A DNA stretch of 32,000 nucleotides, from positions 244,303-276,302 of the forward strand of contig CAZXEQ010000001.1 of the NCBI GenBank assembly GCA_964640155.1. The letters run 5' to 3'. This DNA is from an uncultured bacterium. GTDB taxonomy: Bacteria > Auribacterota > JACPWU01. Positions 1 through 32,000 of this stretch are shown one piece after another. The notes beneath the pieces are model-generated. The model searched no databases. It was not told the DNA's origin and saw only the letters and a list, made by a program, of their open reading frames with translations. Each line of letters opens with the position of its first letter. Within the stretch, counting starts at the first letter, position 1. The position numbers and the translations under genes are program-made.

Positions 1-387
1 GTTTGCTTGAGTCCCTCTTATCTTTGAAAGACAGTGATAGCACACAGAAATATTAGGTAAAATTCGAAATAGAATAAAATCAACAATGGCTACCACCGCT
101 AAACTCAATCCATAAGTCCATGGAACAAAAATAGCCCCTACCAACACAATCAAACACCCCATTTCCTGAGGGAAATCTCTTTGCGTGTAGAAATCTTGCT
201 TTTCACATAAAGGACAATTTTCTAGAATTTTATTATTTCGAAGAGCATTGGAAACGAAAATCTGTTTTTCATGGAAGCATTTTTTACATTGAGTTTTTTG
301 AACGGTCTCAACATGCTTGATCTTATTTCTCTTAGAACAAATCTCTCCTTCTCCCAAATCTTGCTTACAGTCATAAATTAAATCCAT
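1..387 (-). CDS. hypothetical small membrane protein with CxxC pairs (zinc-ribbon-like); 3' end runs off the left edge (partial)
   Basis: Absent from the track because it is open at the window edge. My translation of the minus strand from ATG at 387..385 gives MDLIYDCKQDLGEGEICSKRNKIKHVETVQKTQCKKCFHEKQIFVSNALRNNKILENCPLCEKQDFYTQRDFPQEMGCLIVLVGAIFVPWTYGLSLAVVAIVDFILFRILPNISVCYHCLSKIRGTQAN. That is 129 codons without a stop. It has CKKC and CPLC pairs, then a hydrophobic helix, then CYHC. No family recognised. Confidence 0.5.
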   Translation of the reverse strand, partial: MDLIYDCKQDLGEGEICSKRNKIKHVETVQKTQCKKCFHEKQIFVSNALRNNKILENCPLCEKQDFYTQRDFPQEMGCLIVLVGAIFVPWTYGLSLAVVAIVDFILFRILPNISVCYHCLSKIRGTQAN

Positions 388-426
388 ATAAATACCTTTG
401 CTTACATGCCTTCTTTAGTATTTTTT

Positions 427-1179
427 TTAAAGAGAAATTCCTGAGATCATGGTCAGAAAATCAGCCATAATCTCTCCCATCAAAACAGCGCCAGTTGTGA
501 AATAAAGAATCCCCGTCGCTGAACGATTGGAATGAATTCTAGCACATCGATAAGCTGGAATCAGAAAAATCAAAGGAAGGATAATCCCCCATAACACTCG
601 AGTAAAAAAGAAAATACCTCCTATTTGCCCCAATAAATATTTACATTCTCCTGATTTTTCTAGAAACAAAACGTAGACAATAAAACTTGTTCGAACCAAA
701 GCCAATACAAAGAAAATACGAACAAATCGAATAAGATGATCAAAAGAAAGTTGAGGGCGAATCAAATACCAATGGCCCAATATCATGGATACCACTGAAA
801 AACCTAAAAGAAAAGCTCCCAACAAAAAATTTAGAAATGAATAAATCCAAGAAACTTTCAATCCTGTGATATTCTGATTAGCGAGGACAATAACACCCAA
901 AAGGAAGGTTACAAGAATTAAAACGTTCGCACTTGATTTCAAACGTCGGATCATAAAGAATAACAAGAAAAGAGTAATAACAAAAATAATAAGAAGCATA
1001 TATTCTAAATCAAACGTGTAATCATGAATAAGAAACCCTAACAAACTTGATATAAAAGCCAAAGAAACAAGAAGTCGAGAAAAACTTTCTCCGACAGCTT
1101 TTACCGGAATCAAAGGCAAGCAAGGAAGAATTCCAACAGCTAATTTAATAAAAAAGTGTACTAAGGCTATTTTTAACAT
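427..1179 (-). CDS. hypothetical polytopic integral membrane protein (about 7-8 predicted TM helices)
   Basis: 250-aa ORF, almost entirely hydrophobic segments separated by short basic loops. Contains an ILGHWYLIRP motif. Same strand as and 40 nt upstream of the zinc-ribbon membrane ORF. No family recognised from sequence alone. Confidence 0.6.
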   Translation of the reverse strand: MLKIALVHFFIKLAVGILPCLPLIPVKAVGESFSRLLVSLAFISSLLGFLIHDYTFDLEYMLLIIFVITLFLLFFMIRRLKSSANVLILVTFLLGVIVLANQNITGLKVSWIYSFLNFLLGAFLLGFSVVSMILGHWYLIRPQLSFDHLIRFVRIFFVLALVRTSFIVYVLFLEKSGECKYLLGQIGGIFFFTRVLWGIILPLIFLIPAYRCARIHSNRSATGILYFTTGAVLMGEIMADFLTMISGISL

Positions 1180-1259
1180 ATTTGAAGAGTCTAATGATTC
1201 ACACAGAAGGTTTAAAGGAAAAAATCAATCGTGTAAATAAAACTGTGCCCTTTATAGAT

Positions 1260-1346
1260 GCGGGTGACGCTTGGCGAGGCGCCCCATCGAGCGCAACTTT
1301 TGATGAGCACGATGGGGCTGACAAGCGGCAGGACCCGCCACTTTTT
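1260..1346 (+). repeat. GC-rich structured element, copy A (candidate cis-regulatory RNA or palindromic repeat), core GCGGGU-GAC-GCUUG...CAAGC-GGCAGG-ACCCGC followed by CAC-UUUUU
   Basis: Read directly: gcgggtgacgcttggcgaggcgccccatcgagcgcaacttttgatgagcacgatggggctgacaagcggcaggacccgccacttttt. Nested helices are GCGGGU/ACCCGC, GCUUG/CAAGC and GCCCCAUCG/CGAUGGGGC. It is a GC-rich island in AT-rich sequence, about 20 nt upstream of the ygfZ-like start codon. About 87% identical (hand alignment) to the reverse complement of 4128-4209. Confidence 0.6.
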
Positions 1347-1365
1347 CAAAGGACACACTTTTTTA

Positions 1366-2400
1366 ATGATCATGAGAAAATCTCCTCTACACTCACAGCA
1401 TGAATCCTTAAACGCTTCTTTCAAAGAAGAAAATGGATGGCTTTTGCCTGAATATTTCAGCTCGCCAGAGAAAGAATGGGAAGCTGTTCGAACTTCAATG
1501 GGTATATTAGATCTTAATCATGTCGGTAAAATTCTGATTCAAGGGCAAGATCGTGCTTCATTCCTACATAATATGGTCTCAAATGACATTAAATCACTTT
1601 TGCCCGGGAATTATCGCTATGCAACACTTTTAACTCCCAAAGGGAAAATGATTTCTGATTTACACATTTATGCTCTTGAAAATCATTTACTTATCGCTTT
1701 AAACGAAAATCTCGTGCAACCCGTTATCGATAAACTTTCTGCTTTTATTATTTCAGAAGATGTTCAAATCCAGGATGCCACTACTTCTTATGGGCTTCTA
1801 TCACTTCAAGGACCTCAGTCAACATCCTTTGCGCAAACAATTAATTTTGACTCCTTCAAAACCAAAATATTCCCTCACAGTCGCACTGGAGAAGAAGGAT
1901 ATGATGTATGGATCCCTACCGAAAATCTCATTCCATTATGGAAGCATCTAAAAACAGGAGAAAAAACAACACCGATTGGCATGCAAGCTTATCAAATTTT
2001 GAGAATAGAAGCAGGAATCCCCCTTTTTGGAGTTGATATGAATCAAAATACCATCCCCAATGAAGCCAATTTAGAAAATGCGATCAGTTGGAATAAAGGT
2101 TGTTATCCTGGCCAGGAAATAGTCGCCAGAATCAAATACCTTGGTGGAGTTAGAAAGCTTTTAAGTGGATTCATCCTTGAGAGAGAAAGAGTCCCCAACC
2201 CACAAAGTAAAATTTTTAGGGGCAATAAAGAAATTGGCTATATCACAAGCTCTACCCATTCATTGGCCTTAAAGAAACCTATCGCCTTAGGCATCATAAA
2301 AAAAACAGATACAGATGATGGGACTCAAATTGAAATCGAAGATGGAAATGAAAAAAGAATTGGGGAAATTACAACTCTTCCGTTTTACAAGAAGCTTTAG
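1366..2400 (+). CDS. ygfZ: YgfZ/COG0354-family folate-binding protein (aminomethyltransferase GcvT-like fold, Fe-S cluster maintenance family)
   Basis: GcvT-like N-terminal region (GILDLNHVGKILIQGQDRASFLHNMVSNDI) and the family signature KGCYPGQE near the C-terminus. The track ORF starts at 1258, but its first 36 codons lie in the GC-rich repeat element. I place the start at ATG 1366 (alternative 1372). Confidence 0.8.
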   Translation: MIMRKSPLHSQHESLNASFKEENGWLLPEYFSSPEKEWEAVRTSMGILDLNHVGKILIQGQDRASFLHNMVSNDIKSLLPGNYRYATLLTPKGKMISDLHIYALENHLLIALNENLVQPVIDKLSAFIISEDVQIQDATTSYGLLSLQGPQSTSFAQTINFDSFKTKIFPHSRTGEEGYDVWIPTENLIPLWKHLKTGEKTTPIGMQAYQILRIEAGIPLFGVDMNQNTIPNEANLENAISWNKGCYPGQEIVARIKYLGGVRKLLSGFILERERVPNPQSKIFRGNKEIGYITSSTHSLALKKPIALGIIKKTDTDDGTQIEIEDGNEKRIGEITTLPFYKKL

Positions 2401-2414
2401 AATCAAAAAACATT

Positions 2415-4073
2415 CTATATCTTTTTTGCCATTCGCTCACAGATCCTCTCCAAAGCCGGTGAATGATCTTTTGAATCAATTTGAATTTCAAGAAGTGAAA
2501 AGGTTTTCTTGTTGGCTAAAGCTTTTTGAAAAGCGTTCAAAAATTCTTTTTCTGTTTTGATATTAAAAGCCTCACCCCCACCAAAAATTTCAGGCAGTCG
2601 ATGATATTGCCAATTGGGGATATCATTATAAGGAAAATCTGCGTTTTCAAGAATGCGTTCTGTACCATAGCCTTGGTTATTAAAAAGAATTACAATTGGA
2701 TTAAGCTTCATTTTCAAAATGGTTGAAAGTTCCATCCCTGTCATCTGAAAAGCTCCATCCCCCACAATCACAATAGGTCTTAACTTTGGATTTGCCAGTT
2801 GGGCTCCCAAAGCAGCTGGAACAGAAAACCCCATGGATGTATAATAAGCTGGACTAAAAAATTCTGTTCTCTTATGCATTTTTAAATCTAATGCCCCAAA
2901 CAAAGCATCCCCAATATCGGCAATCACCACCATATTTTCATCTAAAAGTGTGTTCAAACACTCAAAAAGTCTATGCAAATGAATGGGATCATCTTCTTTT
3001 ATTTTAAACTCTACTTCTTTGAGACTTTTCTCTGACACAATAGTTTTTCTGGACTGAATAGGAGAAGCCACAAGTCCTTTCATAAAATCTTTGAATGTGA
3101 CTTCTTCAAAACGATGGTGACGAATCATAATTTTTTCTGATGTTGCATAAATAGAACGCGCTTGATCTAAATTAGCCGTAAAAATACCCAGATTAATGTC
3201 TGTCATAAAAGTCCCGAGCATGATCAGACAATCCGAGTCCTCCACCTTTTTTCGTACATCCTCTCGCCCAATCGCCCCTTCATACACACCTAAATAAAGA
3301 GGATGAACTTCACTGACCACAGATTTTCCAAGAGCAGTCGCCGCAACGGGTATTCTAAATTTTTCAACTAATTTCATTAACTCATCCTGCAATCCGAAAC
3401 GATGAACTTCTACATCTGCTAAAATCACAGGATGCTTGCTATGATTAATCATTGCAATGGCTTCATCTAAAACTTCCCGTAAAACAGCAGGATTGCTTTT
3501 TTCTTGTATGGGTTGATAAACATGATGTGCTGGACCTAAAACATCTGTCATATCTCTAGGAATCTCAATATAAACGGGACGTTTGTAACGAAGTGCTGTA
3601 TCCAAAACACGATCAATCTCTTGAAAAGCAATCAAAGGATCGCTCAAAACGGTGCTGGCCACTGTAAATTGATCAAAAATATCTTTTTGAGTGGTGAAAT
3701 CACGAATACGATGATGCAAAAGTGGATTTTTTTCTCTCTCTTTCATTCCCGGTGAACCACTGATTACGACCACAGGAGATTTTTCGGCATAAGCGCCCGC
3801 AACTGGATTTGCAACATTGAGTCCCCCTACACAATAAGTCACACACACGACACCTAATCCATTCATACGAGCATAGGCATCTGCAGCAAATCCAGCAGAC
3901 TCTTCACGGGTGGTGACTACAGGTAGAATTTTGCTATTCTGGGTAAGATTATAAAAGCGAAGGATATAATCACCCGGAATTCCAAAAATATGACGAATTC
4001 CAAGTGCATAAAGACGATTGAGAAGATATTGGCCAATGGAAATTTTGTTTTCCATAGATTTGTATACAATCAT
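2415..4073 (-). CDS. thiamine-diphosphate-dependent 2-keto-acid decarboxylase (indolepyruvate/phenylpyruvate/pyruvate decarboxylase family)
   Basis: 552 aa. N-terminal TPP pyrimidine-binding domain (IGQYLLNRLYALGIRHIFGIPGDYIL, TTREESAGFAADAYAR). C-terminal TPP-binding motif region (IVGDGAFQMT...LNPIVILFNNQGY). Substrate cannot be told from sequence. An alternative start is at Met7 (4055). Confidence 0.85.
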   Translation of the reverse strand: MIVYKSMENKISIGQYLLNRLYALGIRHIFGIPGDYILRFYNLTQNSKILPVVTTREESAGFAADAYARMNGLGVVCVTYCVGGLNVANPVAGAYAEKSPVVVISGSPGMKEREKNPLLHHRIRDFTTQKDIFDQFTVASTVLSDPLIAFQEIDRVLDTALRYKRPVYIEIPRDMTDVLGPAHHVYQPIQEKSNPAVLREVLDEAIAMINHSKHPVILADVEVHRFGLQDELMKLVEKFRIPVAATALGKSVVSEVHPLYLGVYEGAIGREDVRKKVEDSDCLIMLGTFMTDINLGIFTANLDQARSIYATSEKIMIRHHRFEEVTFKDFMKGLVASPIQSRKTIVSEKSLKEVEFKIKEDDPIHLHRLFECLNTLLDENMVVIADIGDALFGALDLKMHKRTEFFSPAYYTSMGFSVPAALGAQLANPKLRPIVIVGDGAFQMTGMELSTILKMKLNPIVILFNNQGYGTERILENADFPYNDIPNWQYHRLPEIFGGGEAFNIKTEKEFLNAFQKALANKKTFSLLEIQIDSKDHSPALERICERMAKKI

Positions 4074-4127
4074 TATATCAAAAAATTTCTATAAATAGTG
4101 TTGAAAAGAGAATGCTTTGAGAGAGTA

Positions 4128-4209
4128 GCGGGTCCTGCCGCTCGTCAGGCCCCACCGTGCTCACTAAAAGTTGCGCGCGGTGGGGCTCCCCGCCAAGTGT
4201 CACCCGCAT
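4128..4209 (-). repeat. GC-rich structured element, copy B (inverted relative to copy A), core GCGGGU-GAC-ACUUG...CGAGC-GGCAGG-ACCCGC on the minus strand
   Basis: The minus strand reads atgcgggtgacacttggcggggagccccaccgcgcgcaacttttagtgagcacggtggggcctgacgagcggcaggacccgctac. It has the same architecture as copy A. The inner helix is GCCCCACCG/CGGUGGGGC, against GCCCCAUCG/CGAUGGGGC in A (U-A replaced by C-G). It lies about 55 nt upstream of, and co-oriented with, the decarboxylase gene. Confidence 0.6.
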
Positions 4210-4232
4210 CTTCAGAAGAACATAACATCCAA

Positions 4233-4261
4233 TAGACAAACCCCTATCTGTACGCTAAAAT
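4233..4261 (+). promoter_or_regulatory. candidate sigma70-type promoter for nuoJ (TAGACA - 17 nt - TAAAAT)
   Basis: Hexamers read directly with a 17-nt spacer, about 40 nt upstream of the nuoJ ATG. Sequence pattern only, and AT-rich DNA produces many such matches. Confidence 0.3.
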
Positions 4262-4299
4262 ACGCGCAATTTTTATAAATAATAAAAGGCATCCCTTTC

Positions 4300-4800
4300 A
4301 TGTTAGAAACAATTCTTTTTTATTCATTTGCCATACTTGCAATCGCAACAGCCTTGCTTGTTATTTTTTCACGCCATCCTATCTACAGCGTGCTTTTTCT
4401 TGTTCTGACCATGTTTGCACTGGCATCCCTTTACATTATGCTCCATGCCTATTTTATAGCAGCCATTCAAATCATTGTTTATGCCGGAGCTATTCTTGTT
4501 CTTTTCCTTTTTGTGGTCATGCTTCTTAATTTAGATCAAGAAGGAGATGATTCTTTTCGTGTCGGACCCTCTAGATGGTTTGCTATTCCCTTAGGTTTAG
4601 CTTTTATTTGTGAACTTTATTTAGTTTTAAGCCATCTCATCCCTTCTAAAGCACAAGAAACCTTAAGCGAGGGAACAACTCAAAGTTTAGGATTCCTTCT
4701 TTTTTCAAAACATCTTTTACCTTTCGAAGTTATTTCGTTTCTTCTTCTATCCGCTATTTTAGGAACAACGGTATTGTCCAAGAGGAATTGGCAATCATGA
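4300..4800 (+). CDS. nuoJ: NADH-quinone oxidoreductase subunit J
   Basis: 166-aa hydrophobic protein with the typical NuoJ N-terminus ([33 protein letters not shown]...[21 protein letters not shown]). First gene of a J-K-L-M-N series. Confidence 0.9.
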
Positions 4801-5099
4801 TCCCACTCAATCATTATTTAATATTAAGTGGGGTTTTATTCGCCATCGGTGTGATGGGCGTTTTAATTCGCCGTAATGCGCTTATGATTCTTCTTTCTCT
4901 AGAAATCATGCTTAATGCAGCCAATTTATCTTTTGTTGCATTCTCAAGATTTTTAGGAAATTTAGAAGGTCAAATTTTTGTATTTTTTATTATTACCGTA
5001 GCCGCAGCAGAAGTCGCAGTAGGATTGGCTATTTTAATTGTACTTTTTAGAAACAAGCGATCTGTGGATACTAATCAGATTAAAATGCTTCGATGGTAA
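4797..5099 (+). CDS. nuoK: NADH-quinone oxidoreductase subunit K
   Basis: About 100 aa with three TM helices ([42 protein letters not shown]...[13 protein letters not shown]). I prefer ATG 4797, which overlaps the nuoJ stop as ATGA and follows AGAGGAA. The track start is TTG 4788. Confidence 0.9.
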
Positions 5100-6955
5100 C
5101 GAATATGGGTTGGATTATTTTATTTTCTCCTTTAATTGCATGCCTTGTGATCACACTTGTGACATTGCAAAACAAAAAACTAAGTGGTTTTATTGCCATC
5201 TTAGGACTTTTGATTTCTTTTATTTGCTCTGTGAGTGTTTTCTTACAAGCATTGCATTCCCCTGGCCAAGTCCTTGAATATAACTTAAATTGGATTTCTC
5301 TTTGGTCTCTTCAAATTGAATTTGGCATTCTCCTAGATCCCCTTTCTATTCTTATGCTTTTAATTGTGACAGGGATTGGAAGCGCTATTTTTATTTATTC
5401 TCTGGGGTATATGTCTGAAGATCGAAGTCAACCTCGCTACTTTGCTTCTTTAAGTCTTTTTGCATTTTCAATGTTGGGCATCATCCTTTCAAACAATTTA
5501 ATACAAACTTTCATTTTTTGGGAATTGGTGGGAGCTAGTTCTTATCTTTTGATTGGCTTTTGGTTTGAAAAAGATTCAGCTGCAGATGCTGGGAATAAAG
5601 CTTTCTTGGTCAATCGTGTGGGTGATTTTGGATTTGTGATTGGGATTTTAATGTGTTGGATGATTTCTGGACTTGGAACAACCCCAAAAACTTTTAATTT
5701 TTTAAAAATTGAGCATCTCTTTCCTCAACTCATCAATCAAGGACTTGTCTCTGCTGGATTATTGACACTTATCGGTCTTCTTATTTTCTGCGGAGTTCTT
5801 GGTAAATCGGCACAATTTCCCTTACATGTATGGCTCCCAGACGCCATGGAAGGCCCCACACCTGTGAGCGCCTTGATTCATGCAGCTACCATGGTCGCTG
5901 CTGGCATTTATCTTTTAGCTCGTCTTTTTTTTCTATTTGAAGTTTCACCTGAAGCAATGCAAATCATTTCCTACGTGGGTGCATTTACAAGTATTTTTGC
6001 AGCCAGTCTCGCTCTGGTTCAAAATGATATTAAACGCATTCTTGCTTATTCCACGCTTAGTCAATTAGGTCTCATGGTGATGGCGATGGGTTTGGGTGGC
6101 AAAACAGCAGGCATGTTTCATCTTGCAACACATGCCTTTTTCAAAGCACTTCTTTTCTTAGGAGCAGGAAGCATCATTCATGCACTTCACACACAAGATA
6201 TTTGGAACATGGGAAAACTCTTAAAGAAAATGCCCATTACCTCCATTACTTTCTTAATTGGGTCTTTAGCTCTTTGCGGTTTTTTCCCATTGAGTGGATT
6301 TTGGAGCAAAGATGAAATTTTGCTCACGGCTTATCATAAGAGTTTTTTTCTATATATGATTGCTTCTATCACGAGCTGGATGACTTCCTTTTATATGGCC
6401 AGGGCTTGCTTTGTTGCCATTCTAGCTCCCTCTAAAGCCCATCATCATGCCCATGAGTCAGGATGGATCATGAAAGGACCTCTGGTCTTTTTAACTTTGG
6501 GCGCTTTATTCTCTGGATTCATCGGTATTCCTCACTTCATCACGGGACCTGCTTCGCAAGGACATGTTTCCATTAATTGGAATATCGCTCTTATTTCTCA
6601 AATTTCGGCTCTCACAGCTTTAGTCTTCGCTTATTTTCTTTATATGATTCGAGATGGACAAGGAGCCAAAAAATTAAAAGTAATTTTTCATTTCCCCTAT
6701 CAAATTCTTCATAAGAAATATTTTATCGATGAAATTTATCAATGGATGGTGGATCGTGTTCAGCAAACCATCGCCATTCTCTGTAACCTTTTTGATCAAA
6801 ATGTAATTATTCGTTTTGGAGTAAATGGTACAGCACGCACGACAAGAGCTTGCGGAGAAATTTTAAGATTTTGTCAAACCGGTCGTGTTCAAACTTATGC
6901 ACTTGTCTTTTTTGCAGGAATCACCGTAATTATATTTGTGATGATATTGAGATAA
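5093..6955 (+). CDS. nuoL: NADH-quinone oxidoreductase subunit L
   Basis: 620-aa antiporter-like subunit. Conserved motifs [47 protein letters not shown] and the long C-terminal extension typical of NuoL. An alternative start is at 5105. Confidence 0.92.
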
Positions 6956-6963
6956 AGGAATTT

Positions 6964-8517
6964 ATGGGATTATTAACTTACATACTTCTTTCTCCCCTTT
7001 TGGGAATGTTGGCTATTCTTTTTATGCCTCGAGAGAATGAAAAATGGATTCGCCGTATTGCATCCATCGCAACCCTTGTGCCATTGACACTCTCTATTTT
7101 AGTCTGGGTAAAATATGATCGTATTTTAGGCGGATATCAATTCATTGACCATATTGCATGGCTTCCTTCTTTGGGCATTTCCTATCAAGTGGGCGTGGAT
7201 GGCATTGGAGTCGTAATGCTTCTTCTTCAAGGTTTCTGTGCCTTTACAGCTGTTCTAGTTTCTTACTCTATTAAAAACAGAGTTAAAGAATATTTCATCT
7301 TTTTCCTAGCCCTCATCGCCAGTATTTATGGAGTTTTCATGTCTCTGGATTTATTTTTCTTCTATTTCTTTTATGAAATGGCTGTCATCCCCATGTATCC
7401 CCTCATTGGAATTTGGGGTAGCACCAACAAAGAATATGCCACCATGAAATTGACGCTTTATATTTCAACCGGTGCTGTATTGGCTTTTGTCGCTCTTTTA
7501 GTTTTATATTTTTCTACAGGAATTTCCTCTTTTAATTTAATTGAATTGGAAAAACATTTAACTGCACATCCACTGAGTCCTCAGCTTCAAAGATTTCTCT
7601 TTCCTATTTTGATGGTGGGGTTTGGTGTCATCACTTCGCTTTGGCCTTTCCATACATGGTCTCCCATGGGTTATGCAGCAGCTCCTTCTGCGGTGAGTAT
7701 GCTTCATGCAGGTGTCCTTAAAAAGTTGGGCGCCTTTGCCATTATTCGAATTGCCATCAATCTTTTACCTGAGGGGGCCCAATATTGGTCCAATACTTTA
7801 GCAACCTTGGCTGTCATCAATATTATCTATTGCGGATGGGTCGCCATGGCTCAAAAAGATATGAAATTTATTGTCGGATATTCTAGTTGCAGTCATATGG
7901 GATATGTACTTTTAGGGATCTCCTGCTTGAATCCCAATGGGCTCAATGGTGCAGTGCTTCTTATATTCTCTCATGGCATTATGGCTGCCTTGACGTTTGC
8001 CCTGATTGGTTTTTGCTATGAGCAAACACATACCCGAATGGTTTCTGAACTAGGAGGTTTAGCTAAAAAACTCCCATTCATTGCGACTTGTTTTAGCATT
8101 GCAGCCATGGCCTCCAGTGGACTTCCTGGATTTGCTAATTTTGTTGCTGAAATCATGATTTTCTTAGGAGCCTGGGAAAGTAGACCTTTTTTTAGCATTC
8201 TTGCTATTTTTGGAATTGTCATCACAGCCACTTATCTTTTAAGAATGCTACGCCATGTCTTTTTTGGCCCCCTCAATCCTAAGTGGTCAGAGCTTCAAGA
8301 TGCAAAAACTATTTTTCAGAAATTACCTTTTAGCTTGTTGATTGCAGCTCTTATTCTGATTGGATTTGTGCCTTCTCTTCTCACACGCATTATTGATGAT
8401 TCGACTCATTTGATTTTTGAACGTTCATCAAAAACAGTAGAAAGAATTTTGGTTCAAAACAATTCAACAAACTCTTCTCCTGAAACAACAATCGCACCCG
8501 AGGGTTTATGGGTATAG
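6964..8517 (+). CDS. nuoM: NADH-quinone oxidoreductase subunit M
   Basis: Antiporter-like subunit (FFYFFYEMAVIPMYPLIGIWG, WPFHTWSPMGYAAAPSAVSMLHAGVLKKLG). The track ORF starts at 6850 inside nuoL. ATG 6964 follows the nuoL stop and an AAGGAA ribosome-binding site. Confidence 0.92.
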   Translation: MGLLTYILLSPLLGMLAILFMPRENEKWIRRIASIATLVPLTLSILVWVKYDRILGGYQFIDHIAWLPSLGISYQVGVDGIGVVMLLLQGFCAFTAVLVSYSIKNRVKEYFIFFLALIASIYGVFMSLDLFFFYFFYEMAVIPMYPLIGIWGSTNKEYATMKLTLYISTGAVLAFVALLVLYFSTGISSFNLIELEKHLTAHPLSPQLQRFLFPILMVGFGVITSLWPFHTWSPMGYAAAPSAVSMLHAGVLKKLGAFAIIRIAINLLPEGAQYWSNTLATLAVINIIYCGWVAMAQKDMKFIVGYSSCSHMGYVLLGISCLNPNGLNGAVLLIFSHGIMAALTFALIGFCYEQTHTRMVSELGGLAKKLPFIATCFSIAAMASSGLPGFANFVAEIMIFLGAWESRPFFSILAIFGIVITATYLLRMLRHVFFGPLNPKWSELQDAKTIFQKLPFSLLIAALILIGFVPSLLTRIIDDSTHLIFERSSKTVERILVQNNSTNSSPETTIAPEGLWV

Positions 8518-9935
8518 ATTTTTTAAACATCTTTTCTCATTTTAGAATTGAATTGGCCTTAAGTGCCGGAATACTCATTTTTCTTGTTTTGGATCTTTTC
8601 TTCAAAGAAAGGGGGAAACTGGGGAGTTGGTGCATCAGTTTGGTGAGCTTTCTTTTTGTCCTTCAAATTTTTAATTGGGGAAATGAAGGTGTTTTCTTTT
8701 CGGGGAGTTTTCTTCAGGATAAACTATCTCATCTCTTTAAAATCTTTTTTCTCCTCACAACATTTTTTATTTTAATCATGTCTCAAAATTATATTGAGCG
8801 ACTTGAGCGTGGCCAAGCCGAGTTCTATCTTCTAATTCTTTTGGCTGCTTTAGGCATGATTTTCATGGCGTCCGCTGGCAATTTTATTCTCCTCTTTGTT
8901 TCCTTAGAACTTATCACCGTTTCTTTCTACATTATGACCGCTTATTTAAGAACAGATCCTAAATCCACAGAAGCAGGTCTTAAATATTTGATTTTGGGAG
9001 CGCTTTCTTCAGGTTTTCTCCTTTATGGCATCAGTTTCATTTATGGCATCACCGGTAGTACCAATTTTGCTTCCATCACCGAATATTTATTACGGGAAGG
9101 ATTCTCTTCAAAAGGAGTTCTTTTCGGTTTCCTTCTGATTCTTTCAGGAATCGGATTTAAAATTGCTTCTGTCCCCTTTCAATTTTGGGTACCGGATGTC
9201 TACGAGGGAGCACCCACACCTGTCACAGCTTTTTTATCTGTAGGATCTAAAACAGCTGGCTTTTTGTTTTTCTTAAGAGTCTTGCATCTTTTCCCCCATT
9301 TTGAACATGAAAAAGCATTGCTTCTCAGCGTGCTTTCAGCAATGACATTGATTTATGGAAATTTAGGTGCTCTTCCTCAAAAGAATATTAAACGTTTACT
9401 TGGGTATTCCAGCATTGGACATGCAGGATATCTTTTAATGGGCTTAGCGTCAGGTTCACCCTTAGGAACAACTGGAGTTATTTACTATCTATTCTCTTAT
9501 CTTTTTACAAACCTGGGAGCCTTTCTTGTTGTTACTCTTGTTTCCAAAAATTCTGACACTGATGAAATAAGCCATTTCTCTGGCCTTTCTGTGCGATCTC
9601 CTCTTCTTGCAGCTGGAATGCTTATCGCACTCATGAGTTTAGCGGGGGTGCCTCCTCTTTCTGGTTTCTTTGGAAAATTTCTTTTAATCAGTTCTGTCGT
9701 TCAAAAAGGAATGATCTGGCTTGCCATTATTGGGGCTTTAAGTGTGGTCGTTTCTCTTTATTATTATCTGATGATCGTCAAACAAATGTATTTGGATAAA
9801 CCCATAGCAGATCATACGATTCCAATCAATCCCCTCACCAAAGCAGCTATCTATTTATCAATCTTCGGAATTATCTTCCTCGGAGTTTTCCAAGCACCAC
9901 TGATGAGATTGATTGCTACAACTATCAATCAATAA
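8508..9935 (+). CDS. nuoN: NADH-quinone oxidoreductase subunit N
   Basis: 475-aa antiporter-like subunit (SVPFQFWVPDVYEGAPTPVTAFLSVGSK, LLGYSSIGHAGYLLMG). Overlaps the nuoM stop by 10 nt. Last gene of the cluster. Confidence 0.92.
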   Translation: MGIDFLNIFSHFRIELALSAGILIFLVLDLFFKERGKLGSWCISLVSFLFVLQIFNWGNEGVFFSGSFLQDKLSHLFKIFFLLTTFFILIMSQNYIERLERGQAEFYLLILLAALGMIFMASAGNFILLFVSLELITVSFYIMTAYLRTDPKSTEAGLKYLILGALSSGFLLYGISFIYGITGSTNFASITEYLLREGFSSKGVLFGFLLILSGIGFKIASVPFQFWVPDVYEGAPTPVTAFLSVGSKTAGFLFFLRVLHLFPHFEHEKALLLSVLSAMTLIYGNLGALPQKNIKRLLGYSSIGHAGYLLMGLASGSPLGTTGVIYYLFSYLFTNLGAFLVVTLVSKNSDTDEISHFSGLSVRSPLLAAGMLIALMSLAGVPPLSGFFGKFLLISSVVQKGMIWLAIIGALSVVVSLYYYLMIVKQMYLDKPIADHTIPINPLTKAAIYLSIFGIIFLGVFQAPLMRLIATTINQ

Positions 9936-9957
9936 TTTCTACAAAATGTGTTGATTG

Positions 9958-10150
9958 ATTCGGGTGACCAACGAATTCTAGTCATGAATGATCGTACTCG
10001 AGTGAAAGTAACAAAAGAAAAGACACCCCATTCAGATTCATTCAAAGATGAATCAATCACGATTAGAAATCAAATTTCTTATGGGCGTTGGAATACGTAC
10101 GAGAGAAGAGAGTGAATGACTTTCGTTGGGCAGGACCCGATTCTTTTTGA
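9958..10150 (+). repeat. GC-rich structured element, copy C (long variant, about 190 nt) with identical junctions UCGGGU-GAC-CAACGA...UCGUUG-GGCAGG-ACCCGA followed by UUCUUUUU
   Basis: Read directly: tcgggtgac caacga ... tcgttg ggcagg acccga ttcttttt. The closing pair G:C of copies A/B is replaced by U:A. The second helix is a completely different but complementary sequence. The interior retains CCCCAU...AUGGG and a GAUUCAU/AUGAAUC hairpin. It fills the convergent gap between nuoN and leuD. Confidence 0.55.
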
Positions 10151-10181
10151 AGAGATACAACTACAACGAATAAATTAATTT

Positions 10182-10814
10182 CTATCTCTGCACGTTATGA
10201 TGCTTTTCAAACGCAGTAATATCCTTCTCATGTTGAAGCGTAATACCAATATCATCTAAACCATGAATCAGGCGATGTTTGATGGCAGGATCGATTTCAA
10301 AATGAAATGAGATTTCTTCAGATAAGTGGAGGGTAACACTCTGATGTTCAAGATTCACAGAAGCTTCCAAGCCCTTGAATCGAGATACCATTTGAAAGAT
10401 TTCTTCAACTTCGGCTTCTTTTAACTCAATCGTCAAAAGACCATTTTTTAAACTGTTATTTCTAAAAATATCTGCAAAGCCAGGAATAAAACTTCCATCA
10501 CGGTCAACACTGGGTGCAATTACCACATGAAAACCGTACTGGTCAATGGCCCATACCGCATGTTCACGACTTGAACCACAACCAAAATTATTCCGAGCCA
10601 CTAAAATCGTAGCACCTTTAAAACGATCTTCATTCAATTCAAACTTTGGATTAAGTTTTCCATCAGGCAAATATCTCCAATCATGAAAAAGATGTTCACC
10701 AAAACCCGTACGCGTAATCTTTTTCAAGAATTGTTTAGCAATAATCTGATCTGTATCCACATTGGCTTTGTCCAATGTTGCGATCAAACCCCGATGATTT
10801 TTAAATGATTTCAT
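10182..10814 (-). CDS. leuD: 3-isopropylmalate dehydratase small subunit
   Basis: Typical LeuD sequence ([43 protein letters not shown]). ATG at 10814 lies 5 nt after the leuC stop. The track start TTG 10829 would overlap leuC. Confidence 0.9.
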
Positions 10815-10819
10815 TTCTA

Positions 10820-12220
10820 TTATTTCCAATTTCTTATATCGACAAAATGTCCAGCGATAGCAGCCGCAGCAGCCATTTCAGGACTGACCAAATGCGTACG
10901 TCCACCTTTGCCCTGACGACCTTCAAAATTTCTGTTCGAAGTAGAAGCAGAGCGCTCTTGAGGCTTCAATTGATCTGGATTCATTCCCAAACACATGCTG
11001 CAACCTGCAAAACGCCATTCGCATCCTGCTGCTAGAAAAATCTCATGCAATCCTTCTGATTCAGCTTGATGGCGAACCTTTTCGGATCCAGGAACAATGA
11101 GGGTTTTTACATTCTTAGCAACTTTCTTACCCTTGAAAATCTTAGCCGCAGTTCTCAAATCCTCGATACGCCCATTCGTACAACTTCCAATAAAAACAGT
11201 ATCTACTTTAATATCTTCCATGGGCATACCAGGTTTAAGACCCATATATTCTAATGCCTGTTCCACATCTTTCTTAGCATAACCCGGAACACGATCTGGC
11301 TCAGGGACACGGTTGGTAATATCTGTAACCATTCCCGGACTAGTTCCCCAAGTCACTTGAGGAGCCAATGCTGATGCATCCATATGAAGTTCACGATCAA
11401 ATTTTGCATCAGGATCCGACGGCAAAGTTTTCCAAAATGCGATCGCTCTTTCTAGGGCTTCTGCTTTTGGTGCAAAGGGCCGCTCTACTTTTCTAAAATA
11501 ATCAAAAGTGATTTCATCAGGCGCAATCAAACCAGCCCTGGCACCTGCTTCAATACTCATATTGCAAACAGTCATGCGTGCTTCCATGGAAAGACTTCGA
11601 ATGGCTTCTCCCATATATTCCAAAACATAACCGGTTGCACCTGCTGTTCCAATTTGGCCAATCAGTTTTAAAATCATATCTTTGGCCGTAACATAAGGCT
11701 TTAACTTTCCAGAAAATTCTACTTTGAAAGTTTTGGCTTTTTTCTGAGGCAAACATTGCGTGGCCAGCACATGCTCCACTTCCGAGGTTCCAATTCCAAA
11801 AGCCAAAGCCCCAAACGCCCCATGCGTAGATGTATGAGAATCTCCGCAAACAATAGTCGTTCCAGGAAGCGTAATCCCGAGTTCTGGGCCAATGACATGC
11901 ACAATTCCCTGGCGATCACTCCCAAGCTCATAAAGCGTAATTCCAAATTCTTTGCAATTTTTGGAAAGGGCTTCGATTTGAGCCTTTGAAATAGGGTCTT
12001 TAATTTCAGAACGAGAATCAGTTGGAACATTATGATCCATCGTGGCAAAAGTAAGCTCTGGACGACGTGCTTTTCGGTGTGTCATACGAAGTCCATCGAA
12101 AGCTTGAGGGCTTGTCACTTCATGCACCAAATGCCGATCAATATAGATCAGTACTGTACCATCAGGTAAAGTACTAACCACATGCTGATCCCAAATTTTT
12201 TGAAAAAGTGTTTTTGACAT
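10820..12220 (-). CDS. leuC: 3-isopropylmalate dehydratase large subunit
   Basis: 466 aa of the aconitase family ([58 protein letters not shown]). Confidence 0.95.
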
Positions 12221-12282
12221 AAGGAGGATAGTGTACCTAAAAAAATATGGTTCGTATATCGTATTTTTAGGTCATTTTACAC

Positions 12283-13653
12283 TTATTTTTGATTAGCTAA
12301 GCCTTCCAAAAAATGTACCATGCTTAAAATTCCCTTATGAAAATTCTCAAGGTTTAACTTCTCATTAGGAGCATGTGCATTTTCATCAGGCAGGCCAAAA
12401 CCCAGAAGAACACAGGGTTTCTTCAAAACTTCAGAGATAGTTCTTACAAAAGGAATGGTACCCCCTTCACGAATAAAATAAGTTTTCTTACCAAAGGCTT
12501 TTTCTAAAGCATGTTGCGCCACTTTTAAAACGGGCTGATCCATATCTTCCAAAAATGCTTTGGATCCGTGATGTTCGGTTACTTTAACTCGAACTGTTTT
12601 AGGTGCAATGCTTTCAACATATTTCTTAAAACATTTCGAAATTTTCTTGGGATCTTGATCAGGAACCAAGCGCATGCTGATTTTCGCACTTGCTTTAGCT
12701 GGAATAATGGTTTTAGACCCTTCCCCACTAAAACCCCCAAAAATTCCATTTACATCCAAGGTAGGCCTTGCCCAGATTCTCTCTAAAGGGACATAACCTT
12801 TTTCTCCTGTCAACTCAGGCACCCCAGTCAACTTCAAAAATTTCTTATCCGAATAAGGAAGACTGCGAAGCATTTTCTTTTCCTTGGTAGATAAGGCCCA
12901 AACATCATCATAAAATCCAGGAATCAAAACTTTTCCATTTTTATCTTTCAACTGGGCTAGAATTTTAGCCAAAGCAAGTGCTGGATTATCCACAACCCCA
13001 CCCCAAATACCCGAATGCAAATCCTGAAAAGGTCCACTTACTTCTAGCTCTACATAACAAAGACCCCGCAAGCCATAACAAACAGAAGGCATCCCTTTAT
13101 CCAACATTGGAGTATCTGAAATCACAATCGTGTCAGCTTTAAGCAACTCTTTATGTTTTTTCAAAAATGTATTTAAACTTGGGCTTCCTATTTCCTCTTC
13201 ACCCTCTATAAAAATTTTGACATTGACTGGCAATTTCCCTCGAGTTTTTAAGAAGGCTTCTACTGCTGAAAGATGAATATAAACCTGCCCCTTATCATCA
13301 ATCGCTCCGCGCGCGAATAATTCTCCATTACGAATCGTCGGTTCAAAAGGAGGTGTAACCCATTCATTCAAGGGATCTACGGGTTGAACATCATAATGAC
13401 CATAAATCAAAACGGTAGGTTGACCTGGAGCATTAAGCCACTCTCCATAGACAATGGGGTGACGCTCTGTTTTAAAAACTTCTACACAATCCAAGCCCCA
13501 ATTTTTAAGTTTTTCAGCAATAAAATCAGCACACCGCGCCACTTCTTGAACATGATTTGGACTCACACTGATGCTTGGAATTCTTAAACATGCATTTAAA
13601 TTTTCAATAAACTCTTTTTGATGCGTATTGACATAGGAAAGGACTTCTTGCAT
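12283..13653 (-). CDS. M20-family metallopeptidase (dipeptidase/ArgE-DapE-CPG2 superfamily)
   Basis: 456 aa with M20 motifs (LIYGHYDVQPV, ARGAIDDKGQ, EGEEEIGSP). Substrate not inferable. Confidence 0.85.
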   Translation of the reverse strand: MQEVLSYVNTHQKEFIENLNACLRIPSISVSPNHVQEVARCADFIAEKLKNWGLDCVEVFKTERHPIVYGEWLNAPGQPTVLIYGHYDVQPVDPLNEWVTPPFEPTIRNGELFARGAIDDKGQVYIHLSAVEAFLKTRGKLPVNVKIFIEGEEEIGSPSLNTFLKKHKELLKADTIVISDTPMLDKGMPSVCYGLRGLCYVELEVSGPFQDLHSGIWGGVVDNPALALAKILAQLKDKNGKVLIPGFYDDVWALSTKEKKMLRSLPYSDKKFLKLTGVPELTGEKGYVPLERIWARPTLDVNGIFGGFSGEGSKTIIPAKASAKISMRLVPDQDPKKISKCFKKYVESIAPKTVRVKVTEHHGSKAFLEDMDQPVLKVAQHALEKAFGKKTYFIREGGTIPFVRTISEVLKKPCVLLGFGLPDENAHAPNEKLNLENFHKGILSMVHFLEGLANQK

Positions 13654-13679
13654 ATCACTTTAATTCCTTCTAAAAATTT

Positions 13680-13934
13680 CTACCTATAGATTTCTCTACG
13701 ATGTCCCACCCGATACACTCGGATAAGCTTCGAGGTATCAGCAATTGTATAAAGAATCCGATAATCTCCTCGACGAATACGATAACCCTCCTGGCCCGAC
13801 AATTTTTTTGATCCGATAGGACGAGGATTTTCTTGAAGCGAATCTAGAGCTAGCCAAACCTTTTTAACGATCTCCTCTGGAAGTTCGAAAATCTCTTTTT
13901 TGGCTTTTGCTTCAATTTGAATACGATATTTCAA
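13680..13934 (-). CDS. type II toxin, RelE/ParE superfamily
   Basis: 84 aa with the typical pattern (KKEIFELPEEIVKKVWLALDSLQENPRP...LSGQEGYRIRRGDYRILYTI...IRVYRVGHRREIY). Its start overlaps the upstream antitoxin stop by 4 nt. Confidence 0.85.
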   Translation of the reverse strand: MKYRIQIEAKAKKEIFELPEEIVKKVWLALDSLQENPRPIGSKKLSGQEGYRIRRGDYRILYTIADTSKLIRVYRVGHRREIYR

Positions 13935-14164
13935 ATTCGCCCCTTCTTCTTTAACTCTCTTTTAACATCATCCCAATTATAGAAAGTAGCGCCTTCCTTC
14001 TCGGCTTCTTGAAGATCGTACGCATCCAAAATATCTTCTAATTTTTCTCTCAAAGCAGATTCCACGACAAAATTTTTGCGTAAACCAAACCTTTTACAAA
14101 CCTGATCTAATGTTTTTGTCACATCTAGAGGAAGTTTAGTCGCAAGCACATGCAAAGCATGCAT
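13931..14164 (-). CDS. type II antitoxin (probable ribbon-helix-helix DNA-binding domain)
   Basis: 77-aa ORF immediately upstream of and overlapping the toxin gene, preceded by AAGGAG. It has a charged C-terminal half. The fold assignment is inference from size and context. Confidence 0.7.
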   Translation of the reverse strand: MHALHVLATKLPLDVTKTLDQVCKRFGLRKNFVVESALREKLEDILDAYDLQEAEKEGATFYNWDDVKRELKKKGRI

Positions 14165-14184
14165 AAAAAGCTCCTTTCTTATAC

Positions 14185-14204
14185 TTATCTTACTTTATCT
14201 TACT
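14185..14204. promoter_or_regulatory. tandem direct repeat TTATCTTACT x2, candidate operator of the toxin-antitoxin promoter
   Basis: A perfect 10-bp tandem duplication read directly, 20-40 nt upstream of the antitoxin ATG on the minus strand. Type II TA operons are commonly autoregulated through repeats at this position. Function is inferred. Confidence 0.35.
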
Positions 14205-14284
14205 AAAGTTATACTTTATATTCAATCCTATAAATTATTCACATATTGTACTGATCAAATGGAGGTGTATAATATAGGAGATAT

Positions 14285-15163
14285 ATGTACTCTGGACGTG
14301 ACACCATCATTATTCCTCCACCCCAGGCTTCTCAAGGCCGAAACAACGAAAGCGCCTGCTTAGTCATTATCTCTGGAAATCCTATTGGAAAAGTTTTCTT
14401 TCTAGAAAAAGAAAATATCATCGGAAGATCTGAAGAAGATACGGTCTACCTAGCAGACCCCTCCATTTCACGTATTCATGCAAAATTAAATTTTCATGAA
14501 GGCCAATGGCAACTTCAAGACATGGGAAGCAGTAATGGAACGCATGTCAATTTCTCTAAGATTACAGAAAAAATTTTACAGGGAGGAGAAACCCTTACGG
14601 TTGGAGCAACTTCATTAAAATTCTTAGTCGCCAATAAAATTGAAAAAGATTTTTACGAACGTGTTTTCAATATGACTTCCAAAGACGCTTTGACGGAGGC
14701 TTTCACAAAATCTTTTCTCTTGGAAATTGTAGCAAGTGAATTTGCTCGTGCACTCCTTCACCAAAAACCTCTTTCCTTTTGCATGATGGACCTAGACAAT
14801 TTCAAAAATTGCAATGATCAATATGGACATTTAGCAGGAGATTTCATTTTAAAAGAGTGGATTAATCTTTTACGTCAAAGCATTCGTTCTTCAGATATTT
14901 TGGGCCGCTTTGGAGGAGAAGAATTTGGGCTTCTTTTACCAAACCAAACACTTGCTCAAGCTGAACAAACGATCAAACGTCTCATGCAAAAAACTCACGG
15001 ACATACTTTTACTTATGAAGGGGAGGTAATTTCCATTACTTTCAGCGCAGGTCTTTCAACATTAGAGCCACAAATTCATGATTTTGAAAATTTGCTCAAA
15101 AAAGCAGATGAGAATCTATATAAAGCAAAGGCAAAGGGAAGAAATTGTTATGTATCAAGATAG
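14285..15163 (+). CDS. FHA-domain diguanylate cyclase (FHA + GGDEF)
   Basis: The N-terminal FHA domain reads IGRSEEDTVYLADPSISRIHAKL...MGSSNGTHVN. The C-terminal GGDEF domain has active site GGEEF and an RSSD (RxxD) inhibitory site five residues upstream. RBS AGGAG precedes the ATG. Confidence 0.9.
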   Translation: MYSGRDTIIIPPPQASQGRNNESACLVIISGNPIGKVFFLEKENIIGRSEEDTVYLADPSISRIHAKLNFHEGQWQLQDMGSSNGTHVNFSKITEKILQGGETLTVGATSLKFLVANKIEKDFYERVFNMTSKDALTEAFTKSFLLEIVASEFARALLHQKPLSFCMMDLDNFKNCNDQYGHLAGDFILKEWINLLRQSIRSSDILGRFGGEEFGLLLPNQTLAQAEQTIKRLMQKTHGHTFTYEGEVISITFSAGLSTLEPQIHDFENLLKKADENLYKAKAKGRNCYVSR

Positions 15164-15168
15164 TAATA

Positions 15169-15215
15169 AGTCATAAGTTGTAAGGTATAAACAGATTATT
15201 CTTTACTTACGACTT
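15169..15215. terminator. imperfect hairpin between convergent genes (possible bidirectional terminator)
   Basis: aagtcataagt...acttacgactt arms pair (11 bp with one mismatch, plus 4 more bp after a bulge). There is no clear U tract. It sits between the GGDEF stop and the stop of the 124-aa ORF. Confidence 0.25.
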
Positions 15216-15220
15216 ACCTC

Positions 15221-15595
15221 TTATAACTGCTTTTCAACCACATCCACCGCTACCATCGAAGAACTTCCGGCGACAACACCAATGGGACGACCTTGAATAT
15301 GAATTCTATCACCAGGCTTAAGCATTAAAAGAAATTCCTTTGCATCTTCGGAAATATAAAAACGAACAGGAATACTTTCACATTCTAAAAGCATCATTTC
15401 TTTTTGAGTTTGATCTAATACATGCGGAGAAGGAGATTCTTCAAAAGATTCAAAAACACCTTCGTAATGGAGCGTATCTGACCTTGAAGCTTGATTGCCT
15501 ACTGCATTTCTCCAACATGGGCGGCCTTCTTCTGCATACAAAGGCAAAACCCATATCGAAACTCCTAAACTCAAAAGATAAAAGATCTTTTTCAC
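15221..15595 (-). CDS. hypothetical secreted protein (signal peptide)
   Basis: 124 aa with N-terminal MKKIFYLLSLGVSIWVLPLYAEE, typical of a Sec signal peptide. Its start overlaps the rluA-like stop by 4 nt (ATGA). No family recognised. Confidence 0.6.
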   Translation of the reverse strand: MKKIFYLLSLGVSIWVLPLYAEEGRPCWRNAVGNQASRSDTLHYEGVFESFEESPSPHVLDQTQKEMMLLECESIPVRFYISEDAKEFLLMLKPGDRIHIQGRPIGVVAGSSSMVAVDVVEKQL

Positions 15596-16407
15596 AATGA
15601 ATCCTCATCATCAGTATCTTCAACCTCATCGATAGGTTCCAAAGGTGAAATAGGGACGGGGCTTCGCCACACCAATCTTGCCCAAAATTTACGTAAGTAT
15701 TTCAAGAAAATGACAAAATCTTTAGGCAAGGGAGCTTCTACCGTAAAAGAATTTTCTTCTAAATCAAGAAAGGTCAATGACCTCGCATGTAAGGCAAGAC
15801 GCCCCATCAAAGGTTTTTCTGGCTCCTTCTCTTTTCGTTTGTAAAAACGTTTCATTTCAGAAAGATAATAGGCTTTACCTGAACCATACCAGGGATCACA
15901 AATAACAGGACAACCTAAAGATTTCATATGCACACGAATTTGATGTTGTCGCCCTGTAAGAGGATGCACCTTTAGATAAGTGACCCCTTTAAAGCGCTCC
16001 AAAACTTCATATTCTGTGAGGGCATCTTTGGCAGCTTTTCCTTTAATCACCATACGACCTGGCTGTTTTGGACTTTCTGAAAGACTCAGATGAATACTCC
16101 CTTTATCCTCAGGAATATCCCCTTCTGTAAATACGTCATAAAATTTTTCTACGTGCCGCCCCTGAAATTGCTTTTCTAAATGGGTTCTTGCCTTTGCTGT
16201 TTTAGCAAATAAAATAATGCCGCTAGCATCTCTATCCAATCGATGAACAGGCCAAGCCACTTTTCCCAAATATTCTTGAACTCGTCCCATCAATGTAGGC
16301 TCATCTTTATCCCATCGATCTCTAACCACCAAAAGTCCAGAAGGCTTATCTAGCGCTAGAAAGGTTTCATTTTCGTGAATAATGCTTAATGGATTGATTA
16401 TTTTCAT
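15592..16407 (-). CDS. RluA-family pseudouridine synthase (no S4 domain, acidic C-terminal tail)
   Basis: Catalytic motif HRLDRDASGIILFAKT, then HQIRVHM. The C-terminus is IDEVEDTDDEDSL. Confidence 0.88.
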   Translation of the reverse strand: MKIINPLSIIHENETFLALDKPSGLLVVRDRWDKDEPTLMGRVQEYLGKVAWPVHRLDRDASGIILFAKTAKARTHLEKQFQGRHVEKFYDVFTEGDIPEDKGSIHLSLSESPKQPGRMVIKGKAAKDALTEYEVLERFKGVTYLKVHPLTGRQHQIRVHMKSLGCPVICDPWYGSGKAYYLSEMKRFYKRKEKEPEKPLMGRLALHARSLTFLDLEENSFTVEAPLPKDFVIFLKYLRKFWARLVWRSPVPISPLEPIDEVEDTDDEDSL

Positions 16408-16491
16408 GGGCCAGATAATACCCTAAAATTGGTCATAAATATAGGGAAATAAAGAAGTTATGAAACCTAAAATAAAGATTTTTAAATATGA

Positions 16492-16545
16492 TTGACACCA
16501 CAATATATTGTATTATATATTAACAACATACACTAAATATTGTGG
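16492..16545 (+). promoter_or_regulatory. nrdJ promoter (TTGACA, then TATATA/TATATT about 16-18 nt downstream) overlapped by two NrdR boxes
   Basis: TTGACA lies at 16492-16497. Box 1 is ccACAATATATTGTat, with a perfect 12-bp palindrome at 16500-16511. Box 2 is ACACTAAATATTGTGG at 16530-16545. The centres are 32 bp apart. Both match the published NrdR-box consensus acaCwAtATaTwGtgt and the usual tandem spacing of about three helical turns. Confidence 0.65.
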
Positions 16546-16634
16546 TTTTATCATTTAAAGCGTGAAAGGGGGAAGCGCTATTTTTTGCCCTAAAATCTAA
16601 ATTCCAATTATAACCTTTAAACCGGGGGGTTAAG

Positions 16635-19385
16635 ATGAAAGAATCCAGAAAACTGGGGGCTTTGTCTCATGGCAATATCAATGGAAACGGAAATGGAGCT
16701 GAGCGCATTCAAAAAAACGGAGGGCTTACGCTTAAAAGAGTTTTTACTCAAAAAGATGTTCATCCCTTCGATGAAATTACTTGGGAAAAGAGAAGTGCAT
16801 CTATTTCCAATGAGCATGGCCAGATTTTTTTTGAACAAAAAGACGTAGAAGTTCCTTCCTTTTGGTCTCAAACAGCGACCAACATTGTCGTTCAAAAATA
16901 CTTCAAAGGTCAAATTAATACACCCCAAAGAGAATCCAGTGTTAAACAACTGATTACACGCGTTGCTGCAACGATTGCCGGTTGGGGAAAAGCTCAAGGA
17001 TATTTTGCTTCATCTGAAGATGCTGAAATTTTTGAAATGGAGCTCACCCATCTTCTGGTTTTTCAGAAACTTGCTTTTAACAGTCCCGTTTGGTTCAACG
17101 TAGGTATTGAGAAAAAGCCTCAGTGCTCTGCTTGTTTTATTAATTCTGTTCAAGACACCATGGAATCAATTTTAAATTTGGCCAAAACCGAAGGCATGCT
17201 TTTTAAATGGGGATCCGGAACTGGGTCTAATCTCTCCCCCATTCGCTCCTCAAGAGAACAACTCTCAGGTGGAGGTATTGCTTCAGGACCTGTTTCCTTT
17301 ATGAAAGGTTTTGATTCTTTTGCAGGTGTCATTAAATCAGGAGGGAAAACCCGTCGGGCTGCAAAAATGGTGATTCTCAATTCAGATCATCCTGACATTG
17401 TTGATTTTATTAAGTCTAAATCCGATGAAGAGAAAAAAGCATGGGCTCTGATTGACTCTGGTTATGATGGCAATTTCAATGTAAAAGGTGGAGCTTATGA
17501 TTCCGTCCAATTCCAAAATGCAAATCATTCTGTTCGCGTCACAGATGAATTTATGAAAGCTGTTTTGGAAGATAAAGAATATCAGACCAAAGCGATTGTC
17601 GATGGAAGACCCATGGATACTTATAAAGCTCGTGAGCTTCTCAAAATGATTTCTGAGTCTACTCACATTTGCGGAGATCCCGGCATGCAGTTCGATACCA
17701 CGATTAATGATTGGCACACTTGTCCCAACACAGCTCGAATCAATGCCTCCAATCCTTGCAGCGAATATATGTTCTTGGATGATTCAGCGTGTAATCTGGC
17801 ATCTTTAAATTTAATGAAGTTTAGGACAACAGAAGGTGAATTTAATGTGGACACCTTCTCTTTTGCTGCGCATATTTCTATTTTGGCTCAAGAAATTATT
17901 GTAGACAATGCAAGCTATCCTACACCAGCGATTGAACGAAACAGCCATGACTACCGCCCTCTAGGGTTAGGCTATGCAAATCTGGGCGCACTTTTGATGG
18001 CACGAGGCATTCCCTATGACAGTGAAGAAGGAAGAGCTACCACAAGCATTATCACGGCCATTATGCACGGTCAGGCTTATAAAACTTCTAGTCTCATTGC
18101 GATGCATGTAGGCCCTTTTAAAGGCTATTCCAAAAATGCTCAAGCCATGCTTGGCGTGATTAAAAAACATGCCAGCGCTGTAGAGAATATTAATCCGAGT
18201 CTCATTGCCTCTTATCTTTTGGAAAAAGCCCGAGCGATTTGGCAGGATACTTATGCCATTGGAAGCGAATATGGATATCGCAATTCTCAAGTCACTGTGC
18301 TCGCGCCAACAGGAACCATTGGATTTATGATGGACTGCGATACGACAGGCATTGAGCCAGATATTGCACTTGTGAAATACAAAAAACTTGTGGGCGGAGG
18401 TTTAATCAAGATTGTAAATCAAACTGTTCCAGAAGCCCTTAAAAGACTGGGATACAGCGAATCCGACATCACAGAGATTGTCGCTTTTATCGATAAAAAC
18501 GATACCATTGAAGGAGCCCCTCATTTAGCTGAAAACCATTTGAATGTTTTTGATTGTGCATTCAAAGCCATGAAAGGAAAACGATCCATTCATTACATGG
18601 GACATATTCGAATGATGGCAGCTGTTCAACCTTTCATTTCGGGTGCTATTTCAAAAACGGTGAATCTTCCCAATGAAGCTTCTGTTGATGAAATCATGGA
18701 AGCCTATATTCAATCCTGGAAACTTGGTTTAAAAGCTGTTGCAATTTATCGCGATGGATCCAAGCGCACTCAACCTCTTTCAACTTCCATCAATGACGGA
18801 AAAAAACAGGAAGCAAAAGCTAAACCTAATCGCAGACGACTCCTCGATGAAAGACAAGCCATCACTCATAAATTCACAGTTGCTGGGCATGAAGGCTATA
18901 TCACCGCTGGACTTTATGAAGATGGAACGCCTGGGGAAATTTTTGTTACGATGGCCAAAGAAGGATCTGTTATTTCTGGTTTGATGGATTCTTTCTCCAC
19001 TTCTATCTCGCTTGCTTTGCAATATGGGGTCCCTTTAAAAGTACTCACCGATAAATTTGCTCATCAGAGATTTGAACCTTCTGGAATTACGAATCATCCT
19101 CAAATTCGATTTGCAAAATCTATTATCGATTACATTTTCAGATGGTTAGCTTTGAAATTTCTACCTGCGTCCGACAAACCCCAAGTCGAAGAAATTCTTC
19201 GATCCACTGAAAATTCTCAAAATTCTGCTCAAAAAGAAGAATTAAATAAGTTTGAAAAAACTGAAAAAAGAACCTTTGAAGTTCAAGCTGATGCGCCTCC
19301 CTGCCATGCTTGTGGAGAAATCATGGTCCGAAATGGAGCTTGCTACAAATGCTTGAATTGTGGGGAAACAAGTGGATGCTCGTAA
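16635..19385 (+). CDS. nrdJ: adenosylcobalamin-dependent ribonucleoside-di/triphosphate reductase (class II)
   Basis: 916 aa. Class II/I shared active-site region NPCSEYMFLDDSACNLASLNL and GLKAVAIYRDGSK. C-terminal Cys cluster CHACGEIMVRNGACYKCLNCGETSGCS. A G-rich RBS (GGGGGG) precedes the ATG. Confidence 0.93.
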   Translation: MKESRKLGALSHGNINGNGNGAERIQKNGGLTLKRVFTQKDVHPFDEITWEKRSASISNEHGQIFFEQKDVEVPSFWSQTATNIVVQKYFKGQINTPQRESSVKQLITRVAATIAGWGKAQGYFASSEDAEIFEMELTHLLVFQKLAFNSPVWFNVGIEKKPQCSACFINSVQDTMESILNLAKTEGMLFKWGSGTGSNLSPIRSSREQLSGGGIASGPVSFMKGFDSFAGVIKSGGKTRRAAKMVILNSDHPDIVDFIKSKSDEEKKAWALIDSGYDGNFNVKGGAYDSVQFQNANHSVRVTDEFMKAVLEDKEYQTKAIVDGRPMDTYKARELLKMISESTHICGDPGMQFDTTINDWHTCPNTARINASNPCSEYMFLDDSACNLASLNLMKFRTTEGEFNVDTFSFAAHISILAQEIIVDNASYPTPAIERNSHDYRPLGLGYANLGALLMARGIPYDSEEGRATTSIITAIMHGQAYKTSSLIAMHVGPFKGYSKNAQAMLGVIKKHASAVENINPSLIASYLLEKARAIWQDTYAIGSEYGYRNSQVTVLAPTGTIGFMMDCDTTGIEPDIALVKYKKLVGGGLIKIVNQTVPEALKRLGYSESDITEIVAFIDKNDTIEGAPHLAENHLNVFDCAFKAMKGKRSIHYMGHIRMMAAVQPFISGAISKTVNLPNEASVDEIMEAYIQSWKLGLKAVAIYRDGSKRTQPLSTSINDGKKQEAKAKPNRRRLLDERQAITHKFTVAGHEGYITAGLYEDGTPGEIFVTMAKEGSVISGLMDSFSTSISLALQYGVPLKVLTDKFAHQRFEPSGITNHPQIRFAKSIIDYIFRWLALKFLPASDKPQVEEILRSTENSQNSAQKEELNKFEKTEKRTFEVQADAPPCHACGEIMVRNGACYKCLNCGETSGCS

Positions 19386-19488
19386 AAGAAATGTTTAGAA
19401 GATAAAAGTATTGGCTTTTTAGCTTTTGAATCTTTAGACTTCTTTATAAATCTTTTAACTCTTAAACCTTTCTTCCAGGGGGCTTTTC

Positions 19489-20064
19489 ATGCGAGAAGAC
19501 TATGTTGTTTTAGATGTCGAAACACAAAAATCTTTTGATGAAGTAAAGGGAAGAAATTTTGCTGAGCTGGGAATTTCTGTCGCGGGACTTTATCGACATA
19601 GTTTAAAAAAATATGAAGCTTATGAAGAAAAAGATTTAGGTCAACTTAATCAGATTCTCAGTGATGCAACTGTTGTTGTGGGATTTAACACCAAAGGTTT
19701 TGACTATACCGTGTTACAACCTTATTTAAAAATCCCATTACAAAAGATTAAAACACTCGACATTATGGATGAAATTAAAAATATCCTAGGGCATCGTGTT
19801 TCTTTAAATAGCGTCTCCAAAGCCACATTGAATGAGGGGAAAAATGGAGATGGCCTTGAAGCGATTCGACTCTATAAGGCAGGAGAGATTGAAAAAATCA
19901 AAACCTATTGTCTCAATGATGTTCGCCTTACTAAAGAAGTGTATGAATTTGCCTTAAAACATCATTTTTTACGTTATCTATCGAAAGATGGACAAAACTC
20001 TCTAGAAGTAAAAGTGAATTGGACTCCTGTCCAGATTGAGCCGCAACAAGCATTACTGTTCTAA
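19489..20064 (+). CDS. small DEDD-type 3'-5' exonuclease-like protein (RNase H fold)
   Basis: 191 aa with Exo I LDVET, Exo II GFNTKGFDYTVL and Exo III YCLNDVRL motifs. RBS AGGGGG. Confidence 0.7.
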   Translation: MREDYVVLDVETQKSFDEVKGRNFAELGISVAGLYRHSLKKYEAYEEKDLGQLNQILSDATVVVGFNTKGFDYTVLQPYLKIPLQKIKTLDIMDEIKNILGHRVSLNSVSKATLNEGKNGDGLEAIRLYKAGEIEKIKTYCLNDVRLTKEVYEFALKHHFLRYLSKDGQNSLEVKVNWTPVQIEPQQALLF

Positions 20065-20172
20065 GGCCCCCATTCATCAAACCTTTCACGTCAAAGGCCT
20101 ATTATCTTCTGCCCACAAAACTCATATTATTATCTTTTCCTCCTCCCATATTTTTAATACTCTATTTTCCTC

Positions 20173-20907
20173 ATGAATATACAAGGTAAAGTTGCTCTTA
20201 TTACGGGTGGTGCAATTCGGGTTGGGAAAGCAATTGCTCTTGCCTTAGCAGACAAGAGAGTCAATATTGCTATCAGCTACAATACTTCCAAAAAAGAGGC
20301 TCTTGCTACTCTTAAAAAAATAGAATCTTTTGGCGTCAAAGCCAAAGTAATTCAAACTGATGTTTCAAAATCAAAAGATGTTAAGCGTCTGGTCCAAACA
20401 GTTGTTAAAGAATTTGGAACTATTGATATCCTCATTAATAATGCTGCTATTTTTTGTAAAACCCCTTTTGAAAAAATTCAAGAAACGGATTGGGATCGTC
20501 ATATCGATATTAATTTAAAAGGAACTTTTTTATGTGCACATGAAGTCGGGAAAATAATGCTTAAGAAAAAACGAGGGAAAATTATTAATATTGCGGATTG
20601 GGCTGGAATGAGGCCCTATAAAAACTATATCCCCTACTGTGTTTCAAAAGCAGGAGTCATTTGTCTCACGCAAGCCTTAGCTAAAGCACTGGCTCCAAAC
20701 ATTCAAGTCAATGCAATCGCTCCAGGTTCTATCCTCTTACCTGAAAAATTTTCAAAGAAAGAAAAACAAAAAATCATTGAAGGGACACCCCTCAAAAGAA
20801 TAGGATCACCTGAAGACATTGCAAAAACTATTTTATTTTTACTGGAAGGATCCGATTTTATTACTGGCGATACCATTTTAGTAGATGGTGGAAGATTTAT
20901 TGCATAA
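20173..20907 (+). CDS. short-chain dehydrogenase/reductase, pteridine-reductase-like
   Basis: Rossmann motif ITGGAIRVGKAIA, NNAA, catalytic YCVSK. The pteridine-reductase suggestion rests on the TGGxxRxG variant and the adjacent PTPS/QueD gene. Confidence 0.8.
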   Translation: MNIQGKVALITGGAIRVGKAIALALADKRVNIAISYNTSKKEALATLKKIESFGVKAKVIQTDVSKSKDVKRLVQTVVKEFGTIDILINNAAIFCKTPFEKIQETDWDRHIDINLKGTFLCAHEVGKIMLKKKRGKIINIADWAGMRPYKNYIPYCVSKAGVICLTQALAKALAPNIQVNAIAPGSILLPEKFSKKEKQKIIEGTPLKRIGSPEDIAKTILFLLEGSDFITGDTILVDGGRFIA

Positions 20908-20931
20908 AACCTGATGTAACAGGACATAAAA

Positions 20932-21363
20932 ATGACAACAAAATCTACAAATGTATTTAAAGTCACCAAAGAACTTCATTTCTGCTACGGTCATCGCTTG
21001 CTTAATTATGATGGCAAATGTGCTCATCCACATGGTCACAATGGCCGGATTTTAATCGAGTTAACAACTGAAAAATTGAATCATCGAGGTATGGTTATTG
21101 ATTTCGTAGATATTAAGGGCTCTCTTCATAAATGGATTGATGATGTTTTAGACCATAGAATGATTTTACACAAAGAAGATCCCTTGCTTCCTGTTCTTAA
21201 AAAAATGAATGAACCTATTTTTATCATGGATAATAATCCCACGGCTGAAAATTTGGCTCAGTTGATTTTTGAACATGTCAAAAAACAAGGTTTTCCCGTA
21301 ACCAAAATTCAATTTTGGGAAACCCCTAGTTCCAGTGCTATTTATTCAGAACAAGGCGCATGA
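20932..21363 (+). CDS. queD: 6-carboxytetrahydropterin synthase / 6-pyruvoyl-tetrahydropterin synthase family
   Basis: 143 aa with the family motif FCYGHRL...CAHPHGHNG and C-terminal FWETPSS. I cannot discriminate QueD from PTPS. Confidence 0.8.
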   Translation: MTTKSTNVFKVTKELHFCYGHRLLNYDGKCAHPHGHNGRILIELTTEKLNHRGMVIDFVDIKGSLHKWIDDVLDHRMILHKEDPLLPVLKKMNEPIFIMDNNPTAENLAQLIFEHVKKQGFPVTKIQFWETPSSSAIYSEQGA

Positions 21364-23009
21364 ATATTCTTTGGATTGTACTTCCTGTTACCATTTTTTT
21401 TATTCTCGCATATTTTCTGTACGGTCGTTTTTTAGGTCGTGCTTTTGATCTTAAAAAAGAAAACCTCACGCCTGCTTGTGAAATCAATGATGGTCAGGAT
21501 TTTGTCCCAGCCAAGAAATTTTTCCTTTTAGGACAACATTTTTCTGCTATTACAGCCGCAGGTCCTATTGTAGGACCTATCGCAGCAGCCATTGCCTTTG
21601 GCTGGCTGCCTGCCCTCTTGTGGATTGTTCTAGGATCTATTTTTATTGGAGCCCTTCATGATTTTTCTAGTCTGGTCGGATCTATTAAACATAAAGCTCG
21701 ATCGATTGCAGAAATTGTAGGTGAGTATATGAGCCCCAAAGCCTATTTGCTTTTTCTGATCTATATTTGGCTTGCCTTGATTTATGTCATCATCGCATTC
21801 ACAGATATTACAGCTAGAACCTTTGTAACGGACATGCCTCTCCCCAATGGAGATAAAATTTTAGGGTCAGGAATTGCAACTACTTCTATTCTTTATTTAT
21901 TCCTTGGTATTGTCATGGGCTTCATTTTGAGAAAAACAAAACTCTCCCTTTGGAAAGCAACTTTTATTTTTATTCCTCTCATTTGTGTTGTGATTTGGTT
22001 AGGGCAAAAAATTCCTATTCAGATACCTCCTTTTTTTGGAAATAACCCTGTCCAAACTTGGAATTTTCTTCTTTTAGCTTATTGCGGGATTGCTTCTATT
22101 ATTCCTGTATGGCTGCTTCTTCAACCTCGCGGATATTTGGGAGGATTTTTCTTATATGGTGTTCTTCTGGCTGGATGTATCGGACTTATCTTAGGAGGTT
22201 TTAAAACAGAATACCCAGCCTTTTTAGGTTTTTCTCATATAAAATTAGGACCTCTTTTCCCCATGCTTTTCATTACCATTGCATGTGGGGCTTGTTCGGG
22301 ATTTCATGGGGTTGTTTGTTCAGGAACCACTTCTAAACAGTTAGAACATGAAACAGATGCAAAAGCCGTAGGGTATGGTGGAATGCTTTTGGAAGGTTTC
22401 ATTGCTGTTCTTTCTTTAACAACCGTTATTATGCTCACCAAGGGATCGCCTCAAGCAACTCAAGATCCTAATTTAATTTATGCACAAGGAATAGGAAATT
22501 TTCTAGGCGTGTTTGGTATTCCTACTTCATTTGCTATTTCTTTTGGATTGCTCGCCTTTGCAACTTTTGTTTATGACACATTGGATGTCGCCACACGACT
22601 TAGTCGATACATTCTCCAAGAATTACTCAAACTACGGGGATCTAAAGGGGCTTGGATTGCTACCTTAATCACATTAGCTCTTCCCCTTTTCTTGGTAAAT
22701 CTTAAAGTCATGGGCCCTGATGGAAATCCTATACAAGCCTGGCAGATTTTTTGGAGTATTTTTGGAGCAAGTAATCAATTATTGGCCGCACTGACTCTCT
22801 TAGGAATTACAGTGTGGCTTAAGAAAAAAGGGAAATCTTGGTGGCTCACAGCGATTCCCATGGTCTTTATGTTGATTGTAACTCTATGGGCACTCATTTT
22901 GATGAGTTTGAATGCCCCTTCACATATCATTCAAATCATCGCATTGATGCTTCTAGGCTTAGCTATTCTTCTGGTTATCGAGGCTGTAAAGGTTTTGAAA
23001 AAGAAATAA
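21360..23009 (+). CDS. cstA: carbon starvation protein A family transporter
   Basis: 549-aa polytopic protein. The conserved CstA N-terminal region reads DGQDFVPAKKFFLLGQHFSAITAAGPIVGPIAAAIAFGWLPALLWIVLGSIFIGALHDF. Its start overlaps the queD stop (ATGA). Confidence 0.9.
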   Translation: MNILWIVLPVTIFFILAYFLYGRFLGRAFDLKKENLTPACEINDGQDFVPAKKFFLLGQHFSAITAAGPIVGPIAAAIAFGWLPALLWIVLGSIFIGALHDFSSLVGSIKHKARSIAEIVGEYMSPKAYLLFLIYIWLALIYVIIAFTDITARTFVTDMPLPNGDKILGSGIATTSILYLFLGIVMGFILRKTKLSLWKATFIFIPLICVVIWLGQKIPIQIPPFFGNNPVQTWNFLLLAYCGIASIIPVWLLLQPRGYLGGFFLYGVLLAGCIGLILGGFKTEYPAFLGFSHIKLGPLFPMLFITIACGACSGFHGVVCSGTTSKQLEHETDAKAVGYGGMLLEGFIAVLSLTTVIMLTKGSPQATQDPNLIYAQGIGNFLGVFGIPTSFAISFGLLAFATFVYDTLDVATRLSRYILQELLKLRGSKGAWIATLITLALPLFLVNLKVMGPDGNPIQAWQIFWSIFGASNQLLAALTLLGITVWLKKKGKSWWLTAIPMVFMLIVTLWALILMSLNAPSHIIQIIALMLLGLAILLVIEAVKVLKKK

Positions 23010-23025
23010 GAAGAGAAAAAACTAA

Positions 23026-23904
23026 CTAAATCGTCGTACCCTTCTCAACCAACTCATTGGACTGAGTTAGCTCTTTAACACGATCCACCACTTGTTGAAT
23101 AATCCAGTCTGGCGTAGAAGCACCCGCAGAAACACCGATGGTTTTAGCATCTTTAAACCATTCAAGCTTTACATCTCCTGGAGATTCAACTTGATAACTT
23201 CTGGGATTAAGAGAAAGAGAAATTTCTGTGAGGCGGCAAGTATTGGCACTTTTGAAAGATCCTACAATAATCATCACATCATTTTCTAAAGGCAAATGTC
23301 TAATCTCTCGCTGATAAGCTTTGGTAGGACCACAAATCGTATCTACAAATTTAAGTTCGCCTACACGAGCTGTTAATTCTGCTACAACTTTTTTCACATT
23401 ATCTATATTTTGAGTCGACTGAGTCACAACCCCTAATTTTTTAATTCTTCTAGGAATGGCTGGAGCGACTTCTTCAGGCTTAGAAATGACAATGGCATTT
23501 TTGGCCTGTGCTGCTATGGCCATCACTTCATCGTGACCGTGATCACCAATTACAGCAATCTGATAACCTTCTTTATCAAGCTCCCGCACAATTTCATGAA
23601 TTTCAAGAACCAAAGGGCAGCTGGCATCTAAAATATTAAATCCTAATCTTTTTGCATCCTCATAAACTTGAGGGGTACTCCCATGAGCCCTTAAAAGAAG
23701 AGTTCCTTTAGGGCCTTCTTCAAGATCAGAAACGACCTTCACCCCAGCCGCATCTATTTTTTTTACAACATGTTCATTATGAACGATATCCCCCAACATA
23801 ACGACGTTTTCATGCTCGTTAGAAGCTTTTAAAGCTGCATTGACGGCAAGCTTAACACCGAAACAAAAACCGCCATGTCTTGCAATATTGATTTGAGGAG
23901 CCAT
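23026..23904 (-). CDS. ispH: 4-hydroxy-3-methylbut-2-enyl diphosphate reductase
   Basis: 292 aa with GFCFGVKLAV, GDIVHNEHVV, ASCPLVLEIH and GSFKSANTCRL, giving the three cluster cysteines in the expected context. Confidence 0.92.
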   Translation of the reverse strand: MAPQINIARHGGFCFGVKLAVNAALKASNEHENVVMLGDIVHNEHVVKKIDAAGVKVVSDLEEGPKGTLLLRAHGSTPQVYEDAKRLGFNILDASCPLVLEIHEIVRELDKEGYQIAVIGDHGHDEVMAIAAQAKNAIVISKPEEVAPAIPRRIKKLGVVTQSTQNIDNVKKVVAELTARVGELKFVDTICGPTKAYQREIRHLPLENDVMIIVGSFKSANTCRLTEISLSLNPRSYQVESPGDVKLEWFKDAKTIGVSAGASTPDWIIQQVVDRVKELTQSNELVEKGTTI

Positions 23905-23913
23905 ATCTAATCC

Positions 23914-25623
23914 TTACTTTAGGGAGGAAATTATACCATATTTCTTTGATTTGTCACAAAAACAAGCATCCTTTTTCATCGTCTCTATAGCAATGGTTGT
24001 AACAGTCTTTATCCCATCCAATCCCTCCATTCTCCCTAAAACCTTACCCAGCCTTTCAAGTGCAGGTTGAATGTATGTCAGAAAATGCGTTTTACCTTTT
24101 TTAAGGCCCAAAAAACCATAAGCGCCCAAAGCCTGCATCAAACGCTGAAGAATGAGACTTTCATAATTTTTTCTAAAATGATCGACCTTTTCAATAAAAG
24201 GACCCGCGCAGTCCACGTAATATTGATAGAGTAACTCTCGCTCTTCTTCAGCCAAATCTACATAAGGATCATAAAGCAAAGAAGCTAAATCATATCCAGC
24301 TAACCCCCATCTCATTCCCTGAAAATCAATAAAATAAGGATGGTCTTGCTTGATCATGATATTTTTAGATTGAAGATCTCGGTGAATGAGAACGCGTTCT
24401 TCTTTTGACAATGTTTTTGCCAATTTTCGAAAATCGCTTTCTAACTCTACTTGTAATTGCTTATCAAAAGTTAAATGAAAAACATTTTCTAATAAATTTT
24501 CTTTAAAATAATTTGACTCCCACAAATAAATTTTTTCAGTAAAAGATTGAGACAAAGAGAACGGGGTTTTCTGATAAAGGAGACTCCCCTTTTGATGGAG
24601 AATCAAAATCTTTTCAATCACTTCTTTATAAAGATCCAGAACTTGATTTCTTTCTTTTTCTTGAAACGCCTGACATAAAGTTATATTTCCAAGATCTTCG
24701 ACACATAAAAGGCCATGCTCTAAATCTCGATAAAAGATATCCGGTACAGGAATGGCTAATTCTTTTAAAAAAGATGAAATTCTGTCATAAAAACCATTTT
24801 CTTCTTTTTCTTTTCCATAACGCATTACAACGGTTGTTTGAGAGTCTCTACCTGTACGATAATAGCGTCGATCTGACCCATCCTGCCCTAAAGATCGAAT
24901 GGAGAACTTATTTCTTAACTCAGGTGAATCCACGATTTGCCTTTGCACCTGACTGTAATTTTCTAAACTTCCAAGATCAGACCAAAAACAGAAATCCCAA
25001 ATAAAACCTCCTATCTTTTTACCTTCCCGAATAAGTTGAAGATAAACATCTACAATAGAAATGATTTGATTGGGTTGAATGTGTTGAAAAATCTCGGGTT
25101 CTAAAATTTGTATTCCTGTAAAAACGTATTGAGGATTAGTTTTATCTCCTAAAACACCCCGCATGTCTGTAATCTGGTCCTTAGAATTCAGTGCCACATT
25201 TTGAAGACCCTCAAATTTTCCAAGAATAAGTGTAGCTAAATTCTTTTGTTTTTTATGAAATTCAACAGCTTTGACTAAGTCTCCATCTGTCAAAATATCC
25301 CCGTTATACATCACGAATGTACCCTTTTGGAAAAAGGACTCCACTTTCTTTAAGCCTCCACCTGTATCCAAAAGAATCTCTTCATGGGAATAATTAACTT
25401 TGACGTTAAGACGTTTTCCATCTTTTAAGAGTTGATGATAAACGTCTGGACAGTGATGAGTATTAATAACAGTCTCTTTAACTCCTACCGCTTTAAGATG
25501 ATCAATCACATACTCGATGAGGGGCCGACCTAAAACAGGAAGAGTAGGTTTGGGTCTTTGAACAGTCAAAGGCCTCAAACGCATCCCCAGCCCTGCTCCT
25601 AAAATAAATGCCTTTTGAATCAT
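23914..25623 (-). CDS. bifunctional nucleotidyltransferase / sugar anomeric kinase (MurU-like N-terminal domain fused to AmgK-like C-terminal domain)
   Basis: The N-terminal NTP-transferase motif is ILGAGLGMRLRPLTVQRPKPTLPV. The C-terminal APH-fold kinase has IHRDLQSKNIMI and FIDFQGMRWGLAGYDLASLLYD, which resemble AmgK rather than choline-kinase signatures. I start at ATG 25623, which has an AAGGAAAGGAA RBS. The 44 upstream codons in the track overlap the divergent mutY start. Confidence 0.75.
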   Translation of the reverse strand: MIQKAFILGAGLGMRLRPLTVQRPKPTLPVLGRPLIEYVIDHLKAVGVKETVINTHHCPDVYHQLLKDGKRLNVKVNYSHEEILLDTGGGLKKVESFFQKGTFVMYNGDILTDGDLVKAVEFHKKQKNLATLILGKFEGLQNVALNSKDQITDMRGVLGDKTNPQYVFTGIQILEPEIFQHIQPNQIISIVDVYLQLIREGKKIGGFIWDFCFWSDLGSLENYSQVQRQIVDSPELRNKFSIRSLGQDGSDRRYYRTGRDSQTTVVMRYGKEKEENGFYDRISSFLKELAIPVPDIFYRDLEHGLLCVEDLGNITLCQAFQEKERNQVLDLYKEVIEKILILHQKGSLLYQKTPFSLSQSFTEKIYLWESNYFKENLLENVFHLTFDKQLQVELESDFRKLAKTLSKEERVLIHRDLQSKNIMIKQDHPYFIDFQGMRWGLAGYDLASLLYDPYVDLAEEERELLYQYYVDCAGPFIEKVDHFRKNYESLILQRLMQALGAYGFLGLKKGKTHFLTYIQPALERLGKVLGRMEGLDGIKTVTTIAIETMKKDACFCDKSKKYGIISSLK

Positions 25624-25678
25624 ATGGTTCCTTTCCTTCTTCCATTCTATAATGGCCATAAATATAATTGCGATCAAA

Positions 25679-26812
25679 ATGATAAATAAAATTAAAAATT
25701 CTCTTCTTAGCTGGTATGACCAAAACAAAAGAGATATGCCTTGGCGAAAAACCAAAGATCCTTATGCCATTTGGATCTCTGAAATTATGCTTCAACAGAC
25801 ACAAGTTCAAACAGTTATTCCCTATTATGAGCGATGGATGAAACGATTTCCATCCATCAAAAAATTAGCACAAGCTCCCTTAGACGATGTGCTCTCCTAT
25901 TGGGAAGGATTGGGCTATTATTCAAGGGCTCGCAACTTGCAACAAGCAGCAAAAATGGTTCTTGAAAAATATAAAAGCACTTTACCTTCTACAGCCAAAG
26001 CACTCATTGAACTTCCTGGAATTGGTCCTTACACTGCAAATGCCATTGCAAGTATTGCCTTTAACGAACATGTAGCCGTTGTAGACGGCAATGTCAGACG
26101 ACTCTTATGTCGACTTTTCTTATTGAAAGACGAACCTTTAAAAATACAAGAAACATCGCAAGATCTTATTTTAAAAGGAAGAGCGGGAGATTCAAACCAA
26201 GCCATGATGGAATTAGGAGCAACCATTTGTTTGCCTCAAAAGCCCTCCTGTCTTTTATGTCCCCTGAAATTATTTTGTTTAGCCTTTCAAAAGGGACTTC
26301 AAGAAGAATATCCCCCTACAAAAAAAAGAATCCTACAAAAAAAGATTTACACATTGGCTGCTTTAATTCAAAAAGAGAATCAATTTTTAATTCGTCAGAG
26401 GCCTGTGAAAGGCCTACTCGGTGGACTTTGGGAATTTCCTACTATCTCAACAACCCCTAAGGCGAAAGCTTCTACCACATTTAAATCTCATTTTAAGAAT
26501 GAACTTCAAATGTCGGTTACACTTGGGCAGAAAGAAGGAACTTACTCTCACATCTATACCCATCTCAAAGAGCATTTGGAAGTTTATACTCTAGAATGGG
26601 TCAAAGGAAAGATTCCTAATTCTAAAAAAGAGACCTGGAAATGGGTCTCTTTATCAAAAATCCGAGATTTTGCTTTTACAGGAATTTGCGCAAAAATCAG
26701 GAAAAAAGTTATTAGAGATCTAATGAGTGACAACAATTGCTATAGTCTAATCAAAAAGCCTAAGACATGTTTTTATAGTCCCCGTCAGGGGATACAAGGC
26801 GCACGCAAGTGA
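25679..26812 (+). CDS. mutY: A/G-specific adenine DNA glycosylase
   Basis: HhH-GPD domain (WYDQNKRDMPWRKTKDPYAIWISEIMLQQTQV, GLGYYSRARNL, LPGIGPYTANAI). Fe-S loop CLPQKPSCLLCPLKLFC. C-terminal NUDIX-like domain (GLWEFP). I prefer the start at 25679. The track start 25652 overlaps a TATAAT. Confidence 0.88.
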   Translation: MINKIKNSLLSWYDQNKRDMPWRKTKDPYAIWISEIMLQQTQVQTVIPYYERWMKRFPSIKKLAQAPLDDVLSYWEGLGYYSRARNLQQAAKMVLEKYKSTLPSTAKALIELPGIGPYTANAIASIAFNEHVAVVDGNVRRLLCRLFLLKDEPLKIQETSQDLILKGRAGDSNQAMMELGATICLPQKPSCLLCPLKLFCLAFQKGLQEEYPPTKKRILQKKIYTLAALIQKENQFLIRQRPVKGLLGGLWEFPTISTTPKAKASTTFKSHFKNELQMSVTLGQKEGTYSHIYTHLKEHLEVYTLEWVKGKIPNSKKETWKWVSLSKIRDFAFTGICAKIRKKVIRDLMSDNNCYSLIKKPKTCFYSPRQGIQGARK

Positions 26813-26905
26813 CTGAGGAGACGTATGTTTTCTTATACGTCGCACGAAGAAACGCAGCGTGGAACGAATAGCAAAGCTACTACTCACTGGCAGATTGGGC
26901 TTTTT
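26805..26905 (+). repeat. possible degenerate fourth copy of the structured element (GCAAGU-GAC-UGAG...CUCA-CUGGCAG-AUUGGGC-UUUUU)
   Basis: It shares GUGAC, a flanking complementary stem, GGCAG and a terminal U5 tract. The outer helix is weak. The interior contains a GACGUAU/AUACGUC hairpin. It fills the convergent gap after mutY, whose TGA stop lies within GUGAC. Confidence 0.3.
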
Positions 26906-26907
26906 CA

Positions 26908-27327
26908 TCAGACTACAACAAAAGGAAAATTTTTAGATACTTGGGAAAGAACCTTCCCTTCGCTCAAAACTTTAACCGTAAAAACAATTAAGTAATGGCC
27001 TGAAGCGTCGGGGGGGATATTCAATTTATATCGATCTCTACGCCCCCCTTCCAAAGCAGGTTTTTTCTGCTCATCCTTCAAAAGACAATGGCCTTGAGCA
27101 TCATAAAGTTCAATATAAAAAATTGTTTGAGATTCTTCAGGGAATCCTCTTCTTACATACTTCATCTCCGTCATCAATTCTGAACCTGGCTTAACCTTAT
27201 CATCATTAATAAGCTTCCCGTCTGCGTCAATACGAACAATCGATTGGAATTCTAAAGTAGAGTTTTCTGAAAAAGCTAAACACGTGGATAAAATTAAAAT
27301 GCTTAGAAATAAAATTTTTTTCTTCAA
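26908..27327 (-). CDS. hypothetical secreted protein translationally coupled to cusA
   Basis: I place the start at TTG 27327. It is preceded by AAGGAG with a 7-nt spacer and lies 4 nt after the cusA stop. That gives 139 aa beginning MKKKILFLSILILSTCLAFSENS (signal peptide). The mature part looks beta-rich. The track start ATG 27366 would overlap cusA by 35 nt. Confidence 0.6.
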   Translation of the reverse strand: MKKKILFLSILILSTCLAFSENSTLEFQSIVRIDADGKLINDDKVKPGSELMTEMKYVRRGFPEESQTIFYIELYDAQGHCLLKDEQKKPALEGGRRDRYKLNIPPDASGHYLIVFTVKVLSEGKVLSQVSKNFPFVVV

Positions 27328-27331
27328 TGAA

Positions 27332-30300
27332 TCACTCCTTTCCAGATCTGCTTTTCCACACCGCATAAATGGCCGGATACACTAAAAGTTCTAAAATAAA
27401 AGAAGTTGAAAGACCTCCTACCATAGGAGCCGCAATTCTTTTCATCATATCAGAACCTGCTCCCGTTGCCCAAAGAATAGGAATAAGCCCCATAAAGGCC
27501 GCCATCACCGTCATCATTTTAGGACGAATTCTTTTAACAGCTCCATGCACAATCGCTTCTTCCAAATCTTTTTGCGTATTCATTTGTCCTTTTTCTTGAG
27601 CATCGCGATAAGACATATCTAAAAAGAGAAGCATAAATACACCCGTCTCGGCATCTAACCCCATCAATGCAATCATCCCTACCCAAACTGCAATAGAAAC
27701 ATGATAATCTAAAATCCATAAAAGCCATACAGCTCCAATAAGTGAAAAAGGAACCGCCAGCAAAACAATCCCTGTTTTCACGATCGATTTTGTATTTAAA
27801 TAAAGCAGAAACGCAATGATAAATATCGTTAAAGGAAGAACTAATTTTAATCTTTCTCTCACTCGTAACATGTTTTCATACTGTCCACTCCATAAAAGCG
27901 TATACCCTTGAGGTAGTTGAAGTTTTTCAGATACAATTTTTTTAGCATCCTGGACATAAGTTCCAATATCCCGTCCTGTCATATCCACATAAACATACCC
28001 CGCTAAAAGACCATTCTCATTTCGAATCATGGAAGGCCCTGACGCCATTTGAATATCCGCTAATTGAGCCAAAGGAATTTGGGCTCCGGACGATGTCATC
28101 ACCAACACACGCTTTAACTTTTCCACATCATCTCTGAGTTCCCGAGCATAACGTACATTCACAGAATAACGCTCACGCCCTTCAATGAGAGTGGTAATAT
28201 TTTCTCCTCCAATGGCAGCCATAATGACTTCCTGAACATCTGCAATGGACAAGCCATAACGAGCCAATTCTTCCCGTTTCAAATCAAAATCCAAAAAATA
28301 TCCGCCCACCACACGTTCCGCATAAATACTACGAGTCCCAGAAATGTCTTTTAAAATCATTTCAAGATGAGTTCCAATTTCTTCAATTTTTTTAAGATCA
28401 TTCCCTAGAATTTTAATTCCTATTGGAGTTCGAACTCCCGTCGTCAACATATCAATGCGATTTTTAATAGGAAGTGTCCAAGCATTGATCGTTCCAGGAA
28501 TTTTCAAAGCTTGGTCTAGTTGATTGATTAACTCTTCTTTTGAAATTCGATCAGGCCAAAGTAACCGTAAAGGGATTTGTAGAAATTCTGGAACTTTCGA
28601 AGAATACCATCTTTGCCTCTGGCGCCACTCTTTTTCTGGCTTTAGCATCACCACCGTTTCCATCATAGAAAAGGGAGCCGGATCTGTTGAACTTTCCATA
28701 CGTCCGGACTTTCCAAAAACCTGTTCTACTTCTGGAAAACTTTTTAAAATTTGATCCTGCTTTTGAAGAAGTTTTTGTGCCTCTGTCACAGAAATACCAG
28801 GTAAAGTCGTTGGCATGTAGAGAAGATCACCTTCCCATAGAGGAGGCATAAACTCCGACCCCAATTTGAAATAAATGGGAATGGTTGTTAGAACAAGCCC
28901 CAAAGCCGCAGCAATGGTTGCCTTTCGATGACGCAAGACGAACCGACAAACGGGTTCATACACCTTAAAAAGAATCTTGCTAATCGGATGCTTTTCTTCT
29001 GGATAATAAGTTCCCACTGTTATCGTCGTAAGAATTCGAGAAAGGCCACGCCATTTAAATTTAAAAGGTTCCATCCGAGTAAAAAGCATGCGTAGGGCAG
29101 GATCCAAAGTAATCGCAAGAATAGCAGCAATGGCCATCGCCAAGTTCTTTGACCAAGCCAAAGGTTTGAAGAGTCTCCCCTCCTGATCCACCAAAGTAAA
29201 AATAGGCATAAAAGAAACTGCTATCACTAAAAGAGAAAAGAAAACAGAGGGCCCTACTTCTTTTAATGCTTTTAAACGAACCGCGTGAAAATCTCCTTTG
29301 CGTCCACCCTGAATCCACTGTTCAAGCCGTTTATACGCATTTTCTACTTCAACAATCGCGCCATCCACTAAAACACCTATGGAAATTGCAATACCAGAAA
29401 GAGACATAATATTAGAAGTCAGGTTCATTCCATACAGAGGAATGAAAGAAAGAAGAACAGCAATGGGAATTGTAACAATGGGAATAATGGCTGAAGGTAC
29501 ATGCCATAAAAAAATGAGAATGACCAAACTCACAATAATCATTTCTTCCCAAAGCTGATGTTTTAAAGTCTGGATGGCTCTCAAAATAAGATTCGATCGA
29601 TCATAAGTCACTTTTATTTTGACACCAGGAGGAAGGGAAGGTTCAAGCTCTTTTAATTTTGTTTTGACGCGATCAATCACATTGAGCGCGTTTTCTCCAA
29701 AACGCATGATGACAGTTGCCGTGACGACATCACCTTGTCCATCCAAATCTGCAAGTCCTCGACGAATATCAGGCCCTATCGCAACCTTTGCAACATGTTT
29801 GACTAAAATCGGTGTCCCATTTGAATCATGACCCACTACAATTTTCTCAAGATCCTGAATATTCTTTGCATAGCCCCGGCCCCGTACCATGTATTCAGCA
29901 CCCGAAAATTCTAGGAGTCGTCCCCCCACCTCTTGATTGCCATTTCGAATGGCATCTACTACTTTTGAAAGAGATATTCCATAAGCCGATAGCCGATTCG
30001 GATCTATTGTAATTTGATATTGCTTCACAAAACCACCCAGAGAAGCAACTTCAGCCACCCCCTGAATACTTTGAAGCTGATAACGCAAGAACCAATCCTG
30101 AAAGGAACGTAAAGCCTGTAAATCATGCTGTCCGGTTGTATCTACCAATGCGTATTGAAACACCCAGCCAACGCCTGTGGCATCAGGCCCCAATTCTGTT
30201 TTCACACCTTCCGGAAGACGCGCAGCAATTTTACTTAAATATTCCAGCACGCGGCTGCGTGCCCAATAAATATCCGTTCCATCCTTGAAAATGACATAGA

Positions 30301-30607
30301 CATAAGAAAATCCAAAATCGGAAAACCCACGAATGGCCTTAACTTGAGGGACTCCCAACATCGAGGAGATAATCGGATAGGTCACTTGATCTTCAATAAT
30401 ATCGGGACTGCGATCCCATTTGGAATAAATAATGACCTGTGTATCCGATAAATCTGGGATAGCATCCAAAGGAATATTTCGAGTGCACCATACGGCTATC
30501 ACTACAGCTGCAATCACTAGGAAAATCACCAAAAATTTATTGTAAGCAGAAAACTCAATCACTCTTTCAATAAAACCTTGTTTGGGTGAAATTTCTTTTT
30601 GTAGCAT
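27332..30607 (-). CDS. cusA: heavy-metal efflux RND permease, CusA/CzcA family (CusA-like)
   Basis: About 1090 aa with 12-TM RND architecture. It resembles CusA closely (VAEVASLGGFVKQYQITIDPNRLSAYGISL, STDPAPFSMMETVVMLKP). I prefer ATG 30607, 7 nt after a GGAGGA RBS and just past the cusB stop. The track start is 30628. Confidence 0.92.
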   Translation of the reverse strand: MLQKEISPKQGFIERVIEFSAYNKFLVIFLVIAAVVIAVWCTRNIPLDAIPDLSDTQVIIYSKWDRSPDIIEDQVTYPIISSMLGVPQVKAIRGFSDFGFSYVYVIFKDGTDIYWARSRVLEYLSKIAARLPEGVKTELGPDATGVGWVFQYALVDTTGQHDLQALRSFQDWFLRYQLQSIQGVAEVASLGGFVKQYQITIDPNRLSAYGISLSKVVDAIRNGNQEVGGRLLEFSGAEYMVRGRGYAKNIQDLEKIVVGHDSNGTPILVKHVAKVAIGPDIRRGLADLDGQGDVVTATVIMRFGENALNVIDRVKTKLKELEPSLPPGVKIKVTYDRSNLILRAIQTLKHQLWEEMIIVSLVILIFLWHVPSAIIPIVTIPIAVLLSFIPLYGMNLTSNIMSLSGIAISIGVLVDGAIVEVENAYKRLEQWIQGGRKGDFHAVRLKALKEVGPSVFFSLLVIAVSFMPIFTLVDQEGRLFKPLAWSKNLAMAIAAILAITLDPALRMLFTRMEPFKFKWRGLSRILTTITVGTYYPEEKHPISKILFKVYEPVCRFVLRHRKATIAAALGLVLTTIPIYFKLGSEFMPPLWEGDLLYMPTTLPGISVTEAQKLLQKQDQILKSFPEVEQVFGKSGRMESSTDPAPFSMMETVVMLKPEKEWRQRQRWYSSKVPEFLQIPLRLLWPDRISKEELINQLDQALKIPGTINAWTLPIKNRIDMLTTGVRTPIGIKILGNDLKKIEEIGTHLEMILKDISGTRSIYAERVVGGYFLDFDLKREELARYGLSIADVQEVIMAAIGGENITTLIEGRERYSVNVRYARELRDDVEKLKRVLVMTSSGAQIPLAQLADIQMASGPSMIRNENGLLAGYVYVDMTGRDIGTYVQDAKKIVSEKLQLPQGYTLLWSGQYENMLRVRERLKLVLPLTIFIIAFLLYLNTKSIVKTGIVLLAVPFSLIGAVWLLWILDYHVSIAVWVGMIALMGLDAETGVFMLLFLDMSYRDAQEKGQMNTQKDLEEAIVHGAVKRIRPKMMTVMAAFMGLIPILWATGAGSDMMKRIAAPMVGGLSTSFILELLVYPAIYAVWKSRSGKE

Positions 30608-30611
30608 TAAA

Positions 30612-32000
30612 TCATCCTCCATGGACATGTCCCTCCACCCCTTCCATTGCTGCTTTCAAACGACTCTCGGAATCAATTAAAAAATTTCCGTTAACCACCA
30701 CCTCTTCCCCTTCTAAAATCCCTTTCTGAATCTCAACCCAATTATTTCCTTTTCCCCCGACAATTACTTCACGTGGTTCAAAAAGACCATTTCCTTTACT
30801 GACAAAAATGATTTTTCGAATTCCGGTATCCATCACTGCTTGCGCTGGGACTTGAAGCCGTTCACCCAAATCAACAATGATTTGTGCGTTCACAAACATT
30901 TCAGGCTTCAAAATATTTTCTAAATTAGAACACTCCAGTCTTGCGATAGCTGTTCGAGTTTGAGGTTTTAAAGTAGGAGAAATATAAATCACTTTTCCTG
31001 TGATTTTTTTCTGCTCATCATGGGGCAAAATGACTTCTGCTTCTTGTCCTATTTTCACCCACGGTAAATCATATTCATAAAGATCCACCTCTACCCACAA
31101 AATTGAAAGATCGGCCAAATGATAAAAATCGGCACCCCGCTCCATATACTCTCCTGCAAAAACATGCTTGGTCAAAACAATCCCATCAATAGGAGAGTTC
31201 AAAACCAAAGCCTTTTGAGGAGCATTTCTTTCTTCTAATTTTTTAATTTCTTCTTCAGAGATATCCCACAAAAGAAGTCTTTTTTTTGCTGAACCCAAAT
31301 TAATCTGGGCATTCTCAAGGACCGTGCGACTTACATCTGAGCTCAGATTCTTTAGAGTACGCAAAGCTAAAAGATATTCTTCTTGGGCTGAAACAAAATC
31401 AGGACTATAAAAGGAGAAAAGAGGTTGTCCTTTTTTGACAACATCTCCTTCATACTTTGCATAAATCTCTTCAACCCATCCTTCCACTTTCGGATGAACA
31501 TGAACAGTTTTTGTTTCATCGACGATGACACGTCCAACCGAGCGAATCGTTTTGATCAAAGTCTGTTTTTTGGCTGAAACTGTTTTTACACCTAGCCACT
31601 GCAATTTTTGAGGACTCAACAAAATCGAAGCATGATCCTTTGTTAAATTTCCTTTCTCAACCTTATCTTCTTCCACATGTGTTCCACAAACAGGGCAAGT
31701 CACCTTTTCTCCCGGCTGTGAGACCACCAGCATCGGACAAGGCTTTCCATCATGAACCATGGGACAATTGTGCATCACACAAACGCTTTTAGAGTCTTTC
31801 GTATCGGAATTTTCTTTGACAAGATCCATATGACAAATAGAACATTGCCCTGGTTTGTCACTTTTAATTTCTGGATGCATAGGGCAAACATATATTTCTT
31901 TTGTTTTTGACTGAGTCGAAATACTCGAAATTTTCTCTTTATGATTTTCTGTTTTATTTTCTTTAAGCACCAATTTCATATTACAAATGGGACAATCTCC
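30612..32000 (-). CDS. cusB: efflux RND periplasmic adaptor (CusB-like) with N-terminal tandem heavy-metal-binding domains; 5' end beyond the right edge (partial)
   Basis: The MFP core reads QPLFSFYSPDFVSAQEEYLLAL, with beta-barrel and C-terminal domains. The N-terminus carries YVCPMHPEIKSDKPGQCSICHMDLV. The frame stays open upstream of the track Met: 32000..31980 encodes GDCPICN, followed by MKLV. That is the end of another CPxCxMxLV repeat, so the true start lies outside the window. Confidence 0.88.
   Translation of the reverse strand, partial: GDCPICNMKLVLKENKTENHKEKISSISTQSKTKEIYVCPMHPEIKSDKPGQCSICHMDLVKENSDTKDSKSVCVMHNCPMVHDGKPCPMLVVSQPGEKVTCPVCGTHVEEDKVEKGNLTKDHASILLSPQKLQWLGVKTVSAKKQTLIKTIRSVGRVIVDETKTVHVHPKVEGWVEEIYAKYEGDVVKKGQPLFSFYSPDFVSAQEEYLLALRTLKNLSSDVSRTVLENAQINLGSAKKRLLLWDISEEEIKKLEERNAPQKALVLNSPIDGIVLTKHVFAGEYMERGADFYHLADLSILWVEVDLYEYDLPWVKIGQEAEVILPHDEQKKITGKVIYISPTLKPQTRTAIARLECSNLENILKPEMFVNAQIIVDLGERLQVPAQAVMDTGIRKIIFVSKGNGLFEPREVIVGGKGNNWVEIQKGILEGEEVVVNGNFLIDSESRLKAAMEGVEGHVHGG

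Follow-up and report, generated by a model that had tools for sequence, protein, structure and literature searches.

Bacterial MITEs have been described as repeats of less than 200 bp with terminal inverted repeats (TIRs) and 5'-TA-3' termini, which form long stem-loops, can generate ORF fusions and occur in short and long forms (PMC2229807). Other palindromic repeats include the REPs, the largest superfamily of which is defined by GTAG tags (PMC3733652), as well as ERIC/IRU and the QMITE of Coxiella, which may influence mRNA and the evolution of proteins or sRNAs (PMC5896051). Here we describe an inverted pair of GC-rich structured elements in a 32,000-nucleotide stretch of DNA (the window), and we propose, with a probability of roughly 0.85, that they are copies of a new family of non-autonomous, TA-flanked MITEs of approximately 125–130 bp. 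The element is shorter than 300 bp without coding capacity, has terminal inverted repeats, occurs in dispersed copies and is found at orthologous sites that are either filled or empty; its agreement with the published description of MITEs (PMC2229807) was counted in favor of this reading. A palindromic repeat of the REP, ERIC or MITE type was one of three readings offered by the original prediction, and it is the one sustained by the multiple copies, in both orientations and beside unrelated neighbors, and by the differences in presence and orientation at orthologous sites.

The inverted pair in the window

Copy A occupies positions 1236–1363 of the plus strand (128 nt; covariance model (CM) score 149 bits) and consists of a 5' AT-rich arm (1236–1259), a GC-rich core (1260–1338) and a 3' AT-rich arm (1339–1363), flanked by TA at 1234–1235 and at 1364–1365. 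Within the core, P1 (1260–1265/1333–1338) is followed by the junction GAC, P2 (1269–1273/1322–1326) and P3 (1281–1289/1310–1318), with the loop at 1290–1309. Copy B lies on the minus strand at 4098–4222 (125 nt; CM score 136 bits), with its core at 4128–4207 and TA at 4223–4224 and 4096–4097. The original prediction had delimited units of about 85 nt, which are extended to these limits by the AT-rich inverted arms, and the CAC-UUUUU tail of copy A, which it had considered terminator-like and possibly an attenuator, is part of the 3' arm.

Other features of the predicted pair were confirmed. Pairwise alignment of core A (plus strand) with core B (minus strand) revealed reverse complements that are about 87–90% identical, with about 10 differences including one indel, close to the 11 counted by hand, and the pair was recovered independently as 1256–1318/4149–4211 (87% complementary) and 1314–1362/4104–4152 (82%). 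Minimum free energy (MFE) folds of the cores, at −41.8 kcal/mol for copy A (z −3.6) and −44.1 kcal/mol for copy B (z −2.5), reproduced the nested P1 (GCGGGU/ACCCGC), P2 and 9-bp P3 in both, and the compensatory change noted in P3 is real, from A-U to G-C. When the arms of copy A were included (1234–1368), the DNA fold reached −33.2 kcal/mol (z −5.7). The elements are indeed sharp GC-rich islands in AT-rich DNA, with a GC content of 0.58–0.61 in 100-nt windows over them vs 0.38 for the entire stretch, and the window contains two occurrences of the loop pattern GCGCAACTTTTNNTGAGCAC, where 0.03 would be expected.

The original prediction had recognized no riboswitch or ribozyme core. The window and 15 related loci were scanned with Rfam 15 at gathering thresholds, and no family was assigned to the element on any copy. 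A partial DicF match to copy A, obtained with Rfam at E ≤ 10 (E 0.034), was taken as chance, and resemblances to hammerhead, HDV-like, attC and retron sequences and to glycine, ZTP and THF riboswitches were dropped, as they lacked core motifs or context and had no Rfam match. The scan at gathering thresholds found a c-di-AMP riboswitch in one related locus (L020), which has no relation to the element.

A probable decayed third copy (10064–10165, plus strand; nhmmer E 0.002) is positioned between the convergent nuoN and leuD-like genes. What remains is the 3' junction together with half of P1 and the 3' arm (10129–10159), the GC-rich center having eroded. The motif GGCAGGACCCG occurs three times against 0.13 expected. 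A reading of 10129–10159 as a plain terminator accounts for this segment less well than its derivation from the 3' end of the decayed copy.

Family members and orthologous sites

The family is known from three genomes. In addition to the two intact copies and the decayed copy of the window, at least 14 intact copies were found on 11 contigs of MAG GCA_041906865.1 (L001), the closest relative, which is syntenic and has a GcvT 79% identical to that of the window (59% in a second relative, L002). A genome scan with the exact loop gave 11 matches in a single MAG, the other seven being chance matches in unrelated taxa, and one further copy was added by nhmmer and the CM. A longer variant of 208 nt (CM score 77 bits, E 1e-18) was identified in L058, a distant relative; it shares its ends with the short form and differs in the center. 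The short (125–130 nt) and long (208 nt) forms have the conserved arm, P1 and junctions in common, and neither form contains an autonomous ORF. Searches beyond these genomes added no copy: a metagenome scan with a pattern of the 5' arm, which was too GC-rich, returned 35 loci, all of them chance matches in high-GC DNA; scans of viral contigs gave 0 and 6 matches, none fitting the CM; and BLASTN against plasmids gave no match. Neither the window nor the surroundings of any copy were found to encode a transposase, and no transposase with matching ends was identified there, which counts against the MITE reading.

The neighbors are unrelated in function (they include ComEC, P-type ATPase, A2M, PBP1, YdjM, PrpD, AstA, HAD, ThyX, a permease and a histidine kinase), and about seven copies are co-oriented with the adjacent gene and about seven antisense, several being located downstream of genes. 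One copy is inserted in frame within an ORF for alpha-2-macroglobulin (A2M) that exceeds 1533 aa; it is situated between the bMG6 and bait-region domains, and the only homolog found shows a 39-aa gap across the stretch that holds the element-encoded segment.

The stems are maintained in the alignment of 14 copies, where 94.9% of the cells are paired vs 32–44% in slid controls. Five pairs show compensatory changes and 14 cells carry double changes, and none of 500 shuffles attained the observed score. The arms (about 20–28 nt) are AT-rich and complementary within copies, and whole elements form one hairpin (z −5.7 to −8.1). Two limits apply to these data: the loop looks more invariant than it is, because a loop pattern served to retrieve the copies, and structural covariation is not specific to riboswitches, because the hairpins of MITEs and REPs covary too. 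Variation between copies is greater in the AT-rich arms than in the core, which counts against the MITE reading, as it would be unusual if the arms alone were the transposase site.

The gcvT-like gene lacks the element upstream in all five syntenic relatives (L001, L002, L056, L058 and L060); in L001, for example, its upstream region is 88 nt long. Upstream of the decarboxylase gene, L001 carries the element exactly inverted relative to the window, with identical flanks (GGATGT-TA ... TA-TTTATAG), and the element is absent from L002 and also from L060. Thus both sites are polymorphic for insertion, site A being filled or empty and site B filled, filled in the inverse orientation (L001) or empty (L002). 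In L056, a distant relative, these two positions are occupied by GC-rich sequences that likewise form an inverted pair but are different from the element. The gene order and orientation of the convergent pair are the same in six syntenic relatives, whether the repeats are present or not.

TA dinucleotides bracket both window copies and most of the others, although several ends are TG or fuzzy, and a single TA stands at the aligned position of the empty site in L002. These ends were read by eye and from filled/empty alignments, as automated detection is defeated by 6–9 non-complementary nucleotides by P1 and by variable A-runs. Because TA is palindromic and equals its own reverse complement, a TA duplication is inseparable from the outermost base pair of the TIRs. 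No target-site duplication longer than TA was evident at the copies examined.

Proposed mechanism, alternatives and possible consequences for the flanking genes

These observations are consistent with a MITE that would insert at TA dinucleotides, with duplication of the TA, and would be mobilized in trans by a transposase encoded elsewhere. This enzyme might recognize conserved terminal stretches of about 35 nt, made up of the arm, P1 and the GAC / GRCAGG junctions, and by analogy with RUP and IS630 the first candidate would be a TA-targeting cut-and-paste enzyme. The hairpin may be retained because only structure-competent master copies propagate. The two window copies would then reflect insertion into the divergent-promoter regions on either side of the convergent pair, both of which would be permissive. 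The exact in-place inversion between the window and L001 speaks against this reading insofar as a simple one-off insertion leaves it unexplained.

The genes of the pair are a GcvT-family (ygfZ-like) gene for a folate-binding aminomethyltransferase (1372–2400, plus strand; P0001, 342 aa, 100% identity) with an alternative start at 1366, and a gene for a TPP-dependent 2-keto-acid decarboxylase (2415–4055, minus strand). The start of the latter is probably at 4055 (MENKISIG), as suggested by the corresponding 546-aa gene of a relative, rather than at the first ATG of the ORF (4073). An ORF at 1258–2400, which runs in frame through copy A, is probably an artefact. The original prediction had placed the ends of the elements 20–55 nt before the start codons, whereas copy A ends only 2 nt, namely a TA, from the ATG at 1366. 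Copy A would thus have been inserted at a TA abutting the start codon of the gcvT-like gene, so that it is either transcribed in the leader of this gene or itself supplies the promoter. Its location in the 5' UTR is probably an accident of insertion, and it may alter expression of the gene incidentally.

Copy B, by contrast, probably lies upstream of both divergent promoters. A promoter-like site for nuoJ (TAGACA-17-TAAAAT; 4233–4261, plus strand) begins 9 nt past the outer end of copy B (4222), and similar motifs, TAGACAAA and TAAAATACGC, precede nuoJ in L058. Between copy B and the decarboxylase start, an extended −10-like sequence, TGATATAAT (4072–4080, minus strand), has counterparts in L001 (TGATACAAT) and L002 (TGTTAGAAT). 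If this motif is the decarboxylase promoter, copy B would be located upstream of it and outside the mRNA.

Among the other explanations, a giant REP/REPIN-like repeat or an IS200/IS605-type PATE, in which the hairpin is mobilized as single-stranded DNA, is unlikely. Such a hairpin would be recognized in its folded form by a HUH tyrosine transposase (RAYT/TnpA) and cleaved by a GTAG-like tag without target duplication. Indeed, GTAG or GTGG directly precedes the base of P1 on the complementary strand in 11 of 14 copies (e.g., GTAGCGGGTCC), the stems covary, the CM distinguishes the two strands (130–150 vs 17–37 bits), and the lack of an evident target-site duplication beyond TA would be expected. 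Wobble on one strand, with 11 G.T vs 6 A.C mismatches, also resembles what has been reported for REPs; however, a single alignment position contributes seven of the 11 G.T cells, possibly through one inherited change, and an assignment of the strand from wobble pairs was rejected as too weak and dominated by one column. Several features argue against mobilization as single-stranded DNA: the element is three to six times the length of REPs (20–40 nt), arms of about 20–25 AT-rich nucleotides lie outside the tag, which is therefore internal rather than terminal, both window copies have TA at either end where L002, with its empty site, shows a single TA, and the DNA examined did not reveal a RAYT gene.

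It is very unlikely that the copies are independently transcribed small structured RNAs, that is, sRNA genes spread by duplication. The conserved, strand-specific structure with its conserved unpaired nucleotides would suit such genes, as would the −10-like TATAGAT/TATAAAT that ends the 5' arm and the YAC and U-rich run that follow P1 in most copies. Nevertheless, transcription directed by the −10-like hexamer would begin within the 5' strand of P1, and a conserved −35 is lacking. The two arms mirror each other, as TIRs should, one copy is traversed by an intact ORF, and inversion in situ together with insertion at start codons points to transposition and not to gene duplication.

A new cis-regulatory leader RNA, a riboswitch or attenuator common to the gcvT-like and decarboxylase genes, is highly improbable. 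This proposal drew on the orientation of both window copies, each facing and co-oriented with its adjacent gene, and it could also invoke the covariation-supported structure with conserved unpaired junctions, the position of copy A within the gcvT-like leader, and the different inverted pair at the two positions in L056. It did not withstand the comparison of relatives, because neither position nor orientation is conserved at the orthologous genes: the gcvT-side element is missing from every syntenic relative, and the decarboxylase-side element is inverted in one and absent from two others. Nor is the set of genes coherent, as 12 other copies adjoin functionally unrelated genes; half of these copies have the antisense orientation, several follow the gene rather than precede it, and one interrupts a coding sequence. 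The probable location of copy B upstream of the decarboxylase promoter and the absence of an Rfam match weigh in the same direction.

Finally, the suggestion that recombination between the two copies inverts a 2.9-kb segment and so switches gene orientation is extremely improbable: inverted repeats of about 125 bp that are 82–87% complementary bracket both genes and make homologous recombination physically possible, but the single gene order and orientation in six relatives, with or without repeats, indicate that the arrangement in the window is ancestral, genes for an invertase or recombinase were not found in the window, each gene of a convergent pair would keep its promoter if the pair were inverted together with the upstream regions that bracket it, and the repeats belong to a genome-wide family.

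Within the MITE reading, it is improbable that the GC-rich core, with its conserved bulges (GAC, GGCGGGG, GGCAGG) and loop, is a portable structured RNA or ssDNA module that has a function of its own. Such a core may serve as a protein-binding site, a processing site or a ‘portable leader’ placed directly against start codons; in the last case, unrelated genes, namely the gcvT-like gene and possibly the decarboxylase gene, would come under common post-transcriptional control. Domestication of the core may fit both the different inverted pair of L056 and the exact in-place inversion in L001.

More generally, a candidate that looked like a riboswitch, with nested helices and compensatory changes upstream of two genes, has been corrected to a selfish repeat, and it was comparative synteny, not covariation alone, that separated the two. 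The proposed MITE family is previously undescribed, and its hosts are uncultivated PVC/Chlamydiae-like bacteria. The element can create spurious N-terminal extensions, as in the ORF at 1258–2400, can insert in frame into proteins, sits in what is probably at least one 5' UTR, and may contribute to assembly breaks in MAGs; the CM can be used for masking or annotating it. For researchers of transposition mechanisms, the finding of an exactly inverted copy in place at an orthologous TA site may hold modest interest.

Comparison with known repeat families

The Correia/NEMIS elements of Neisseria resemble the present family: they are 100–155 bp long, with TIRs of about 24 bp and TA termini, and they duplicate TA, as proposed for the present element, they give rise to long-hairpin transcripts, they come in a short and a long form distinguished by an internal segment, they insert near gene starts, and their cognate transposase is likewise not known (PMC2229807). 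However, the core described here is far more GC-rich, with three helices and conserved bulges in an AT-rich genome, and the likeness is one of description, a sequence relationship not being evident. REPs and REPINs (RAYT) share with it GC-rich imperfect palindromes that are mostly extragenic, covarying stems, G.T pairs and GTAG/GTRG by the stem (PMC3733652), but they are 20–40 nt long with a terminal tag, whereas the present hairpin spans about 80 nt (about 128 nt with arms), its tag lies inside the AT-rich TIR arms and it is flanked by TA. The palindromic RPE of Rickettsia (105–146 bp) inhabits an AT-rich genome of intracellular type and is found both in intergenic regions and in frame in conserved protein genes (PMC2229807); it belongs to a different phylum, the present family yielded a single in-frame insertion in 15 copies, and the resemblance is again by description, with no evident sequence relationship. 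ERIC/IRU and the Coxiella QMITE are MITE-type imperfect palindromes of about 100–170 bp within transcripts (PMC5896051); their hosts are unrelated and this likeness, too, is descriptive. The best model for the mechanism proposed here is RUP of Streptococcus pneumoniae, a TA-targeting MITE that has TIRs, measures about 107 bp and is presumably mobilized in trans (PMC2229807); it depends on IS630-Spn1 and, unlike the present element, has a known matching IS630.

The inverted pair and its conserved structure

The two longest inverted repeats of the window, recovered by an independent repeat search, lie at 1256-1318/4149-4211 (87% complementarity) and 1314-1362/4104-4152 (82%), indicating that the inverted pair of the original prediction is beyond chance. 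Pairwise alignment of the two cores (copy A, 1260-1338; copy B, 4128-4207) revealed ~10 differences, one indel among them, close to the ~11 counted previously. The predicted folds (copy A, -41.8 kcal/mol, z -3.6; copy B, -44.1 kcal/mol, z -2.5) contain the same nested helices in both copies, but the reverse strands fold about as strongly, and folding alone is thus no guide to the functional strand. The description as GC-rich islands in AT-rich DNA was likewise borne out, with 58-61% GC over the elements (100-nt windows) versus 38% across the whole window. No match at gathering thresholds was obtained in Rfam 15, in agreement with the earlier failure to recognise a known riboswitch or ribozyme core, and the sole match at E<=10, a partial DicF, was read as chance. 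The surrounding genes encode a GcvT-family folate-binding protein (1372-2400, plus strand) and, on the minus strand and ending at 2415, a TPP-dependent decarboxylase; nuoJ-N and then leuD/leuC-like genes follow downstream of this pair.

Although the structured GC-rich core stands as predicted, the unit is longer, as each core is flanked on both sides by mutually inverted AT-rich arms of ~20-28 nt. An approximate consensus is (TA)-AAAGTGTGTCCTTTATAGAT-[core]-YACTTTTTCAAAGGACACACTTT-(TA), with termini of the pattern TA-(A)AAGTGTGTCCTTT...GCGGGTGAC. Copy A thus spans 1236-1363 (+), with flanking TA at 1234-1235 and 1364-1365, and copy B spans 4222-4098 (minus strand), with flanking TA at 4224-4223 and 4097-4096. 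Complete elements form one long hairpin, with DNA-fold z values of -5.7 for copy A and of -8.1 and -6.2 for two copies elsewhere (L006 and L008, respectively).

Comparison of 14 copies revealed that 94.9% of the cells in 24 proposed pairs are standard pairs and that five pairs (14 cells) carry changes on both sides. None of 500 shuffles matched the observed covariation score or paired fraction, and pairing fell to 32-44% when partners were slid by 1-3 columns, showing that the helices originally proposed, with their compensatory changes, are real and maintained. Covarying stems have also been reported for REP families (PMC3733652), so that covariation is no argument for a riboswitch. On the strand shown, G.T wobbles outnumber A.C mismatches (11 versus 6), an excess that does not settle strand-specific function because 7 of the 11 G.T derive from one column. 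The apparent invariance of the loop arises in part from ascertainment by the loop search pattern; the only copy found without that pattern differs at two loop positions, one of the changes being compensatory (57-74, G-C to A-U).

Orthologous sites, dispersed copies and rival explanations

Close relatives of the gcvT-like protein were found in PVC/Chlamydiae-like MAGs, and several syntenic contigs were compared. In the closest relative (L001, from MAG GCA_041906865.1; 79% protein identity), the 88-nt region upstream of the gcvT-like gene lacks the element, and an element upstream of the decarboxylase gene is reverse-complemented relative to that gene. A second relative (L002, 59% identity) lacks the element at both sites, and the gcvT-like upstream region is likewise without it in the more distant syntenic contigs L056, L058 and L060. 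Three-way alignment gave a clean filled/empty pattern upstream of the gcvT-like gene. Between the decarboxylase gene and nuoJ, the window and L001 carry the element in exactly opposite orientations within the identical flanks GGATGT-TA and TA-TTTATAG, and L002 is empty. This inversion covers the whole element, asymmetric arms included (window 4098-4222 versus L001:12736-12881), and these two copies have common arms that are absent from the other retrieved copies. A subfamily may have used the one TA again, or the element may have been excised and re-inserted; an assembly artefact is less likely. The aligned position in L002 holds one TA, and a TA also directly precedes the start codon of its gcvT-like gene. 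As read from these alignments, the single TA in L002 versus TA...TA around the copies would fit a TA target duplication; this falls short of proof since TA is self-complementary and the ends of several copies are TG or unclear. In addition, the spacer of the convergent gcvT-like/decarboxylase pair varies, being empty in the window and L001. It encodes an ankyrin/HEAT-repeat protein in L002 and a methyltransferase in L056, L058 and L060, the last of which also has an RNase_H_2-domain protein there.

Searching one genome per species with the loop motif GCGCAACTTTTNNTGAGCAC gave 18 loci, 11 of which are from the MAG of L001; the other seven, from unrelated taxa and missing the rest of the element, look like chance matches. 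An HMM and a covariance model made from the retrieved copies added one copy in the same MAG (L020:4285-4424). The fourteen short copies scored 108-150 bits with the covariance model and their reverse strands just 17-37 bits, and the orientation of the element is therefore well defined. Copies are co-oriented with and antisense to neighbouring genes about equally, and some are found 3' of a gene or between two genes transcribed in the same direction. No common function links the neighbours, which include ComEC, a P-type ATPase, alpha-2-macroglobulin, PBP1, YdjM, DUF2490, an acyl-CoA synthetase-type enzyme, an AAA ATPase, AstA, a HAD hydrolase, ThyX, an amino-acid permease, a histidine kinase and PrpD. 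In L020, the element copy at 1376-1517 is immediately followed by a c-di-AMP riboswitch (RF00379, 56 bits; 1565-1753, plus strand) 5' of an amino-acid permease gene. In this fragmented MAG (JAYRIK01), several copies are positioned ~100-700 nt from a contig end (L006, L007, L013, L014 and L019), which suggests that the element contributes to assembly breaks; if so, the true copy number is underestimated. A third, degenerate copy is probably present in the window at ~10064-10165 (+), where nuoN and the leuD-like gene converge. It has kept GGCAGGACCCG and a 3' arm closely resembling that of the L014 copy; its intact part (10129-10159) comprises the arm, half of P1 and the 3' junction, and erosion has left AT-rich sequence in place of the GC-rich centre. 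This intact part resembles an intrinsic terminator hairpin with a T-run 3' of nuoN. The element has so far been found in three related uncultivated genomes.

The dispersal of copies in both orientations beside unrelated genes, together with filled, empty and inverted orthologous sites, supports a MITE/REP-like palindromic repeat, one of the readings originally put forward. The main rival, in which an HUH transposase would move a REP/REPIN-like hairpin as single-stranded DNA, could draw on a GTAG/GTGG motif that in 11 of 14 copies adjoins P1 (complementary strand); however, this tag is internal to the arms and the element is much longer than REPs, making such an origin improbable. A cis-regulatory leader is expected to stay at the same place and in the same direction with respect to the orthologous gene. 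Neither place nor direction is kept at the orthologous gcvT-like and decarboxylase genes, where the element is absent or inverted, and with copies adjoining unrelated genes the proposal of a shared leader RNA or riboswitch is not supported. Flipping of the 2.9-kb two-gene segment via the inverted pair is likewise unsupported, given the identical gene orientation in all six relatives and the lack of a recombinase encoded nearby.

Consequences for flanking genes and promoters

Only TA separates the outer end of copy A from the ATG at 1366, so that the gcvT-like transcript either starts upstream and reads the element in sense or starts inside it. Judged from this arrangement, copy A would be a physical leader element through accident of insertion. 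Copy A also supplies an ATG (1258) in frame with the gcvT-like gene, yielding a 380-aa ORF (1258-2400, plus strand) whose 38-aa N-terminal extension is probably spurious, and this ATG is an annotation hazard. An outer element end meets a start codon via TA|ATG or TA-TG three times, namely at copy A, at L020:4285-4424, which precedes a gene for a histidine kinase, and at an element in L056.

The -35 hexamer of a promoter-like site for nuoJ, TAGACA-17-TAAAAT (4233-4261), is 9 nt away from copy B, and similar motifs, TAGACAAA and TAAAATACGC, occur upstream of nuoJ in L058. A block 5' of nuoJ, TAGACAAAC…TAAAATACGCGCAA (4233-4275, plus strand), is retained in L001, L002 and L058 and is the probable location of the nuoJ promoter; this promoter appears to be separate from the remaining nuo genes (nuoJ-N alone are here). 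On the decarboxylase side, an extended -10-like TGATATAAT is located downstream of copy B and recurs in the same place, with variations, in L001 and L002; copy B is probably outside the decarboxylase mRNA. Both promoter assignments were inferred from consensus.

Variant forms and affinity to known mobile elements

A 208-nt variant was observed 5' of nuoJ in an intergenic region of L058 (13968-14175, plus strand; GCA_016196885.1, GcvT 51%). Its arms, P1 and GAC and GACAGG junctions are as in the short form, its P2 is fully covaried (GCCCAAC/GTTGGGC), and ~85 nt of unrelated, branched sequence replace the ~15-nt loop centre. The ~35-nt conserved ends around a variable middle look like transposase-recognised termini. 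L056 carries a different inverted GC-rich pair at the same two positions, directly 5' of the gcvT-like gene (9824-10000, plus strand) and 5' of an operon including the decarboxylase gene (13861-14014, minus strand). Its members have 43 nt in common at one end (84%) and a GGAGGGGTTA motif at the other, with TA at each end and termini of the ATAAC…GTTAT type. This pair may be a second MITE family, or may hint that elements of this sort are attracted to, or retained at, these two positions.

Neither the window nor the surroundings of any retrieved copy encode a transposase. According to the review by Delihas (PMC2229807), bacterial MITEs are <200 bp, with TIRs, 5'-TA-3' termini and long stem-loop transcripts; in-frame gene fusions are occasional, as for RPE, and short and long forms exist, as for Correia (107 versus 155 bp). 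As the features observed here match these, the element is best taken as a non-autonomous transposon mobilised in trans, for which the TA ends would make an IS630/mariner-like cut-and-paste enzyme the first candidate. The family is new, and its kind is already known. The likeness to RPE lies in the L018 copy (6380-6519, plus strand), which is in frame within an intact alpha-2-macroglobulin ORF (3401-7999, >1533 aa), with the bMG6 domain on one side and the bait-region domain on the other. It contributes ~40 aa (…NTGDARRGGPSSATFAEHDGADERQDPP…) missing from the sole homologue retrieved (33% identity), which has 39 gap positions opposite that stretch. Similarly, the short form and the 208-nt L058 variant recall the two Correia forms, and the putative IS630/mariner-type mobilisation resembles that of RUP, for which it was itself inferred.

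Follow-up and report, generated by a model that had tools for sequence, protein, structure and literature searches.

A probable family of hairpin-forming MITEs in an Auribacterota-like lineage, with a long variant between nuoN and leuD

The sequence lying between the 3' ends of nuoN and leuD (copy C) is, judging by its structure and flanks, very probably a non-autonomous hairpin-forming MITE. Its family includes two other copies (A and B) in the window, that is, in the whole 32,000-nt stretch of DNA that was analysed, and at least twelve copies in JAYRIK01, a related Candidatus Auribacterota MAG. The hairpin family is a previously undescribed MITE family, ordinary in kind, in a little-studied lineage. 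To our knowledge, the candidate phylum Auribacterota is represented only by MAGs, and we know of no repeat families described in the PVC-related Ca. Auribacterota-like lineage. The element is small and has no transposase gene, its copies are dispersed (three of them in the 32-kb window), they have terminal inverted repeats, target-site duplications are found, and the element is present at some sites and absent from the corresponding sites of relatives.

Copy C and its target site

Copy C is bordered by a 9-bp direct repeat, which sets its full extent at 9942-10175 (234 bp) instead of the approximately 190 nt assigned to it in the first-pass annotation. The region is composed of the following parts.

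9933..9941, no strand: left 9-bp duplication TAATTTCTA, which holds the nuoN stop codon TAA (9933-9935)
9942..9959, + strand: left outer arm of copy C, CAAAATGTGTTGATTGAT, which aligns to the family left-arm consensus AAAAnTGTGTCCTTTATAGAT
9960..9968, + strand: 5' strand of P1, TCGGGT, and the "junction" GAC, part of the conserved left family end
9969..10128, + strand: interior of 160 nt specific to copy C, 37% GC, standing where the short form has its GC-rich P2-P3 core of 58-59 nt
10129..10140, + strand: "junction" GGCAGG and 3' strand of P1, ACCCGA, part of the conserved right family end
10141..10175, + strand: right outer arm of copy C, TTCTTTTTGAAGAGATACAACTACAACGAATAAAT, including the U tract; its best alignment is to the right arm of the L017 copy
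10176..10184, no strand: right 9-bp duplication TAATTTCTA, which holds the leuD stop codon, CTA on the + strand and TAG on the - strand (10182-10184)

The perfect match of the two repeats (9/9) was reached by 3 of 300 shuffles, and approximately 1% of random positions in the window give such a 9-bp repeat. Removal of copy C and one repeat restores the sequence ...CAA TAA TTT CTA..., in which the stop codons of nuoN and leuD are 3 nt apart. The restored junction fits the tight or overlapping arrangement of relatives, and the duplication has remade both stop codons of two abutting convergent genes. The convergent nuoN-leuD arrangement itself is conserved in relatives. The gap measures 246 nt in the window. 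In L024 (NuoN 68% identical) it is 50 nt long and its sequence is unrelated, and in L025 and L026 (61% identical) there is no gap, the genes overlapping by 26 nt. The element is absent from all three. As the gap is short or negative in syntenic relatives, copy C is a lineage-specific insertion.

Copy C reads TCGGGT-GAC-CAACGAA ... TTCGTTG-GGCAGG-ACCCGA-TTCTTTTT, and its immediate context is ...gattgatt-CGGGT-GAC-CAACGAA...TTCGTTG-GGCAGG-ACCCG-attcttttt. The 8-mer CGGGTGAC and the 11-mer GGCAGGACCCG each occur without mismatches in copies A, B and C and nowhere else in the window, the chance expectation for an exact 11-mer being approximately 0.015 per 64 kb. Thus the identity of the GAC and GGCAGG junctions and of the CGGGT/ACCCG core in the three copies, noticed at first pass, holds exactly. 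The outer pair of P1 is indeed U:A in copy C and not G:C, and P2 is indeed different: it is a perfect 7-bp complement, CAACGAA/TTCGTTG, unrelated in sequence to GCTTG/CAAGC, and this inverted repeat borders the interior. The distance from GAC to GGCAGG is 160 nt, compared with 58-59 nt in copies A and B, in agreement with the approximately 100 extra nucleotides reported.

The family ends retained in copy C comprise approximately 27 nt on the left and 47 nt on the right. Beyond the span reported earlier, the other copies can be aligned to copy C along its left arm (CAAAATGTGT...) and its right arm (ATTCTTTTTGAAGAGATAC...). Since it aligns with both arms, copy C is a true family member at its ends, and its proposed kinship with copies A and B stands. 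The motif CAAAAT(A/G)TGT opens both copy C and the element at L011, where it directly follows that element's own 9-bp repeat.

The interior, which is AT-rich, is unrelated to the family core. The covariance model of the short family scores copy C at 13 bits (E about 6) and thus does not recognise it, and blastn of the interior against all related loci examined gave no match. The supposed remnant of the inner helix, CCCCAU...AUGGG, is a complement of 5-6 nt, about a dozen of which are expected by chance in 160 nt, and it is unpaired in the MFE fold. The sole ORF of copy C lies in the interior (43-55 aa, 9948/9984-10115). Its 43-aa form has no Pfam match, and in a search against 1.84 billion representatives its only significant match was to itself; the second match listed (E 8.9e-5) came without an aligned stretch. 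A scan of metagenomes (JGI) for the 3' end of copy C, TTCGTTGGGCAGGACCCG, gave 20 matches, all of them chance occurrences in GC-rich coding DNA. Copy C is the sole long variant among 15 copies. It is a variant with a replaced core, and the candidate origins of this replacement are descent from a long subfamily and a nested insertion accompanied by a deletion.

The short form, its dispersal and the orthologous sites

Copies A and B represent the short form of the element.

1238..1365, + strand: copy A, a 79-nt hairpin (1260-1338) flanked by a left and a right arm, located after the promoter region and before the beginning of the gcvT-like gene
4103..4220, - strand: copy B, with hairpin (4207-4128) and both arms, upstream of the TPP-enzyme gene

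In copy A, the final 12 or so nucleotides of the right arm are apparently missing. It precedes a gene of the GcvT family, copy B precedes the gene of a TPP-dependent enzyme, and copy C is placed between two gene 3' ends. The hairpins of copies A and B are 79-80 nt long and contain 66-70% GC, compared with 38% in the window and the genome; the GC-rich core proper is 58 nt. Each folds at approximately -42 kcal/mol (z = -3.8 for copy A and -2.9 for copy B).

The conserved loop GCGCAACTTTTNNTGAGCAC was scanned over 185,579 species-representative genomes. There were 11 true exact matches, all in JAYRIK01, and the other seven were chance occurrences in unrelated taxa. A twelfth copy lies nearby in the same MAG, so that the total is at least 12 copies, on 11 contigs. 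The covariance model R1 found no further copies over the related loci. Viral contigs contained no matches to the loop pattern and at least 120 matches to a looser 5' pattern, those listed all being due to chance. Among genomes with an ortholog, the closest is the MAG "Candidatus Auribacterota bacterium SZ_szas25bin.51" (GCA_041906865.1), whose GcvT is 79% identical, and more distant relatives are labelled as Chlamydiae or Chlamydiota MAGs.

The mean column identity in the alignment of 14 copies is 75%, and the conservation runs past the hairpin into the arms. The loop and junction nucleotides are invariant in 13 of the 14. The conserved ends are formed by a left arm of 19-22 nt followed by GCGGGTGAC and by GGCAGGACCCGC followed by a right arm of 36-37 nt, and they are imperfectly inverted. 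The right-arm consensus CTACTTTTTnAAAGGACACAnTTTT resembles the reverse complement of the left arm. The terminal inverted repeats pair the left arm AAAAnTGTGTCCTTT... with the reverse-complemented right arm ...AAAGGACACAnTTTT, and include GCGGGT/ACCCGC; they are imperfect, and the arms are asymmetric.

The element at L011 has a perfect 9-bp flanking repeat, CTTATAAAT, in the same geometry as copy C (again reached by 3 of 300 shuffles), with arms of 22 nt against 19 nt in copy C on the left and 37 nt against 36 nt on the right. It is 136 bp long, compared with 234 bp for copy C, in a family ranging from 130 to 234 bp. Clean target-site duplications were observed in only two of the 15 copies, whereas the other 13 match at 5-8 of nine positions, like shuffles. 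This is expected for older insertions (PMC10969869), yet it limits the evidence.

Relative to the flanking ORFs, five of the 12 copies outside copy C are sense-upstream and seven are antisense. The genes beside the copies are functionally unrelated: ComEC, a class-A PBP (PBP1), an AMP-binding enzyme, YdjM, A2M, the gcvT-like gene and the TPP enzyme. The short-form sequence subtypes are common to both genomes, and this could reflect a constraint beyond transposition.

The base pairing of the short form is well conserved: 95.9% of cells are paired, compared with 33-43% when the partners are slid. Compensatory changes were found in five pairs, with 14 cells changed on both sides, and the covariation score was reached by none of 500 shuffles. 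Thus the covarying helices of the first-pass annotation stand for the short family, but not for copy C, which is one sequence with the whole interior swapped and no homologous helix. Moreover, covariation of the hairpin is equally expected of a palindromic mobile element, which keeps its hairpin in any case. The invariant junctions, which had been taken as a mark of selection on RNA, simply belong to the conserved ends of the family.

Comparison with syntenic relatives revealed presence/absence polymorphism at three sites, the nuoN-leuD gap being one of them. The pair of gcvT-like and TPP-enzyme genes is syntenic in L002, L003 and L004. The hairpin upstream of gcvT is absent in all three (GcvT identity 79%, 59% and 49%, respectively), and so is the right arm of copy A at the orthologous site. 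The flanks of the gcvT leader are approximately 90% identical in the window and L002, though L002 has no hairpin. The "empty" site of L002 (L002:9965-9999, compared with window positions 1231-1365) contains 35 nt not alignable to the window, part of which (TGTATTCTACATCAGAT) is weakly similar to the family left arm. One possibility is that an old copy was lost there, rather than never present.

Upstream of the TPP-enzyme gene, L003 has no element. In L002 (approximately 12735-12860) a segment of about 120 bp corresponding to copy B, including the hairpin and both arms, is inverted within near-identical flanks. No clear recombination repeats were observed at this inversion (window 4103-4220, - strand, compared with L002). 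As derived arm sequences are common to both, the copies at this site look like one insertion that was later flipped, or like an excision followed by re-insertion.

Several other features of these regions were noticed. The genes nuoJ-K-L-M-N form a cluster of their own (window 4300-9935; L003 8165-9901), divergent from the TPP-enzyme gene and with no nuoA-I upstream, which suggests that the nuo operon is split in the source lineage. In the MAG GCA_016178055.1 ("Chlamydiae bacterium"), another GC-rich, strongly self-complementary stretch of approximately 140 nt is located upstream of the gcvT-like gene (L004:9860-10000); no Rfam family matches it, and it possibly represents a further repeat family. 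The window also contains a gene with FHA and GGDEF domains (14285-15163, + strand), that is, a diguanylate cyclase with a phosphopeptide-binding domain, which is unrelated to the hairpin family.

Possible roles and origins

The 9-bp duplication points to a DDE-type transposase. Acting in trans, it would mobilise the element via 9-bp staggered cuts at the conserved ends. Recognition of these ends by the transposase would explain why GAC, GGCAGG and CGGGT/ACCCG stay constant, whereas the interior can vary freely. The compensatory changes of the short form would stem from palindrome homogenisation or from selection on the hairpin at the level of the element, and not from a host RNA function. A search via solo arm motifs over approximately 150 kb of related sequence yielded neither a parent insertion sequence nor a transposase whose ends match those of the family. 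Known MITEs have terminal inverted repeats, direct repeats that decay with age and stable stem-loops, and insert into AT-rich intergenic DNA (PMC10969869). They are also typically AT-rich (PMC10969869), and the GC-rich core (66-70%) in a genome with 38% GC goes against this norm.

The first-pass annotation had correctly placed copy C in a convergent gap at the 3' end of the nuo genes, followed by a U tract, and had suggested a terminator. Exaptation of copy C as an intrinsic terminator or 3' stabiliser of nuoJ-N, insulating it from the convergent leuCD transcript, is possible, although we consider it rather doubtful. A consensus scan gave one site on the + strand (10125-10150), consisting of a hairpin and TCTTTTTG, as a pattern match only. 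The whole 180-nt fold of copy C has an energy of -53 kcal/mol (z = -3.1) and is closed by P1 and the new 7-bp stem. Before the insertion, the stop codons only 3 nt apart left no room for a terminator, and MITE families with terminator-like ends, such as SPRITE, are known (PMC10969869). On the other hand, relatives manage without copy C, in which 1-3 nt separate the stem from the U tract. Further, of the eight copies situated just downstream of gene 3' ends, only two are oriented so that the U tract comes after the hairpin, and hence termination does not look like a trait selected at the level of the family. Still, given the terminator-like hairpin and U tract of copy C, a by-product role in the formation of nuo 3' ends is plausible: nuo transcripts could be terminated or stabilised by the long 3' hairpin and U tract that copy C would give them.

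It is improbable, but worth stating, that the GC-rich core, in which the loop GCGCAACUUUUNNUGAGCAC is invariant and GAC/GGCAGG forms an internal loop, is a functional structured nucleic-acid module used by the host or by the element and maintained through compensatory changes. It might be, for instance, a small-RNA gene that is mobile and carries a TATAGAT -10-like box of its own, or else a hairpin that binds a protein and was spread by transposition. We leave this slim chance of a separate function of the core because of the inversion in the TPP leader, the asymmetric arms and the GC-rich core with subtypes common to species. If the core is indeed functional, copy C would mean that the ends alone suffice for mobility and that the core is a separable "cargo".

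Less probable still is a REP/BIME-like or IS200/IS605-derived single-strand element, whose stems and unpaired nucleotides would be kept by Y1 (RAYT/TnpA) recognition. Such an origin would agree with a hairpin strongly kept through compensatory changes, with the invariance of specific unpaired nucleotides and with the predominance of G:U pairs over A:C mismatches on the drawn strand. However, Y1 single-strand transposition (IS200/IS605, RAYT) makes no target-site duplications, whereas two copies have 9-bp duplications, and elements of 130-234 bp with outer inverted arms are larger than REPs. Nor do the folding energies favour one strand overall: the mean difference between the top and bottom strands is -0.6 kcal/mol, and the top strand is the more stable one in eight of 14 copies. 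No RAYT gene was seen in a search narrower than the genome.

The least probable reading, and a very unlikely one, follows the first-pass annotation in supposing selection on a folded RNA, here a cis-regulatory riboswitch-like or protein-binding leader, with copies A and B in 5' UTRs and copy C as a long-P3 variant at a 3' end. Copies A and B are both in the sense orientation, 5' of two adjacent syntenic genes (the gcvT-like gene and the TPP enzyme), the covariation in the short family is real, and its loop and junctions are nearly invariant, as described above. However, there is no Rfam 15 match at the gathering threshold, and those with E up to 10 are at chance level. The orthologous 5' regions either have no element (gcvT in L002 and L003, TPP in L003) or have it inverted (TPP in L002). 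The copies outside copy C are mostly antisense (7/12) and have unrelated neighbours, and one of them is within an ORF; target-site duplications are present, and both strands fold about equally well. Thus, of the features of a riboswitch, sense placement in coherent 5' UTRs, orthologous conservation and a curated match were not observed, and covariation was observed in the short form only. The first-pass annotation had itself named presence/absence polymorphism with target-site duplications as the pattern of a MITE, and both were found. Presence/absence and orientation have already largely refuted the regulatory reading. The known riboswitch classes ZTP, THF and glycine, considered in view of the gcvT-like context, gave no Rfam match at the gathering threshold or with E up to 10, and the orthologous leaders do not contain the element.

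Similar elements and consequences for annotation

ERIC (IRU) elements of enterobacteria and Correia elements of Neisseria are imperfect palindromes of approximately 100-150 bp, which occur in either orientation in transcribed intergenic regions and can affect mRNA ends. As in the MITE family described here, their length variants have the same ends and are distinguished by insertions or deletions in the interior; the sequences themselves are not similar. However, the core of copy C is wholly swapped, rather than interrupted at a defined internal site, and the duplication made by Correia elements is TA, compared with 9 bp here.

Rickettsia palindromic elements (RPE) were reportedly described by Ogata et al. 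in 2000. RPEs are palindromic repeats residing in frame within protein genes (PMC10969869). Similarly, one copy of the present family (L021:6403-6484) is in frame in an alpha-2-macroglobulin ORF of more than 1533 codons (L021:3401-8000, + strand), which remains intact. The copy is translated as ...TGDARRGGPSSATFAEHDGADERQDPP..., has Pfam domains (MG, bait-region) on both sides, and immediately precedes the block matched to E. coli YfhM in an indirect PDB alignment. A protein search for A2M homologues without the inserted segment gave no matches. Unlike RPEs, which are AT-rich and unrelated in sequence, the family has only this one in-frame case among 15 copies.

The QMITE1 and QMITE2 elements of Coxiella burnetii are likewise small, non-coding, multi-copy and intergenic, with terminal inverted repeats (PMC10969869). 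MITEs of this type also share with the present family the direct repeats found only in some (younger) copies and the very stable stem-loops in transcripts (PMC10969869). The differences are the GC-rich core in an AT-rich genome, the asymmetric arms, and the fact that no parent IS was found here; in sequence, too, the two are unrelated. Finally, SPRITE is a mobile repeat with an end similar to an intrinsic terminator, a hairpin followed by a U tract (PMC10969869), as in copy C; however, the present family has no preference for the terminator sense, and the sequences are unrelated.

The longest ORF of the gcvT-like gene (window 1258-2400, + strand) has its ATG within copy A (gATGCGGG), and the entire element is read in frame. 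The gcvT-like protein in the database, of 342 aa, begins near 1369. Thus gene callers could add a false N-terminal extension of approximately 37 aa to the gcvT-like gene. At L011:4491-4536, a YdjM-like ORF on the minus strand ends within the right arm of the element, and its last 14 or so codons appear to be derived from it. Together with the A2M gene of L021, these genes are traps for annotation.

The assignment of the family to MITEs averts a false riboswitch or structured-RNA call. Since many JAYRIK contigs that bear copies are short, these repeats probably fragment assemblies of the source candidate phylum. As to copy C, it exemplifies a harmless landing at gene ends, which creates a new intergenic spacer with terminator potential.
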